From Pyrinomonadaceae bacterium (lineage in GTDB: Bacteria > Acidobacteriota > Blastocatellia > Pyrinomonadales > Pyrinomonadaceae), in NCBI GenBank assembly GCA_036009045.1, contig DASYML010000035.1:1066-65065 (forward strand): DNA of 64,000 nucleotides, in the 5' to 3' direction. Of this stretch, positions 1 through 64,000 are shown one piece after another. A program made the position numbers and the translations under genes. The notes under the pieces were generated by a model. That model had not been told where the DNA came from. It worked only from the letters and a program-made list of their open reading frames with translations, and did not search any database. Each line of letters begins with the position of its first letter. The stretch's first letter is position 1.

Positions 1-2
1 GT

Positions 3-59
3 GGCTTTGCACAAATAGTGCTTCTTGCACAAAAAGTCAACGGTCTGCACAAAAAGTCT
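3..59. repeat. Left end of the element: terminal 13-mer plus three direct TGCACAAA(AAGT) motifs
   Basis: Terminal 13-mer at 3-15. TGCACAAA cores at 8-15, 26-33 and 46-53. Positions 44-59 are the reverse complement of 4640-4655. Confidence 0.7.
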
Positions 60-1400
60 ATTTGCGTTTTGGACGCTCTTTTTTCTTAGTCCTGAATTTG
101 AGAAGGTCTTTATGACGGTGTTCGAGGATGTATGAAAGATGCTGATGAGACGTTTGTAGTAACCGTGCTGCATTGGTAATGCTGCCGCCCGTGTTGATGA
201 GAGATTGCTTATCAAGTCATGCTCATAACGTCGTAGCTCTTTGAGAAGTGGCAGCCTTGTCGAGAGCGATTGCACTTCTTCAAAACGCCCGCCTAGCTCT
301 CGCACTATAACCAGCGCGGCCTCTCCCGCCCGATTCATCGCTCCTGTCTGCTCCGATATTTCAATGGCGTGTAACAAGGTGAAGCGGGCTTGCTCGTAAT
401 GCGTCAGGCGTGCGAGAGCCTTACCGCGAGTTATCAAGGCTTCCGCCAATAATGCTTGATGCCCGCCCGCTTCCAGCGCGATGGCAGAGGATTTCGCGGC
501 CTTCTCAGCTTCTATATTGCGCTTCTGCGCGAGAAAGACGCGAGCGCGAGTCTCATCTATTCGCGCCGTATGCATTCGATCTTTAAGGCTCTCAGCCAAG
601 CGGCGCGCACGGTCCAAGCGTCTGTACGCCTCTTTGTATTTACTAGCGCGATAGAGCAGAATTCCTAGATTGTTTTCGACGTGTGAGAGATAACGCTTGT
701 GTCCGGCTTCCTCAAAATGAAAACTGGCGGCCTCATACTCGACAAAGGCACGGTCAAAGTAATCTTCCTTTTGCTCTTTGGCAGCCAGTGTTTCAAAGAT
801 AATGGCAAGCTGGTTATGATAACTGCCCTTCAAAACGTGGCTGTTTATCTTTTGGAATAAGGGTGCGGTATCTGTCAGAATACGCAGGGCTTCGCTATAA
901 CATCCTGCGCCAGATTCGACAATACCAGCGCGCAATATGGCCTTAGCCTTTAACTCGTTGTCTGTTGTGAGTCTTGCCAGTACACTTCGCAGGATGATAC
1001 GGGCATCGTCATATGCTCCCGTTCGCCAGTAGCATAGAGCCAATTCGGTCTGCGCCTCTAATATCTTCCGTTCATAACGAAGAGACTCAAAGATAGAAAT
1101 ACTTTGACTCAAGAGATTCTTCGCTACCTCCTGAGCATTAGTAATCTGTTGAGTGCTGCCAATCCAGCCTGTGAGGACTCCTGCACGCAAAAGAACTTCT
1201 CCTGCTGTCTCTTGCTCTAGTCCTTCAATCTTCGGTTGCTCGCCTATGCGCTGCCATAGCTCGCCCATTACTTCACGCGCAGCTTCATGTTCTCCCGCAT
1301 CTTCATACTCTCTGGCAAGCTGGCATCGTAGCTCCGCTTTTTGATTCGGGCTGAGGCTCTTATTTTCCAGTTGACGCAGAAGTGAGGCCGATAAGTTCAT
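58..1400 (-). pseudogene. TPR-like repeat protein with C-terminal Fis-type HTH, interrupted by a 1-nt frameshift (or sequencing error)
   Basis: Minus-strand ORF from ATG 1400 (AAAGG about 10 nt upstream; alternative ATG 1409) reads helical TPR-like repeats. Near the run gccgccc (184-190) the frame must shift by one nt to continue as GGSITNAARLLQTSHQHLSYILEHRHKDLL..., which aligns with the C-terminus of the 11694-12311 paralog. Stop at 58-60. It is absent from the ORF track because the unshifted frame runs off the window edge. Confidence 0.75.
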
Positions 1401-1424
1401 GTGAGACATACCTTTCAAAGTGAG

Positions 1425-1528
1425 TGCAAAATATATTGCATAGACCGCCCGCCATATTAGGCACTACATCTTTGACTTGCAAGAAGTTTGCAAAGCTGGT
1501 CTAGTTTGCCCTTGCATAGTTCTATGCA
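1425..1528. promoter_or_regulatory. Divergent control region with TGCA-core dyads (putative operators)
   Basis: TGCAA-aatata-TTGCA at 1425-1440. TTGCAA at 1477-1482 and 1488-1493, 11 nt apart. TGCATA-gttc-TATGCA at 1513-1528. The first dyad type recurs at 12432-12447 and 12845-12860. Confidence 0.5.
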
Positions 1529-1553
1529 TACACCTCAAAAGGAGATAAAAGTA

Positions 1554-1757
1554 ATGAAACCTCTAACCCAACTTTGTGCGGCGGCAGTCTTGACGCTGGC
1601 TCTCGCCTTTTCAACATTCGCGGGCCATGCAGAGTGTCCAGGCGTAGTTGACCCACCGCCAGATACAACGTCCACCGCAACGGCTACAGGTGAAATATCG
1701 TGCGGCGGGTTACAGCTTGCCGTGAGTTTGATACAGAGCGTGCTCTCGCTTTCCTGA
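1554..1757 (+). CDS. Small secreted peptide precursor (67 aa, two Cys in the mature part)
   Basis: ATG 1554 lies 9 nt after GGAG (1541-1544). N-terminus MKPLTQLCAAAVLTLALAFSTFAGHA looks like a Sec signal peptide with an AxA-type site. The track ORF start at 1488 is an upstream TTG. Confidence 0.6.
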   Translation: MKPLTQLCAAAVLTLALAFSTFAGHAECPGVVDPPPDTTSTATATGEISCGGLQLAVSLIQSVLSLS

Positions 1758-1965
1758 GTATAAGCACAACCAAGACCTTAAAGGCTGCTTGCACTTCACA
1801 GGCGGCATGGGTGATGTGTGCTTTGAACTTCACAGACCCAAAACTCGTATTTAATAGACGATGCAGACCTAACATTCTCACTCATTTTGAACATCCCAAA
1901 TAGTATGCTAAGTAGCTGTGCTTTCAAGCATTTAGCTGTTGTTTTATCGTGCAAGCGGGTGTATC

Positions 1966-3300
1966 ATGCAGACTGGTTTTAGACATAAAAAACGGGCCTT
2001 GCCATGTGCTGATAACACACAGCAAGACCTCTTCGACCACAGCGTGACTGCACACACTGTAGAAGCAACTGCATTGTGCGACTGTCATGCCCTGAACGCA
2101 AGGAGCATGATGGATTCAAGACAGCTAAAAGGTCTGCAAATCGCAGCCTCATCCAAAATTCAACAAATTGGCGATACATGGTCCGTTCCCTCGCAACGTA
2201 CTGGCAAGCGTTACACCGTCCGCTATACTCCTGAGCATCAGACCTGTACCTGCGCCGATTACGAAACTCATCACCAGAAGTGCAAGCATATTTATGCTGT
2301 TGAGCGCATCCTTTATCCTCAACAAATCATAGAGACTCCCGCGCCTATCAAGAGGCCGACGTATAAGCAGGAGTGGACCGAATATAATCTCGCGCAGACG
2401 AATGAGAAAGCACACTTTCAAGCCCTGCTCTATTCGCTTTGTGATGGTATAGAGGAACGCGAACAGACAATGGGATGCCCGCGCTTGCCTCTTGCAAATA
2501 TGGTCTTTGCTGCCGCCCTGAAAGTCTATTGCGGATTTTCCGGTAGGCGCACCACATCCGATCTGAGAGAGGCACAGCAACGCGGCTATCTGGCCTGCAC
2601 TCCGCATTTCAACTCAATCTCTAACTATCTGGATGCCGAATGGCTGACAGCTTACTTGCAGGCTCTCATCACGGAAAGCAGTATGCCTCTGAGAACCGTT
2701 GAGACAGCTTTCGCCGTTGATAGCTCTGGCTTCTCTACAGGCCGTTATGAGCGATGGCTACATGCCAAGTATGGCAAGGCGCAGGTGATTGATAAGCAAG
2801 GATGGATAAAGCTGCATTTGATGTGCGGAGTCACAACCAACATTGTGACCAGTTGCATAGTGACTGACAAGCACGCGGGAGACAGCCCGAAGTTTAAGCC
2901 TCTCGTCAATGCAACGGCTGAGAACTTTGTGATGAATGAAGTGTCGGCAGACAAGGCATACTCTAGCCGCGATAATCTCAAATTGGTCCAGCGTAAAGCG
3001 GCGATGCCATATATTGATTTCAAAGCGGGTACGAATCCTGAGAGGATGAAAGATGCGACGTGGACACGTCTTTATCACTTCTATGCTTACAATCAAGAAT
3101 GGTTTTATCAGCACTATCACAAGCGGAGTAATGTTGAGAGCACCTTTTCAATGATTAAGGCGAAGTTCGGCGGTAGTCTCCGCAGCAAGACGTATCAGGC
3201 GCAGATGAATGAAGCGTTGTGTAAAGTGCTCTGTCATAATCTTTGTTGTGTAATTCAATCCACATACGAGCTAGGGATTGACCCTACTTTCTGGGAGTGA
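1966..3300 (+). CDS. DDE transposase (IS4/IS5-superfamily-like) with N-terminal SWIM-type zinc finger
   Basis: CTCADYETHHQKCKHIYAV matches the CxC..CxH SWIM pattern. DDE-like blocks: AVDSSGF, VSADKAYSS and RSNVESTFSMIKAKFGG. ATG at 1966 inside the track ORF that starts at TTG 1939. Confidence 0.85.
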   Translation: MQTGFRHKKRALPCADNTQQDLFDHSVTAHTVEATALCDCHALNARSMMDSRQLKGLQIAASSKIQQIGDTWSVPSQRTGKRYTVRYTPEHQTCTCADYETHHQKCKHIYAVERILYPQQIIETPAPIKRPTYKQEWTEYNLAQTNEKAHFQALLYSLCDGIEEREQTMGCPRLPLANMVFAAALKVYCGFSGRRTTSDLREAQQRGYLACTPHFNSISNYLDAEWLTAYLQALITESSMPLRTVETAFAVDSSGFSTGRYERWLHAKYGKAQVIDKQGWIKLHLMCGVTTNIVTSCIVTDKHAGDSPKFKPLVNATAENFVMNEVSADKAYSSRDNLKLVQRKAAMPYIDFKAGTNPERMKDATWTRLYHFYAYNQEWFYQHYHKRSNVESTFSMIKAKFGGSLRSKTYQAQMNEALCKVLCHNLCCVIQSTYELGIDPTFWE

Positions 3301-4579
3301 GAAAGGTTGTGCCCTTGATTTTTGCCTCTTCCCAGTCAACATCTAAATCAATTGAAGATGGAGGCTGCCTCATAGCCTCCATTGTCACCCGTAAGAAGCA
3401 AGTAGAATCTAGTCGCTTCACATATCGAGCCGGGATATCCACTTCGTAAGAATACCAATATTGCTCTGTCATCCTTCCCGCTAGAACTTCATGCCTAACA
3501 AGCTCCTCAATTCCTAAAAGAGGGATTAAAGACGTTTTTGTTTTTGGCATCCCCTTTTCTTCTTCCCTCTTAGTTTTCCTAACGAGCGAGGCTTCCAGCT
3601 TCTTTACGAGAACATTAGCTAAAGCATTATTCTCAAGTTGCATTCTAAGGTGAGCAGTTATATGCCACTCATCACTTTCAGACTGTTCTACGCCCACCAT
3701 GACAGGAACATTCCAATGCCGATTTATACGAACTTCGCTTTGGTGATCCGTATTGATTATAAGTTTTAGTTTTTTAAGTTCTTCTAATTGAGCTTTAAGT
3801 TTTTCCTTTTCCTTTTTGCTTTCCTTAACGGATTCATGTATCTCTTCCATATCATGGCTAACAAGTTCTCCTGTTCTATTAAATGGGGGGTAAGCAGTAA
3901 TTTTATGTTGAGTACCGAAAGCATCAACTATTGTTAATGTAGTTATCCCTTCCTGAATCTTTGTGGTGTCAAGGGCGACTTCAGCTAATACAAATCGTAA
4001 CCAACCTTCTCGGCCATTACCTTCAGTAAGGGCAATATGCCTCTGATGACCCAAGCCTGGTAGCTCATCAAGCACAGGCTCGATTTTAGAAGCGGGGAGG
4101 CCCAATATAACTTGGTGTCTCTGTTCACGTTTCAAGCGTAAGTCGCCATCTATTGGGGTCTCTTCTGCATAATATTCACCTTCATCTGTATTAACCATCA
4201 AAGCATATTTTTTAATTGTGGTTTGCTTTGGCCGTGTATTCACTAGATAGACTTTTATAGTGATATACAAATCAGTAAGCACAGGAACCTTTGAAAGCGC
4301 TGCGGTCGGTTGAAAATAAACCTCTAGAATTTCACCTGTGATTTCGGGGCGTGCGTTCTTAGCCTTCTCATCAACCAACTCACGTTGTTTTATAATCCAT
4401 GCGATTACGGCTGAAATAAAGAAGCAAGTCCATCCCAATAATCGAAATAAAGGCTTGGGGTCGGTATGCTCTGGTTGGTAGTACCCTACCACCTCTCGGA
4501 TGAGGGAAAAGCTGCCGCTCATGAGTGCCACCCAAATTGGCGCAATCTTGAGCCAACCCCAATATCCTTTATTGACCAT
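3284..4579 (-). CDS. Membrane-anchored protein of unknown family (2 N-terminal TM helices, two beta-rich domains separated by a Lys/Glu coiled coil)
   Basis: 431-aa ORF in AT-rich DNA. Hydrophobic segments WLKIAPIWVALMSGSFSLI and LLGWTCFFISAVIAWII. Central KESKKEKEKLKAQLEELKKLK. The 3' end overlaps the transposase 3' end by 17 nt. Confidence 0.6.
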   Translation of the reverse strand: MVNKGYWGWLKIAPIWVALMSGSFSLIREVVGYYQPEHTDPKPLFRLLGWTCFFISAVIAWIIKQRELVDEKAKNARPEITGEILEVYFQPTAALSKVPVLTDLYITIKVYLVNTRPKQTTIKKYALMVNTDEGEYYAEETPIDGDLRLKREQRHQVILGLPASKIEPVLDELPGLGHQRHIALTEGNGREGWLRFVLAEVALDTTKIQEGITTLTIVDAFGTQHKITAYPPFNRTGELVSHDMEEIHESVKESKKEKEKLKAQLEELKKLKLIINTDHQSEVRINRHWNVPVMVGVEQSESDEWHITAHLRMQLENNALANVLVKKLEASLVRKTKREEEKGMPKTKTSLIPLLGIEELVRHEVLAGRMTEQYWYSYEVDIPARYVKRLDSTCFLRVTMEAMRQPPSSIDLDVDWEEAKIKGTTFLTPRK

Positions 4580-4639
4580 GCCGCAAGCCTATCAGAATTT
4601 GGACTTTCAAAAATCACTTTTTTAAGCCTCCACGCAGAG

Positions 4640-4707
4640 AGACTTTTTGTGCAGAATTTCCCCCTGCACAAAAAGTAGAAAAATTTACATGGTTTTTGTG
4701 CAAAGCC
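4640..4707. repeat. Right end of the element: terminal 13-mer plus three TGCACAAA motifs (two inverted, one direct)
   Basis: 4640-4655 agactttttgtgcaga. 4664-4676 ctgcacaaaaagt. 4695-4707 tttgtgcaaagcc. Confidence 0.7.
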
Positions 4708-4714
4708 GTTCGCC

Positions 4715-6256
4715 GTGTGGATGCCGCTGGTCCTGGAATCCCTCTTGCTCTTCGCTCGCGTGCGAAGTTGGCGTCGTGCGGGCTGGCTCGGCTGCGCGTT
4801 TCTCATGAACGCGTTGACGTGTATCACCTGGTTTATTTTGACGCTCATCCCGTTGACACTGACGGGCGTCTTATTGCTGGTCCAGTATCGCTGCGGGCGG
4901 GACAAGGCTTTCTGGCTGCGTGGCGGGTTGGCTCTCGCGCTCGCCTCGCTTTTCATGCTCTCTTTTTTTTGGCCCTATTATAGAGTCTCAAGGACTCAAG
5001 GCTTCGTGAGAAACGCGCAGGAGACGGCGATGTATTCCGCGCGGCTGGGAAACTTTCTGGTCGCGGACGACAACAACAAGTTGTGGGCGGGGTTGGGCGC
5101 AGGGACTCCCAGCAATTCCGAAACGATGCTCTTCCCAGGCTTCCTTCCGGTTTTGTTTGCGCTGGCGGCGCTCCTGCTCGGCGCGCCGGGACGAAGGCTG
5201 GCGCGCGCCTACGCGTGGACGCTTCCTTACGGCTCTTGGAAGAGAGGGCCGCTCATACTGCTGGACGTGCTCGCCGTCCTCTCAATGATAGTGGCGTTGT
5301 TGACGTTGGGTTACGGCGTTTTCGCGCCCGCGCTTTTCGGCGTCCGGCTCTTCAAGGCGAAGACTCCGGCGAATGCCCTCATCATTTGCGCCCTTCTCAT
5401 CTCATTGCGTTGCGGTGCGACTTACCTGATGCACTCTCGCGCTGGAAAAGAGAGACGCCCCGGCAAGTCTGCTCAAATGAAGTTGTCGTCATGGATGCTC
5501 ATCACGGACGCGGTCTGGACCATTATAGGATTCATGGGAGCGTTGGGGATGAATTTCTATTTTCACCGCGCGCTCTTTGAATACGTTCCATTGTTTCGGA
5601 GCATGCGTGTGCCCGCGCGTTGGGCCATGATCTGCTACCTGGGTCTGGCGCTGCTGGCCGGGCTGGGAGCACAGTACATAGCGGAAAATTTAGCGCGTTG
5701 GCTTTCGCGCGCACGCCTTCGTAGAAGTAGCTGGTTAATTTATACAATCATCGCGCTCGCCATTTTGTTTGAACAACGCGTCGCCCCCCTGAATGTCTTG
5801 AAGGGAGAGGCGGACCCGGACCAGTTGACGCTGCGACTCAAGGCGACGCAGATGCGCGGCGGGATTGTGGAACTCCCCGCCGGTGGGCCAAAGGGGAATT
5901 ACCTTTACGTGTTGCGCGCGGCGGACCACGCGCGCCCGCTCATTACCGCGACGAACAGTTTCGTCCCACCTCTCGAAGCGAAGATTGAATCTCTGACTCG
6001 GATGAAACCAATCCCGTCGAGCCTCCTCGATCTTCTCGAATCAATTCCCGCGTCTTATGTGGTGGTCCACTACGACTCTCTTCCTGCCGCCGACCGCGAC
6101 GCAATCGAGGCCATGCTCGCAAACGGCAGAGAGACGGGCAGGCTGCGTTTCATCAAGAGCTACACGGACGCAGGGCGTGCGGACCTCTACGCGTTGACGA
6201 AGATAGAGCCTCAGTCAGAGAGCGAAGAGCCGACGCCACAGTTGCCCTCTTTATGA
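4715..6256 (+). CDS. Polytopic membrane protein with soluble C-terminal domain, apparently 5'-truncated by the insertion
   Basis: High-GC ORF that begins 8 nt after the element end. It starts directly in a series of TM helices, with no convincing start or SD. Family not recognised; possibly glycosyltransferase-like. Confidence 0.55.
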   Translation: MWMPLVLESLLLFARVRSWRRAGWLGCAFLMNALTCITWFILTLIPLTLTGVLLLVQYRCGRDKAFWLRGGLALALASLFMLSFFWPYYRVSRTQGFVRNAQETAMYSARLGNFLVADDNNKLWAGLGAGTPSNSETMLFPGFLPVLFALAALLLGAPGRRLARAYAWTLPYGSWKRGPLILLDVLAVLSMIVALLTLGYGVFAPALFGVRLFKAKTPANALIICALLISLRCGATYLMHSRAGKERRPGKSAQMKLSSWMLITDAVWTIIGFMGALGMNFYFHRALFEYVPLFRSMRVPARWAMICYLGLALLAGLGAQYIAENLARWLSRARLRRSSWLIYTIIALAILFEQRVAPLNVLKGEADPDQLTLRLKATQMRGGIVELPAGGPKGNYLYVLRAADHARPLITATNSFVPPLEAKIESLTRMKPIPSSLLDLLESIPASYVVVHYDSLPAADRDAIEAMLANGRETGRLRFIKSYTDAGRADLYALTKIEPQSESEEPTPQLPSL

Positions 6257-6293
6257 ACACGGCGGATGAATAATTCATGAACATGAAATAAAA

Positions 6294-6336
6294 GGTCCAG
6301 GCATCGCTTGCGGCAAGCGATGCCTGGACCTTTTAT
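6294..6336. terminator. Bidirectional intrinsic terminator between convergent genes
   Basis: ggtccaggcatcgcttgc ggc aagcgatgcctggacc: near-perfect stem of 17-18 bp, flanked by aaaa on the left and ttttat on the right. Confidence 0.8.
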
Positions 6337-6363
6337 GTAGATGGGATTTCTTTCCCAAACGAA

Positions 6364-7032
6364 TTACGGCTTGACGGCGTTCTTGATGCCCTTGCCGACA
6401 TCCTTCGCGCCTTCGCCGACTTTCTTGGCTCCTTCGACGGTCGCGTGGCCGACTGTCTTCGCGCCTTCGGCGGTCTTTTCACCGACGGTCTGCGCGCCCT
6501 CTTTGGTCTTTTCCGCGCCGGTCTTGACGCCCTCGCCTGTCTTGTCAATGACCTTGCCCGCGCCCTCTTTGGTCGCGGAGGCGGCGCTCTTCGTCTTGTC
6601 CGCGACAAAGCCTGCGGCATCCGCAATCTTGTCGCCCGTCATGCTCAAGACATCGTCCACTTTATCGGTGTGCAATTCCTTCTGCTCGCCGGATGGAGAA
6701 TAGACGACGGCTGTCCGCTTGTTGTTGCGCGTGGTGATGACGACCTTGGAGACGCGCGAGTTGTTGTGGTAGGTGCGAGTCTCGGTCTTGACGCCGTTGA
6801 TCTCCGTCGTCGCGGTCTCGTACTCCTGACCCGTGCTGCTGGTCCCTTCCGTATTAGAGTTCGTGACGACGCCGTTGTTGGTTGTCGTGCTGGTCGTCGT
6901 GGTCACGACGTTGGTGTTGGCGTTCGCGTTGGCGTTGGCGTTCGCCGTGTTGGTGTTGTCGCTGCCGGAGCAGCCCGCCGCGAAGCTTGCCAGTGCAAGC
7001 AGGCACAGGCTGGCGATAAATTTAATACGCAT
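6364..7032 (-). CDS. Lipoprotein with Asn/Thr low-complexity linker and tandem 11-residue KTxEGAKxVG-type repeats
   Basis: Signal peptide plus lipobox FAAGC. NANANANAN and TTTTSTTT tracts. C-terminal half built of EGA(K/Q)TVGEKTA-like 11-mers. Confidence 0.75.
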   Translation of the reverse strand: MRIKFIASLCLLALASFAAGCSGSDNTNTANANANANANTNVVTTTTSTTTNNGVVTNSNTEGTSSTGQEYETATTEINGVKTETRTYHNNSRVSKVVITTRNNKRTAVVYSPSGEQKELHTDKVDDVLSMTGDKIADAAGFVADKTKSAASATKEGAGKVIDKTGEGVKTGAEKTKEGAQTVGEKTAEGAKTVGHATVEGAKKVGEGAKDVGKGIKNAVKP

Positions 7033-7246
7033 GTTGTGATTCCCTCCTAAAGAATTTATTCAAAGTCTGACGCGCAACCAACGTGCCATAAGAGCCGCGC
7101 GCCCGACCCGTCATTGATGGTCCAAAACAGCCTTGAAAGCGCCCAAAAGCATACGCCGCGCGCACCTTTTGTTTCCTTACGATACGTCCTGAGAAGCGCA
7201 TCATGAGAGACACTTTAAGCCAGCATCTCTCTCATCAAAATCGTCT

Positions 7247-10200
7247 TCAAGCACGCCCGGTCCTTCCGGCGAGGGTGGCGACGACGGTCGTCAACTCCGT
7301 CGGCTCGACGGGCTTCGGGACGTGTATCTGAAATCCGGCGTTGAGTGCGCGGATGCGATCCTCTGTTCTGGCGTAGGCCGTCAACGCGACCGCCGGTATC
7401 TGCTTGCCGAGTTGCGACTCCATTGAGCGCACCCTGCCAATCAATTCGTAGCCGTCCTGATCCGGCATGCCTATGTCGCTCACAAGCACGTCCGGCCTGT
7501 GGCGCATGAGTTCCGCGAGGGCTTCCGCAGCGGATGACACGGCAATCACTTTCGCTCCGCACTGTTCGAGGATGGCTATCAACATGTCGCGCGTGTCCTG
7601 CTCGTCGTCAACCACCAGAATGCTCAAGCCTTCCAGATTCTGCTCGCCGCTATAGGGCACGACTCCGCCAACCGTCGGATGCACGCGCTTGAGTTCGCCG
7701 GAGTTACCATCCGAATTGCGAAAGACCATCAAAGGAAGTTGGACCGTAAACTTCGCCCCGCGCCCCTCTCCCTCGCTGAAGACCTCCACGGTCCCGCCAT
7801 GTAGCTCAACCAGATGCCGCACGATGGCGAGGCCCAGCCCAAGCCCGCCATGCACTCTCGTCATCGTCGGGTCCGCCTGCCGGAAACGGTCGAAGACGTA
7901 GGGCAGAAACTCTTGAGAGATGCCCTGTCCCGTGTCGCTCACGGATAACTCGACGTGCGAATTGACGCGTTCTAAACGGACCTCTACGTGTCCCTCTTTG
8001 GGCGTAAACTTGATGGCGTTGGCGAGCAGATTCCAGACGACCTGCTGCAAGCGGTCCGCGTCGCCCGCGATGTGCCCGGTCCTCGTGTCAAGGACCATGT
8101 GAAGCTTGATGCCCCTGGCGTCAGCCGCAGGACGCACGGCATCCACTGCGGCCTTGATGACCGGCTCAAACTCAATCGCGCGCACGTCCAGCCGCAGCTT
8201 GCCGGTAATCACGCGCGAGACATCGAGCAGGTCTTCGATGAGTTGGCGCTGCGTCTCCGCGTTGCGCATGATAATCTCGCGCGCTCTCTTGGCCGTCTCC
8301 TCGTCAAGCTGGTCGTCGTGCAACATTCTGCTCCAACCCAGCACGGCTGTCAGAGGCGTCCGCAGTTCGTGAGAGACGACCGCGAGAAATTCATCCTTCA
8401 TGCGGCTCGCCAACTGCGCCTCACGATAGAGCCTGGAATTTTCCACGGCCATCGCGCCGCGACGCGCGAGGTCTTCCGCGAAGGTCAGGTCCGCCTGCTC
8501 GTAGCGGCGACCCGATTCCGAATACACGAAGGTAATCACGCCGAGCACGCGTTCGTGGACCAACAGGGGAACGACCATCGCGGACTTGAGGCCCAACTCG
8601 CGCAGGATTCTCAAGTGCTCCGCATCGCGCGCGCCCATCATGAGCAAAGAGTCCGGTATCTCCCCGTGGATTTCCGATTGGCCCGTCCGAATGACTTTCG
8701 CCAGACCTTCAGTGTCGCTCATCTGCTGCGGGTAACGTTGTTCGAGTTCCCTCGCCAACTCCACCTTCGAGGCATCCTGATGGGCCACCGCGAGACGTTT
8801 AATCGAGCGGTCCTCGTCGAGTATGTCCACGGCGCACCAGTCCGCGAGGTGCGGGATCATCAAACGAGCGACGCTCGCCAGCGTGATTTCATAGTCCAGA
8901 GATGAAGCCAGCACTTCGCTCGCTTCGGCCAGAAAGGCAGAGCGCCGCTCCCCCAGTTCGGCCTGCGCGCGGGCCTTCTGCGCGGCGTCGAAGAGCCGCG
9001 CGTTGTCCACGGAGACGGCTGCCTGCGCCGCCAGTCCCTCAACGATGCGCTGCTCACGTTCCTTAAAGACACCGGCCTTCGGGTGGCCGAAGAAAAGCCC
9101 GCCGATGACTTCGCCCGAACGCGAGACGACGGGCACGGCCAGATAGCTCGTGACAGGCAGATGGCCCTCCGGCATGCCGTGATACGGCGACCACTTGCCA
9201 TAACGCGGGTCCTGCTTGACATCTTCAATGCGAATCGTTCCCTCGCCGCGAAAAGTTGGCCCAAAGAGGTCCGTCGCGCGCGGCATGGGGAAATGCTCGA
9301 ACGCCTCGCGCGGCACGCCCGACAGCGTGTAGAGCATGTACCAGCCGCCGCTCTGGTCCAGCACGTTATAGAAGAAGGAACCGAAGCGAGCGCCGCTCAA
9401 CTCCGTCGCGGCATCCGTCACGGCCTGGACCACTTGATGAACGTCCAGTTCCGCCGCGATGGTCTGCCCGACGCGGTTGACGGTCTCTATGGTCTGCGTC
9501 TGCTCGCGCAAATCCTCTTCGATCATCATGCGCCTGGTGATGTCCTCTGCGATGCCCGCCACGCGATAGACTTTTCCCGATTCATCCCTGATGGGAAAGG
9601 CTCTGGCCCAGATCCAGCGCGTCGAACCATCCGGGCGGATGATTCTATACTCGACGTTGTATGTGCCGGATTCCTGCTGGACCAATTCGTCATCTACACG
9701 TTCTCTATCATCCGGGTGAACGGCATCCATGAAAGACCTTGGCACAGCGTAGAGGCTCTCGCGCGAGCGGCCCCAAATCTCTTCATAGGCGGGGCTGACG
9801 TAAATCATCTCTTTGGTGTTGGCATCGGAAATCCAAAAGACCTCCTGTAGATTCTCCGCCAACTGGCGAAAGCGTCTCTCGGATTCCTGCAACTCCGCCT
9901 GAGCACGCTTGGCCCCCGTGATGTCTCGCGCGATGGCCGAAGCGCCTATGACCTCGCCCTCCCCGTTCTTGATGGGAGAGACCGAGAGGGAAATATCCAG
10001 ATGCCCGCCGTCTTTCTTGACACGGATGGTCTCGTAATGCTCTATGCGCTCGCCGCGCCTGAGTCTGTCGAGTATCCTGGGCAGTTCGTCAGGACGCCCC
10101 TGCGGGATTAACAGGTTGATGGGATGGCCGATGGTCTCCGCCGCCGTATAGCCGTAGAGCCGCTCCGCGCCTGAGTTCCAACTCGTGATAATGCCGTCCA

Positions 10201-10636
10201 GAGTCTTCCCTATAATCGCGTCGTCAGAGGATTCGACGATAGCGGCCAGCGCGAAATGCGCCCACTTCTCCTCCTGCAATGCCCTTCCGGCCTCCTCCGC
10301 GCGATGGCGTGCGCGGTGCATCGCCTCGCTCAGAAAAGCGCTCGTGAGACCGACCAGGAGATAGAGCGCCAACCCTGTGAGATACGGGACGCTGGTCAGC
10401 GAGTTTTGCGGCGCGACGAACAAAAAGACTGCGCCGAGGGCTCCGAGCAAGAGGGCCAGCACTGCCGGGCGCAAGCCCCCATACCAGGCCGTGAAGACGA
10501 CCGCGACGACATACATGACATAAGGTTGATTGTTTCCCAGGAAGGGCTGAAGCAGCATCCGCAGCAGCGTGGCGAGCAGGATGCTTGCGACCGCAACCCC
10601 GTAGTACAGCATGGTAGAGCGTGAAACCTTCAGCAT
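7247..10636 (-). CDS. Hybrid sensor histidine kinase (TM sensor, 2 PAS, 2 GAF, HisKA, HATPase_c, receiver)
   Basis: VVSHELRTPLTAV H-box. GLGLAIVRHLVELHGG ATP-binding block. C-terminal ILVVDDEQD...SDIGMPDQDG...PKP receiver. PAS and GAF blocks read by eye. Likely start is MLKVS at 10636; the track ORF extends to 10756. Confidence 0.9.
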   Translation of the reverse strand: MLKVSRSTMLYYGVAVASILLATLLRMLLQPFLGNNQPYVMYVVAVVFTAWYGGLRPAVLALLLGALGAVFLFVAPQNSLTSVPYLTGLALYLLVGLTSAFLSEAMHRARHRAEEAGRALQEEKWAHFALAAIVESSDDAIIGKTLDGIITSWNSGAERLYGYTAAETIGHPINLLIPQGRPDELPRILDRLRRGERIEHYETIRVKKDGGHLDISLSVSPIKNGEGEVIGASAIARDITGAKRAQAELQESERRFRQLAENLQEVFWISDANTKEMIYVSPAYEEIWGRSRESLYAVPRSFMDAVHPDDRERVDDELVQQESGTYNVEYRIIRPDGSTRWIWARAFPIRDESGKVYRVAGIAEDITRRMMIEEDLREQTQTIETVNRVGQTIAAELDVHQVVQAVTDAATELSGARFGSFFYNVLDQSGGWYMLYTLSGVPREAFEHFPMPRATDLFGPTFRGEGTIRIEDVKQDPRYGKWSPYHGMPEGHLPVTSYLAVPVVSRSGEVIGGLFFGHPKAGVFKEREQRIVEGLAAQAAVSVDNARLFDAAQKARAQAELGERRSAFLAEASEVLASSLDYEITLASVARLMIPHLADWCAVDILDEDRSIKRLAVAHQDASKVELARELEQRYPQQMSDTEGLAKVIRTGQSEIHGEIPDSLLMMGARDAEHLRILRELGLKSAMVVPLLVHERVLGVITFVYSESGRRYEQADLTFAEDLARRGAMAVENSRLYREAQLASRMKDEFLAVVSHELRTPLTAVLGWSRMLHDDQLDEETAKRAREIIMRNAETQRQLIEDLLDVSRVITGKLRLDVRAIEFEPVIKAAVDAVRPAADARGIKLHMVLDTRTGHIAGDADRLQQVVWNLLANAIKFTPKEGHVEVRLERVNSHVELSVSDTGQGISQEFLPYVFDRFRQADPTMTRVHGGLGLGLAIVRHLVELHGGTVEVFSEGEGRGAKFTVQLPLMVFRNSDGNSGELKRVHPTVGGVVPYSGEQNLEGLSILVVDDEQDTRDMLIAILEQCGAKVIAVSSAAEALAELMRHRPDVLVSDIGMPDQDGYELIGRVRSMESQLGKQIPAVALTAYARTEDRIRALNAGFQIHVPKPVEPTELTTVVATLAGRTGRA

Positions 10637-10903
10637 GTCCTGCTTTCTGCGTAACTTGGTCGAGCGCAGATGGCGATGGAACACTGTCAGAGCAGTGTGC
10701 GCTTTAGCGTCCGGGGGCAAGACGCTCCTGATTGGCCCATCAATTATGGTGAGCAAACAATAGCATGAAACTACAACCGATGAAAAACGGAATCTTCGCC
10801 GCGTGGCAGTTCAGGATAAAAGTGGAGCGGGAGACTCTTGATTGGGTGAGGGATAAGCCGTCAACAAGTGAGTCAATATGAGTTGAGCGAATACGAAAGG
10901 CGC

Positions 10904-11001
10904 ATTCACCACCGCAGACACAGAGCGCACAGAGTCAGCACAGAGGCTTGAATGCTTATCTCTGTGCTTAATCTGTGCGCTCTGTGTCTGCGGTGGTGAA
11001 T
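10904..11001. repeat. Family-A palindromic element (CACAGAG core), copy 1
   Basis: ATTCACCACCGCAGACACAGAGCGCACAGAG...CTCTGTGCGCTCTGTGTCTGCGGTGGTGAAT. Near-identical cores at 30320-30417, 47175-47275 and 58297-58393. The flanks are also conserved. Confidence 0.9.
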
Positions 11002-11249
11002 CACAAGGCCCCTGACACTCAAGGCCAATCTAAATCGCTACCCGAAAAGATTTTCTCTTGACTTCCCTTTTCGTTTGGCCCAGGCTCTCTCTCGGAAAGA
11101 GACAGGCAGGCATAGTCAAAAGACACGGGAGAGGCCTAGAGAGCCGTCAACATCCCTAAGCCCCCCTCCGTGTCCCCTGCGCCCGCGCCGGTGCCTTAAC
11201 ACCGGCCAGGCACACCCGAAAAAATCCGGCGTCCTCCGCACCCCGCGTC

Positions 11250-11477
11250 TCAGCCCGGCTTATCCTGCTTCTTCGCGGATGTGCCCGGACGCCTTCCCTT
11301 GCCGCGCTGGACGCTCATAACGGCATTCCCCGCGTCGTCCTTCCGAAAGACCATCTTATCGCCGGGACGGGCCTTCATATCACGCACCAGCGGCGATGGA
11401 ATCTTGCCGCGAACCGTGCCGTTATCATTCGTAATCTTCGCATAATAAACATCTGCCGATGCAGGAGTTCTAGCCAT
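11250..11477 (-). CDS. AbrB/SpoVT-like small DNA-binding protein (possible orphan antitoxin)
   Basis: 75 aa. GKIPSPLVRDMKARPGDKMVFRKDDAGNAVM resembles the looped-hinge-helix fold motif. No partner toxin ORF is visible downstream. Confidence 0.5.
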   Translation of the reverse strand: MARTPASADVYYAKITNDNGTVRGKIPSPLVRDMKARPGDKMVFRKDDAGNAVMSVQRGKGRRPGTSAKKQDKPG

Positions 11478-11693
11478 CGTTTCTCCTTCGTCACGCTAGA
11501 TTGGAAAAGCTTTCGTACAGACTTTGAGTAGAGACCGCCGCGCCCACCCAAACGCGGCGGTCCCTCCGGCACGGCGACGCTACCCCTGCCCCCTGAGGGT
11601 CGCCCTGCCTTATCCATTCCCTACGGCTCTGGCGAGACCGTCTTGCTGTCGCGCGGGCCACTCTCCCAAGGCGACGCTCGCTTGCAAACCCGC

Positions 11694-12406
11694 CTAGCGT
11701 TTGCGTGAAGTCGGAGGCGTTCTCTTTGGCAAAAGCTTCTTATGCCGTCCCTTGAGAATCGAGCCGAGCGACTGGTGCGTTAGCCCCAACCTTTTCGCCG
11801 CACGCGTCAACAGCCCGCGCTCCTCCTTCAAAGCCTGCTCGATGAGCCGCCCCTCGTAAGCCTGCACCGCATCGTGCAAGTAGAAATCCTGCTCCCCCAC
11901 CTGCGCCCCGAACAATCTACGCATGACGATTCGCGCGCACGCGCGCAGGCGCGCGAAGTCCTCCACATCCTCCGTCTTCGCCAGCAACCTGTCCGCGCGC
12001 CTGTACGCGTGATAGGCTTCGACTTCAGAGAGACCCTCCTTCCCATGCTCCTCAATCATCGCCAGCACCGCCAGCGCCGCACTGTCCACAGACCCCGCGT
12101 TCTCCGCGATATTTATCGCTCGCTGAAAATTACGGATTGACAGTTCATGCTCACCCAGCCTCGCGTGAACCGTCGCCTTCAACGTCAGCGCATTCGCCAG
12201 CAACCCCTGCTCCCCGCCCCCCTCAAGCGTATTGACAGCCTCGCCAATAATCTGCATGGCTTCTTTATAACGCCCTTCCGCCAGGAGAACTCTCGCACGC
12301 GTCTCATCCATCTGTGCAAGCAGACCCGCATCCTTCAGAACGCGGGTGTATCCCTTGTGAGATCAGGATTATTCGGTGGCCTTGATTTTGCGCCGTTTAA
12401 TCTCAT
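11694..12406 (-). pseudogene. Internally deleted paralog of the TPR/Fis-HTH regulator
   Basis: The 205-aa ORF 11694-12311 aligns with the C-terminal third of the 58-1400 gene (DETRARV..., YE..LI, TRAA..L..THQ.L..IL..RHK.LL). The conserved start context CTCACATGA sits at 12403-12411 (ATG 12406) but leads to a 23-codon ORF in another frame. Confidence 0.65.
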
Positions 12407-12430
12407 GTGAGGATGGCCTCTTTTTTGGGT

Positions 12431-12448
12431 ATGCAACGTTTGTTGCAT
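12431..12448. promoter_or_regulatory. ATGCAAC-gttt-GTTGCAT dyad (putative operator), 25 nt upstream of the remnant regulator ATG
   Basis: TGCAA-N6-TTGCA at 12432-12447. Same motif and same spacing to the start codon as 1425-1440. Confidence 0.5.
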
Positions 12449-12454
12449 AGACAT

Positions 12455-12487
12455 CAAAACCGCCACACCTTTATGCAGATGTGGCGG
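12455..12487 (-). terminator. Putative intrinsic terminator (minus strand)
   Basis: CCGCCACA (12460-12467) pairs with TGTGGCGG (12480-12487). On the minus strand the hairpin is followed by TTTTG. Confidence 0.5.
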
Positions 12488-12525
12488 CTGAGACATTTAC
12501 TTAACCTCATAAAAGGAAAAGACCG

Positions 12526-12721
12526 ATGCGTAAAACTGTTCTCATCTCCTGACTGGCAATCGGCACCAGCCCGTGCAGTACGCGTGGGCGAAATTCAGCA
12601 TGGAAACGTTGGCCCAACACCACCTCCCACGAGTGGCGAGAGACAAGACGGACAAGCGATTCGGTTAACGGCAATGACGGTTGCGTTTGAATTGTTGCGA
12701 GGCTTGCTGTCGCTGGCCTAA
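12526..12721 (+). pseudogene. Decayed homolog of the secreted-peptide gene
   Basis: RBS context ACCTCAtAAAAGGA...ATG resembles 1531-1556. The ATG 12526 frame stops after 8 codons. A shifted frame ends ...VGPTPPPTSGERQDGQAIRLTAMTVAFELLRGLLSLA*, which resembles the C-terminus of the 1554-1757 peptide (about 10 of 37 identical by hand alignment). Confidence 0.4.
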
Positions 12722-12844
12722 GCTAAACTGACACATTCAAGCACTGCTCTTGCTGCCTTGAGGTACTTCACGCGGCGGCACAGTTTCTTGACGCCCGCGC
12801 ATCATAGCAGGCTTTTTTTGCTGTGCGTAAAAAAAATTCAATTA

Positions 12845-12860
12845 TGCAAGGTTTATTGCA
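12845..12860. promoter_or_regulatory. Third TGCAA-N6-TTGCA dyad
   Basis: TGCAA-ggttta-TTGCA in the non-coding gap between the peptide remnant and the receiver genes. Confidence 0.4.
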
Positions 12861-12954
12861 TGTCCGGGCTGGCAGAGTGAAAACGAAGGGTTGAGCGGCG
12901 AGCCTGCGGAGCGCGCCAGGGGGCTTTCGTTTCGCGTTGACGGGGCGAAAAGCG

Positions 12955-13326
12955 TCAGCGGCGAAGATTGACGAGCGCTTCGACCGTTTGCACGAGAGAG
13001 ACGAAATCTCCGGGCTTGTTGAGATAAGCCTGCGCGCCTGTCGTTTTGCTGCGGTCGTGGCTGGAAAGATTCTCCGAGAGAAAGAGGACGGGCGTGTGCG
13101 GGTCCATCAGGCGCAGGCGCTCACAGAGCTCTATGCTCTGGCAATCTATGTAGCCGTCATTGAGTATGTAAAGGTCGAAGCGTTCTTCGGCGACTATGCG
13201 CAGGCAGTCGGCACAGGTCCGCACGATCTTGACTTCATATCCCTGCTGTCTGAGCATGAAGTTGATCAGGTCCGCTACGTCTTCGTGTTCTTCAACGCAT
13301 AAGATTCTTATCTTCTTCGGCTGCAT
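12955..13326 (-). CDS. Stand-alone receiver-domain protein, atypical (Asn at the expected phospho-Asp position)
   Basis: KIRILCVEEHED...FDLYILNDGY...VLFLSE...LNKP. Start MQPKK at 13326 chosen by analogy with the paralog; the track ORF extends to 13419. Confidence 0.75.
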   Translation of the reverse strand: MQPKKIRILCVEEHEDVADLINFMLRQQGYEVKIVRTCADCLRIVAEERFDLYILNDGYIDCQSIELCERLRLMDPHTPVLFLSENLSSHDRSKTTGAQAYLNKPGDFVSLVQTVEALVNLRR

Positions 13327-13443
13327 TCCGACACCCAGTGAGCGAATCCGGCGAGGGACGGCATCATCCGACGATCTTGGGGGATGGATTAAATTACTGA
13401 AACTTGAGGCGGTAGTCAATAGGTCAATTCGCCATCGCCGCGC

Positions 13444-13854
13444 TCAGCGTCTATCGAGGTCTGTCCGCGTGGCGTCGGTCGAGTAGGGTTTGAGCAGCGC
13501 CTTGATGGTTTGCGCGACCTGCAAAATATCTCCGGGCTTGGTCAGGTAAGCCTGCGCTCCGGCTTCCAGTCCTTCACGGATGTCTTTCTCGAAGCAGGCG
13601 GATGAGAAGAAGAGGATGGGGGTTTGCGGGTCCAGCGCACGCAGTTTCTTACAGAGTTCGATGCTGGTCCCGTCAGGGTAGCTGTCATCTAGCAGGTAGA
13701 GGTCGAAACGCTCGTGGCTCGCCAGTTCAAGACACTGGCCGATGCTGTTTCCGGTCTTCACCTCATGTCCCTGCCGTTCGAGCAGGAGGGTGATGAGAGA
13801 ACAGGTATCCTCGTGAGTTTCGGCGCATAAGATACGCCTTTTGTCTGGTGGCAT
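13444..13854 (-). CDS. Stand-alone receiver-domain protein (paralog of the preceding gene)
   Basis: RRILCAETHED...FDLYLLDDSYPDG...ILFFSS...LTKP. Confidence 0.8.
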   Translation of the reverse strand: MPPDKRRILCAETHEDTCSLITLLLERQGHEVKTGNSIGQCLELASHERFDLYLLDDSYPDGTSIELCKKLRALDPQTPILFFSSACFEKDIREGLEAGAQAYLTKPGDILQVAQTIKALLKPYSTDATRTDLDRR

Positions 13855-14002
13855 TGGGGGAACTCCTGCAACCTCAGACGTGGACTCGTCGGGTAAAGCC
13901 TCACAACTCGCCGCAGTTGAATGAATTTTTTAGCCGACACCAAACTATTAATCAAGATTCGGTGAGGAAATTTTACCTGGGCACGCTCTTCTTCAAATTA
14001 TT

Positions 14003-14090
14003 TGGAGCACGGGCGACAAAGTTCAACTTTAAGATCTTCTGCTCAAAGTAAGGATAGCACGAAACGGGAATTAAACCCGCAGTCCTGGGC
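14003..14090 (-). other. Two degenerate copies of a tRNA 3' half downstream of tRNA-Gly
   Basis: tggagcacgggcgacaaagttcaac (14003-14027) resembles tggagcgggcgacgggactcgaac of the tRNA. acgggaattaaacccgcagtcc (about 14061-14085) resembles acgggactcgaacccgcaaccc. Confidence 0.5.
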
Positions 14091-14100
14091 TAGAAATATT

Positions 14101-14175
<75 letters not shown>

Positions 14176-14286
14176 TCGCAAAGCAAAATTTGAAGGCTGA
14201 AAGGGAAACCGCCTCATCGCCGCGCCTTCATCACTGTCAAGACACTGCAAAGATAATCAACCTCACCGTCAGGTGTCAACGATAAT

Positions 14287-14382
14287 AGTCTCAAGTCTCA
14301 CGTCCCAGGTCCCAAGACCCAGGTCAAGAGGCGAAAGAGTTCAGTTCTTAACTTGGGACTTGAGACTTTGGACTTGGGACTT
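14287..14382. repeat. Heptamer-periodic hairpin (GTCYCAR units)
   Basis: agtctca agtctca cgtccca ggtccca ... tgggact tgagact ttggact tgggact. The right arm abuts or overlaps the kdsC stop codon. Confidence 0.75.
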
Positions 14383-14917
14383 ACTCCCCCGTGTACCGGC
14401 GCATCAGTTCGGTCCAGCGCCCTTGCGCCTTTAAGATTAATTCCGCGACTTCGCGGATTGCGCCGTAGCCGCCTGGGAGTCTGGTCACGAAGTGCGCGGC
14501 GGACTGCGTCTCTTCGCCAGCGTCCGCGACCGCGACCGCGAGGCCCACGCGCTTCATGAGAGGGATGTCCACCACGTCATCGCCGACGTAGGCGACCTCT
14601 GATTCTTCCGTCCCTGCTTCCAGAAGCACTTGCTCGAACTCTTTAATCTTATCCCACGTTCCCTGGTGCAGGTAGGTGATGGAGAGTTCGCGCGCGCGCC
14701 TTTCGACCGCGACCGAAGTGCGCCCGGAGATGATGCCGGAGCGCAGCCCCGCGCGATGTAAGAGGACCAACCCGTGACCGTCGCGCGTGTGAAAGGTCTT
14801 CTGCTCGTCGCTCTCGCCGAGGAGGGTGATGCGGCCATCCGTCAGCACGCCGTCGCAGTCCATCAACAGCAGTTTGATACGCGCCGCGCGCCGCATGACA
14901 TCCGTTAGCTCGCTCAT
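14381..14917 (-). CDS. kdsC: 3-deoxy-D-manno-octulosonate 8-phosphate phosphatase (HAD-IIIA)
   Basis: IKLLLMDCDGVLTDGRI...GDDVVDIP motifs. 178 aa. Confidence 0.88.
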   Translation of the reverse strand: MSELTDVMRRAARIKLLLMDCDGVLTDGRITLLGESDEQKTFHTRDGHGLVLLHRAGLRSGIISGRTSVAVERRARELSITYLHQGTWDKIKEFEQVLLEAGTEESEVAYVGDDVVDIPLMKRVGLAVAVADAGEETQSAAHFVTRLPGGYGAIREVAELILKAQGRWTELMRRYTGE

Positions 14918-14923
14918 GCGTTT

Positions 14924-17230
14924 TTATCGGACTTCAAAGAATTCGATAGAGGAAAGTTTCCAGGCCCCGTTCGTGCGCGCGAGCATGAGGACAGCCGTCC
15001 CCGCCTGGTCGCGGCCAAACTCCCTTGTGTTGAGGCTCACGTCTACGGCGAGGCGGTTGGCGTCCAACAGTTCGGTACGCAGGACGCGCGTCTGCCATAA
15101 CTCAGGCTGGCTTCCGACGATGCCCTGCACGAAACGGCTCAACTCGCCGGGCACGATGAGAGATTCCATCTCCGTCTTTTTGCCGCTCTTGACCGCCGCA
15201 TCGAATTGGCCTACGAAACTCTTGGCCGCTTCGTCTATGGCAGGGGCCGCGCCCGCCTTGGCTTCCGCGTTGATGCGACCGGCACGCGCGGCGACCGTCG
15301 AAGCGTACTCTGCATCCGCGCGCACGGCTTCGTTAAAGCGTCGCGCGGCTTCCGCTGCCTGCCCTTTGCGTAAGGCCACCTCGCCGAGACCTATGTTGGC
15401 CCAGGCGAGCGCGGCTGGCGTCGGCGCACGCTCTTCCAGGGTCGCGCGAAACTCCTTCTCCGCCTCGTCCACTTTGTTCCCTGCAAGCAGAGAGCGCGCG
15501 AGCAGGATGCGTGCCTCCTGCATGTGCGGCGAGATGGCTAGTTGTTCGCGCGCGAGGCTCTCCGCCTGTGCGTATTGCTGGCCCGCGTAGAGACGCGTCG
15601 CTTCGGCGAGCGCATCGTCGCTCTGGCGCGTGCGCGGCGCGATGTCGTTGGCGTAATCAAGTTGTGGATAGAGTTTGTCAGGATCAATCTCGACGCGCGA
15701 GATGCGCGCCTGTGTGTTGAAGACGGCCTCCGCGAAATTGCGCGCGGGGATGGTCGTGTCAACCGTTAAGCGTTCTCCGCTGGCGGTCGTCGCCGCGACC
15801 GTCACAGAGGCATCCACGGAACCCAGGTTGCGCAGCGCGGAGACCCACTGCGCGCCGCGTTGTTGCGGGACGCCCACCAGCAGGTCCATATCCGTCGGCT
15901 GGTCCAATTCATGGTCCAGGATGGCCTTGACGGGCGCGCCTCCACGCTCTACGAGCGCGGCCCTGAGCGCGGCGAGCGTGAGCCCTGTCGGAGTTCCCTT
16001 CCCGTTTTGGAGCGAGGCGCGGACGATGGTGTGGAAAGCGTCACGACCGAGGGCGCGTTCCAAGATGCGCCAGACCATCGCGCCCTTGTTGGCGACCGAA
16101 CCGAAGTATGTATCATCGAGCGGCGTCGCCAGCGAGAGAGGTGCATCGCGTTTGGAGATCGCGACGTAAGCGGTGCGCTGGCGCATGCGCTCCGCGTCAG
16201 CCGTCTCGCGCCCGAACTGTTTCTCAAGAAAGAGATTGGCGAGATACCTTGTCAGTCCCTCGCGTATGACGCCGAAGCCTTCGCCGCGCACGGAGGTCTG
16301 TCCGCCGATCCACAAACGCGCGACGGATTCGGCGATGAGCAGGGCCGTCGTCGAATCAATCCTGGTCCGGCGAAAGACCGCGCTATCGAGCAGGACCGTG
16401 CCCGCGTCGTTGAAGCCCGCGCCGCGCGTCACGGAGACCAGATGGATCGGAGCGTCCGGCGCTGGGCCAAGCAGGCCCGCGTAAAACGAACGCGCCGCGC
16501 CCGCCAGGCTCATCAAAGCTTCGGCCTCCTTACGCTCTTCCGCGCCGGAGCCTTTCGGCAACCACGTCTGAACTCCGCCAGCTTCGCCCGCGCCCTCCAC
16601 CCGCTCCCAATCGCCCGTCACAAAGAAAGGCTGGGCGTTGAGCGATTGCTCGAACATGCTGGAGAGACTGCGCATCTTATGCTCGACGCCGGATGAGACG
16701 GCGATCTCTCCATCCAATCTCAGGTTAAAGGGAGCAACGTCCGCGCCGCGCAGGGCGAACGGCGTGTTGGGCGCTGGATACCAGAAGGAGAGGGGCAGGA
16801 AGAGATTCCCGTTGGGCGAGATGGCGGCGAGGCTCGAATTGTCCGTCAGGGGCAGGCGATAGGCGACCGTCACTCTGGCCGTCGCATCCGGCGCGACGGA
16901 GCCTGGGATTCTGATAATCAAGCGCTGTAAATTGCCTCTCGGCTCCGGCTGCGAGGTGAAGGTGGTCGCCGCATCGTTGACCTTCACGGACTTAATCTCT
17001 GCCTTCGGATTGATGCGCACGGTAATGCTTGAGCCTGCCCCGCGACCAACGTTGCGGACGTTGAGTTCGGCGCTCGCGTTCAAGGCGCGCTCGTTGGCGG
17101 ACACGTCAGCACTAATGTTGAAACTGGCGACCTGCCACGCGGCGCGCGGTTCATCCTGCGCCCGCGCGACATGAGGCGTGTAAACTAAAACGAGCAGACA
17201 GAAGGCTAGAAAGCAACTAAAGAATTTCAT
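14924..17230 (-). CDS. Secreted M1-aminopeptidase-like protein lacking the zinc motif, with C-terminal TPR and NTF2-like regions
   Basis: Signal peptide. M1-like beta N-domain. GAGFND in place of GAMEN and IAESVARLWIG in place of HExxHxW. REGLTRY retained. TPR-like helices near the C-terminus. Confidence 0.7.
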   Translation of the reverse strand: MKFFSCFLAFCLLVLVYTPHVARAQDEPRAAWQVASFNISADVSANERALNASAELNVRNVGRGAGSSITVRINPKAEIKSVKVNDAATTFTSQPEPRGNLQRLIIRIPGSVAPDATARVTVAYRLPLTDNSSLAAISPNGNLFLPLSFWYPAPNTPFALRGADVAPFNLRLDGEIAVSSGVEHKMRSLSSMFEQSLNAQPFFVTGDWERVEGAGEAGGVQTWLPKGSGAEERKEAEALMSLAGAARSFYAGLLGPAPDAPIHLVSVTRGAGFNDAGTVLLDSAVFRRTRIDSTTALLIAESVARLWIGGQTSVRGEGFGVIREGLTRYLANLFLEKQFGRETADAERMRQRTAYVAISKRDAPLSLATPLDDTYFGSVANKGAMVWRILERALGRDAFHTIVRASLQNGKGTPTGLTLAALRAALVERGGAPVKAILDHELDQPTDMDLLVGVPQQRGAQWVSALRNLGSVDASVTVAATTASGERLTVDTTIPARNFAEAVFNTQARISRVEIDPDKLYPQLDYANDIAPRTRQSDDALAEATRLYAGQQYAQAESLAREQLAISPHMQEARILLARSLLAGNKVDEAEKEFRATLEERAPTPAALAWANIGLGEVALRKGQAAEAARRFNEAVRADAEYASTVAARAGRINAEAKAGAAPAIDEAAKSFVGQFDAAVKSGKKTEMESLIVPGELSRFVQGIVGSQPELWQTRVLRTELLDANRLAVDVSLNTREFGRDQAGTAVLMLARTNGAWKLSSIEFFEVR

Positions 17231-17259
17231 AGATCGTAGAATTAATTTTGGTGGCAGGC

Positions 17260-17733
17260 TTATCCCTGAGATTTACCGTTGCGGCCCTCGTTGATGTAAC
17301 GCTCGACAGTTGTGATCAACCGGCCCAATTTCTCATCAGTCTGTTTGTCGGCCTCCGCCAGCGAATCCATGCGCTCATCCATGTCCCTAGTTAATTGGAC
17401 CAGTATACTGAAAGATTCTTCTAAGCGGTTGGTGCGTGATTGATAGTTCAGTTGCTCCTTCGCTAACAGAGCTAGATATTCGTCCGTGCTTGATTGCGCC
17501 TCTCTTAATAATGCCAGACGCTCGTCCGTAGTATCCAGACGCTTTTCCGTCTTATCCGCACGCTCATCCATGTTCCTGATAACCTGGACCAGCATGCCGA
17601 GGGTTTCTTCCAACTGGCCGGAGCGTGATTGATAGCTCAATTGCGACTCCGCCAGCTTATCAACCTTGATCGTCAACTGTGCCTGCTGTTCGAGGATGAA
17701 CTGGACAGTATTTTGCATCTCTTCGCTTGTCAT
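17260..17733 (-). CDS. Coiled-coil protein with internal duplication, unknown function
   Basis: Two units of about 55 aa: LSYQSRSGQLEETLGMLVQVIRNMDERADKTEKRLD and LNYQSRTNRLEESFSILVQLTRDMDERMDSLAEADK. Confidence 0.6.
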   Translation of the reverse strand: MTSEEMQNTVQFILEQQAQLTIKVDKLAESQLSYQSRSGQLEETLGMLVQVIRNMDERADKTEKRLDTTDERLALLREAQSSTDEYLALLAKEQLNYQSRTNRLEESFSILVQLTRDMDERMDSLAEADKQTDEKLGRLITTVERYINEGRNGKSQG

Positions 17734-17807
17734 TGGCTCAAACCTTTCAAGACCAAATGATGGTCTCTGTTTAAGACGCTTGACGGCTTGACGGATTGTA
17801 ACACCTT

Positions 17808-18641
17808 TTAATTAACCAGCGCGTGTATGTCTCGCAGCATCTTGAGCAGCGGTGCGAGGCGGGCGAGCGGGAGCATGTTGGGGCCATCGGAGGGAGCCTG
17901 TTCCGGCCTCTCATGGACTTCCATAAAGACCGCGTCAACGCCCGTTGCGACGCCCGCGCGCGCCAGCGGTTCGATGTACTGCGGTTGCCCGCCCGTGGCA
18001 TGGCCGAGCCCGCCGGGCAGTTGCAGCGAGTGCGTGACATCAAAGACGACGGGCGCGCCGTACTCTCTCATAATCGGAAAAGCGCGCATGTCAACCACCA
18101 GATTGTTGTAGCCGAAACTCACGCCGCGTTCCGTCAGGAGCAGCTTTTCGCAACCGGCGGCCCGCGCCTTCAACACGATATTGCGCGTATCCTCAGGCGC
18201 TAGAAACTGTCCCTTCTTGACGTTGACGGCGCGGCCCGAACCGGCTGCCTCCGCGATTAAATCGGTCTGGCGACAGAGGAACGCGGGAATCTGTAGGATG
18301 TCCACGACTTCCGAGACCGCTTTGACCTGCGACACGTCATGGATGTCTGTCAGGACGGGGACACAGACTTCATCGCGGACGCGTTTGAGGACATCCAGAC
18401 CGGCGCGCATGCCGAGTCCGCGAAAGCTCTCTATGGATGAGCGATTGGCTTTGTCGAATGATGATTTATAGACGAAGTCGAGTCCCGCGTCGCGCGCCCT
18501 CGCGGCACACTCGCGCGCCATCATGAGCGCATGTTCGGCTGATTCGATGACGCACGGACCGGCAATCAAAGTCAGCCTTCCATCACCAAAAGTCGCGTTC
18601 CCGACGCTGAAAGATTTAACCTGCGTTTGTTCTGTCGTCAT
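17808..18641 (-). CDS. kdsA: 2-dehydro-3-deoxyphosphooctonate aldolase (Kdo8P synthase)
   Basis: Full-length 277 aa with [14 protein letters not shown] and FDVTHSLQ blocks. Confidence 0.9.
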
Positions 18642-18644
18642 ATT

Positions 18645-18727
18645 TCAGTTTTGAGTTTAGAGTCTACAGTTTTCAGTTTTCAGAAAAAAACAACCTGTCT
18701 TTGCTCAAAACTGTAAACTGCTCTAAA
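18645..18727. repeat. Heptamer-periodic hairpin (CAGTTTT/GAGTTTA units)
   Basis: cagtttt gagttta gagtcta cagtttt cagtttt ... ctcaaaactgtaaactgctctaaa. Lies between the Ser/Thr kinase stop and the kdsA start. Confidence 0.7.
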
Positions 18728-20525
18728 AAGGATTCTTGAATATCTTCTTCAAAGTATTTTTGACCTTACCCATCGCCGAAGGCCCCTTCGGCTTCGGGCG
18801 CGGTGCGGTCCTGCGTGTGGGTCTCGCATCGCGCTCAGGCTCGCGGCGTCTGCTAGTCTCTCTCTCCTCCGCCTGAGAGGCTTCGGCGGATGGAGACGGC
18901 GTGGGCGAACCGGCGGGGGTCGGAGAGTTGAGCGTCTCCGCCCGTGCGCCAGCGTTTCTCGTAGACGCTTTATCGCCCGCCGAGCGAAGCGCCACGACCC
19001 CGACGATTAAGGTCAGAAAGGCCAGGCCGGTAACTACTAACACAGTGGGTTGTCTGGCCCAGTATCGCCAGTCGTGTTTCTGGTCCAGATTGATGCTGAT
19101 GCGGGAAACAGTGCCCTGATCGGCCTGAGGCTGCGGAGCAGCGGCAAGACCCGCGACATCAGCAGAAGCGTACGAATTAGTGTCGGCGGCAGTGTTGGCG
19201 GAAGTGCTGGCCGCGACGGAGGCGGCGGCGCTACTGGCTGAAGAGCTTTCGTTGAGTGAAGACCCGTCGGGGATAATGCCTGAAGAGACTTCAGCGACGT
19301 TGCTCGCGTGCTGGTCCTGTATCGCTGGCGGCGGTGGCGTTCCTATCGCTGGCGTTGATGGCGCTCCGTCATCCGCCACGGTATGGAGCATGGTCGTATC
19401 GCGCGTCTCGCTCTTGACGGCGGCGGCGCGGCTTTCGCGCAAACGCTCTATGTCTATCACGAGGCGTCCCGAAGGAGTCTCTGTTCCGGCGCTCCGCAAC
19501 GACTCTATAGAGGGAGCGCCGTAGCTGCCCGCGTGTTCGAGGCCGAGACGTTCGGCGGTCGCGTAAAGTTCGCGGCGAAATGCTCCCGCGTCCTGCGGCC
19601 TGTCGTCCGGCTTCTTTTCCAGCGCGTGTAAAATAATTTCTTCCAGCGCGGGCGGAATCGAGTGGACCAATTCGCGCGGCGGCCTGGGCGCTTCGGTCGA
19701 ATGTTTGAGGGCGACTGCGAGCGGCGACGTGCCCGTGAAGGGCGTCACGCTCGTCAACATCTCGTAGAGAATAATTCCGAGGCTGTAGACATCTGCGGCG
19801 GGCGTGAGTTTGGCCCCGTCGCATTGTTCCGGGGACATATAACGCGGCGTGCCTATCATGACGCCGACCTGCGTCAGGGTTTGATGGTCGTCGTCAAGCG
19901 CTTCAGCCGCGAGTTTAGCGATGCCGAAGTCCAGGACCTTGACGACGGCGGGCGCGTGCGGGCGTTGCACTATAAAAATGTTGGCGGGCTTCAAGTCTCT
20001 GTGAATGATTCCGGCCTCGTGCGCCGCCGCGACCGCTGCGGAGACTTGCAGCATCATGGAGACGGCGCGGGCAGTATCCAGAGGAGCCTCGCGCGCGAGC
20101 ACTTCGCGCAGCGTCACTCCTTCCAAGAGTTCCATGACGATGTAAACGTACCCGTCTTCGGCCTGACCGAAGTCCGTGACGGCGACGGCGTTGGTGTGTT
20201 GGAGGCGACCTGCGGCACGCGCTTCCCTGCGAAAGCGTGCCTGCGCGGCCTCGTCTTCAACGAAGCGCGGGTTGAGCACCTTGACCGCCACGGGCCTATC
20301 AATGAGGAGGTGAGTGGCGCGATAGACAGTGCCCATCCCGCCGACTCCGAGGCGTTCGTCCAGCCTGTACTTGTCATCAAACGTGCGCCCGATGAGCGGG
20401 TCCACAGGCAGGGCGACCGCGACGGTGGAATCCGCCTGCAAGGGCGTCCCGTCTTCGGGACACTCTTGCAGGTCGTTCGCGTAACGCAGCCCGCATGTGG
20501 GACATTGAAGCATAAAAAATTTCAC
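18723..20525 (-). CDS. Ser/Thr protein kinase with N-terminal zinc ribbon and C-terminal TM anchor
   Basis: CPTCGLRY...CPEDG. GMGTVYRA...VAVK, HRDLKPANI, DFGIAK. TM segment PTVLVVTGLAFLTLIVGVVAL. Confidence 0.9.
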   Translation of the reverse strand: MKFFMLQCPTCGLRYANDLQECPEDGTPLQADSTVAVALPVDPLIGRTFDDKYRLDERLGVGGMGTVYRATHLLIDRPVAVKVLNPRFVEDEAAQARFRREARAAGRLQHTNAVAVTDFGQAEDGYVYIVMELLEGVTLREVLAREAPLDTARAVSMMLQVSAAVAAAHEAGIIHRDLKPANIFIVQRPHAPAVVKVLDFGIAKLAAEALDDDHQTLTQVGVMIGTPRYMSPEQCDGAKLTPAADVYSLGIILYEMLTSVTPFTGTSPLAVALKHSTEAPRPPRELVHSIPPALEEIILHALEKKPDDRPQDAGAFRRELYATAERLGLEHAGSYGAPSIESLRSAGTETPSGRLVIDIERLRESRAAAVKSETRDTTMLHTVADDGAPSTPAIGTPPPPAIQDQHASNVAEVSSGIIPDGSSLNESSSASSAAASVAASTSANTAADTNSYASADVAGLAAAPQPQADQGTVSRISINLDQKHDWRYWARQPTVLVVTGLAFLTLIVGVVALRSAGDKASTRNAGARAETLNSPTPAGSPTPSPSAEASQAEERETSRRREPERDARPTRRTAPRPKPKGPSAMGKVKNTLKKIFKNPF

Positions 20526-20549
20526 ACGGCGCGTCGGGCGCAGCCAGGG

Positions 20550-21137
20550 CTAAACATCCTTTGATTGACTCAACGTTAGTATATACGGTGAGGAGTCCGC
20601 GCGGAACTCCGCGCGAGTGATAAAGTATGAAACCACATCCGTATCTTGATGACGAACTTCCTTTTCATACCTCATCCCGGCCTTCTCCATGACCCTGTGC
20701 GAGCCGACGTTGGCGTGTTCGGCGATGGCGACGATGCGCTCCAGCGTCGTTTCTTCAAAGGCAAATCTGAGACAAGCCTTCGCGGCTTCCGTGACCAGCC
20801 CCTGGTTCCAGCGCTCGCGCGCCAGCCCGTAAAATAGCTCGACTTCGCACGTCTCATCCAAAAACGTAAAACCGCAGTAGCCGACTAATCTTCCAGCCTC
20901 TTTGTGGACCAGGGCGAACTGTCCGAAGCCGTGCGCGTCCCAAAATTCGCGGCTCCGCTTGAGAAATATCTCGACGCGCTCGCGCGGCATGGGTTTGCCG
21001 CCGTTGAGATACCTCGTCACCAGCGTGTCGCCCAAGATACGAGACACCTCGTCAAGGTCTTGCGGCCTGAACAGGCGCAGGAGCAACCTCTCCGTCTCAA
21101 TCTCTATCTCGCGTCGGGCCATTTTTGGACCACTCAT
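20550..21137 (-). CDS. GNAT family N-acetyltransferase (RimJ/RimL-like)
   Basis: TERLLLRLFRPQDL...GFGQFALV...WNQGLVTEAAKA pattern. Alternative start at ATG 21122. Confidence 0.8.
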   Translation of the reverse strand: MSGPKMARREIEIETERLLLRLFRPQDLDEVSRILGDTLVTRYLNGGKPMPRERVEIFLKRSREFWDAHGFGQFALVHKEAGRLVGYCGFTFLDETCEVELFYGLARERWNQGLVTEAAKACLRFAFEETTLERIVAIAEHANVGSHRVMEKAGMRYEKEVRHQDTDVVSYFITRAEFRADSSPYILTLSQSKDV

Positions 21138-21145
21138 TTAATTAT

Positions 21146-22888
<1,743 letters not shown>

Positions 22889-22924
22889 TCAGGAAGCAAA
22901 GCTGATGTAGTTAAACTGATAAAG

Positions 22925-23269
22925 TTAAGGCTCAACCTTATTCACTTCATCTTTAATTCCTTCATCATTCGTCCCTGCGCCGTCTTTACCAACATCGTTT
23001 TTATCATCACCATCGCCGGATTCCTGCTGGTCGTGGTAATGGCCCGCGCGCAAATCATTTTGCACGGCGACGGCCTTCTCGGCTGCGGGGTCCAGAATCT
23101 TCTGCAAGCCCATCGCGCCGCCGCTCAGCAGCCCCTTACCGATGCTCTCCCTGAGACGCTCCTCATACTCTTCCTGCGTCAACTCGCGCGGCTGGTTGGC
23201 GCGCATCAGCCAGTACAGCCCGCCCCCCACAATCAATACAATCACACCTAAGCCAATCCAGTCATTCAT
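22925..23269 (-). CDS. Small membrane protein with acidic C-terminal tail, unknown function
   Basis: N-terminal TM WIGLGVIVLIVGGGLYWL. C-terminus rich in D, E and G. Confidence 0.5.
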   Translation of the reverse strand: MNDWIGLGVIVLIVGGGLYWLMRANQPRELTQEEYEERLRESIGKGLLSGGAMGLQKILDPAAEKAVAVQNDLRAGHYHDQQESGDGDDKNDVGKDGAGTNDEGIKDEVNKVEP

Positions 23270-23276
23270 ATTAACT

Positions 23277-23356
23277 CAGTGACAAGTGACAGGTGACGAG
23301 TAAGAAGAAGATGTTGTTGTTTTAACTTGTCACTCGTCACCTGTCACTTGTCACTG
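23277..23356. repeat. Heptamer-periodic hairpin (NNGTGAC units)
   Basis: cagtgac aagtgac aggtgac gag ... ctcgtcac ctgtcac ttgtcac tg. The right arm encodes the last codons and the stop of kdsB. Confidence 0.8.
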
Positions 23357-24164
23357 CTCCAAAAATTCCCCGCACGCGTTCTAAATCTTCCGGCGTATCA
23401 ACGCCGATGGAGGGCGTGTCGGCCGGGACGACTCTGATGATGGCCCCGTGTTCGAGCGCGCGCAGTTGTTCGAGCGCTTCCGTGCGTTCAAGCGTTGATG
23501 TAGGCCAACTCGAATATTCTAACAAAAAGCCGCGACGATAGGCATAAAGCCCCGTGTGCTTGCGAAAGAGCGCGAGCAGCGCAGGCTCTTCCGCGAGCGC
23601 CCGCTCAAGCGTCCCGTATTTGTTGACGGCCTCGCGCGGGAAAGGAATCGGCGCGCGTGAAAAATAGAGCGCCCGCCCGCTCTCGTCCATCAGGACTTTA
23701 ACCACGTCGGCGCTCAGGACATCCGCCGCGCGTGTGATGGGTTCGCAGGTGGTGACGATGCTGGCATCCGTCGAAAGGCTTAACTCTTCGACCGCTCTTT
23801 CAATCGTGCGCGGAGAGATGAGCGGTTCGTCTCCCTGCACGTTGACGATGATGCCCGCATCTTCGAGGGTGCGCGCGACTTCGGCCAGACGGTCACTCCC
23901 GCTCGCGTGGGTCCCGCTCGTCATGACCGCTTCGTAACCGGCATCCCTGACCGCTTTGAGGATGCGCCGGTCATCGGTCGCCACGATGGCGCGCGAGACG
24001 TTGCGTGCGGCGAGGGCGCGTTCGACGACATGCGTAATCATGGGTCGCCCGGCTATCTCGCACAGGGGTTTGCCCGGAAATCTGGTCGAATGGAAACGAG
24101 CGGGAATGATGGCGACAGCTATGGTTTGAGGCAGGGTTTGAGGATTTGCGCCCGTGTCATTCAC
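23337..24164 (-). CDS. kdsB: 3-deoxy-manno-octulosonate cytidylyltransferase (CMP-Kdo synthetase)
   Basis: IAVAIIPARFHSTRFPGKPL...NVQGDEPL motifs. GTG 24164 is proposed as the start, because the track ORF (to 24269) reads into a repeat hairpin. Confidence 0.85.
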   Translation of the reverse strand: MNDTGANPQTLPQTIAVAIIPARFHSTRFPGKPLCEIAGRPMITHVVERALAARNVSRAIVATDDRRILKAVRDAGYEAVMTSGTHASGSDRLAEVARTLEDAGIIVNVQGDEPLISPRTIERAVEELSLSTDASIVTTCEPITRAADVLSADVVKVLMDESGRALYFSRAPIPFPREAVNKYGTLERALAEEPALLALFRKHTGLYAYRRGFLLEYSSWPTSTLERTEALEQLRALEHGAIIRVVPADTPSIGVDTPEDLERVRGIFGAVTSDR

Positions 24165-24209
24165 GGGATAGCAGAATAGTCTCTGCGCTCGCCCCGTGTC
24201 AATGAAAAG

Positions 24210-24323
24210 CAGTGACGAGTGACGAGTGACTGGTGATGAGCAGGAAGTAGAATGAGGGAAAGAAAGCAACAGGCAAGAGGATGTCGTTTTAACTCGTCAC
24301 TCATCACTCGTCACTCGTCACTG
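24210..24323. repeat. Heptamer-periodic hairpin (NNGTGAC units)
   Basis: cagtgac gagtgac gagtgac tggtgat gag ... ctcgtcac tcatcac tcgtcac tcgtcac tg. Confidence 0.8.
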
Positions 24324-24335
24324 TTTTTCTTCCGT

Positions 24336-24365
24336 TTGACAGCGCCGCGTGCGCGCGTTTACCAT
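24336..24365 (+). promoter_or_regulatory. Sigma70-like promoter candidate
   Basis: TTGACA at 24336-24341, then a 17-18 nt spacer, then TTACCA/TACCAT at 24359-24365. Confidence 0.4.
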
Positions 24366-24650
24366 GCAGTCAATGTAAAGATTAATATGATAAAGCTCTT
24401 ACAGAGACATCATTTATCGCTGGTAATTAAACTTCATGCTGCCGGGCATCAGAGAGAAAATCATTAACCTCGCGGGTCAGACTCCGCCGCCGCCGCGCCT
24501 CGCGCGTTTCGCCAGACCGCCGCTCGCGCACCTGTGCGCCGGGCAACGCGGCCCCGGCGCACGCCGCTTAAAAATCTTCCACGTCTACACGGAACGCCAC
24601 ATGAGCCAGAGGCCATTCGACCAGTGATGTGACACGAGCGAGCAGCTTTC

Positions 24651-24676
24651 GACTCATGACTCATGACTCATGACTT
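24651..24676. repeat. Tandem heptamer (CTCATGA x3.5), self-complementary
   Basis: gactcatgactcatgactcatgactt, immediately upstream of the ATG at 24684. Confidence 0.7.
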
Positions 24677-24683
24677 AATTATT

Positions 24684-25823
24684 ATGGGATTTGCAACCAC
24701 AGCGATTCATGCGGGACAGGAGGCGGACCCGACGACGGGTTCTGTCACGGTCCCTATCTATCAAACTTCGACTTACCAGCAGGAGGGGCTGGGCAAGCAT
24801 AAAGGTTATGAGTACGCGCGGACGCAGAACCCTACGCGGTTTGCGCTCGAACGCAATATCGCGGCCCTCGAAGGAGCGCGTTTCGGTTACGCCTTCGCCT
24901 CCGGGATGGCGGCGATTGATGCGACCATGAGGCTCATCCGCGCGGGCGAGCACGTCATCGTCTCGGACAATACCTACGGCGGCACGTTTCGTCTCTTCGA
25001 CAAGATTCTCAAGAACTACAACATCGAGTTCGATTTTGTGGACACCTCCGACGTGACGAACGTGGAAGCGGCCATCAAACCGAACACCAAGATGGTCTTC
25101 ATAGAGACGCCGACCAACCCGGTCATGATCGTCACGGACATGCAAGCCGTCTCGGACGTGGCCCACGCGGCGGGCGCGCGCGTCGTCTGCGATAACACGT
25201 TTATGTCGCCTTACCTGCAACGTCCCCTTGAATTTGGTGTGGACATTGTGGTTCACTCCACGACGAAATATCTCAACGGGCATTCGGACGGCGTCGGCGG
25301 CGTCGTCGTCCTGAACGATGAGAAGGACGCGGAGTGGATAGCATTCGTGCAGAACGGCGTCGGCGCGATTCTCTCGCCCTTTGATTCATGGCTGGTCCTG
25401 CGCGGGACTAAAACCTTGGCCCTGCGGATGGAGCAGCATGACCGTTCGGGACGCGCCGTGGCGGCTTTTCTGGAAGAGCATCCGAAGGTCCATAAAATCT
25501 ATTATCCGGGTTCGCTCTCACACCGGCAGCACGATCTGGCGAAGCGCCAGCAGAGGGGTTTCGGCGGGATGATAGCCTTCGAGGTCGGGTCCTTAGAGGC
25601 TGCGCGGACGGTGCTTGAATCTGTTAAGCTATGCACCTTAGCCGAAAGTCTCGGCGGGGTGGAGACTTTGATTTCGCATCCGTTGACGATGACGCATGCC
25701 TCCGTCCTGCCCGAAACGCGCGCACGGCTCGGCATCACGGAAGGCTTAGTCCGCATCTCCGTCGGCATCGAAGACACGGACGACATCATCGCGGACCTGG
25801 ACCAGGCTCTCGGAAAAGTGTGA
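24684..25823 (+). CDS. PLP-dependent trans-sulfuration enzyme (cystathionine gamma-synthase/lyase family)
   Basis: TTAIHAGQ...YARTQNPT...HSTTKYLNGHSD (PLP Lys)...ESLGGVETL. Confidence 0.88.
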   Translation: MGFATTAIHAGQEADPTTGSVTVPIYQTSTYQQEGLGKHKGYEYARTQNPTRFALERNIAALEGARFGYAFASGMAAIDATMRLIRAGEHVIVSDNTYGGTFRLFDKILKNYNIEFDFVDTSDVTNVEAAIKPNTKMVFIETPTNPVMIVTDMQAVSDVAHAAGARVVCDNTFMSPYLQRPLEFGVDIVVHSTTKYLNGHSDGVGGVVVLNDEKDAEWIAFVQNGVGAILSPFDSWLVLRGTKTLALRMEQHDRSGRAVAAFLEEHPKVHKIYYPGSLSHRQHDLAKRQQRGFGGMIAFEVGSLEAARTVLESVKLCTLAESLGGVETLISHPLTMTHASVLPETRARLGITEGLVRISVGIEDTDDIIADLDQALGKV

Positions 25824-25902
25824 AAGTGACAAGTGACGAATGACAAGTTAAACTCTTGTCCAACGCTCTTGCTCGTCACTTATCACTTGTCGCTTATCAC
25901 TG
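25818..25902. repeat. Heptamer-periodic hairpin (NNGTGAC units)
   Basis: gtgaaagtgac aagtgac gaatgac ... ctcgtcac ttatcac ttgtcgc ttatcac tg. Overlaps the stop codon at 25821-25823. Confidence 0.75.
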
Positions 25903-25909
25903 TTCTCTT

Positions 25910-26851
25910 ATGATCATAGAGCTTTATGCAAAATCGGATGTGGGTCGCGTCAGGCGCGGCAACGAGGATAATTTTCTGATCCTCGATTTGACGACCGCGC
26001 ACAACCTGACAGGCTCGGACCTGACGGAGCCGCCGCAGGAGATGCGCCGTTTCGAGTTGGGCGAGAAGGGTCTCGTGCTGGTCGTCTCGGACGGGATGGG
26101 CGGCGCGCTGGCCGGGGATGTGGCGAGCCGCATGGCCGTCGAATCCGTGCGCGAGATGCTGGTCGGGGATCACACGGAAGAGACCGGCGAGGTGGAAGAA
26201 GGAACCCCGCTCATCGAAATTCTCCGCAACGCGACCGTCTACGCCAACCTCGCCATACACCATCGCAGCCAGGAGGACTCGCGCTGCTCCGGGATGGGCG
26301 CGACCTTCACAGGGGCGGCGGTCAAGGACGGTATTCTGGACCTCGTCCAGGTCGGCGACAGCCGTGCCTACGTGATACGCGGAAAACAGATACGGCTCGC
26401 GACGAAGGACCAGTCGCTGGTCCAACAACTCGTAGACGTGGGCCAGATCAGCGAGGAAGAAGCCGAGACACACATGTTCCGCAACGTCATCCTGCAAGCC
26501 CTCGGTGCGCAGGGCGAAGTGACGCCCGTCACCTGCCGCCTGCATCTCAAGCGCGGCGACCTGCTGTTGCTGTGCAGCGACGGCCTCTCCGGCAAACTCC
26601 GCGCGGAAGATATTCAGCGCATCATGTCCGAAGCCAAAGGCGACCTCGCCGCAGCCTGTGAGGCGCTCGTGGACGAGGCCAACAATCGCGGCGGCGAGGA
26701 CAACATCACGGTCGTTCTCGCGCGCTTTACCGGCGACGATTTGCCGGAACCCGTGACGGACCGCATCGCCATCGAACTTCCTCCGTTGGAGGAAGATTCC
26801 ACGCTCGGCGATCATGAACTCGGTAATGAAGACGATACGGAAACACATTGA
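25910..26851 (+). CDS. PP2C-family Ser/Thr phosphatase
   Basis: SDVGRVRRGNEDNF, VSDGMGG, LLCSDGL and GGEDNITVV motifs. ATG 25910 lies inside the longer track ORF. Confidence 0.88.
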   Translation: MIIELYAKSDVGRVRRGNEDNFLILDLTTAHNLTGSDLTEPPQEMRRFELGEKGLVLVVSDGMGGALAGDVASRMAVESVREMLVGDHTEETGEVEEGTPLIEILRNATVYANLAIHHRSQEDSRCSGMGATFTGAAVKDGILDLVQVGDSRAYVIRGKQIRLATKDQSLVQQLVDVGQISEEEAETHMFRNVILQALGAQGEVTPVTCRLHLKRGDLLLLCSDGLSGKLRAEDIQRIMSEAKGDLAAACEALVDEANNRGGEDNITVVLARFTGDDLPEPVTDRIAIELPPLEEDSTLGDHELGNEDDTETH

Positions 26852-26885
26852 CTTAACGAACAAGCGAAGCCAGGCGAATCAAGGA

Positions 26886-26922
26886 GCGAGGCGGTCTTAC
26901 TCAAGGGCCGCATCGCTTTTTT
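26886..26922 (+). terminator. Intrinsic terminator candidate
   Basis: gcgaggcggtc ... ggccgcatcgc (imperfect 11-bp stem) followed by tttttt. Confidence 0.55.
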
Positions 26923-26960
26923 CATTTCGCGGCGTGATAAATTTTCCTTCGGATAAATGA

Positions 26961-26989
26961 TTGACAACCCGGCCCCGCGCCAGTAACAT
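26961..26989 (+). promoter_or_regulatory. Sigma70-like promoter candidate
   Basis: TTGACA at 26961-26966, 17-nt spacer, TAACAT at 26984-26989. Confidence 0.45.
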
Positions 26990-27086
26990 CCGCCTCGCGC
27001 AAATATATCTACCTGACACGTCTTGATGCTTACGGGCGCTGTTAAATTTAAGTCCAGAAAAAAGATGATCGGAGGATCGCTTGATA

Positions 27087-27881
27087 ATGTTACGCAAGTC
27101 ACTCTTGAGGAAAGTTCTACTGCTCGCGCTGTGTGGGATGGCGGCGGCAGCCCTCTTAATTCCCGCGACAACCGTTCCAGGTAAGGCTGACGAGTTTACG
27201 GGGCGAGAGATTTTGACCGTCGCGCGCATCGCGCACGGCGGAGCCGAATATACAGGCTTACAGCATGTCACGGTCAAGGCCAACGGTTTCGTCAACGCGG
27301 CGGCCTTCGCGGGCATCGGAGCCAATCCTTTGGCCGGAGCCGTCGAGGTCAAACTCAATATTACTGATTACCAGGATAAGTCCATGCGCCGCAGGCTGGA
27401 TGTCGCGCCGGGCGGCGGCATGCTCGCCGCTGGGCCAACTTATCTGGTCTACACTGGGACGGAAGGCGGCGGGATGTTCGCGGGCAACCAGTTTCGCGTG
27501 AGCGAAGTGGCGGCCTCCAGGCATTGGGCCATGATGGGCTTTGACACGCTCAACCGTGCCATCGAGGGCCAACTCGTCACCGCTCGCCAGAAGGACGAGG
27601 GCAACGATTATGTCGTCGAAGTCAAGTTCAACCCGCAGGATACAGTTCGCTACTGGATTAACATGCAGAGCTTTCTGATAGACAAGATAACCACGCGCTA
27701 TAACAGCAAAGTGCTTATCGAAGAGGACCGCACAGACTATCGCAAAGTGAGTTGCATGATGCTGCCCTTCCACGTCGTGACCAGACTGCAAGGCCAGCGC
27801 CTTGCGGACCTGAGCATTGACAGCTACGACGCCAACACGGATGTCCCGGCGGCCCGCTTTACCATGACCGCAACACCGTAA
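27087..27881 (+). CDS. Exported protein of unknown function
   Basis: GGAGGA 10 nt upstream of ATG 27087. Signal-like MLRKSLLRKVLLLALCGMAAAALLIPA. Confidence 0.6.
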   Translation: MLRKSLLRKVLLLALCGMAAAALLIPATTVPGKADEFTGREILTVARIAHGGAEYTGLQHVTVKANGFVNAAAFAGIGANPLAGAVEVKLNITDYQDKSMRRRLDVAPGGGMLAAGPTYLVYTGTEGGGMFAGNQFRVSEVAASRHWAMMGFDTLNRAIEGQLVTARQKDEGNDYVVEVKFNPQDTVRYWINMQSFLIDKITTRYNSKVLIEEDRTDYRKVSCMMLPFHVVTRLQGQRLADLSIDSYDANTDVPAARFTMTATP

Positions 27882-27917
27882 GAGGCGACCGAGAACAAAC
27901 TCGACTGGAAACGAATA

Positions 27918-28100
27918 GGCCCTGAAAGGGCCGAATATGATAGCCGGGGCAGCGCCCACGGTTCCTGGTCCAAAAGAGAATCCGACCCTGAAAGGGTCGC
28001 ACACTCAACGTTGAGGTGCGACCCTTTCAGGGTCGGCATGTTTTTGGCGATATGGGACCGGGGCGTTGCCCCGGCTATCATATTCATCCCCTGCGGGGAT
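27918..28100. repeat. Family-C nested palindromic element, copy 1
   Basis: Central core ccgaccctgaaagggtcgcacactcaacgttgaggtgcgaccctttcagggtcgg (27982-28036). It is flanked by gaatatgatagccgggg / ccccggctatcatattc and by ggccctgaaagggcc. A second copy lies at 58442-58675. Confidence 0.85.
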
Positions 28101-28134
28101 GTACCATCGCTTTAACTCACTTTATGAATGTCTT

Positions 28135-28635
28135 CTAAGATTTTTCCGACCTTTCAGGCAAGCTGCGCCAGTCCGGCCTGTGGTCTACGCGGCGGACGTA
28201 GATGGATGCGCCCTGGACTCGCTCCACTTCGACGCGGTCTCCCGCTTCGAGCGGTTCTTCGCCTTCGGAGGGGTAAGCGGTCCAGGTCGAGCCGTAGACC
28301 TTGACCGCGCCCTCGTGCAAGGCTCCCTTGCTCGAAGAGACGACCGTGCCGAGTTTGCCGGGCAGCGCGTCCATGCCCATCTTGAGACGGTCGTCTTGCT
28401 TTTCGTGCGTGAAGTAGTTGACGAAGATGGTGCGCGAGGCGGCTGTGAGCGCGATGGAGGTGACGGCGAAAATGAGGAATTGGAGCGGCAGGCTATCGAG
28501 GCCGAGGATGCTGGCGAAGGCGGCGGCCAGCGCGCCGACCCCGAACCAGAGGAGGACGAAGCCGGGCGTGAAGACTTCCGCGATAATCAGGACGACTCCG
28601 AAGATGGTCCAGACAATCCAGGCGTAATCGCTCAT
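28135..28635 (-). CDS. NfeD-family membrane protein
   Basis: Three or more N-terminal TM helices. C-terminal OB-like GAVKVYGSTWTAYP...GDRVEVERVQGASIYV. ATG at 28635. Confidence 0.75.
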   Translation of the reverse strand: MSDYAWIVWTIFGVVLIIAEVFTPGFVLLWFGVGALAAAFASILGLDSLPLQFLIFAVTSIALTAASRTIFVNYFTHEKQDDRLKMGMDALPGKLGTVVSSSKGALHEGAVKVYGSTWTAYPSEGEEPLEAGDRVEVERVQGASIYVRRVDHRPDWRSLPERSEKS

Positions 28636-28663
28636 CAATCTTGCTCTGCCTTTTCGCAGCCCG

Positions 28664-28750
28664 CTCAAGTGTGCTGCTCAATCGTTACTCAATCGCTGCT
28701 CAATTGTTATTCAAGCGCTACTCAAGAGCGCTCGCTCACCTGTCGCTCAA
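28664..28750. repeat. 11-bp phased CTCAA array
   Basis: CTCAA or TTCAA at 28664, 28677, 28688, 28699, 28710, 28721 and 28746. The five central copies are exactly 11 nt apart. Confidence 0.7.
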
Positions 28751-28773
28751 GCGTCGCACATGCTCTCTCGCTC

Positions 28774-29694
28774 TCAGCCCTTGAGCATGTTCTTCATGAC
28801 GAACCAGACGTTGGCGGGGCGTTCTGCCAGTCGCCGCATGAAGTAAGGATACCAGTGCTTGCCGTAAGGGACGTAGACGCGCATCCTGAAGCCGTCGCGC
28901 GAAAGCTGTTCCTGTAGGTCGCGCCGGATGCCGTAGAGCATCTGGAACTCGAAAGCATCTTTGCTGATTCCCTCGCGCTCGGCAAAGTCAACCGTCGCAT
29001 TAATCATCTTCGGATCGTGCGTCGCGATGCCGTGATAGACGCCGCTCGACAGGAGCATTTTCATGACGCGCACGTAGTTATCATCTGTGTCCTTCTTATC
29101 GGGGAAGGCGACCTCCGGCCCTTCGTTATAAGCGCCCTTACAGATGCGTATGCGCGCGGGAATCCTGAGCAGGTCTGTGACATCTGCAACCGTCCGCCGC
29201 AGGTACGATTGCATGACGATGCCCACATCGTTGAGGCCGAACTCCGCGCGCAGCCGTTTGAAAATATCAATCGTGGTTTGCGTGACGTTCGAGCCTTCCA
29301 TGTCTACGCGGACGAAGTTGCCACGGCGTGCCGCGTCCTCCACGACGGCGCGAGCATTCCTGTAAGCGAGTTCGGGGTCTATGTCGAGGCCGAACTGCGT
29401 GAGCTTGATGGAAACGTTGGAGCGGATGCCCGTCTCGTCTATGCGCGCGAGGATGTTTCGATATTCGCGGACCTCTTCGGCGGTCTCTTCCGGGCGCGAG
29501 ACGCCTTCGTTGAGATGATCGAAGGAGGCGGCAGGCCCGCGCGCGTTGATTTCGCGGATGGCGGCGACAGCCTCTTCGATATTCTCACCGGCCACAAAGC
29601 GCGTCGTCATCTTCTTGAAAGGGCTAAAGCGCGTCGCAAAATCCTTCAGCCCTTCATGATGAGAGAGGTAGAGCAGTGCTTGTCTGGTAACCAT
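28774..29694 (-). CDS. Proline dehydrogenase
   Basis: 306-aa PRODH-like TIM-barrel sequence (VSIKLTQFGLD...ICKGAY...GIATHD...QMLYGIR). Confidence 0.85.
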   Translation of the reverse strand: MVTRQALLYLSHHEGLKDFATRFSPFKKMTTRFVAGENIEEAVAAIREINARGPAASFDHLNEGVSRPEETAEEVREYRNILARIDETGIRSNVSIKLTQFGLDIDPELAYRNARAVVEDAARRGNFVRVDMEGSNVTQTTIDIFKRLRAEFGLNDVGIVMQSYLRRTVADVTDLLRIPARIRICKGAYNEGPEVAFPDKKDTDDNYVRVMKMLLSSGVYHGIATHDPKMINATVDFAEREGISKDAFEFQMLYGIRRDLQEQLSRDGFRMRVYVPYGKHWYPYFMRRLAERPANVWFVMKNMLKG

Positions 29695-29868
29695 TATGTC
29701 GAAAATTATCCCCTGGGCCAGTGGACCATCGAATCAATGAGAAAGTGAACGGATTCCCCGCAACTGTGATATGCTTACGCCTCGCAGTTCAACGCCTCGC
29801 TTTATCCACCAGACGAATTAGCGGAGTCAACAAACTTTTAGCATCCGCCAGAGGAAGCAAGAGCAGAC

Positions 29869-30204
29869 ATGCGCTGGAAGCTACTACTCATTGCCTCTTT
29901 GCTCGCCACCATCGCTGGCGCAGGGCTCACGCTGCTCATCATCTTCGCCCTCAACGGTCCGGGTAAAAGCCCTGGGATAAATGGACTCTACCTGCTCTGT
30001 ACGCTGCTTTTTCCCATCGCCGCCATCACCTACGCGAGCATTTTCGTCTATCGCCACACGGCGCGCAGGCGTTCACTGCAAGCCATCCTGGCCGCGCTCA
30101 TCTCCATCTTCCTGACGCTCACAGTCTTGCTGGCGGCCTCTATGCTCTTCGGAAAAGCCGCGCCGTCAATCCTGCCGCCCACGACGCCACGCAATATCAG
30201 TTGA
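29869..30204 (+). CDS. Small membrane protein (3 predicted TM helices)
   Basis: 111 aa, hydrophobic throughout. No recognised family. Confidence 0.45.
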   Translation: MRWKLLLIASLLATIAGAGLTLLIIFALNGPGKSPGINGLYLLCTLLFPIAAITYASIFVYRHTARRRSLQAILAALISIFLTLTVLLAASMLFGKAAPSILPPTTPRNIS

Positions 30205-30319
30205 GTTCAAGAGCAGCATAAGTGATACGAGTTGCGCCGCGCAAGCTGAGCCTTATTCCGGTAGTAATTCAAGATAAAAGTTGAGAGAGACTCCTCATTG
30301 AGTGATAGAGAAACTGTGT

Positions 30320-30417
30320 ATTCACCACCGCAGACACAGAGGACTCAGAGTCAGCACAGAGGCTTGCATGCTTAACTCTGTGCTGACTCTGTGCGCTCTG
30401 TGTCTGCGGTGGTGAAT
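30320..30417. repeat. Family-A palindromic element, copy 2
   Basis: Same ATTCACCACCGCAGACACAGAG...GGTGAAT core. The left flank GATAAAAGTtGAGaGaGAGACTC also matches copy 1. Confidence 0.9.
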
Positions 30418-30458
30418 ACATCTCTCATTTCCTCTCAAGATAAACTTAACCCCACCTC

Positions 30459-31037
30459 TTACTCCGCGCGCGTGCCGAGGCCAATCTCTTTCTGTAAAGG
30501 GCGCAGGGCGTCAATCACGAAGCGAATGTGCTGGTCCAATTCGACTCCCAACTCTTCCACGCCCTGCCTGATGTCATCACGATTGACTGTCCGCGCGAAG
30601 GCTTTGTCCTTCAGTTTCTTCTTGACCGAAGAGACTTCCAGATCGTCCAGGCTGCGCGAAGGACGGACCAGCGCGCACGCCACCAGAAAGCCGCACAACT
30701 CGTCCGTCGCAAAGAGCGCCTTTGCCATCATCGTCTCGCGCGGCACGCCCGTGTAAGTCGCATGGCCCATAATCGCGCGAATGACGCGGTCTGGATAGCC
30801 TCGACCGCACATGATATTCGCGCCCTTGAACGGGTGCTCATCTGCGCCTGGGAACATCTCGTAATCAAAGTCGTGCAATAACCCCACGATGCCCCACTCG
30901 TCCACGTCCGCCAACGGCCCGCCATACACCGGCGCACACGCGCGCATCGCGGCCTCCACCGCCAGCGCGTGCTTACGCAGCCCAGCGCCCTTCGTATACT
31001 CACACAACAATTCCCAGGCATCCTGACGGTCAAGCAT
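30459..31037 (-). CDS. HD-domain metal-dependent phosphohydrolase
   Basis: GLLHDFDYE...HP...GH motifs. 192 aa. Confidence 0.75.
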   Translation of the reverse strand: MLDRQDAWELLCEYTKGAGLRKHALAVEAAMRACAPVYGGPLADVDEWGIVGLLHDFDYEMFPGADEHPFKGANIMCGRGYPDRVIRAIMGHATYTGVPRETMMAKALFATDELCGFLVACALVRPSRSLDDLEVSSVKKKLKDKAFARTVNRDDIRQGVEELGVELDQHIRFVIDALRPLQKEIGLGTRAE

Positions 31038-31046
31038 AAGTCACAT

Positions 31047-31118
31047 GCAGGAGTCAGGAGTCTGGAGTCAAAGACAGTCTCTTGCTTTTGACTCCAGACT
31101 CCCAGACTCCTGACTCCT
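31047..31118. repeat. Heptamer-periodic hairpin (CAGGAGT/CTGGAGT units)
   Basis: gcaggagt caggagt ctggagt caaagac ... ttgactcc agactcc cagactcc tgactcct. Lies between the acyl-CoA dehydrogenase stop and the HD gene start. Confidence 0.8.
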
Positions 31119-31121
31119 ATT

Positions 31122-32270
31122 TCATCCTTTCAAAATTCCCCTTGAGATAACGATTCTTTGAATTTCGCTGGTCCCCTCATAGATGGTGGTGACGCGTGCA
31201 TCTCTGTACATGCGTTCGACGGGGTAATCGCGCGAGTAACCGTTGCCGCCGTGGATTTGGACTGCGTCGGCGCAGACCCTGTTGGCCGTTTCGGAGGCGA
31301 AGAGCTTGGCCATCGCGGCGTAATAGCCAGCCTGTTTATGCCCTGCATCCTTCAACGCTGCGGCGCGCAGGGTGAGCAGTCGCGCGGCGTCCGTCTCTGT
31401 CGCCATGTTGGCGAGTTTGAATTGGATGGCCTGAAACTCCGCGATGGCCTGTCCGAAAGCCTGTCTCTCTTTCGCATATTTCAAGGATTCATTGAGCGCG
31501 CCCTGCGCGATGCCCGTCGAGAGCGCGCCGATGCCTATCCGCCCGTTGTCCAGACTGTTGAAGGCGACGCGCAGCCCGTTGCCCTCGCCGCCCAAAACGT
31601 TCCGCGCTGGCACGCGCACGTCCGCGAAACTCATCTCGGCGGTCTGCGAGGCGCGTTGGCCCATCTTGTGTTCGATGCTTGAGACGGTCAGTCCCTCCGT
31701 GTCTCCATCAACCAGAAAAGCCGTCACGCTATTCTTGTCGGACGCGCGCTCGCCCGTCACGGCCATGACCACATAAACGTGAGCCTCGCCGCCGCTCGTG
31801 ACCCATGACTTGGTCCCGTTGATGATGTAGTCATCGCCGTCGCGCAACGCGCGCGTGCGTAAGGCAGTCGCGTCGGAACCCGCCTGCGGCTCTGAGAGAC
31901 AGAAGGCTCCGAGTTTCTCGCCCTTCGCCAGTGGAGTGAGATAATCACGCTTCTGCTCTTCCGTCCCGTAACTCAAAATGGGATAGCAACAGACAGAGTT
32001 GGTGACGCCGACGATGACGCAGACGGAGGCATCCGCGCGCGCTATCTCTTCGAGAGCCAGCGCGTACGCGACCGTGTCAAGGCCAGCGCCTCCCCACTCT
32101 TCAGGAATAATCATCCCCATCAGGCCAAGTTCCGCCAGTCCCTTCAACTGCTCGCGCGGAAACCTGGCCTGCTCGTCGCCTTCACGCGCACGCGGGGCGA
32201 TCTCGCCCGCGACAAACTCGCGCACGGATGATTGGACCATCCGCTGCTCTTCGGAAAGCTCAAAATCCAC
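31122..32270 (-). CDS. Acyl-CoA dehydrogenase (short/medium-chain type)
   Basis: FCLSEPQAGSD...YEGTSEIQRIVISR. 382 aa. Confidence 0.9.
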   Translation of the reverse strand: MDFELSEEQRMVQSSVREFVAGEIAPRAREGDEQARFPREQLKGLAELGLMGMIIPEEWGGAGLDTVAYALALEEIARADASVCVIVGVTNSVCCYPILSYGTEEQKRDYLTPLAKGEKLGAFCLSEPQAGSDATALRTRALRDGDDYIINGTKSWVTSGGEAHVYVVMAVTGERASDKNSVTAFLVDGDTEGLTVSSIEHKMGQRASQTAEMSFADVRVPARNVLGGEGNGLRVAFNSLDNGRIGIGALSTGIAQGALNESLKYAKERQAFGQAIAEFQAIQFKLANMATETDAARLLTLRAAALKDAGHKQAGYYAAMAKLFASETANRVCADAVQIHGGNGYSRDYPVERMYRDARVTTIYEGTSEIQRIVISRGILKG

Positions 32271-32367
32271 GGCTCACATCTCCTTTTCGGTCAGACGAAA
32301 CTAGCACGAGATAGAACGCGAAACAAGTATTGCCAATCCGGTCTCTTCGTTCAAGTAAGAAAGCAAG

Positions 32368-32477
32368 AGCCACACAGGCCAGAGAGCACACAGAGCGATT
32401 AAATATAGCGTGCCTCTCATCCAAACATAGCTTGTCTCTCATCCTCCTGCTCTGTGTACTCTGTGCCCGCTGTGGCT
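32368..32477. repeat. GCCACAG/CACAGAG palindromic element (family-A variant)
   Basis: agccacacaggccagagagcacacagagcg ... gctctgtgtactctgtgcccgctgtggct. Confidence 0.75.
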
Positions 32478-32501
32478 AATTTCCGCAAGAATTGCCGCAA
32501 C

Positions 32502-32573
32502 CAAGGCGCAAAGACGCAAAGTAAAATAAGACTCTTCACGCTCATGTTCATATCCAATCGCAAACGGCTATAA
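32502..32573 (-). repeat. Family-B module, copy 1 (inverted orientation)
   Basis: The reverse complement ttatagccgtttgcgattggatatgaacatgagcgtgaagagtcttattttactttgcg closely matches 44078-44142 by hand alignment, with only a few mismatches. Confidence 0.8.
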
Positions 32574-32590
32574 ATCCACCACATCAAACG

Positions 32591-33151
32591 GGCGCTTACA
32601 TTTATCGCGTTTACAAGGCGGCCTTCGGCGCTCGTCCCACTTACGCGCAGTTCAGTTCGGATCGTGGGCGCGTCGTCGTCGGACCGGGACTGGACCAGAG
32701 TAAGTCCGCCTTCGCGCTCACCTTCGTCGGGCGTGTCGTTTTCACCAACCAGTACCCGCGCACCTTGAACGCGAATCAATTCGTCAATTCTCTGCTGGGT
32801 TCCATCCTCCTGAATTCAAACGTAGACCTCTCCGCGCAAAGAGACGCCCTTGTGGCCCTCTATGATGGAACGGATAATGGGCTGTCGGCCATCCTGAGAC
32901 AGATGGCCGACAGCCAATCCTTCATAGATGCGGAGTACAACCCTTCATTCGTGGTGATGGAATATTTCGGATACTTACGCAGGAACCCGGACCAGGGCGG
33001 TTACGATTTCTGGTTGGGCCAGGTCAACAAGTTCCCGCTCAGGGATGTCGGGGTACAACATGCGATGGCGTGTTCGTTCATCACCTCAGAGGAATATCAA
33101 ACGAGATTTAGTTCCGTCGTTACTCACACGGACAGTGAGTGCCCGCAGTAG
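32591..33151 (+). pseudogene. 3' fragment of a DUF4214-like protein gene, with the 5' part replaced by repeat elements
   Basis: The in-frame translation upstream of the track ORF reads ...IYRVYKAAFGARPTYAQF... There is no start codon and the frame opens inside the family-B repeat. The downstream YFGYLRRNPDQGGYDFWLGQV motif is typical of DUF4214. Confidence 0.55.
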
Positions 33152-33174
33152 AATTATTGGCCCAGGAAAATAAA

Positions 33175-33236
33175 AGGCTGTTAATCGTTCTGAGTGACTC
33201 CCCCAAATCACACGGAATGATTAACAGCCTCTTTAG
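33175..33236 (+). terminator. Long-loop hairpin, possible terminator
   Basis: aggctgttaatc (33175-33186) pairs with gattaacagcct (33219-33230). It is followed by ctttag, a weak T-tract. Confidence 0.35.
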
Positions 33237-33622
33237 CGTTGCCCCGCGACAGCATCACAGGATGAAAGCCCGTTCCCCCAAAAGAGCCGCCACCCGAATT
33301 GATGAAAGCGAGTTGAAGCCTCCCCCAAAGCTTTGCGCCCGCCGCTGTCTCAAGAGCCTGACCCGATTTTACCCTTATGTACCCTTCTTTATCTTAACCG
33401 CGCATCTCTATTGCAACGTGTGTACCACTCTCAACAACATTCGCCCGCGCAAGTTGGGATCATCTCTCGAACCCTTAAAAAAACGGCGATTCAACGGCTA
33501 CTCATGTGCCCATGAGCAAAGGCATGCCAGCTTTCCTGGCCCACAAATTTTGCATCGCTTTTATACTTCGGCCCTGTACCACTGACTTATTATCGTGCGC
33601 GCCTCTCTCGCCTTCTTTAGTT

Positions 33623-35284
33623 TCAAACTTGCTCTGAGGCGGCGATGCGTCTTTTCTTGGTCGAGACGTTCTCAGCGATTAAGTGCGTCACGACGGGCGG
33701 CTCATCGCCGATGTGGAAAGACCTCGCGAAATCCTGTATCTCGCGGTCCGCATTGGTCACGCGCGCGTGCTGGCGCATGTGCTCGGCCCAGGACTCTACG
33801 AGGAAGGTCTCAAGATAACGACCCTCGTTCGCCTGGTCGTTGAAAAGCCCCCAGCGCATCGCGCCGTCCCTGCGGACGATACGCTTGACCCCGTCCATAG
33901 CCTTCCTGAATTCGTCCACACGCGCGGGGTCTATCTGGTACTCGACAGTGACCAACACCGGGCCATCTTCAGGATGCGGCTCTATGACGACGGTCGGTTC
34001 GGACCAGTGCAACGAAGGATTGAGGTCCAGAGCCTCTGAGGCCGCGAGCGGGTAACGCACAGCCGCCAGGAGACCCGCCAGCATCGCCAGCACCGCGCAG
34101 AGGAGCGCCCTCGGAATGCCCAGTCGCGTCGCCACCGCTCCCCAGAGAGCGCTGCCGATTGCCATCCCGCCGAAGAAGACCAGCAGGTAAATCGCCAGCG
34201 CACGCGCGCGCACCCACGCCGGGACCACCGTCTGGACTGAGATGTTAAAGCTCGACATCAAGGCCATCCAGGCGATGCCGCCCAGAACCATCGCCAACGC
34301 CAGCAACGACAGGACACGCACATACGCGAGCGTCAGTGTCACCCCCGCGAAAAGCACCGTCCCGCACACGACCAGCAGGTTGAGAGACATGCTGCGCCGG
34401 ATGAGCGGCAGGATGAACGCGGCGAGGACCGCGCCCGCGCCGAGGCCGCCCAGCAAGACACCGTATGCGACCGCGCTTAATCCGAGTTCCCTGCGCGCGA
34501 TGAGCGGCAGCATGGCCCACAGGGCGCTCGCGCAGACGACGAAGAGGCCCGTCCGCAGGAGCACCGTTCGCAGTTCCGGCGAATGCCTGACATAACGCAA
34601 ACCCGCGCGCATCGCTCCCACCACGCGCTCCGTCGGCAACATGCTCTCGCTCGGCTCTCGTTGCCAACGATACAGGACCAGTATTATGCCCAGAAACGAA
34701 ACGGCGTTGAGCATAAAGACTGCCCATGAGCCTGCGAGCGCGACCACTATCCCGCCCAGCGCGGGACCCAGCGCGCGCGCGATGTTGAAGGCCACACTGT
34801 TGAGAGAGACCGCAGCCGCCAGTTCGCTGCGCGGGACTAATTCGGGGACGATGGCCTGCCACGCTGGCGCGTTGAGCGCCGCGCCGAGTCCGAGCGCGAA
34901 CGTGAGCAGCAGGAGAGTCCATGCGCCCGTCAGCCCCGCCAGCGTCAACACCGCCAGCGCCACCGCCGCGATGAGCATCCACCCCTGCGTCATGAGCAGC
35001 AGCCAGCGACGGTCAACCACATCCGCCAGCGCCCCTGCGGGCAGCGCGAGCAGAAAGAGCGGAGTCATCTCCGCCGTCTGCATCAACGCCACCATCATCG
35101 GAGACGGCGCGATGGAGGTCATCAACCATTCCGCGCCCACGTTCTGCATCCAGGTCCCTATGTTGGAGGCGACGGCTGCGATCCACAGCCACCGAAAGAG
35201 CGTGTTGCTCAAAGGACTCCACGCGGAGGAGCCTTGTGCGCGCCCGTCTTTTAAAGTTTTAGTTTCCACTCTTGATACAGCCAT
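33623..35284 (-). CDS. MFS transporter fused to a C-terminal ABM/ferredoxin-like domain
   Basis: About 12 TM helices of the enterobactin-exporter-like MFS type. These are followed by VLVTVEYQIDPARVDEFRKAM...LETFLVESWAEHMRQH. Confidence 0.8.
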   Translation of the reverse strand: MAVSRVETKTLKDGRAQGSSAWSPLSNTLFRWLWIAAVASNIGTWMQNVGAEWLMTSIAPSPMMVALMQTAEMTPLFLLALPAGALADVVDRRWLLLMTQGWMLIAAVALAVLTLAGLTGAWTLLLLTFALGLGAALNAPAWQAIVPELVPRSELAAAVSLNSVAFNIARALGPALGGIVVALAGSWAVFMLNAVSFLGIILVLYRWQREPSESMLPTERVVGAMRAGLRYVRHSPELRTVLLRTGLFVVCASALWAMLPLIARRELGLSAVAYGVLLGGLGAGAVLAAFILPLIRRSMSLNLLVVCGTVLFAGVTLTLAYVRVLSLLALAMVLGGIAWMALMSSFNISVQTVVPAWVRARALAIYLLVFFGGMAIGSALWGAVATRLGIPRALLCAVLAMLAGLLAAVRYPLAASEALDLNPSLHWSEPTVVIEPHPEDGPVLVTVEYQIDPARVDEFRKAMDGVKRIVRRDGAMRWGLFNDQANEGRYLETFLVESWAEHMRQHARVTNADREIQDFARSFHIGDEPPVVTHLIAENVSTKKRRIAASEQV

Positions 35285-35319
35285 GCGCTTGCCTTAGCAA
35301 TTTAGAGTCCACTTTAAAA

Positions 35320-35405
35320 TTAGCCACAGAGGAGTGAGATTGTAGGGCGGGGCTGGTCCCTGCCCCTACATTTCCTTCTTCTTGCTCTGTGACCTCTGTG
35401 GCTAA
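35320..35405. repeat. TTAGCCACAGAGG palindromic element with a nested GC-rich hairpin
   Basis: ttagccacagagg...cctctgtggctaa arms. Inner hairpin tgtagggcggggctggtccctgcccctaca. Confidence 0.75.
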
Positions 35406-35423
35406 ATTTTTTAAATGGTCCTT

Positions 35424-36644
35424 TTATTCCGGTATCTCCGCGCCAAAGGTAATCCCGCGCCGCTCGCGTCCGAGACCGGCGACGATGGCGGCCAGAGAGA
35501 AGACTATCAACGCCGTCAGCGCCATTGATTTGGCATAGCTCGTATACGATGCGAAGACGGCTTCTATATAAGCCACGCTCCCCGCGATGAGCACGCCGCA
35601 CTGGTAGGCGAAGCCCGGCAAAAATCCCCTCACCGAATCGGGCGACAATTCAGTGATGTGCGCGGGTATTACTCCCCACGCTCCCTGGACCATAAATTGT
35701 AAGAGGAACGCGCCCGTTATCAGCAGGCCCAGCGAAGGCGCAAAGGCCCACAATGGAATCACCAGTATCGCGCAGATGAAGGCCAGCATCATCGCGCGCC
35801 TGCGGCCCCAACGATCCGACAGCAGCCCGAACAAGAGGCCTCCCGTAATCGCTCCGACCATCGAGAAGGCGGTCAAAGCGGCGCGCTTCTGCGGACTGAA
35901 TCCCCAGTCGCGTTCAAGAAACGTCGGGTACATATCCTGCGTGCCATGCGAGGCGAAGTTCATCATCGCCATCAACAGCGTGAGGTAGAGCAGTGTCTTC
36001 CAGTTGGAGACGATGCCGCGTCCCAATTCGCTCCAACTCTCGTGCTTCGTCTTCTCCCACACTTCGGATTCCTTGACGCCGTAGCGTATGAAGAGGACCA
36101 GCAAGGCGGGCAATCCGCCTATGAAAAAAAGCGGTCGCCAGCCCCAACGCGGAAAGACGAAAAAATAACAGACCGCCGCGAGCAGGTATCCGACCGCGTA
36201 GCCCTCCTGAAGCAGACCTGAGAGCACGCCGCGCAACTTCGGCGGCACTTTCTCCATCGCCAGCGAAGCGCCCACGCCCCACTCGCCGCCCATCCCTATC
36301 CCGAACAACGCGCGCAGGATGAGAAACGTCGTATAGTTCGGCGCGAAGCCTGAGAGCACTTCGACGACGGAGTAAAAGACCAGGTCAATCATCAAGGGCA
36401 GCCTGCGCCCGTAACGATCCGCCAGCAACCCGAAGATGAACGCGCCGACCGGCCTGAACGCCAGCGTCACCGCGATGGTGAACGCAACCTCCGCGTCCGT
36501 CTTATGAAACTCCCGCGCGATGGCCGTCAGCGTAAAGACCACCAGAAAAAAGTCGAACGCATCCAGCGTCCAGCCTAGAAACCCTGCGGTCAACGCCGCA
36601 CGATGATCGCTCTTAGCGGGCGGATTCATATTCCTCTGGTCCAT
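35424..36644 (-). CDS. MFS transporter (metabolite:H+ symporter-like)
   Basis: 406 aa, 12 TM pattern. GLLADRYGRR and LSDRWGRRR loop motifs. Confidence 0.82.
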   Translation of the reverse strand: MDQRNMNPPAKSDHRAALTAGFLGWTLDAFDFFLVVFTLTAIAREFHKTDAEVAFTIAVTLAFRPVGAFIFGLLADRYGRRLPLMIDLVFYSVVEVLSGFAPNYTTFLILRALFGIGMGGEWGVGASLAMEKVPPKLRGVLSGLLQEGYAVGYLLAAVCYFFVFPRWGWRPLFFIGGLPALLVLFIRYGVKESEVWEKTKHESWSELGRGIVSNWKTLLYLTLLMAMMNFASHGTQDMYPTFLERDWGFSPQKRAALTAFSMVGAITGGLLFGLLSDRWGRRRAMMLAFICAILVIPLWAFAPSLGLLITGAFLLQFMVQGAWGVIPAHITELSPDSVRGFLPGFAYQCGVLIAGSVAYIEAVFASYTSYAKSMALTALIVFSLAAIVAGLGRERRGITFGAEIPE

Positions 36645-36689
36645 TAAAGATTATCCGTTCTCGTCTCCAGGCAGGAACAAGCTCTGCCC

Positions 36690-37793
36690 TCACAAATTTC
36701 GCAACTCATCCAGCGCCAGTCCCAATCTATGCAAACCTTCTTCAACGCTCGCCGTCTCGCCACCGATGCCGATGCGGAAATGTTGCGGCATCTCGAAGAA
36801 CCTGCCGGGCACAACGGATGTCTCGTACTTCTGGACCAGCAAAGCGCATAACGCATCAACGCTTCCCTCTCTCAAGAGAGGAAACGCGACCGTCCCGTGT
36901 TCGTACCGCGCGACCGACAGTTCATGCCTTGAATCGAAAAAGGAATTGAGCAACGCGCCGTTCGTTTCCAGCACTCCACGCGCGTGCGCCTCGATGCCGG
37001 ATAATTGGTCCAGCGCGAGGCAACTCAAAAGCTCCGCCGCGTGCGCGGGGATGACTCCGAAGAGGTCTGCGAGCCGCCATATCTTCTGCGCCAGTTCGGG
37101 CGGGGCCAGAATCCACCCGCAGCGCAATCCGCTCAAACCGTAAACTTTCGTCAGGCTGCTCGTGCAGATAAATTCCTGGCCCAGATGAAAGGCGGAGCGC
37201 GGCGCACTCTCGAACATCGCATCGAGATAAACTTCGTCAACGAGCACGCGCGCCCCTACCTCTCGCGCCATCTCTCCGACACGTCTGAGCGTCAACTCGT
37301 CCGCGTAAGCGCTGCTCGGATTATGCAAATTCGTCAGGACGACGAGCCGCGTGCGCGAAGTTATCTCTTTTGAGATTTCATCCGGGTCCAGGCGAAAATT
37401 CTCTTCAAAACGGCGCGTGAATCTCTTGACGGACGCGCCCAGATATTGCGCCGTGCTGCGGATGAGTTCGTAGGTGGGATATTCGATTAAGACTTCGTCG
37501 CCCGGTTCGATGATGGCGGCCATCGCCAGGTGATTCGCCATAGAGGTTCCGGTCGCGGCGACGACTGAAGACGTGTTCACAGCCAGCTTGTCTGCCAGTC
37601 TCTTTTGCAGCGGCTCGTAGCCGTAATAACTCTGCCCGCTCAATTCCAAATCTTCCAGCTTTAAAGAGAGCCGCGCCAGCGGAAAATTCGCCAGCCCGCT
37701 CGACGCCAGATTAAAGCGTGCCTGCGAGCGCGTCTTGGCCCACAACATGTACTCGGAACTCATCACGCGCGCAACGCGCAAAGCTTCACTCAT
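36690..37793 (-). CDS. PLP-dependent aminotransferase, class I/II
   Basis: LTNLHNPS...SSLTKVYGLSGLRCGW (PLP Lys). ATG 37793 overlaps the upstream permease stop (ATGAGTGA). Confidence 0.85.
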   Translation of the reverse strand: MSEALRVARVMSSEYMLWAKTRSQARFNLASSGLANFPLARLSLKLEDLELSGQSYYGYEPLQKRLADKLAVNTSSVVAATGTSMANHLAMAAIIEPGDEVLIEYPTYELIRSTAQYLGASVKRFTRRFEENFRLDPDEISKEITSRTRLVVLTNLHNPSSAYADELTLRRVGEMAREVGARVLVDEVYLDAMFESAPRSAFHLGQEFICTSSLTKVYGLSGLRCGWILAPPELAQKIWRLADLFGVIPAHAAELLSCLALDQLSGIEAHARGVLETNGALLNSFFDSRHELSVARYEHGTVAFPLLREGSVDALCALLVQKYETSVVPGRFFEMPQHFRIGIGGETASVEEGLHRLGLALDELRNL

Positions 37794-39225
37794 GACGCCT
37801 CCACCAACGCCAGAAAAAATAGACGGGAATCCCCGCCACCACAATCAAGAGCCCGATGGCGCTATTGGCCGGAGACTTGTTAATCGTGCTGACGACTATC
37901 AACGCGCACGCCAGCACGAACAACGCCGTCGTCACAGGATGGCCCGGCACGCTGTAACCCACATCTTCGGTCTCAACGCTTGTCTCATCGTTCGCCTCTT
38001 GCGCGCGATGACGAAAGACGAAGATGGAGGCAGCCGTCAGTCCGAACCAGATGAAGTCAACCGAGACCACGTAGTTGAGTATCTGTTCGTACTTGCCTGA
38101 GCGGGCGATGATGATTGCGAGCAAGCCTTGCAGCGCAATCGCCAGCACGGGCACGCGCGTGCGCGGGTCCAGCCACGCGACCCTCTTAAAGAAGAGTCCA
38201 TCCTCTGCCATCGCGTAATAGACGCGCGGCGCGGTCAACATTCCCTGGCTCAAAAATCCTAGCGTCGAGATGGCTATGCCGACGGCGATGAGCGCAGCCC
38301 CGCGCTCTCCGAAGGCTTTACGCATGACGGAAGAGGCGGGAGTCGTCGTCACCGCTAAACCGTCCGGTCCAAGCGCGTAGAGACAGACGAAGTTGACGGC
38401 CATGTAAAGGAGTATGACGCCCATCACGCCTATGAGCAGACCGCGCGCCAGGTCTCTGCGCGGGTCCCTCATCTCGCCCGCGACGAAACTCGCCGTCTGC
38501 CATCCGCCGTAAGCGAACATCACTGGCGTCATCGCCGCTCCCATCGCCGTCAGCAGGCCCAACGAAACGGGACGGTCGAGCGGCGGCGCTTGAAACGTGC
38601 TCGCTGGACCAGAAATGAAGAACAGCCCGCAGACGATGAGCGCTGCAATCGCCAGAATCTTCAGGACCATGAGCAGATTTTGCATACTGCTCCCGGCGCG
38701 CACGCCGAGGCAGTTGATGACGGTTAAGAGGCCCAGCGCGAGGACCGCGACGAGCCATTCCGCGACGGGCGCGCGTGTGATTTCCAGGAAGTAACGAGAG
38801 AAGGTGACGGCGACCGCAGCCATCCCGCCCGTCTGCGTCACGAGCAGTAAGGCCCAGCCATAGATGAACGCGATTGACGGGTGATAAGCCTCGCGCAGGT
38901 AAGCATACTGCCCGCCGACGTGCGGACGCCGCGCCGCGAGTTCCGCGTAGATGAACGCGCCCGCCAGCGCGATGAGACCGCCGAGCAGCCACGCACCCAG
39001 AATCATGAAAGGGCTATGAACCTGCCTGGCGACGACATAGGGGTTGATGAAGATGCCGCTTCCGATGATGCCGCCCATGACGATCATCGTCGCGTCGAAT
39101 AATCCCAGGCGGCGAGCGAGTCCCGTCGCAACGAGCGCGCCCCGCGCTTCGCCCCGCTCAACAATTTTCGGTCCATTCGTCAACGGCTCTTTACCTTGTT
39201 TGATAGAGGAGCATAAGATAGTCAC
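37786..39225 (-). CDS. APC-family amino acid permease
   Basis: MIVMGGIIGSGIF signature, 12 TM pattern, 479 aa. Confidence 0.87.
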   Translation of the reverse strand: MTILCSSIKQGKEPLTNGPKIVERGEARGALVATGLARRLGLFDATMIVMGGIIGSGIFINPYVVARQVHSPFMILGAWLLGGLIALAGAFIYAELAARRPHVGGQYAYLREAYHPSIAFIYGWALLLVTQTGGMAAVAVTFSRYFLEITRAPVAEWLVAVLALGLLTVINCLGVRAGSSMQNLLMVLKILAIAALIVCGLFFISGPASTFQAPPLDRPVSLGLLTAMGAAMTPVMFAYGGWQTASFVAGEMRDPRRDLARGLLIGVMGVILLYMAVNFVCLYALGPDGLAVTTTPASSVMRKAFGERGAALIAVGIAISTLGFLSQGMLTAPRVYYAMAEDGLFFKRVAWLDPRTRVPVLAIALQGLLAIIIARSGKYEQILNYVVSVDFIWFGLTAASIFVFRHRAQEANDETSVETEDVGYSVPGHPVTTALFVLACALIVVSTINKSPANSAIGLLIVVAGIPVYFFWRWWRRHE

Positions 39226-39363
39226 TCATCGCACGAATGTCCAGACAGTTGCAAAGACTCAACTCGCTTGACGCACTGCGCACGCCGTGCTAGTTTGCCG
39301 TTTCAATCATGTTATGACTAGCGAGCCTTTATTAGCTCACCGAAAGGTGTGTAGGAGACGCAC

Positions 39364-40479
39364 TTGACTTCACCTGCGCTGAAGCAGACGCCGCTCAATG
39401 CGATGCACCGCCGCCAGGGCGGGAAGATGGTTGATTTCGGCGGCTGGGATATGCCCGTCCAGTATCCCGCCGGGACGGTCGAAGAACACCTCCGCACACG
39501 AAAGCGCGCGGGCCTCTTCGATGTCTCCCACATGGGGGAGATTGACGTGCGCGGCGTGGACGCGACTCCCTTCGTCAATCGCATCACATCCAACGACGCC
39601 TCGAAACTGGTGGACGGGCAGGCGCAGTATTCGGCCCTGACAACGCCCGAAGGCACTGTCGTTGACGACCTCCTCGTGTATCGCTTCGCGCAGGACCATT
39701 TATTGCTCGTCGTCAATGCCTCCACGACCGAGAAAGACTGGGAATGGATTGCCTCTCATCAAGAGAGCGAGGATGTCAAACTCTCGAACGTGAGCGCGCA
39801 GTATTGCCAGCTTGCACTGCAAGGCCCGGATGCGCTCGGTATCTTGCAGACCTTGACGGACGTGCCGCTCGCGCAGATTAAGTACTACCATTTCCGAGAG
39901 GGGACGGTTGACGGCGTGCCATCCATCATCTCGCGCACGGGCTACACCGGCGAAGACGGCTTTGAAGTTTACGCCGCGCCGGACAGGGCGGAGCAACTCT
40001 GGAATAAGATGCTTGAGGCGGGCGGCTATGGCACGGATGAAGGCGTCCTGCCCTGCGGGCTGGCGGCGCGCAATACCTTGAGGCTCGAATCAGCGATGGC
40101 GCTCTACGGCCACGAGATAGACGACACGACCACGCTGCTCGAAGCCAACCTGGGCTGGATTTGCAAGCTGAATAAAGGCGAATTTACGGGGCGCGAGGCG
40201 CTGGCGAAACAGAAGGAAGAGGGCGTCAAGCGCAAGCTGGTCGGCTTTGAAGTGACGGAGCGTGGCATCGCGCGCGACGGCCAGGATATTTTGATTAACG
40301 GAGAGCGTGCGGGCCGCGTCACTTCCGGCAGCCCCGCGCCGTTTCTCAAGAAGAACATCGGCCTCGCCTACGTCCCCGTCGAGTTTGCGAAGGTGGACCA
40401 GGAATTACAGATTGAAGTGCGTGGCCGCCCCGTCGGCGCGAAAGTTGTGCCCACGCCTTTTTATAAAAGAGCAAAATAG
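39364..40479 (+). CDS. gcvT: Glycine cleavage system aminomethyltransferase (T protein)
   Basis: KQTPLNAMHRRQGGKMVDFGGWDMPVQY N-terminus. TTG start 5 nt after AGGAGA. Confidence 0.93.
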   Translation: MTSPALKQTPLNAMHRRQGGKMVDFGGWDMPVQYPAGTVEEHLRTRKRAGLFDVSHMGEIDVRGVDATPFVNRITSNDASKLVDGQAQYSALTTPEGTVVDDLLVYRFAQDHLLLVVNASTTEKDWEWIASHQESEDVKLSNVSAQYCQLALQGPDALGILQTLTDVPLAQIKYYHFREGTVDGVPSIISRTGYTGEDGFEVYAAPDRAEQLWNKMLEAGGYGTDEGVLPCGLAARNTLRLESAMALYGHEIDDTTTLLEANLGWICKLNKGEFTGREALAKQKEEGVKRKLVGFEVTERGIARDGQDILINGERAGRVTSGSPAPFLKKNIGLAYVPVEFAKVDQELQIEVRGRPVGAKVVPTPFYKRAK

Positions 40480-40557
40480 TTTTCAGTTTTGAGTTTCCAG
40501 CTTTCAGAAAAAGGCGAGTTGATTTTTCCGAAAGCTGGAAACTCAAAACTGAAAACT
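40478..40557. repeat. Heptamer-periodic hairpin (NAGTTTN units)
   Basis: agttttc agtttt gagtttc cagcttt c ... gaaagctg gaaactc aaaactg aaaact. Begins at the gcvT stop codon. Confidence 0.8.
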
Positions 40558-40569
40558 GAGGAGAACATA

Positions 40570-40968
40570 ATGGCGAACGTCCCGGAGAATTTACATTACA
40601 GTAAGGACCACGAATGGGTGAGCGTCGAGGGTGACATAGCCACCATCGGCATCACGGACCACGCGCAGGATTCGCTCGGCGATGTGGTCTATGTCGAACT
40701 GCCGAAGGTCGGTGAGACCTTTTCTGCCGATGATGTGATAGGCATCGTCGAATCCGTCAAAGCGACTTCGGAGATTTACACGCCCCTCTCTGGCGAGGTG
40801 GTCGAAGTCAACGAACTGCTGCACGATGAGGACAACACTCCTCTGGTCAATACGGACCCTTACGGCAAGGCGTGGATGATTCGCCTGCGCCTGGAAAAGC
40901 CTGGCGAAGTGGACAGCATGCTGACCGCCGCCGAATATGAAGACTTTACGAAACCGGAGCCAGAATAG
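40570..40968 (+). CDS. gcvH: Glycine cleavage system H protein
   Basis: YSKDHEWV...ESVKATSEIY (lipoyl-Lys motif). ATG 40570 follows GAGGAGA. Confidence 0.93.
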   Translation: MANVPENLHYSKDHEWVSVEGDIATIGITDHAQDSLGDVVYVELPKVGETFSADDVIGIVESVKATSEIYTPLSGEVVEVNELLHDEDNTPLVNTDPYGKAWMIRLRLEKPGEVDSMLTAAEYEDFTKPEPE

Positions 40969-40971
40969 AAG

Positions 40972-42321
40972 TTGCGTTACATCCCAAACTCGCCAGAGGA
41001 ACGCGCCGAGATGCTCAAAAGGGTGGGCCTCAACTCGGCGGCAGAACTCTTCGACTCGATACCGGCGAAACTACAGCTTGGCGATCATCTCAAAGTGCCT
41101 GCGGCAGTTTCCGAGATTGAATTGCTCGCCACGTTTGAAGCGATGGCCGCGCGCAACCACGCCGCGCGCCGTCCCAACTTTCTGGGCGCTGGCGCATACG
41201 CCCATTATTCGCCGACGATTGTGGACCATCTCATCCAGCGTTCCGAATTCTTCACGGCCTACACGCCTTACCAGCCGGAAATCTCGCAGGGCACGCTGCA
41301 AGTCATCTTTGAATTTCAAACGCTGGTCTGCCAACTGACCGGGATGGACGTTGCCAACGCTTCGATGTACGACGGCTCGACAGCGCTCGCGGAGGCCGTG
41401 CTGATGGCCGAACGCGTCACGCGCCGCAGCAAGGTCGCCGTCTCAAATGCGGTCCACCCTGAATTTCTGGAAGTCGCCAACACCTACGTCCAGCACGCCG
41501 GGGTTGAGTTGGAGCATCTGGACTTTGACGGCGAGACGGGACAGACCAGCGCGGAAGCTCTCGCGGCGCTCGATGAGCAGACCGCCGCGCTCGTCATCCA
41601 GTCGCCAAACTTCTTCGGTTGCATAGAGGACGTGCGCGCCCTGGCCGAACGCGCGCACAGCGTCGGCGCGTTGCTCATCGTCTGCGTGACGGAATCAATC
41701 TCGCTCGGACTCCTGCGCTCGCCCGGCTCATGCGGCGCGGACATCGTCGTTGCGGAGGGGCAATCTTTCGGCGTGCCTCTATCATATGGTGGTCCATATC
41801 TGGGCCTCTTTGCGACGCGCGATAAGTATGCGCGGCAGATGCCGGGCCGTCTCGTCGGAGAGGCCGTTGACAAACAGGGGCGACGCGGCTTCGTCCTCAC
41901 GCTCGCCACGCGCGAGCAGCACATACGCCGCGAGAAAGCCACTTCCAACATCTGCACCAACGAAGGACTCATCGCGCTCGCGGCGACGATTTATTTAGAG
42001 ACGATGGGACCGCGCGGGATGCGTGAGGTGGCCCAACAATGCGCGCAGAAGGCCGCCTACACCGCGCGCCGCATCAACGAGCTCGAAGGCTTCTCAACGC
42101 CCTTCAGCGCGCCTTGCTTCAACGAATTTGTCGTCCGCGCGCCGGTCCAGGCTGCGGAACTCTTATCGCGTCTCGCCGCAGAGAAGAGCATCACGGGCGG
42201 CCTCGCGCTCTCGCGTTACTATGCGGAACGCCCCAACGATTTCCTCGTCTGCGTCACGGAAACAAACTCGCGCGCAGAGATAGACGCGCTCATTGAGGGA
42301 CTGAAGGATTTAACCATTTAA
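40972..42321 (+). CDS. gcvPA: Glycine dehydrogenase (decarboxylating) subunit 1
   Basis: MRYIPNSPEER N-terminus, 449 aa, in gcvH-PA-PB order. Confidence 0.93.
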   Translation: MRYIPNSPEERAEMLKRVGLNSAAELFDSIPAKLQLGDHLKVPAAVSEIELLATFEAMAARNHAARRPNFLGAGAYAHYSPTIVDHLIQRSEFFTAYTPYQPEISQGTLQVIFEFQTLVCQLTGMDVANASMYDGSTALAEAVLMAERVTRRSKVAVSNAVHPEFLEVANTYVQHAGVELEHLDFDGETGQTSAEALAALDEQTAALVIQSPNFFGCIEDVRALAERAHSVGALLIVCVTESISLGLLRSPGSCGADIVVAEGQSFGVPLSYGGPYLGLFATRDKYARQMPGRLVGEAVDKQGRRGFVLTLATREQHIRREKATSNICTNEGLIALAATIYLETMGPRGMREVAQQCAQKAAYTARRINELEGFSTPFSAPCFNEFVVRAPVQAAELLSRLAAEKSITGGLALSRYYAERPNDFLVCVTETNSRAEIDALIEGLKDLTI

Positions 42322-42322
42322 G

Positions 42323-42401
42323 CATTGATTCATTGACTCATCGGCTCATTGATTCATTTATTAATGGGCCAATGAATCAATGAGCCGATGAGTCAATGAA
42401 T
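42323..42401. repeat. Periodic hairpin (TCATTGA units)
   Basis: cattgat tcattgac tcatcggc tcattgat tcatt ... aatgaatcaatgagccgatgagtcaatgaat. Confidence 0.8.
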
Positions 42402-42409
42402 TAATCGAG

Positions 42410-43933
42410 ATGACCAATATCACCAAAGTCACACAGCATCTTTCGCACAACGAGCAACTGATTTTCGAGCGCTCGCAGCCGGGCCGCGTCGGTTATCGCC
42501 TGCCGCCGCTCGACGTGGACGAGACGCCGCTCGATGACATTATCCCGAAAGATTTTCAGCGCGATGATGACCTGGAAGGAATGCCGGAAGTGAGCGAGGT
42601 GGATGTCGTGCGCCACTTCACGCGTATCTCGACCTGGAATTATTCGATTGACCTGGGGCTGTACCCGCTCGGCTCCTGCACCATGAAATATAACTCGCGC
42701 CTCAACGAGAAGGTCGCGCGCATACATGGCCTGGCGAACCTGCACCCGCTCGCATCGGAAGAGGACGCGCAGGGAGCCTTGCAACTCATCTACGAACTAC
42801 AGCAGCATCTCTCCGAAATCACGGGGCTGGCCGGAGTCTCCCTGCAACCGGCTGCGGGCGCGCACGGTGAGATGACCGGCATCATGCTCATACGCGCCTT
42901 CATAGACGCGCGCGACGGCGAGGGAGCTTCCGCCAAACGCCGCGTCATGCTCATCCCGGATTCCGCGCATGGGACCAATCCGGCGTCGGCGCATCTTTCC
43001 GGCTTCACTGTCAAAACCATCAAGTCAACGTCCGAAGGCTTGACGGACCTGGACCACCTGCGAGAGCTTTGCGCGTCGGGCGATGTCGCCGGATTGATGC
43101 TCACCAACCCGAACACGCTCGGACTCTTCGAGAAAAACATCAGCGAGATTTGCCGTATCATACACGACGCGGGCGGGCTGGTTTACATGGACGGCGCGAA
43201 CATGAACGCGCTCGTCGGCGTCGCGCGTCCCGGCGATATGGGCGTGGACGTGATTCATCTCAACCTGCACAAGACCTTTTCCACTCCGCACGGCGGCGGT
43301 GGTCCAGGCTCCGGCCCTTGCTGTTGCACGAAAGAGCTTGAGCCGTTCCTGCCCGTCCCGCGAGTGGCGTTGGATGGTGAAAAGTTCCGGCTCGATTTTA
43401 ATCGCCCGCAATCCATCGGGCGCGTCAAAGCCTTTCACGGAAATTTTGGAATGATGGTGCGCGCGCTCAGTTATATTCTGACGCACGGTTACGAAGGTTT
43501 GCGCGAAGCGACTGAGGCTGCGGTCCTGAACGCGCGTTATATCGCGCAAGGGTTGGCGGGCGATTACGAAAAGCCCTTCGAGGCTTCGCCGATGCACGAG
43601 GTCGTCTTCACGGACAAACGTCAATCGCGCAAGGGCGTCCACACGTTGGACATCGCCAAGCGGCTGATAGACTACGGCTTTCATCCGATGACGATCTATT
43701 TCCCGCTCATCGTCCAGGGAGCGATGTTGATTGAGCCGACCGAATCCGTCGGACGACAGGAATTGGACCAATTTATCGAGGCCATGCGCTTCATCGCGCG
43801 CGAAGCCGTCGAAGACCCCGAAATGGTCCTCAACGCCCCGCACACCACACGCATCGGACGCCTCGACGAAGCCGCTGCCGCGCGCCGCCCCGTCCTTCGC
43901 TGGAAACCGAAAGCCAGAGCGGACGCCGCTTAA
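42410..43933 (+). CDS. gcvPB: Glycine dehydrogenase (decarboxylating) subunit 2
   Basis: HLNLHKTFSTPHGGGGPG (PLP Lys region). 507 aa. Confidence 0.93.
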   Translation: MTNITKVTQHLSHNEQLIFERSQPGRVGYRLPPLDVDETPLDDIIPKDFQRDDDLEGMPEVSEVDVVRHFTRISTWNYSIDLGLYPLGSCTMKYNSRLNEKVARIHGLANLHPLASEEDAQGALQLIYELQQHLSEITGLAGVSLQPAAGAHGEMTGIMLIRAFIDARDGEGASAKRRVMLIPDSAHGTNPASAHLSGFTVKTIKSTSEGLTDLDHLRELCASGDVAGLMLTNPNTLGLFEKNISEICRIIHDAGGLVYMDGANMNALVGVARPGDMGVDVIHLNLHKTFSTPHGGGGPGSGPCCCTKELEPFLPVPRVALDGEKFRLDFNRPQSIGRVKAFHGNFGMMVRALSYILTHGYEGLREATEAAVLNARYIAQGLAGDYEKPFEASPMHEVVFTDKRQSRKGVHTLDIAKRLIDYGFHPMTIYFPLIVQGAMLIEPTESVGRQELDQFIEAMRFIAREAVEDPEMVLNAPHTTRIGRLDEAAAARRPVLRWKPKARADAA

Positions 43934-44077
43934 GGAAGGCAAAAGGTTAAAGGCACAAGGAAGGTCGGCTGAAACAGCTTTTAATCCAAAGCTGGCTGCC
44001 CCTGCCTGTGGCCTTGACCTGTTTACTTTACACTGGCACTTTAAGCCACGCCAGTCTCTCCGATTAACAAACTTATA

Positions 44078-44189
44078 TTATAGTCGTTTGCGATTGGATG
44101 AGACCATGAGCGTGAAGAGTCTTATTTTGCTTTGCGCCTTGGCGCCTTGGCGTGAGATTGTTTCTCGCTGGTGGCGCCAAGGCGCAAAG
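44078..44189 (+). repeat. Family-B module, copy 2, followed by a GCGCCTTG-periodic hairpin
   Basis: ttatagtcgtttgcgattggatgagaccatgagcgtgaagagtcttattttgctttgcg, then ctttgcgccttggcgccttggcg ... ggcgccaaggcgcaaag. Confidence 0.8.
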
Positions 44190-44217
44190 CTCATACGCAA
44201 TGGCAAACCGCTATGAG

Positions 44218-44342
44218 TTGCAATAGAAAGAGAGGTCAGTACCGCCTGCGGCAGTGGGCGGGTGCTGTGCGAGGTTGAGGACCCGCACGGCTTAAGCAGG
44301 CGGTATTGACTGCTTCATCTCACACCTCTCTTTCTACTGCAA
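44218..44342. repeat. Long imperfect palindrome (about 125 nt)
   Basis: ttgcaatagaaagagaggt (44218-44236) pairs with acctctctttctactgcaa (44324-44342). Inner arms cagtaccgcctgc / gcaggcggtattg. Confidence 0.75.
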
Positions 44343-44480
44343 TTTGGTATTACCCATTCTTGACGAGCTAGATGAAGGGGCGCATACTAAAGACGCTCAC
44401 GGCTCCCTCTGCCTGTATCAAGCGATACTAATTGCAAGCCGCATCCCCCTTTTGAATTACTAATACGAGGAACACATCAG

Positions 44481-45269
44481 ATGCAAAGCTATAGGAAATC
44501 AATGCTCCTGATAGGCGCAGTGTTTGCTATTGTGGTAGTCACAGCAATGGCGTCGCTACGCAGGGCAGATCAAAACATCTCACCTGCTCAGGCCCCACAA
44601 CAGGTTGATGAAGTTCAATTGCCGGTCGCTGATAGCGCGGCTCAAGAATCCGCCGACCCGTTGGAGCGCGCCCGGAGGAAAGGCAAGAATAAACGCTATA
44701 ACAATTCAGGCTCGCGTCCGATTGAGGATGCGACGTATGCCTACGAACGCATCCAGAGCGGCCACTGGTCGAGGGGAATCTCGGCAATCCCCGCAGCCCA
44801 GAGCGATGTCGTGTTGATAGGTGAAGTCACGGATGCACACGCATATCTATCAGATGATAAGACGGGTGTTTACTCTGAATTTACGATTCTGACCGGAACA
44901 GCACTCAAGAACGATTCCAGTAATCCTCTGTATCCCGGCGGCACAATTACCGCCAATCGTCCCGGTGGCGCAGTGCGCTTCCCTTCCGGGCATATCCATA
45001 AATTTAAAACAAGCAGCCAGGGTTCGCCGCGTGTGGGTCGGCAGTATCTATTTTTTTTGAAGCGTACTGACCAGGGACAGGATTTCTCCATCATCACAGG
45101 GTATGAGCTACGCGGCGGGCGTGTTGCCCCATTAGATGGCGCAGGCGTCGAGGGAGGTGAGCGGCTGCCCTTTGACGAATATAACGGCGCTGACGAGTCA
45201 GCTTTTCTGAAGACGGTGCAAGACGCTATCCAACAGGCTCTGCAAAGTTCTTCTGAAAGGAGGAACTAG
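44481..45269 (+). CDS. Exported or membrane-anchored protein of unknown function
   Basis: N-terminal hydrophobic [16 protein letters not shown]. Lower-GC DNA. No recognised motif. Confidence 0.55.
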
Positions 45270-45274
45270 GGCCA

Positions 45275-46618
45275 ATGAAAGAATCATCCCTTCAAACATC
45301 ATCAAAGAGATTTATTATCCTGCTCGGACTCTCTTTGTTAGTCTTGATTTTTGCGCCCGTAGCGTTTCATGTCATAGCTCAGAACGTACCCCCTGCCAAT
45401 TGTCCTCCGTCAGCTTCAAATCCATGCGCTAATCCGGCAGTCACCAACAAGAAGAGCGCATGGCCGCAGGGCGCACACGTCAATGTCAATATTGATCCGA
45501 CGTTCAGTACGGCTCAAAGGAGCGCCATCGTGCAAAGTTATCAGAACTGGCAAAACGCGGGTGGGGCTAATGGAAATGCATCCGGCGTGAATTTTACCTT
45601 CACGTATAATTCAACTCCTCCATCCATGACTCCACCGGCTGGCACTTACAATTCTCAAGTTTGGAACCAAAATTCTCCGCGAGACCCCGGTCTCGGAGGC
45701 GACAATGCCGTGGTTAATAATGGGACCAACGCTGTCAGTCAGGAAATCTGGGTTAATACGCAAACCACAGACCCCTGCGCCCTGGCCCAAACGGTAGCCC
45801 ACGAGACAGGACATGGCTTTGGATTGGGAGAGTGCTCCGGCTGCGCGGATGGCAGTTCAGCGATGGTTGCGGGAAACAACGGCTATAACAGTTTAAATGG
45901 AACCTACGGGCCTACGTCTTGCGATAGCGCACAGGTCAAAACGACGGGGCAATACTCTGCACCAACTCCGACACCGACGCCGACACCAAGAGTATGTCGC
46001 TGCACGAGAATAGGGGGCTGTCCAGAGGAAGGTAATTGCTACATGGATGAGGCAACGTGCAGGTATGTCTGTAACGGCAGCCCAATCCTCATTGATGTCG
46101 CGGGTAATGGCTTTGACCTGACGGACGGCGCGGGCGGCGTGCAGTTCGATCTCGACAGCGATGGCATGGCGGACGGCTGGGCCTGGACGCTGGCTGGCTC
46201 GGATGATGCCTGGCTCGCGCTTGACCGCAACGGCAACGGCACGATTGATAACGGACAGGAGTTGTTCGGCAACTTTACACCGCAACCACCCTCAACTACG
46301 CCCAATGGTTTTTTAGCCCTCGCTGAGTATGATAAGGCGCAGAGCGGCGGCAACGGCGACGGGGTCATTAACCGTCAGGATGCGATTTTCTATAGTTTGC
46401 GTCTCTGGCAGGATACGAATCATAACGGCATTTCGGAGCCGGAAGAGTTACATACGCTGCTCGAACTTGGTGTGGCTGCCCTGGACCTTGATGACAAGAT
46501 GTCCAGACGCACAGATCAGTACGGCAACCAGTTCCGTTATCGGGCGAAGGTGAGGGACATACACGGCGCGCAAGTCGGACGCTGGGCGTGGGACGTATTC
46601 CTGGTCCACGCTCGTTAG
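45275..46618 (+). CDS. Secreted protein with HExxH metalloprotease-like motif, Pro/Thr linker, Cys-rich knot and EF-hand-like Ca-binding repeats
   Basis: [102 protein letters not shown]. Confidence 0.65.
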
Positions 46619-46645
46619 CGCCGGAACGCTAGCCAACGCCTTTTT

Positions 46646-47047
46646 TTATTTTTCTTCGACGGGCACTCTGAGCAGGGCCAGTCGTTCGACGACGCGCCCG
46701 TTGAGGAGATGTTCTTCGATGATTTCGGGGACATCTGCTGCGCGAACTTGCGCGTACCAGACGCCGTCGGGGTAGACGAGGACGGCGGCCCCGACGGCGC
46801 AGAAGCCGACCGAGCTACAGTCCGTCAGGATGATGCTGCCTTGCGGATTCTTGCCCTTCTTCTCGTTGCCGAAAAGTATCTTGCGCGCTAAGAGTTCGCG
46901 CGTGAAGGCTTCCTTGACTTCGGCGCTCCCGACCGCCGAACAGGATTTCCCGTTGCAGACGAACACATGATGACGTATCGGCGCGTAGGCCACAGGGGCC
47001 AGCACGCAGACCTTCTCGTTGTCTTTGATGTTTGAGTATTCTTCCAT
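46646..47047 (-). CDS. Thioredoxin-like [2Fe-2S] ferredoxin
   Basis: HHVFVCNGKSC...LTDCSSVGFC...VLVYPDGVWY pattern. Confidence 0.75.
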   Translation of the reverse strand: MEEYSNIKDNEKVCVLAPVAYAPIRHHVFVCNGKSCSAVGSAEVKEAFTRELLARKILFGNEKKGKNPQGSIILTDCSSVGFCAVGAAVLVYPDGVWYAQVRAADVPEIIEEHLLNGRVVERLALLRVPVEEK

Positions 47048-47174
47048 AGTTAATGACGGCCCGTTTCACAGACACGCGGGCAACAGGACATGCTAACACG
47101 AAGCATGTTTGAGGGAAAAACGCGCTCTGGCTCTAGTAATGGTGCAGTTAGCCTTGAGAGAATATGAAAGAGGC

Positions 47175-47275
47175 ATTCACCACCACCGCAGACACAGAGA
47201 ACACAGAGGACGCACAGAGTTATTGAATCAACTCTCTGTGCGTCCTCTCTGCGCTCTGTGTCTGTGGTGGTGAAT
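47175..47275. repeat. Family-A palindromic element, copy 3
   Basis: ATTCACCACCACCGCAGACACAGAGAACACAGAGG...GTCTGTGGTGGTGAAT. The flanks TTGAGaGAATAtGAAAG and CTCAAGaCCAAT are shared with copy 1. Confidence 0.9.
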
Positions 47276-47485
47276 AATAATGTCCAATTTACTCAAGACC
47301 AATTATAACTGCTACCTCCTCTGCGAGAGCTTTGCCAACTGCTTTGCTCGCATCATAACTATTATTGTAAGATGGCCTGTAGAGGCGACCATCGTCGGAC
47401 CGTTGTTGAGTTGAAAGCGGTCTCTGCGTTTGGTTGCCTGATTTCATGTGCGCCTCAAGCCGGGGCGGGGTTTTGAGTACGTTGT

Positions 47486-49135
47486 ATGTCCAACGGGCTG
47501 GTTGTTCACATAGTCTCTGGCGACGACAAGCACACTGAGGTGCTGACGCAAGACCGTATTCGCATTGGTTCGAGCGAAGGCTGCGACGTGCATCTGCGTT
47601 CGTCCGATCTGCCCTTGCCGCCCGGTCAGTTCGGCACTGTGATTGAACTGGCGCGCACCAACGGGCATTATTTCGTCGCCGGATTCGACCGTGGCCTGGA
47701 CATCACGCACAACGGCAGGCCGCTCGAAATCAACAAAAAAATCCGCGACGGGGACGAAGTCCGCATCAACACGACCAACCTGTGGATGACCTTCTTCCCT
47801 TTTCGCGCGCTGCCCGCGCTGGTCCCCGGTTCGAGACATGAAACGCAGGTCGCTCCCTTCATCGAACAGGCAGCGATGGAGGCGGCTGCGACTCCGCGCC
47901 GCGACGATGCCAAAGTCTTCCTGCGCGAATTCACGCGCGAACTCGTGCGAGAGATTAATTGGACCACCAAACTCGTCTCGCTGGTGATCGTCCTCGCGCT
48001 CGTCGTCGGGATGCTCTACATAGGCGCGTCGCTCGTCAAAGAACTTCGCGAGGGGCGTCGCCTGATTGACGCGCAACGCGCGCAGCTTGAGCAGATGAAG
48101 ACGCAGGGCGAAAAAGCCAACGAGCAACTCTCCACGCAGCTTTCGGATTTGGGCAGGTCCAATAAAGAGATACGCGACAGTCTCTCTCTGGCGGTCAAGC
48201 TGCGGAGTGATTTCGGGCGCGGCGTGTGTCTCATCTCCGGCTCTTTCATTTTTGTCGAACAGGGCACGAATCGTCCTCTGCGTTATCCAGAAGCGCAGAC
48301 CAGCGAGGGAGGAACGGCGCTGCAAAGCGGGAACGAGTCGGTTCCTTTGACGCCCGAAGGCAAAGGCACGATTGCCGAATTCGAATTTGTCGGGACGGGC
48401 TTTTACGTCGGCGGCGGGTATGTCCTGACTAACCGGCACGTCGCCCAGCCCTGGATCGCGGACGAACGCGCGCAGAGTTTGAACAGCACGGTCACGGGCA
48501 AGCCGCGCCTGCGTCGTCTCAACGCTTACTTCCCGGACCGCCCGCAACCCATCGGTCTCAAATTTCAGGGCGCGGCGCAGCGCGATGATCTGGCCGTCTG
48601 CACGCTCGACGTGAAGGACATCCCGCAGGGGATTCCGGTCCTGCCACTAGAGAAAAATCAGGACGCGGCTGTGGTCGGAACGACGGTCGTGATGATGGGT
48701 TATCCTTCCGGGCCGGACCGCCTGCTCGCGCTGTTGGACGAAGCGGAGGCGCGCGGGATTCAAGCGCGTTACGGAGGCTCGCTCGAATCGCTGCTCGGCT
48801 TCCTCTCGGATAACAGGCACATCCAACCTCTGACCACGCAGGGACACATCACGGATTTGGACCCGCGCCGCATAGTCTACGACGCGCGCACTTCGGAGGG
48901 CGGCTCCGGCGCTCCGCTCTTCGGCCCGTCGGGCAAAGTGATAGGCATTAACTTCGCCGTCTTCACAGAAAACACAGCCTCGAATTTCGCCGTCCCCGTG
49001 CGCTTTGCGATTCCCGTCTTGCAGCACGCCAACTGGCAGTCACCTGAGCCGCCGGAAAGTGAAGCGAGCGATAATACGAACCAGACTCAAACCAACACGC
49101 GCAGCGCGACAGCCGCCGCCAACACTCAACGATAA
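47486..49135 (+). CDS. FHA domain - TM - coiled coil - trypsin-like (S1/Trypsin_2) serine protease
   Basis: N-terminal FHA-like RIRIGSSEGCDVHL...HNGRPL...GDEVRI. TM LVSLVIVLALVVGMLYI. LTNRHVA (His), DLAVC (Asp), GGSGAPLF (Ser). Confidence 0.8.
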   Translation: MSNGLVVHIVSGDDKHTEVLTQDRIRIGSSEGCDVHLRSSDLPLPPGQFGTVIELARTNGHYFVAGFDRGLDITHNGRPLEINKKIRDGDEVRINTTNLWMTFFPFRALPALVPGSRHETQVAPFIEQAAMEAAATPRRDDAKVFLREFTRELVREINWTTKLVSLVIVLALVVGMLYIGASLVKELREGRRLIDAQRAQLEQMKTQGEKANEQLSTQLSDLGRSNKEIRDSLSLAVKLRSDFGRGVCLISGSFIFVEQGTNRPLRYPEAQTSEGGTALQSGNESVPLTPEGKGTIAEFEFVGTGFYVGGGYVLTNRHVAQPWIADERAQSLNSTVTGKPRLRRLNAYFPDRPQPIGLKFQGAAQRDDLAVCTLDVKDIPQGIPVLPLEKNQDAAVVGTTVVMMGYPSGPDRLLALLDEAEARGIQARYGGSLESLLGFLSDNRHIQPLTTQGHITDLDPRRIVYDARTSEGGSGAPLFGPSGKVIGINFAVFTENTASNFAVPVRFAIPVLQHANWQSPEPPESEASDNTNQTQTNTRSATAAANTQR

Positions 49136-49164
49136 ATGGCCGGATGAATCTCCCCGCGACCTCT

Positions 49165-49194
49165 TTTTACTCTCCCAAATTTTTACTCTCCCAA
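49165..49194. repeat. Perfect 15-bp tandem duplication
   Basis: ttttactctcccaaa repeated twice, just downstream of the protease stop codon. Confidence 0.8.
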
Positions 49195-49222
49195 AACATG
49201 GATTGATAGAGCCAGCGAGCTT

Positions 49223-49250
49223 TTGACAGGCGACTTGGAATAAGTATAAC
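49223..49250 (+). promoter_or_regulatory. Sigma70-like promoter candidate
   Basis: TTGACA at 49223-49228, 16-nt spacer, TATAAC at 49245-49250. Confidence 0.45.
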
Positions 49251-49351
49251 CTTGCTGTTTTTGTTGCCCGCCAGGGTGCGTTCTATGGCCTCGCGGGCAC
49301 ATTATTTGCAAGAAAATTTTTCATTCCGAATTGAGGGAGCACTAATCAATC

Positions 49352-51058
49352 TTGTCCGTATCGGTTGAAACAATGAACACGAGCGTCGCGCCGGAGTTTA
49401 TCGCCGCGTGCAGGGTACGCTCAAAGAGCCGCACGCTCGTCGTCGCGGCGCTGGCCCTGATTATCATGTTGGGCTTCGGTTTTCGCGCGGCTCACCCCGG
49501 AGCAGAAGGTCTCAGCGAGGATGAACTCAACAAGCTGCGCGCCGTCGAAGATTATCGCGCGCACGGATTGACCGCCGCCAACGGCGAGCATCCGATGTTG
49601 ATGAAGGCGTTGCTGACCGCGAGCATCGTCATGGTGGAAGAGTGGAACGAATCATCTTTCGCCGCCGAGCATCAATCCATGCGTGTCTCTACGGAGACGG
49701 CGCTGCGCCTGCCCGGCATCATCCTCGGCGCTTTCACCTCGCTGCTCATTTTTCTCGTCGCCTCCGAACTGTTCGGGACGGAGGTAGGTCTCATCGCGGC
49801 TGCCCTCTGGGCGCTCGACCCGACCGGCATCAGCTTTAGCCGGATAGCGAAGGAAGACAGTTTCTTTCTCTTCTTCTTCCTGCTGGCGAATGTTTTCTGG
49901 CTGCGCGGGCAACGCGTCGCGGAACGCGGGCGCTTTAATCCGAGACCGTATTACTGGGCCACTGCGGCGGCCTTTGGCGCGATGGTCGCTTCCAAATATC
50001 TGCCTTACTTCATCGCCGTCAGTTCGAGTTACTATCATATTTTTCAGGCCATCCCGCAGACGCGCTGGCGACTCGGCAAGAAGCGTTGGGCCATCTTTTT
50101 CGCCATCATGGGCGCGGTCTTTATCCTGTGCAATCCGGCCATCCTGTTGCCGGGCACATGGTACGAGATGAAACTCTTCGCGGGCGAACATCGCATAGGC
50201 CATGATAGTTATGAGTTCATGGGCACGCTCTTTCACAATCAGGTGACGCTGTGGCTCAAGGGTGTGCCGTGGTATTTCTACTTCGTCTTCACGGGCGTGA
50301 AATTGCCTTTGCCGGTTCTCGCGGCTTTTCTGACTGGGTTGCCGCTACTCTTTCGCAAGCGTCTGGGCGACGGTCGCTACTTCATCCTCTTCTGGTTGTT
50401 CTACTGGTTCTTCCCTTTCAGCGTGATGGGAGGCAAGTTCACGCGCTATTACACGCTGGCGCTGCCCGTCGTCCTTATCACAGCGGCGATAGGCATTCAT
50501 TACATTTCGCAACTGGTCCTGCGACTCATCGCGCGTCTTTCCGATAACGAAAAGATGTGGGCTTACGCGCGTGCCTGTGTGCCGACGTTGTTCCTGCTCT
50601 TCCCCGCCATCGCTTCGGCAAACGTCTCGCCGCATTATCGTCTGTACATGAACGCGTTCGGCGGTGTTGAGACAAGCGCGGGAACTCTTTTCCCGCACGA
50701 CGAATTTTATGACGCGAGCGTGCGTGACGCGGTCGTTGAAATCGCGCGACGAGCGCGGCCCGGCGCACGCGTCGCCAGCGAAACGCCCGCGCTCGTCACG
50801 TATTACGCCCAACTCGCGGGGAGAGGCGATCTGGTCTCGCTCTCGCTCTCCGAGCGAGAGGAGATGCGACAGTTCACAGCAGGCGATTTCGTCATCGTCG
50901 CGCGCGGGCGCAGGTACTTCAGCAACGAAGCGCTGGTGAATAAATTACAGGGGACGAGCGCTCCGGCGGCGAGGGTTGCGCTCGGCGATGTTCCAGCCGT
51001 CAGCATCTACATGCTGGATGAGAAATCGCGCGCGGCCATCTCCGAAATCGTCAAATGA
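49352..51058 (+). CDS. GT-C fold glycosyltransferase (family 39 / ArnT-PMT-like)
   Basis: Multi-TM protein with RLPGIILGAFTSLLIFLVASELFG...ALDPTGISFSRIAKEDSFFLFFF, typical of the PMT_2 type. Start is TTG 49352 or ATG 49373. Confidence 0.75.
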   Translation: MSVSVETMNTSVAPEFIAACRVRSKSRTLVVAALALIIMLGFGFRAAHPGAEGLSEDELNKLRAVEDYRAHGLTAANGEHPMLMKALLTASIVMVEEWNESSFAAEHQSMRVSTETALRLPGIILGAFTSLLIFLVASELFGTEVGLIAAALWALDPTGISFSRIAKEDSFFLFFFLLANVFWLRGQRVAERGRFNPRPYYWATAAAFGAMVASKYLPYFIAVSSSYYHIFQAIPQTRWRLGKKRWAIFFAIMGAVFILCNPAILLPGTWYEMKLFAGEHRIGHDSYEFMGTLFHNQVTLWLKGVPWYFYFVFTGVKLPLPVLAAFLTGLPLLFRKRLGDGRYFILFWLFYWFFPFSVMGGKFTRYYTLALPVVLITAAIGIHYISQLVLRLIARLSDNEKMWAYARACVPTLFLLFPAIASANVSPHYRLYMNAFGGVETSAGTLFPHDEFYDASVRDAVVEIARRARPGARVASETPALVTYYAQLAGRGDLVSLSLSEREEMRQFTAGDFVIVARGRRYFSNEALVNKLQGTSAPAARVALGDVPAVSIYMLDEKSRAAISEIVK

Positions 51059-51381
51059 TATGCAGGCGGCGGCAACGCCTGGCGAGTCTTCCTGCATCGC
51101 AAGGGGGATTATTTAGCCTCTTGGACCAGCGCGGTATATGATTTGCCATTGGTTTACCTCGTCTTCGAGTAGTTGAACTTTGATTGAAGCGGTCTCGTCC
51201 AGTCCCCTGATCCTGCGATGCGCGCGAATATTGACGAGCAGCATGCGCCGCTGATTTAAGAGACCGCTTCTCATCCTGACCCGCTGCGCCGGATAATTTG
51301 TGCGGGAAGCGCAGTTGATTCGCTCCTCCTGGAGCGTTTTCGAGGGAAGATAAATTTATCAAGGGGACAAAGGATGACAGG

Positions 51382-53430
51382 ATGAAGAAATTCTCCTCAG
51401 TGCAACTTGCGCGGCGAGTTGGCGGCATATTCTTCTCACTCTTCCTGACGCTCTCGCCCGCACACTCAATTCTCAATTGCTCCGCGCAGACCAACGAAAC
51501 AGCGCCAGCCGCGCCCGCGAAAGAAGGGGCGGCGACGAGCGAATCCCTCTTCCATCTGGAGAAGACGGAGGTCGCGGGCGGCGCGGAACTGCTCACCATC
51601 TTCGGAGAGCTTAAGGGCTTGGACGGGCTTGACGACGAGAGCGCGTCCGTGCCGCTTGTCAGTGTCCTGCGCGATACGCTGAACGACCGCGACCCTGAGA
51701 ATGATCGCCTGCGCTACATGTGGATGCTGACTTACACGAAGCCTTCTTCTAAACAGCGTCTGGCCGCCGCGATTCCCTTTCTCTACAACCGCGTCGGCAA
51801 TAAAGGACATGCCGGGAAGGGCGCACCGCCGCCGATTCTCGACCTCTCCGAGACGGAGCATGAAGTGTGGCAGAAGATTTTCTGGTCCACCCTGCAAAAC
51901 GTCTTCCTTGATTCCTACGGCCTGCCCGTCAAGTTTTCGTCGCGCAATTTCCGTCGCAACCTCGGCGAGTATCGCAAGGCGCACATCCTGCGCGCGCTGG
52001 CCGTCCTCTCGCTCTATCAATCAACCACCGGAGCCGCGCCCGCCCTCACAGATGCCGAGATGCGCGACATGCAGGCGCGTTTGATGCTGACGGACAAAAT
52101 CTTCGGCGGCATCGTTGACGAGATTAACCTCGAACACGTTTATCAGAAGGGCACGAGTGAGCTACACGACACGCGCGGCCATAACTGGGAACTCCTGCGT
52201 CAGCGCGCGGAAGCCGAGTCGCTCTTTTTCGACCCGCTCGAAATGCCGGACGGCAGCGCCACTCACGCCATCGTGTGGGCCACTAAATCGGACCTTTTGA
52301 ACAATCATGAGCGACCCTTCAATAAACGCTTTCTGAATGTAGAGAGTCCCTGGCAGGACCGACGGCTGCTTAATTGGACCGGCTATACGGAGACCAGATA
52401 CTTCGACGCGGAGCATCATCAAGTCTCATCAGACACCCCCGGCGCGCGCCCTGTAGAGATGATTCCGCTCGCGCTCTACGGATTGGACCACCCGAAGATA
52501 CCGATTCTGCTCGTGGACTTTCGCAGTCGTCTCAACCCGAAAGAGCGAGAGATGTCGCGCCGCGTCTTTCAGGATGTGACGCGCACGATGCTTGGGTTTT
52601 CGCGTTTCGGAGACCTGCCCTTTTTCGTGAGCCGCACCGTCTATGAGTTCGTCACGGGCAGGCGCGGGATGGACCTTAACCAACCGTCTCGGCTGCGCGC
52701 CTACTCGCAGTTGAAGTTGCTGTTATCGCTCGATGCCTCGCTGGACCCGCAGTTGCGCGACGAGGTCAGCGAGCGGCTCGAACGCGTCTCGCTCAACCCT
52801 CTGGAAAACAGTCTTGAGACGGAGGCGCAGCTTGCGCGCGAGCAGTACGCGGCGCTCATGGAGTACGCCAAGAAGCCGGACGGTTTGCCCGCGCGACTTG
52901 ATAGAGATCGCCGCGCGGAGATGGTCCCGCTCAAGCATGGTCGCGCGGAGCAAGCCATGTTGCGTCTCGGAAACGTTCTCAGCTTCGGTCTCTACACGCA
53001 CCGCGAGCGGGCCACGGATGAACTCGCGGAACGCCTTGAGACGCAGCGTCGTCTGGCCTATCACGGACGCTTTTTGCGCGAGGTAGCTAAGTCCAGCCCG
53101 CAGGTCGAAGTAGTCTGGAACATGGACGAGGTGAAGCGCAGTTTGAACTTTATCGCGGAGCACGGGACCGTGGACGAAGGCAAGGCTGCGAAGGCTGCGG
53201 CGCTCATCTTCGCGCGCACGTCCGACACGGAGGCGCGCGAGCTATGCCTCAAATGTCTCTATCGCATCAACAACGAGACGGCGAAAAATGAGTTGCTGCG
53301 TATCGCTCAAGATCAAAAGGTTGAAGCACGCTGGCGTCATATGACCGTCGAATATCTCAAGGCCATGAATGAGTCGCGGCGTCCCGCACCGTCGGAGAGC
53401 AAAGCCAACAGCGCTTCCGGTGAGCAATGA
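51382..53430 (+). CDS. Exported 682-aa protein of unknown family (HEAT-like C-terminus)
   Basis: Signal-like GGIFFSLFLTLSPAHS. No catalytic motif recognised. The stop overlaps the next start (ATGA). Confidence 0.6.
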   Translation: MKKFSSVQLARRVGGIFFSLFLTLSPAHSILNCSAQTNETAPAAPAKEGAATSESLFHLEKTEVAGGAELLTIFGELKGLDGLDDESASVPLVSVLRDTLNDRDPENDRLRYMWMLTYTKPSSKQRLAAAIPFLYNRVGNKGHAGKGAPPPILDLSETEHEVWQKIFWSTLQNVFLDSYGLPVKFSSRNFRRNLGEYRKAHILRALAVLSLYQSTTGAAPALTDAEMRDMQARLMLTDKIFGGIVDEINLEHVYQKGTSELHDTRGHNWELLRQRAEAESLFFDPLEMPDGSATHAIVWATKSDLLNNHERPFNKRFLNVESPWQDRRLLNWTGYTETRYFDAEHHQVSSDTPGARPVEMIPLALYGLDHPKIPILLVDFRSRLNPKEREMSRRVFQDVTRTMLGFSRFGDLPFFVSRTVYEFVTGRRGMDLNQPSRLRAYSQLKLLLSLDASLDPQLRDEVSERLERVSLNPLENSLETEAQLAREQYAALMEYAKKPDGLPARLDRDRRAEMVPLKHGRAEQAMLRLGNVLSFGLYTHRERATDELAERLETQRRLAYHGRFLREVAKSSPQVEVVWNMDEVKRSLNFIAEHGTVDEGKAAKAAALIFARTSDTEARELCLKCLYRINNETAKNELLRIAQDQKVEARWRHMTVEYLKAMNESRRPAPSESKANSASGEQ

Positions 53431-56042
53431 GCGAAGTCAAATGCACGGAAGGTAAGAGACTGCATCACACCGGCTCTTCAACGTCCGGCGTCTTCGCGCG
53501 CTTGCGCTTACTCGCTTACCCTTTCTTCGCCTCGCCTTTACTGGTCCTGGCTATCTTGCTGCTCTGGCAGGCGACATCGTTCGCGCAATCAGCGCAACGC
53601 GTCGTCCTGATTAAAGTTGACGGCCTGCCGCACGACACGGTTGACCGCTTCGTGCGCGAGCGCAACCCGCGCACGGGCAAGAGCCTGCTGCCCTGGATTG
53701 AAGAGGTCTTTTATCAAAAGGGCACGCGCGTCGCCAATTTTTACGTGCGCGGGATGAGCCTTTCCGGGCCTTCCTGGTCGCTGCTGGACACGGGCCAGCA
53801 CCTACAGATTAAGGGCAACGTGGAGTTTGACCGTTTCACTTTGCACTCTTACGACTATCTCAACTTTCTTCCCTTCTACGTCGAGAACGCCGCGCGCAAG
53901 CGTATAGATATGCCCGGACCTGAAGTGCTGGACGAGTTAGGACTGCCGCTGTTGATGGACGCCTTCGCCAACGACGAGCGTTATGCCAGCTTTCAGCTTT
54001 ACCAGCGCGGCCTACGTTGGACCACCTTACAGCGTAGCGCGCAGAACGGTTTCCTGCGCGACCCGCGCGAACTCTTAGACGAATGGACCATCGGCTTAGA
54101 GACGCGCAATATCGTCTTCACACAGACCGAGCGCGAGTTGAGAGAGAAGCTGGACAATCCGCGCATACATTATCTGGACCTGTACGTTACGGGGTTCGAC
54201 CACGCGGCGCACCATAACCGCGACCGCGAGACGAAGCTCGCGGCGTTGCAGGATATAGATGCACTCATCGGGCGCGTCTGGACGGGGATTCAACAATCGT
54301 CGCTGGCGGACCAGACGGTGCTCATCATGCTCTCGGACCACGGCTTTAATTCGGACGAGCAGATTTACAGCCAGGGCTACAATCTGGTCAAGCTGCTCGG
54401 CTCCGCGCAGGGCGGAGGCCATCACGTCATCACCAAGCGCCGTTTGATGATGGACTATGCCATCAAGAGCATCTACCCGCTCGTGCCTCTCATCACGACG
54501 ACCACCAAAGAGTCCTTCTATCTCAAGGGGCAGAGCACGGACTATCCGACGGCGCTGCTGGATTTCGACGGCAACGAGCGCTCGTCCATTCACCTGCGCG
54601 ATAGCGACCTCAACGTGTTGCACATCCTGCTCCAACAACTTCAGCACAAGGATGTGCCAGCGCCCACGCGCAAGGCTTTGACCGGCGCGTTCTTCGAGAC
54701 GCTGGACCGCAACCGCGCGAACTGGAATGAAGAGTTGGCCCAACTTAATGATGAACTCGGCGCGCTTCATCGTCTCATCGAAAAACAGCGCACGCTGGTT
54801 CTCGCACAGCCGAAGAAGTGGACCAAAGAAGAGACGGACAGGGGCCTGGATAAGGAGGCCATGCGCCACGCGGCGCGACTCGATTCATGGCTTGAGGACG
54901 AGCGACAGTACGCCGCTTATGCGCGCACGCTCGGCAACCTGCTCGCGCAGAGGCCGGACAGTTTCGATCCGCCGCATCTGAAAATAGAGGATGTCATCGC
55001 AAAGGGCGCGATGGGCGACCATAACAACATCTACAAATTGCAGAACTACGTAGTGGGCATCGCGCCCGGCGGGTTGGTCCTCAACGCGGACGGGATGCTC
55101 AACACACACGAGAGCTTCGCGCGCGTTGATTATTTCTCGCTGCTGCGCGACGTGGCCCTGCGTAATAACGTGCAGCAAGGGTTGGACAAGCATCCTGTGG
55201 ACTTCGTCGCCACGCGTATCCCCTCAGCATCAATCGCGCCTGCGCTCGAAGCCGGGACGCGCGGGAGCGGCGACCCCTTGTGGCTTTACGCCGGAGCGTC
55301 GCAGCAGGCTTTAATCCTCTCGCGCGAGGAACAGGGCGGCGGGCTGAGCCTGCGTTACCTGCCCATCAAGGCTCTGACGCAGGACGCGTCCGGGAAGATA
55401 CGTTTTGAGAGCGCGCCTTTGCATGAGGGATTGCCGCTCAAGATTTTGGAGGACCAAAAACTGCGCGTGCCCGAAGGCGCGTCGCGCACGGACTGGTTGA
55501 GCGACTGGCACACGGACCTGGACTGGTTGCGCGCGTTGCATAAAACAGCATACTCTAACGGCTTGATCGGCCTCCATGAGCAGTTGATACACCACGCGGT
55601 CGAGCCTCTGCTCGTAGACGCGCCCGGCCGCTCTTCTGACGAGCGGCTGTTGCGCCGTTTCCGCAATCGCCAGCGCACGCTTGTCGAAGCGGACTTGCTC
55701 GTGATGGCGAACGACCACTGGAATTTCGATGTGCGCGGCTTTAATCCGGGTGGCAATCATGGCTCGCTGTTCCGCATCTCGACGCACTCGACGTTGATGC
55801 TGGCGGGAGGCGCGGACACGGGCATTCCGCGCGGCGGGGTGGTTGAAGAGCCTTATGACAGTTTGAGTTTTGTGCCGACCGTGCTGGCGCTCATGGGCAA
55901 GTTGCGACGCGACGGGCGCGTGCCGGTCCCTGTGCTGTGGGAGAGAGGCTTTCGCCCGTTTCCCGGACGCATCATCGAAGAGGCTCTGGGTGGGCCAACT
56001 CGCGGCAACCCAACGGTGACGCCGATTGCCAGAGGACATTGA
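53427..56042 (+). CDS. Membrane-anchored alkaline-phosphatase-superfamily protein (phosphodiesterase/pyrophosphatase-like) with large unknown C-terminal half
   Basis: VVLIKVDGLPHD, YVTGFDHAAHHN and LIMLSDHGF metal-site-like blocks. N-terminal TM helix. Confidence 0.7.
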   Translation: MSEVKCTEGKRLHHTGSSTSGVFARLRLLAYPFFASPLLVLAILLLWQATSFAQSAQRVVLIKVDGLPHDTVDRFVRERNPRTGKSLLPWIEEVFYQKGTRVANFYVRGMSLSGPSWSLLDTGQHLQIKGNVEFDRFTLHSYDYLNFLPFYVENAARKRIDMPGPEVLDELGLPLLMDAFANDERYASFQLYQRGLRWTTLQRSAQNGFLRDPRELLDEWTIGLETRNIVFTQTERELREKLDNPRIHYLDLYVTGFDHAAHHNRDRETKLAALQDIDALIGRVWTGIQQSSLADQTVLIMLSDHGFNSDEQIYSQGYNLVKLLGSAQGGGHHVITKRRLMMDYAIKSIYPLVPLITTTTKESFYLKGQSTDYPTALLDFDGNERSSIHLRDSDLNVLHILLQQLQHKDVPAPTRKALTGAFFETLDRNRANWNEELAQLNDELGALHRLIEKQRTLVLAQPKKWTKEETDRGLDKEAMRHAARLDSWLEDERQYAAYARTLGNLLAQRPDSFDPPHLKIEDVIAKGAMGDHNNIYKLQNYVVGIAPGGLVLNADGMLNTHESFARVDYFSLLRDVALRNNVQQGLDKHPVDFVATRIPSASIAPALEAGTRGSGDPLWLYAGASQQALILSREEQGGGLSLRYLPIKALTQDASGKIRFESAPLHEGLPLKILEDQKLRVPEGASRTDWLSDWHTDLDWLRALHKTAYSNGLIGLHEQLIHHAVEPLLVDAPGRSSDERLLRRFRNRQRTLVEADLLVMANDHWNFDVRGFNPGGNHGSLFRISTHSTLMLAGGADTGIPRGGVVEEPYDSLSFVPTVLALMGKLRRDGRVPVPVLWERGFRPFPGRIIEEALGGPTRGNPTVTPIARGH

Positions 56043-56048
56043 GTCAGT

Positions 56049-58277
56049 TTGATGACGACCGACGAGGAGTTGATAAAAGAGCGTGCGGGGACGGACGGCG
56101 GGCAGCCTGCGCTGGCCGGTGAACCGGCGTCCAGGTCTTCCGGCAAAGGACACATGCGAGGGCTGATGCTATGGCTTCAGGTGATAGCATTCCTGCTCGG
56201 CGCGGGCCTCTTCGTTTATCTCATACGCCAAGTCGGACTCCAACCCATCTTCGATGCTCTGGGCCGCATCGGCTTCGGTCTCTTCATCCTGCTCGCCATC
56301 AGCGGTTCACGGCACATGCTGCGGACGGTGGCGATGCGCGCGGCGGTCCCGGATGAGCACAGGCGCTTCAACTTCATGCAGGCTTTCTCGGCGCGGCTCG
56401 GCGGCGAGGCCATCAGTTTCATCACCTTTACCGGACCACTATTGGGAGAAGCGACGAAGGTCGCGCTCCTACGCAAGCGGATGCCTTTGACGCACGGCGT
56501 GCCCGCGCTGGTGATAGACAACCTGCTCTACAATCTCTCGGTCGTCTTTTTCATCCTGAGCGGCGCGTGCGTCATGCTGCTCGCTTACGATTTGCCGCCG
56601 GTGGCGCGCTTCGTCCTGATCCTGATAGCTGTGTCAGCGCTGGCGGGCATTCTGGCGGCGGCCTACGCGGCGAATCGTCGCGTGACGGTGGTGACGTGGT
56701 TGATGGGCAAGCTGGCGCGGCTCGGTTTCAAACGCCGCAAGCTGCTTCAATGGCGCAACAAGATTTATCACATCGAGTCGAACGTCTACGATTTTTACAA
56801 GCACAGGCCCGGCGCGTTCTTTACCATGATCGGCTTCGACCTGCTCTCGCACGCGTCGAGCGTCGTGGAGGTCTACATCACTTTGCGGATGCTCGGTTTC
56901 AAACCGCAGGTGGAGGCCGCGTACATCATCGAATCGCTGACCAAGGTCATCAATTTCGTTTTCGGATTCGTGCCCGGAACCATCGGCGTCTATGAGAGAG
57001 GCACGATGAGCATTCTGGAGACGCTCGGATTCACCGCCGCGACGGGTCTCCTGCTGGCGCTGGTACGCAAAGCCGGAATCGTTTTCTGGACCGGAATCGG
57101 TCTCGCGATACTGGCCTGGCGCACCGTGCCGGGCGCGACGCGCCGCCTCGTAGACCGCAGCCCACGCCTGAGCAAACTTATGGACAGTCTGGTTTTCTCA
57201 AACATCACGCACAGACCCGCGCGCACGTTTGTGAGCGTGCTCGGCATCGCCATCGGAGTCCTGCTCATCGTCTTTACGGTCGGACTGGCGCACGGCGTCC
57301 TGCGCGAACGCGGGCGTCGTGAATCCAACATCGGCGCGGAGTTGATGATTCGACCGGGAGGCACGCTCGGCCTCAACGGCTCGCAGCCCTTCAACCTGCC
57401 CGTCGCGCACGCGAAGGAACTGGCTGGTATAGAAGGCGTGCGCGCCGTCGTCCCTATCGCGCAAATGACGGATAAGACCGACAGCGGCCTTGGACAGCGA
57501 CTGATTGACGGGATTCCCTTTGACGAATACGCGTTGGTCGCGGGGCTGACCATCAAGGAGGGACGCAAGCTGGAAGGCGGCGACGAGGCCATCGTTGATT
57601 CCGTCTGGCAACAGGACCATCACGCGTTGATAGGCCAGACCGTCACGCTCTACGAACGACCGTTCCGCATCGTCGGCGTCTTTGAGCCGCCGGGCGGCGG
57701 GCGCGTCAAGATTCCGCTCGCCACGGCGCAGGACCAACAGGGCAGCGAGGGATTCTGCACCACCGTCCTCGTCTCCTGCGTCAACCCCGCGAAGCCTGAG
57801 GAAGTGGCCGAGCGTATCCGCCAGCGTTTCCCAGACGATCAGATTCTCTTCACCAGAGACCTGCCGGAGCTTTACGCGTCGGGCGTGCCCGCGCTCAACA
57901 TCTTCATCAACGTCGTCGTCGCGATTGCCGCCACCATCAGCACGCTCGTCATTCTGCTGGCGATGTACACGACGGTCACGGAGCGCACGAGACAGATAGG
58001 CATTCTCAAATCGCTCGGCATGTCTAAGACGATGATCGCCTGGGTGATTGAGCAGGAAGCCATCATGGTCAGCGTGCTCGGCGTCATCGTCGGCGTCCTG
58101 CTGACCTTAGCGACGCGCTTCGCGGTCATGCGCGCGACCAGCCTCAACGTAGAGATAGAACCGCGCTGGGTTCTCATCGCCCTTGCCATAGGCTTGCTCG
58201 GCGGCACGCTCGGCGCGCTCTACCCGGCGCTGCGCGCAGCACGTCAGGATGCGGTTGACGCGCTGAGCTATGAGTAA
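56049..58277 (+). CDS. Fusion of a flippase-like UPF0104/LPG-synthase-TM domain with a MacB/FtsX-type ABC permease
   Basis: Residues about 35-360 are an 8-TM UPF0104-like region. From MDSLVFSNITHRPARTFVSVLGIAIGVLL (nt 57180) onward there is a canonical MacB-type N-terminal helix, a periplasmic domain and the FtsX 3-TM bundle. Confidence 0.7.
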   Translation: MMTTDEELIKERAGTDGGQPALAGEPASRSSGKGHMRGLMLWLQVIAFLLGAGLFVYLIRQVGLQPIFDALGRIGFGLFILLAISGSRHMLRTVAMRAAVPDEHRRFNFMQAFSARLGGEAISFITFTGPLLGEATKVALLRKRMPLTHGVPALVIDNLLYNLSVVFFILSGACVMLLAYDLPPVARFVLILIAVSALAGILAAAYAANRRVTVVTWLMGKLARLGFKRRKLLQWRNKIYHIESNVYDFYKHRPGAFFTMIGFDLLSHASSVVEVYITLRMLGFKPQVEAAYIIESLTKVINFVFGFVPGTIGVYERGTMSILETLGFTAATGLLLALVRKAGIVFWTGIGLAILAWRTVPGATRRLVDRSPRLSKLMDSLVFSNITHRPARTFVSVLGIAIGVLLIVFTVGLAHGVLRERGRRESNIGAELMIRPGGTLGLNGSQPFNLPVAHAKELAGIEGVRAVVPIAQMTDKTDSGLGQRLIDGIPFDEYALVAGLTIKEGRKLEGGDEAIVDSVWQQDHHALIGQTVTLYERPFRIVGVFEPPGGGRVKIPLATAQDQQGSEGFCTTVLVSCVNPAKPEEVAERIRQRFPDDQILFTRDLPELYASGVPALNIFINVVVAIAATISTLVILLAMYTTVTERTRQIGILKSLGMSKTMIAWVIEQEAIMVSVLGVIVGVLLTLATRFAVMRATSLNVEIEPRWVLIALAIGLLGGTLGALYPALRAARQDAVDALSYE

Positions 58278-58296
58278 CGAGTTTGGCTAAACAGTC

Positions 58297-58393
58297 ATTT
58301 ACCACAGAGACACAGAGCGCACAGAGTTTGCACAGAGTTAAGCATTCAACTCTCTGTGCTGACTCTGTGCGCTCTGTGTCTGCGGTGGTGAAT
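58297..58393. repeat. Family-A palindromic element, copy 4
   Basis: ATTTACCACAGAGACACAGAGCGCACAGAG...CTCTGTGCGCTCTGTGTCTGCGGTGGTGAAT. Confidence 0.9.
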
Positions 58394-58441
58394 CTCACTT
58401 TCCATACGTTCAACTGCAATCTGCTCTAAGGCAATGGTGAA

Positions 58442-58675
58442 CATATCCCCTACGGGGATACAGGTGATAGCCGTGGGCAGCGCCCACGGTCGCTCGTCCA
58501 TCAACACAATTCGACCCTGAAAGGGTCGCACACTCAACATTGAATGTGCGACCCTTTCAGGGTCGGATTTATTGTGGGCCAGTAACCGGGGGCGACGCTG
58601 ACGCTTGCCCCCGGCTCTCATATCCCGCCCTTTCAGGGCTTAAAAAGACAACCTCGTATCCGGCCCTTTCAGGGC
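58442..58675. repeat. Family-C nested palindromic element, copy 2
   Basis: Core tcgaccctgaaagggtcgcacactcaacattgaatgtgcgaccctttcagggtcgg (58511-58566). Plus catatcccctacggggata and two ccctttcagggcttaaaa units. The last unit supplies the pepP stop codon. Confidence 0.85.
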
Positions 58676-60573
58676 TTAAAAGATACCCCCATAGCGCGCC
58701 AGGGTTTTCTTATCGAAGCATAAGCATCAAAGGAATCTCGCTCAAGCTGGCTGGTGTGCATCTCCTGGCGGGCGCGTACCATGAAGTTTTCGATGTCCTT
58801 GATGGTGCGTGGGAGCGCCTCCGTCATCCACTTGTAGCCGTCTTCTGTGACGAGCATATCGTCCTCTATACGCACGCCGATGCCTTTGTATTTCAGGAAG
58901 GCGGGACGGATGGCGGCGATGAATTTCTCGTTCTCCGGCGTCTTCGGCAGATTGTCGAGGGCATCCTCGCGTATGTAGATGCCGGGTTCGTTGGTGAAGA
59001 CCATCCCTGATTCGAGTTTGGCTGCGCCGAGGCCGACATCATGCACGTTCATGCCGAGCCAGTGCGATGTGCCATGCATAAACCAGATGCGATATTGATT
59101 CGAGTCGCGGTCTGTAATCAGCCCGAGTTTGAGCAGTCCATCTTTGACGACTTCGGTCGCGGCCTTGTGGACATCCGCGAGCGTGGATGCGCCGGGTTTG
59201 ATGGTGCGCGCGGCTGCCTCCTGCGCGTCGTAGACGATCTGATAAACGGCGGCCTGTTCGGGAGTGAATTTTCCGCTCACGGGAAAAGTGCGTGTCACGT
59301 CCGCCGAGTAGTGATCGTATTCCGCACCGGCATCTATCAAAATTAACTGGTCCTGCTTGACGCTGCCCTGTGATTCTATGTAGTGCAGCGTGGTCGCATT
59401 AGGCCCACAGCCGACGATGTCCGGGTAGCCCCAGTTATCCGCGTTGCGCCGCTTGAAGGTATAAGCTATCTCGGCGTCAACTTCATATTCGTGCTGGGCC
59501 TGTTTGGCGACGGCCTGCGCGCGTTCGTGCGCTTCGATGCTGATGTCTATAGCGTGCTGCAAGAGTTGCAATTCCATAGGCGACTTGCGCTGGCGCATCT
59601 GTGCGAAGATGAGCCAGACTGTGCGGACGTTAAAGCCGGTCGCGGACCTGGCCCACTGCGCGGCGATGTTCTGTTCCTGCCTGTACTCCGCGTTCGCGCT
59701 CTCGCTCTCGCGCGGGATGAGCAGGTAGAGTTCCGCCTCGCCATTATTCGCCGCTGTGAAGAGCGTCTCGTAGCCCGTCGGCGGAGGCGGCGTCGCGGCG
59801 CTGCCAGCCATGCCGCCCGTCACGGTCGCGTTGGTTGAGGCGGTGGCGGTCGCATTAGCAGTGGTCATGTTCGGCGCGGAATTTCCCGTCACGGGTCTCG
59901 CGGGGCGTGCCGCTTCGGCAGCCGCTTGCGTCTGCGCGGCTTGCGGTACGGGCGGCGTGACGGGTTGAGCGACAACGGCAGAAACGCCGGGCGTCGCGGA
60001 TGAGAGGAGCGCTTCAGGCCTGGGGCGATAAGGCTGACGATTGCGCAGGGCTTGCATGAAAGGCTCAAACTCTCTGGCATCCCAGATTTCGTTGATGCCG
60101 GAAGCGGCCCGCGCTTCCTCAGGCGAATACATGTGCCCGGTCCAGGTTTCGGCAGCCGGGTTGCGCCTCGGCATGAAGAGTATCTCCTTCAACTGCGGGT
60201 TGCCGGGCATCAGAACGAGCGTCGCGCCCTTCTGTTTGAGATTGGTCAGATAATAAAGATTGTTCTCCTGACGATATTGATAATTGACATCGTTGGCGTA
60301 GACGCGCGGCTCCGTGCTGAAGAGCACGAGCAAGCCCTTCTGTCCGATGCGCTCCGCGACACGCGCGCGGCGCTGGGCCAACTCTGCCAGACGCGCCGCA
60401 TCATCAAAGACGGGGGCGGGCGGCGTGACGCGTATGGCGGCGGGACTCTTCCTCTCAGAAGGCTTGTCAGTCAGCCTGTCGCGCGCAAAATCATTCGGCA
60501 GCGCGGCGTTCACGCAAAGGGAAACGAGAGCAAGCGCTGGCAAGAGCTTGCGTAAGGCTCTAATCATCTTCAA
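58669..60573 (-). CDS. pepP: Xaa-Pro aminopeptidase (M24B) with signal peptide and a low-complexity insert
   Basis: DAGAEYDHYSADVTRTF, HGTSHWLGMNVHD, NEPGIY and GVRIEDD metal-ligand blocks. Confidence 0.82.
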   Translation of the reverse strand: MKMIRALRKLLPALALVSLCVNAALPNDFARDRLTDKPSERKSPAAIRVTPPAPVFDDAARLAELAQRRARVAERIGQKGLLVLFSTEPRVYANDVNYQYRQENNLYYLTNLKQKGATLVLMPGNPQLKEILFMPRRNPAAETWTGHMYSPEEARAASGINEIWDAREFEPFMQALRNRQPYRPRPEALLSSATPGVSAVVAQPVTPPVPQAAQTQAAAEAARPARPVTGNSAPNMTTANATATASTNATVTGGMAGSAATPPPPTGYETLFTAANNGEAELYLLIPRESESANAEYRQEQNIAAQWARSATGFNVRTVWLIFAQMRQRKSPMELQLLQHAIDISIEAHERAQAVAKQAQHEYEVDAEIAYTFKRRNADNWGYPDIVGCGPNATTLHYIESQGSVKQDQLILIDAGAEYDHYSADVTRTFPVSGKFTPEQAAVYQIVYDAQEAAARTIKPGASTLADVHKAATEVVKDGLLKLGLITDRDSNQYRIWFMHGTSHWLGMNVHDVGLGAAKLESGMVFTNEPGIYIREDALDNLPKTPENEKFIAAIRPAFLKYKGIGVRIEDDMLVTEDGYKWMTEALPRTIKDIENFMVRARQEMHTSQLERDSFDAYASIRKPWRAMGVSFKP

Positions 60574-60737
60574 GGGTCAATCTCCTTATAGACAAAATGC
60601 GAAGAGTGAATCACTAAAGGCTTGTCTTGCATGCCAAAGGGGTAGGATGGTCTCGCTTCGGCAGATAATTCCACATGGACGCTCGAACGTGTTGTATTAT
60701 CACTCATATTTTGTTGAGAGACAAAAGGAGATGCTGA

Positions 60738-60995
60738 ATGAGAAAGAGTTTCACATTACTGGTCCTGCTTCTCGGCCTTGCCGCCTGCCTGTCGGGCTGC
60801 TCTTCATCGGAGAGACCCGCCACCTCCACCAGTCCTCATGCAACTACGAACACAAACACGGGCAGCAACGCTCCGGCTCCGGCGAGCGCGGCCCCCAGTA
60901 GCCAGACGGTCGGCAGCGGCGGCGCTTCCGCCAATCGCCCGGACGCGCACAAACCCTCGCCAGCGGGCATCAAGCCGCCACAGAAGGCGAATTAA
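60738..60995 (+). CDS. Small lipoprotein, low complexity
   Basis: AAGGAG SD. MRKSFTLLVLLLGLAACLSGC lipobox. Ser/Ala/Pro-rich remainder. Confidence 0.6.
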   Translation: MRKSFTLLVLLLGLAACLSGCSSSERPATSTSPHATTNTNTGSNAPAPASAAPSSQTVGSGGASANRPDAHKPSPAGIKPPQKAN

Positions 60996-61065
60996 TAATT
61001 AACGCGAGTTAGCGTCAGTCCGGCACAAGCAGAGTGACAGTTCGATTCTTACGTCGAATAGGCGT

Positions 61066-63975
61066 ATGCTTGGCGGTATGAGCAAACATGTTCCCCCCGA
61101 TTCCGACGATGTAGTGATTGATATTGGTCCTATGCAACGCAATCGCCATCCCTGGCGATGGGTGCTGGGGGCTGCGGTCCTTGTAGTCTTTGCGCTCTTT
61201 CGCTCGCTCTCGATCTATCTTTCCGCGTTGTGGTTCGACTCGCTGGGCTACGCGTCCGTCTACTGGTACATGTTCCGTCTCAAGCTGATTCTTTTTATCG
61301 GCTTCGCTCTCCTGACGTTTCTCATCCTGCGCGGGGCCTTCTGGCTGCTCGAACGCGCGCTCGTTTCTTACGCGCTCGAACGCCGCGTCGTGACGTTCAA
61401 CAATCAGCAGTTCAACGTCTCGCCCGCGCGCATCCTGCGGCCTCTGGCGTGGGTCGTCTCAGGCGTGCTCGGGTTGATGTTCGGTCTCGGCATGATGGAA
61501 AGCTGGCGACGCTTCGCGCTCTACCTGCACCAGATGCCGACCGCAGACCTGGACCCTATCTTTAATAAGCCCGTCGGCTTTTATCTCTTCTCGCTCCCGG
61601 TCCATCAACTGTTGAGTTGGTGGCTGACCGTGCTCGCTTTCATCATTCTGGCGGGCGCTGTCTTGTACGTGCTGGGCACGCTCTCACCGACGACTAAAAA
61701 AGCCGCCTTCACCGACGCGGCGCAAATAAAGACTCGTTACGCCGTCATCTCCTGCGCGCTCGCGGGTTATTTACTGATGCTCGCGTGGCGTTTCTATCTC
61801 TCGCGCTTTCCTTACCTGTGGGAGGACCACCAGATATTCACGGGCGTCAATTACACTGAAGCCAACTACGTTCTGCCCGGACTCACCATTGTCTCCATCG
61901 CGCTCATCATCGCCGCCGTCATCGCCCTCTTCAACGCTTTCACGGAGAGACGGCTGCGATTGTTGTTGGTCGGCGTGGCGCTGCCCATCGTCGTCTATGT
62001 GGTCGCCGTCGTGCTCGTCCCCGGCTACGTGACGAGCTTTATCGTCAAGCCGAACGAACTCGGACGCGAGACTCCATACATCGAACACAACATTAATTGG
62101 ACCAGGCGCGCTTTCAAGCTGGACCAGATCGAGATGCGCGATTTCGAGGCCGACATCTCCTCGCAGGGGTTCGATCTCAACAGCAATCGCTCGACGCTCG
62201 ACAACATACGGCTCTGGGACTGGCGTGCCCTTCAGGACACACTGCGCCAGATTCAGGAAATACGCACGTACTATGATTTCCCGGACGTGGATGTTGACCG
62301 CTATACGGTCGGCGGGCAGAAGCGGCAGATGATGCTCGCGGCGCGCGAGATTGATGTCAACAAGCTCCCCGAACCGTCGCGCAACTGGATTAACGAAAGG
62401 CTCATTTATACGCACGGCTACGGCGTGACGATGAACTCCTCGAACGGCTTTGACGCCGAAGGCATGCCGCTCTTCGTGCTCTCGGACATGCCGATTAAAT
62501 CGGGCGCGCCTGAGATTAAAGTGACGAGACCGGAAATCTATTTCGGGCAGAAGACGGACACGGAAGTCTACGTCAAGACGATGGAGAAAGAGTTCAACTA
62601 CCCGCAGGGCGAAGCCAACAACTACACGACTTACGAAGGGACGGGCGGCATCCCCATCGGCAATAGCCTGCGCCGCTTCACCCTCGGATGGGCGCTCGAC
62701 GACTTTAAAAACCTAACCTTCTCCGACCGCATCACCTCTGAAAGCCGCGTCCTCATCCACCGCAACATCATGGACCGGGTCCAGAGTCTCGCGCCCTTCT
62801 TCAACTACGACAACGACCCCTACCTCGTCGTCTCCGATGACGGGCGGCTCTACTGGATGATAGACGCCTTCACGGAATCCGCCTCTTATCCGTATGCGCG
62901 CCACTACAGGGCCGCTGATAATACCGTCAACTACATCCGCAATAGCGTCAAAATCACCGTTGATGCCTACAACGGCGACGTGGCCTTTTACGTCTTCGAC
63001 GGGGCGGACCCGATTATCAGCACCTATCGCGCGACCTTCCCCGCGCTCTTCAAGGACGCGAGCCAGATGCCCACGGACCTGCGCGCACACATACGCTATC
63101 CTGAGACTCTCATCAAGACGCAGGGCGATGTTTACAGTCTCTATCACACGCAGAACACGAAGGTCTTTTTCCAGCGCGAGGATGTCTGGAGCGTGGCGAG
63201 CCAGATTAGTCTCGGCAAGGACCAGGAACACAAGACTGAGCCGCTCGAACCTTACTTCGTCTTGATGCAACTGCCCGGCGAAGCGATAGCCAACGAGTTC
63301 GTGCAGATTCTGCCCTTCACGCCCGCCAGCCGTAATAACATGATCGGCTGGATGGCCGGACGAAGCGACGGCGATGCTTACGGCTCCCTGCTGGTTTACA
63401 ACTTCCCGAAATCAAGATTGATTGATGGTCCCTTGCAAATAGAGGCGCGCATAGACCAGAACGCACAACTCTCAAGCCAGTTCACGCTCTGGAATCAACA
63501 AGGCTCGCACGTCCGTCGCGGCAACCTCCTCGTCATCCCCATCGGGCGTTCCCTGCTTTACGTAGAGCCTATCTATCTACAGGCCGAGCGCAGCCCGATG
63601 CCCGAACTACGCCTCGTCGTCCTCGCCACGCAGGAACGACTCGGCTACGGCCTGAACTTCGGCGAAGCCCTCTCAAGTTTACTGGGCCAGTCCGGTCCAA
63701 CTGCCGCCCCAGACAAGACGGAACAATCCAAAGCCCAGCCGCAACAGCCGCAGCCACAACAACCGGGCGGCCCCGCGCAGCCCGCGCCAAACGCTTCCCC
63801 CGCGCCGCAAACCACAGAGCAGTTAATCAATCGCGCATCACAGCAATTTGACGAATACCAACGCCTGACCAAAGACGGCAAGTACGGCGAAGCGGGCCAG
63901 AGACTCGAAGAACTCAAGCGCACGCTGGAAGAATTGAAGAAGCAGAAACAGGAGTCAGGAGTCAGGAGCCAGTAA
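61066..63975 (+). CDS. UPF0182 family polytopic membrane protein
   Basis: 969 aa with seven or so N-terminal TM helices. Conserved blocks LIYTHGYG, NYIRNSVKITVDAYNGDV, RYPETL and YVEPIYLQAE. Confidence 0.8.
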   Translation: MLGGMSKHVPPDSDDVVIDIGPMQRNRHPWRWVLGAAVLVVFALFRSLSIYLSALWFDSLGYASVYWYMFRLKLILFIGFALLTFLILRGAFWLLERALVSYALERRVVTFNNQQFNVSPARILRPLAWVVSGVLGLMFGLGMMESWRRFALYLHQMPTADLDPIFNKPVGFYLFSLPVHQLLSWWLTVLAFIILAGAVLYVLGTLSPTTKKAAFTDAAQIKTRYAVISCALAGYLLMLAWRFYLSRFPYLWEDHQIFTGVNYTEANYVLPGLTIVSIALIIAAVIALFNAFTERRLRLLLVGVALPIVVYVVAVVLVPGYVTSFIVKPNELGRETPYIEHNINWTRRAFKLDQIEMRDFEADISSQGFDLNSNRSTLDNIRLWDWRALQDTLRQIQEIRTYYDFPDVDVDRYTVGGQKRQMMLAAREIDVNKLPEPSRNWINERLIYTHGYGVTMNSSNGFDAEGMPLFVLSDMPIKSGAPEIKVTRPEIYFGQKTDTEVYVKTMEKEFNYPQGEANNYTTYEGTGGIPIGNSLRRFTLGWALDDFKNLTFSDRITSESRVLIHRNIMDRVQSLAPFFNYDNDPYLVVSDDGRLYWMIDAFTESASYPYARHYRAADNTVNYIRNSVKITVDAYNGDVAFYVFDGADPIISTYRATFPALFKDASQMPTDLRAHIRYPETLIKTQGDVYSLYHTQNTKVFFQREDVWSVASQISLGKDQEHKTEPLEPYFVLMQLPGEAIANEFVQILPFTPASRNNMIGWMAGRSDGDAYGSLLVYNFPKSRLIDGPLQIEARIDQNAQLSSQFTLWNQQGSHVRRGNLLVIPIGRSLLYVEPIYLQAERSPMPELRLVVLATQERLGYGLNFGEALSSLLGQSGPTAAPDKTEQSKAQPQQPQPQQPGGPAQPAPNASPAPQTTEQLINRASQQFDEYQRLTKDGKYGEAGQRLEELKRTLEELKKQKQESGVRSQ
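63949..63970. repeat. CAGGAGT heptamer run (left arm of a hairpin that continues past the window)
   Basis: caggagt caggagt caggagc c, encoding the last residues of the UPF0182 protein. Same unit as 31047-31118. Confidence 0.6.
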
Positions 63976-64000
63976 AAAAGAGTCAGCCAGTTTCTCTACT

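Follow-up and report, generated by a model that had tools for sequence, protein, structure and literature searches.

We found that a regulator gene with a TPR sensor and a C-terminal Fis-type HTH is accompanied at all informative homologous loci by a divergent gene for a small exported peptide. The pair lies in the window, a stretch of 64,000 nt from a soil bacterium of the Pyrinomonadaceae (contig DASYML010000035.1), whose features are collected in Table 1. A divergent exported-peptide gene was present in 78 of 78 regulator homologues with sufficient upstream sequence (Pyrinomonadaceae/Acidobacteriota; called informative loci in the following), and every additional peptide match adjoined an additional regulator copy. 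The proposal of the earlier note on this DNA, that the two genes form a unit and that regulator homologues should have a small exported-peptide ORF upstream, withstood this comparison, with no other neighbour being conserved. The regulator and the peptide gene are an obligate unit, which is inherited as such and has given rise to many paralogues per genome. We consider the chances about even that this unit is a self-contained peptide-receptor signalling cassette.

Table 1. Positions of the cassette, its transposon, the insertion site and the decayed second copy in the window
Feature	Positions	Strand	Remarks
IS5-like transposon with passenger genes	3..4707		4,705 bp; regulator, peptide, transposase and one further gene
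Regulator-side transposon end	3..60	+	terminal GGCTTTGC, then three direct subterminal repeats
Regulator gene	58..1400	-	TPR sensor, C-terminal Fis-type HTH; 447 aa after frame correction
Shared control region	1401..1553		between regulator and peptide genes, about 150 nt
Dyad TGCAA-N6-TTGCA	1426-1441		
Candidate regulator -10	1454-1459		reverse complement TAATAT
Common TTGCAA	1477-1482		candidate -35 of both promoters
Second TTGCAA	1488-1493		
Candidate peptide -10	1500-1505		TCTAGT
Dyad TGCATA-N4-TATGCA	1513-1528		
Exported small pro-peptide gene	1554..1757	+	67 aa; ATG at 1554, SD GGAG at 1541-1544
Transposase	2107..3300	+	N-terminal SWIM zinc finger and DDE_Tnp_1; likely start 2107
Passenger gene	3284..4579	-	431 aa; inside element
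Other transposon end	4632..4707		terminal GCAAAGCC
Right target-duplication copy	4708..4716	+	GTTCGCCGT
Interrupted host membrane-protein gene, C-terminal part	4715..6256	+	part of the restored 676-aa ORF
Relic of distant paralogous regulator	11694..12311	-	C-terminal 205 aa: last TPRs and HTH_8
Relic control region and relic peptide gene	12404..12721	+	

The regulator gene is not a single ORF across 58-1400 in the assembled window. On the minus strand, frame 1 starts with the ATG at 1400, gives MNLS...RYEHDLI and continues past the window edge, and frame 0 reads KQSLINTGGSITNAARLL...KRK* with the stop at 58-60; adding one missing A in the A-run at 209-210 joins the two frames into a protein of 447 aa. 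This 1-nt frameshift may be real or an assembly error, and if the base call is right the product of the window copy would be the TPR protein minus its HTH. The window is 100% identical to the JGI contig Ga0372944_0000336, which is therefore no independent check on the frameshift. A TPR-like protein of about 450 aa ending in a Fis-type HTH had been anticipated, and profile searches of the frame-corrected protein gave matches to both parts: TPR_12 clearly passes (E 2e-16, 60.4 bits, cut-off 30.1), and HTH_8 (PF02954) gives a weak match (E 0.014, 15.6 bits, under the cut-off of 22). PF02954 is present in about half of the close regulator homologues, and it is above the cut-off in the decayed second copy of the window (26.4 bits). 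We found no HTH_3 match in the domain search of the regulator, no sigma-54 AAA+ domain in the window protein (Pfam) and no transmembrane segment in the receptors. The AF2 model of the closest homologue (P0001, 91% identity) is an all-helical superhelix with a pLDDT of 91.6. Using the TPR model, Foldseek returned LGN as the best PDB match (E 1e-7, TM up to 0.75), and Rap-Phr complexes followed at E of about 2e-5 (Rap TM 0.5-0.63), both of them proteins that bind peptides in a groove; the resemblance to Rap is, by these predicted structures, generic TPR similarity. In the profile search of the PDB the best sequence matches were kinesin light chains, and the only RRNPP match was NprR (5dbk, E 0.0044), ranked under kinesin light chains and designed TPRs.

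The 67-aa peptide starts with a 23-aa Sec-type signal peptide and continues with G-x-[I/M/A]-x-C-P-G at the new N-terminus, a PPP and Thr-rich linker, a second motif GEISCGG and a hydrophobic C-terminal tail. The divergent small ORF, with its SD and Sec signal peptide, had been picked out from the window sequence, and the family marks it as a real conserved gene: the codon-position differences are 853/553/1575, an SD was found in 84 of 85 family members, and the peptide profile matches 302 database clusters, all labelled hypothetical. By this pattern the gene is evidently coding and under selection; Pfam, NCBIfam and PADLOC hold no model for the peptide. The signal peptide has a length of 23 aa in 80 of the 85 members, with AxA, VxA or TxA at the -3/-1 positions, and because of these family-wide sites the signal-peptidase cut is more likely after ...STFA than after ...AGHA. 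The two Cys and the PPP that the earlier note had assigned to the mature part are present, but its length of 41 aa did not hold, as the predicted cut lies 3 residues earlier and leaves 44 aa; the second Cys is not conserved in the family. A lipoprotein was rejected, since E, D, P or N precede the conserved Cys and there is no lipobox, and a PEP-CTERM-type sorting signal was rejected for want of a basic cluster after the tail.

Within the peptides, the unit G-[DEQ]-[IM]-x-x-G is repeated far above expectation, with 119 copies compared to 9.2 +/- 3.0 in shuffled sequences; each precursor has 1-5 copies of the broader form G-x-[IM]-x-x-G, and one peptide beside a kinase-fused TPR protein consists in part of five tandem DGVISTG units. 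In an 83-aa subfamily it is the x positions within the motif that vary, with a constant tail, and among paralogues of one genome the motif differs and the tail type is common. This distribution suggests that the variation is located where a specificity determinant would be. Among pairs whose receptors share at least 85% identity, conservation is highest in the signal peptide (85% identity), compared to 56% for the C-terminal half, which keeps its composition more than its sequence; the last 12 residues of the tail are 67% AVLIMFW. The n-region of the signal peptide has a conserved LRQxCA motif, which fades in distant members that are still paired with a regulator. Two of these observations count against signalling: the fast C-terminal drift could reflect weak constraint instead of specificity, and it is unusual for the signal peptide to be the best-conserved part, which might mean that the precursor rather than a mature fragment matters.

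The control region between the two genes has the same block order across 81 homologous intergenic regions. The TGCA-core dyads and two TTGCAA motifs that had been reported for the window were located at the positions given in Table 1. On both sides, 17 nt separate a central TTGCAA from a -10-like hexamer, and a TTGCAA-type dyad follows just downstream of each hexamer. TTGCAA occurs 2.09 times per intergenic region compared to 0.047 times in shuffles (45-fold, 81 regions), and 71 of the 81 regions contain TTGCAA, a 17-nt spacer and a TAAGAT-like hexamer. Outside the regulator-peptide intergenic region there are no such dyads, with none in 89.6 kb of flanking DNA. A consensus promoter scan did not list the candidate hexamers, the promoters being weak and proposed from their conservation; since the hexamers are weak in that scan, the repressor geometry that the dyads would have is read from position alone. 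Searching the control region and the gap between peptide and transposase genes for known RNAs (Rfam) gave nothing relevant.

We next consider the wider neighbourhood of the cassette. The receptor family comprises 701 clusters at 50% identity (E <= 1e-30) and 446 loci in species-representative genomes, with up to 7 copies per genome. By ORF clustering and Pfam, no conserved target, partner or immunity gene was found among 137 left and 138 right neighbours, which belong to 170 and 184 Pfam families, respectively. Transposases and integrases were only mildly enriched, and these neighbours include neither a linked importer nor a linked processing gene. Most loci have housekeeping neighbours. The cassette lies in variable regions, on transposons and on integrative elements. 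One locus adjoins a type III-B CRISPR-Cas cluster.

The TPR module of about 385 aa is joined to several outputs. Among the best 150 cluster representatives, 88 have HTH_8 alone, 28 a sigma-54 AAA+ domain, 12 an HTH with a receiver, 2 a histidine kinase and 2 a TIR domain. The relatives P0147, P0162, P0173 and P0192 have the sigma-54 AAA+ domain, and P0138 has kept only the AAA lid and the HTH, so that the 447-aa form looks like an enhancer-binding protein that lost its ATPase. No sigma-54 promoter was seen by eye in the intergenic region of a sigma-54-type relative. The peptide gene was found at 2 of 2 informative loci of the sigma-54 form, at 1 of 1 of the receiver form and at 1 of 2 of the kinase form, the latter in a protein without DNA-binding domain, and it is also present with two distant relatives on viral contigs; beside the TIR-fused relatives and one kinase-fused relative it is absent. 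This pattern argues that the peptide gene accompanies the TPR sensor rather than the output. Because the gene follows the TPR module across the sigma-54, receiver and one kinase form, we infer that the TPR domain would be the sensor of the peptide. The receptor-plus-peptide logic of the earlier note gains support from these fusions.

The same pairings bear on a different reading, in which the peptide is the regulated output and the TPR domain senses another cue, such as a metabolite or a host or phage protein; the regulator would then switch a small exported effector on or off, for example a membrane-active or surface peptide. The dyads at the peptide promoter, the hydrophobic tail, which could be membrane-active, and a C-terminal half that conserves composition more than sequence would all fit. 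We nevertheless regard this reading as unlikely, because a mere target gene is not expected to follow the sensor through output changes, as it does for the sigma-54 and receiver fusions and for a kinase fusion that lacks any DNA-binding domain; in addition, no immunity or partner gene is conserved.

For the signalling cassette, the following mechanism can be proposed. A dimer of the regulator would bind the dyads and, from these positions, repress the genes on either side, the regulator's own and that of the peptide. The peptide would be exported and cut by signal peptidase I, and a fragment of it would be sensed by the TPR superhelix, which would alter DNA binding and close an autoregulatory loop. 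The likeliest ligand would be the repeated G-[DEQ]-[IM]-x-x-G unit, whose first copy starts at the signal-peptidase cut, and the hydrophobic tail may be a processing or sorting handle. For transposon-borne copies, the peptide could report the number of cells or copies that already carry the element. Binding by the TPR domain, export and re-entry are inferred steps. An outer membrane is an extra barrier in a diderm host and counts against signalling, and for Acidobacteriota no route of peptide re-import is known.

Another reading is a cell-autonomous switch, in which the TPR domain binds the unexported precursor through its signal peptide or tail, and Sec export frees or changes the regulator with no extracellular signal. 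The best-conserved part of the peptide is indeed the signal peptide including LRQxCA, the cassette has no linked importer, the host is diderm, and the pairing of the TPR module across outputs fits such a switch as well as it fits extracellular sensing. It is hard to see, however, what quantity would be measured, as Sec export is normally fast and constitutive. The repeated G-x-I-x-x-G units, which vary between paralogues of the same genome, are easier to understand as diversified ligands, and LRQxCA fades in distant members that stay paired. We therefore hold this switch to be quite improbable.

An addiction or anti-phage module was also considered, with the peptide as a toxin held by the repressor and freed when the TPR domain registers an infection or the element is lost and this is sensed by the same domain. 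Such a module would agree with a two-gene unit in many paralogues per genome, with its sites in variable regions, transposons and integrative elements, with the locus next to type III-B CRISPR-Cas and with the fusion of the same TPR module to TIR, a common immune effector domain, in relatives. On the other hand, PADLOC gave no match for the regulator, the peptide or two neighbouring ORFs, the tail of 12-17 residues is short for a membrane-spanning toxin, the kinase, sigma-54 and receiver pairings do not fit a toxin-repressor pair, and most loci have housekeeping neighbours. In our view there is very little chance that this reading is correct.

We then analyzed the element that carries the cassette in the window. 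The suggestion that the pair sits on a mobile element proved right: the cassette lies in a bounded IS5-like transposon with terminal inverted repeats (GGCTTTGCACAA...TTGTGCAAAGCC) that is flanked by a perfect 9-bp target duplication, GTTCGCCGT, whose left copy consists of the last 7 bases before the window and window positions 1-2. GC content is 0.467 inside the transposon compared to 0.584 in the flanks. In-silico excision of the element and one duplication copy restores a continuous host ORF of 676 aa, the N-terminal part of which was read from L086 (7959-8465). The transposon in the window is a recent insertion. The same termini and perfect 9-bp duplications delimit five more elements (L005, L006, L017, L020 and L031; 6 in total). 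At the regulator side the subterminal repeat TGCACAAAAAGTC occupies 8-20, 26-38 and 46-58, and further copies lie at the far end (4641-4653 on the minus, 4665-4677 on the plus and about 4689-4701 on the minus strand). An end of the same type, with 2-3 subterminal repeats and ending in ...GCAAAGCC, follows the regulator stop at about 19-25 of 82 loci. In one clade the cassette is a fixed passenger of an IS5-like transposon, always at one of its ends, and the window copy is of this kind.

The transposase ORF is open from 1939 and matches DDE_Tnp_1 (E 1e-19) and SWIM (E 1.2e-4) in Pfam. Its best NCBIfam match, an IS5-family model, scores 117 bits and stays under the cut-off of 140, as the protein does for every NCBIfam IS cut-off; because of this score it is classed as a divergent member of the IS4/IS5 type. 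Transposase homologues were found at 15 of 82 loci, and their position and orientation vary between elements. For the 431-aa passenger gene, Pfam gave no significant match, and NCBIfam and PADLOC returned none. Control of the transposase by the regulator is not supported, because the dyads are confined to the regulator-peptide gap and the placement of the transposase is variable. Each element has its own subterminal repeat sequence (TGCACAAAAAGT, TTGCCCAAAAAG, TGCCCAACGG and TGCCCGACAAT), and binding of the regulator to the transposon ends was rejected, as the end repeats differ and the promoter dyads and HTH are unchanged; recognition of the ends by the transposase is more likely. Carriage by phages in an arbitrium-like manner was rejected as well, since viral contigs gave only 2 weak partial relatives, the two named above that keep the peptide gene.

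A second, decayed copy of the pair, which had been noticed at 11.7-12.7 kb, was recovered with a regulator remnant, a dyad and a broken peptide gene. The regulator relic matches HTH_8 (E 5.5e-6) and TPR_12 (E 2.3e-7) and is 31% identical to residues 281-445 of the window regulator (E 3e-19). In the relic control region the regulator start codon lies at 12404-12406 (reverse complement) and the dyad ATGCAAC-N4-GTTGCAT at 12431-12448. The relic peptide gene starts with an ATG at 12526 and is cut short by a premature stop codon (12550-12552); homology to the C-terminus (...PPP...LLRGLLSLA) can be followed in a different frame as far as 12721, and the peptide HMM gives a weak match (E 0.36).

Comparing the cassette with known systems, we observed the closest parallel in the RRNPP(A) group (Rap-Phr, NprR-NprX, PlcR-PapR, PrgX, Rgg-SHP and AimR-AimP), which the literature places in Firmicutes only. 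Shared are a cytoplasmic TPR-type receptor beside a small pro-peptide gene, an export signal on the pro-peptide as in PapR, Phr and AimP, divergent genes as in many Rgg-SHP pairs, a multitude of paralogous cassettes per genome with frequent carriage by mobile elements, and a hydrophobic C-terminal tail reminiscent of SHP and the enterococcal pheromones. However, the HTH of the cassette is C-terminal and of the Fis/NtrC type (HTH_8), in contrast to the N-terminal XRE/Cro type of the DNA-binding RRNPP members; specific sequence homology is missing, NprR reaching no better than E 0.0044; and the host is a diderm acidobacterium. Its sensor occurs in fusions with sigma-54 AAA+, receiver, kinase and TIR outputs as well, the precursor contains 1-5 repeated units, and the carrier is a DDE transposon instead of a phage, plasmid or ICE. 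Because of the type and position of the HTH, the missing homology and the diderm host, the cassette is not a member of that group and would follow RRNPP logic with unrelated parts.

To the NtrC-family enhancer-binding proteins the regulator is linked by its C-terminal HTH, for which HTH_8 passes in many homologues and in the second copy but stays under the cut-off in the window copy, and TPR, sigma-54 AAA+ and HTH_8 are combined in the 28 clusters counted above; the window protein, in contrast, has no AAA+ domain and therefore cannot activate sigma-54, and the dyads lie downstream of the -10-like hexamers, as for a repressor, and not at an upstream enhancer. The TPR_12 superhelices of LGN/Pins and kinesin light chain, which gave the best structural and sequence match, respectively, bind extended peptides in a concave groove, and the window protein has an NLG-type helix-A motif (VENNLG) of the same kind; these are, however, eukaryotic scaffolds without DNA-binding output, and the similarity is at the fold level only. 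Class II TPR chaperones of type III secretion (IpgC-MxiE, SicA-InvF) couple substrate secretion to transcription in diderm bacteria, as the cell-autonomous switch would, and the cassette may resemble them in having a cytoplasmic TPR protein whose regulatory state is set by a secreted partner. They have about 150-170 aa, lack an HTH and are chaperones for type III substrates, whereas the partner in the cassette has a Sec signal peptide and its TPR protein an output domain. The transposon shares DDE_Tnp_1, terminal inverted repeats, a 9-bp duplication and variable passengers with passenger-carrying DDE elements of the IS5/IS4 type, but differs in the N-terminal SWIM of its transposase and its scores below every NCBIfam IS cut-off, in its 2-3 subterminal repeats of element-specific sequence and in the regulator-peptide pair as a constant passenger at one end. 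We found the cassette neither in the literature nor among the family models (Pfam, NCBIfam, PADLOC): the peptide has no model, the regulator gave generic TPR and HTH_8 or sub-threshold matches and nothing in PADLOC. The view that this is not a described system withstood these searches.

Tentatively, and with considerable reservation, we propose that the cassettes may represent the first peptide-pheromone family of a diderm phylum (Acidobacteriota, mainly Pyrinomonadaceae) that is genetically encoded and has cytoplasmic receptors, arisen independently of RRNPP, in which an exported peptide is read by one TPR module that feeds interchangeable outputs (a repressor HTH, a sigma-54 activator, a receiver or a histidine kinase) and of which one clade is a core passenger of DDE transposons. 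Peptide signalling by way of cytoplasmic TPR receptors counts as a trait of Firmicutes, and diderms are thought to rely on small molecules; a large family in the abundant, poorly studied Acidobacteriota of soil would broaden where peptide communication is expected. The parts of the cassette are short and can be synthesized (heptapeptide-like units, a 150-nt control region and a soluble receptor of 447 aa), and the modular outputs would be a natural experiment in the rewiring of one sensor. Acidobacteriota have few genetic tools, and the TTGCAA-dyad switch may serve as a regulatory part for them. Sensing of their own prevalence by mobile elements is so far a matter of phages (arbitrium), ICEs and plasmids (Rap-Phr, PrgX). 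If the proposal is true, a DDE transposon with the cassette would be a new case of this kind, having its own channel for cell-to-cell or copy-number communication.

The regulator, a TPR protein with a C-terminal Fis-type HTH, has thousands of database relatives (best 91% identical), and the named ones come nearly all from Pyrinomonadaceae or Acidobacteriota. We surveyed one genome per species, which gave 446 regulator relatives, fetched the best 80 loci and searched their six-frame ORFs with an HMM of the divergently encoded 67-aa peptide. At 78 of these best 80 loci of 446 a divergent peptide gene was observed about 150 nt upstream of the regulator, and the other two have less than 190 nt of upstream sequence, so that the flanking peptide ORF described in the earlier note recurs elsewhere. 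Additional peptide matches always lay next to additional regulator copies, of which SMAG_U3200 holds at least seven and OY970256 at least four. No other neighbour proved conserved: 137 neighbours beside the peptide gene span 170 Pfam families and 138 on the opposite side span 184; the most frequent neighbours, transposases and integrases, occur at only a handful of loci.

A receptor-profile search over 1.84 billion representative proteins yielded 701 clusters at E <= 1e-30. Among the top 150, one ~385-aa TPR module is joined to HTH_8 only (88 clusters), to a sigma-54 AAA+ domain, mostly with HTH_8 (28), to HTH_8 and a receiver (12), to a histidine kinase and receiver (2) or to TIR (2); 18 are fragments or other forms. 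Divergent peptide genes accompany the sigma-54 form (L087 and L095, HMM E 8e-8 and 1.3e-9), the receiver form (L091, 6e-13), the kinase form (L090, 2e-6) and two distant relatives on viral contigs (9e-11 and 2e-9), and are lacking at two loci of the TIR form and beside a 1,549-aa kinase. As the peptide gene remains next to the sensor when the output differs, the peptide is better explained as partner of the TPR sensor than as target of the HTH, most strongly for the kinase form, which has no DNA-binding domain. That the peptide is a mere regulated effector appears unlikely beside this pattern. The TIR fusions are P0141 (L089 451-2175), which adjoins an integrase, a ParA-like ATPase and an HTH_17 gene, and P0252 (L092 2720-4363); TIR is a typical immune or NADase effector domain.

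As had been proposed, the 67-aa ORF is a genuine gene: its relatives differ by codon position (853/553/1575), and an SD precedes 84 of 85 family members, 75 of which start with ATG. A single-sequence search found 12 relatives, several of them on contigs whose length equals that of a contig with a regulator match. The profile found 302 clusters, every one 'hypothetical' and none with a Pfam domain; Pfam and NCBIfam hold no model of the peptide. Its signal-peptide-like N-terminus is followed by CPGVVDPPP, a Thr-rich stretch, GEISCGG and the hydrophobic end LQLAVSLIQSVLSLS. The signal peptide suggested earlier is predicted family-wide; it is 23 aa long in 80 of the 85 peptides, and AxA, VxA or TxA stands at -3/-1 of the cut. 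A motif, G-[DEQ..]-[IMLV]-x-x-[GP], begins 0-2 residues from the predicted cut in 73 of 85 peptides and occurs 119 times in the family, compared to 9.2 +/- 3.0 in shuffles. Two or three copies are present in 32 peptides, and the kinase-form peptide (L090 223-465), with five near-identical tandem units DGVISTG (DDGVISTGV/L), is the clearest multi-copy repeat among the precursors. After the motif come PPPP with a Ser/Thr-rich linker and a hydrophobic tail of 12-17 residues (67% AVLIMFW compared to 24% in the remaining mature part).

Where two receptors share at least 85% identity, their peptides are 85% identical in the signal peptide, 84% in the first nine mature residues and 56% in the rest of the mature part. 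An 83-aa subfamily has an invariant tail, ATEIALNLLQSVLSLF, and variable motif x positions (GEMDTG, GQIDTG, GEMEIG, GDIQTG). At equal receptor divergence, within-genome paralogues share a tail type more often than peptides of different genomes (0.37 versus 0.27), and nevertheless differ in the motif. We infer that the motif is more likely the specificity-bearing part and the tail a common handle. The tail LLILIESVLL.P is near-identical within SMAG_U3204 (L008, L012, L025) and within SMAG_U8914 (L009, L027) though receptor clades differ, while L027 and L028, from different genomes with receptors 88% identical, have unrelated tails; tail type thus seems to follow the host genome and not the receptor lineage.

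A common layout, listed in order in the table, recurs in all 81 intergenic regions compared (126-217 nt, median 153). TTGCAA occurs 2.09 times per region compared to 0.047 in shuffles, and 71 of 81 regions combine it with the 17-nt spacer and the TAAGAT-like hexamer. The palindromic TTGCAA is a candidate -35 shared by the two divergent promoters; each dyad would lie directly downstream of its own candidate -10, a position fit for a repressor. These candidate sites were absent from the output of a generic promoter scan. No dyads occur in the rest of six complete elements or in 89.6 kb of flanks.

Features of the window (control-region parts numbered from the peptide to the regulator and described in their family-wide form)
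Feature	Position	Strand	Description
Transposon	3-4707		4,705 bp, IS5-like
TGCACAAAAAGTC repeats	8-58; 4641-4677		three copies at 8-58
Regulator	58-1400	minus	ATG at 1400; stop at 58-60; two frames as assembled
A-run	209-210		frame join
Peptide	1554-1757	plus	67-aa ORF; GGAG 9 nt upstream
Control 1			peptide SD
Control 2	1513-1528		dyad, typically cTTGCAAa-N4-6-tTTGCAAg
Control 3	1500-1505		AATAGA/ACTAGA (reverse complement TCTATT/TCTAGT)
Control 4			CCAGCTTTG
Control 5	1477-1482 (TTGCAA)		near-invariant CTTGCAAG
Control 6			17-nt spacer
Control 7	1454-1459		TAAGAT-like hexamer
Control 8			GC-rich block
Control 9	1426-1441		second dyad, TTGCAA-N6-TTGCA
Control 10			GAAAGG
Control 11			regulator start codon
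Conserved stretch	1939-2106		upstream of transposase start (...QQDLFDHSV.HTV...)
Terminator-like hairpin	1995-2029	minus	16-bp stem, between peptide and transposase genes
Promoter-like site	2408-2381	minus	
Histidine kinase	7247-10756	minus	1,169-aa PAS/GAF hybrid
Hairpin repeat	10903-11002; 30298-30417; 58297-58393		~100-120 nt, intergenic
Relic pair	11694-12721		C-terminal regulator remnant, 205 aa
Receiver genes	12955-13419; 13444-13854	minus	adjacent, stand-alone

As assembled, the first regulator frame (MNLSASLL...RYEHDLI), with AAAGG 10 nt 5' of its ATG, continues open past the window edge, and the second, KQSLINTGGSITNAARLLQTSHQHLSYILEHRHKDLLKFRTKKKERPKRK, reaches the stop codon. Adding one A to the A-run fuses them into a corrected protein of 447 aa, a join confirmed by the paralogue (11694-12311) and intact homologues, which are uninterrupted there (...YEHDLIKQALI...). 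The window is 100% identical to the JGI metagenome contig Ga0372944_0000336, on which the regulator gene was called as a TPR protein of 470 aa; this leaves two readings of the frameshift, a genuine one or an assembly error. The TPR assignment of the earlier note was upheld by Pfam (TPR_12, E 2e-16), while HTH_8 stayed under the cut-off in the window copy (E 0.014) and passed it in the paralogue (26.4 bits); PF02954 is present in many homologues.

The AF2 model of P0001, the 91%-identical homologue (pLDDT 91.6, pTM 0.81), predicts TPR repeats wound into a superhelix, with a small helical domain at the C-terminus. Its top PDB fold matches are designed TPRs and those of LGN/Pins, which bind long extended peptides; Rap-Phr complexes also match (E about 2e-5, TM 0.5-0.63). 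The sequence-profile search of PDB matched kinesin light chains and consensus TPRs, and NprR at E 0.0044 only. Judged from the model, the receptor has a generic peptide-groove TPR fold; homology to RRNPP, the peptide quorum-sensing systems of Firmicutes, is not detectable. No transmembrane segments were found in the receptor. A cell-autonomous switch, in which the regulator binds the peptide precursor, is in our estimation decidedly improbable.

The pair was also correctly placed on a mobile element. GC is 0.46-0.49 in window 1-4000 compared to about 0.59 elsewhere, the inverted termini (GGCTTTGCACAA...TTGTGCAAAGCC) are bordered by a perfect GTTCGCCGT duplication, and in silico removal of the element with one duplication copy restores a 676-aa polytopic membrane protein. 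Besides the regulator, which abuts one end and reads outward, and the peptide gene, it carries an IS5-like SWIM + DDE_Tnp_1 transposase (under NCBIfam cut-offs) and an unknown 431-aa gene. Five further complete elements (4.4-7.6 kb) have the same termini, perfect 9-bp duplications, low GC, variable cargo and subterminal repeats particular to each; in all five the regulator-peptide pair occupies the same end, and at least four contain a transposase homologue. The end motif lies past the regulator in 19 of 82 loci and a transposase within 10 kb in 15 of 82, mostly among the closest relatives. More distant pairs have housekeeping-gene surroundings and some lie within integrative elements with integrase and primase-helicase; the cassette is therefore older and wider spread than the transposon, of which one cassette clade is a constant passenger. 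That it is an addiction or defence module seems highly improbable.

Within the transposon, the terminator-like hairpin and the promoter-like site could together give rise to an antisense transcript across the transposase start, by analogy to RNA-OUT of IS10; the conserved stretch is also kept in L006. At L006 11409-11480 and L008 11400-11470 another element of this transposon family begins exactly 9 nt past the first (GCAAAGCC + 9 nt + GGCTTTGC/GCCTTGC), suggesting end-to-end insertion or a preference for sites beside an existing copy. Chimeric or nested ends with differing subterminal repeat types occur in L004 and L014. In L002 (14409-21368) a cassette lies at an integrative-element edge (integrase, DnaB-like helicase, HTH_17), and a type III-B CRISPR-Cas cluster (Cas6, Cmr2-Cmr5, RAMP) is 3 kb away from it.

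The decayed second copy noticed earlier is a relic of a distant paralogous pair: its regulator remnant is 31% identical (E 3e-19), one dyad survives, and the peptide gene is interrupted by a premature stop and a shift of frame. The hybrid kinase and the two receiver genes flank it, and the DNA around both cassettes holds many signalling genes. The hairpin-forming repeat (copies 82-92% identical), found again at about 3940, 7743 and 19351 of L086, which holds the N-terminal part of the interrupted host gene, resembles REP or MITE elements; plant microRNA matches (Rfam) there were spurious.

In its logic the cassette is functionally closest to RRNPP systems, but it differs from them in HTH type, HTH position, sequence homology and taxon. 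Two large surveys describe RRNPP as Firmicutes systems, and no paper linking Acidobacteria to RRNPP-type systems was found in the literature searched, in line with the earlier view that this is not a described system. Output domain and relatives indicate an origin among NtrC-type enhancer-binding proteins, and the 447-aa regulator looks like one whose ATPase was lost. The earlier observation was confirmed and its interpretation withstood the checks set out with it. An autoregulated module of a peptide and its TPR receptor would be the most likely mechanism of the cassette, which we propose with middling confidence.
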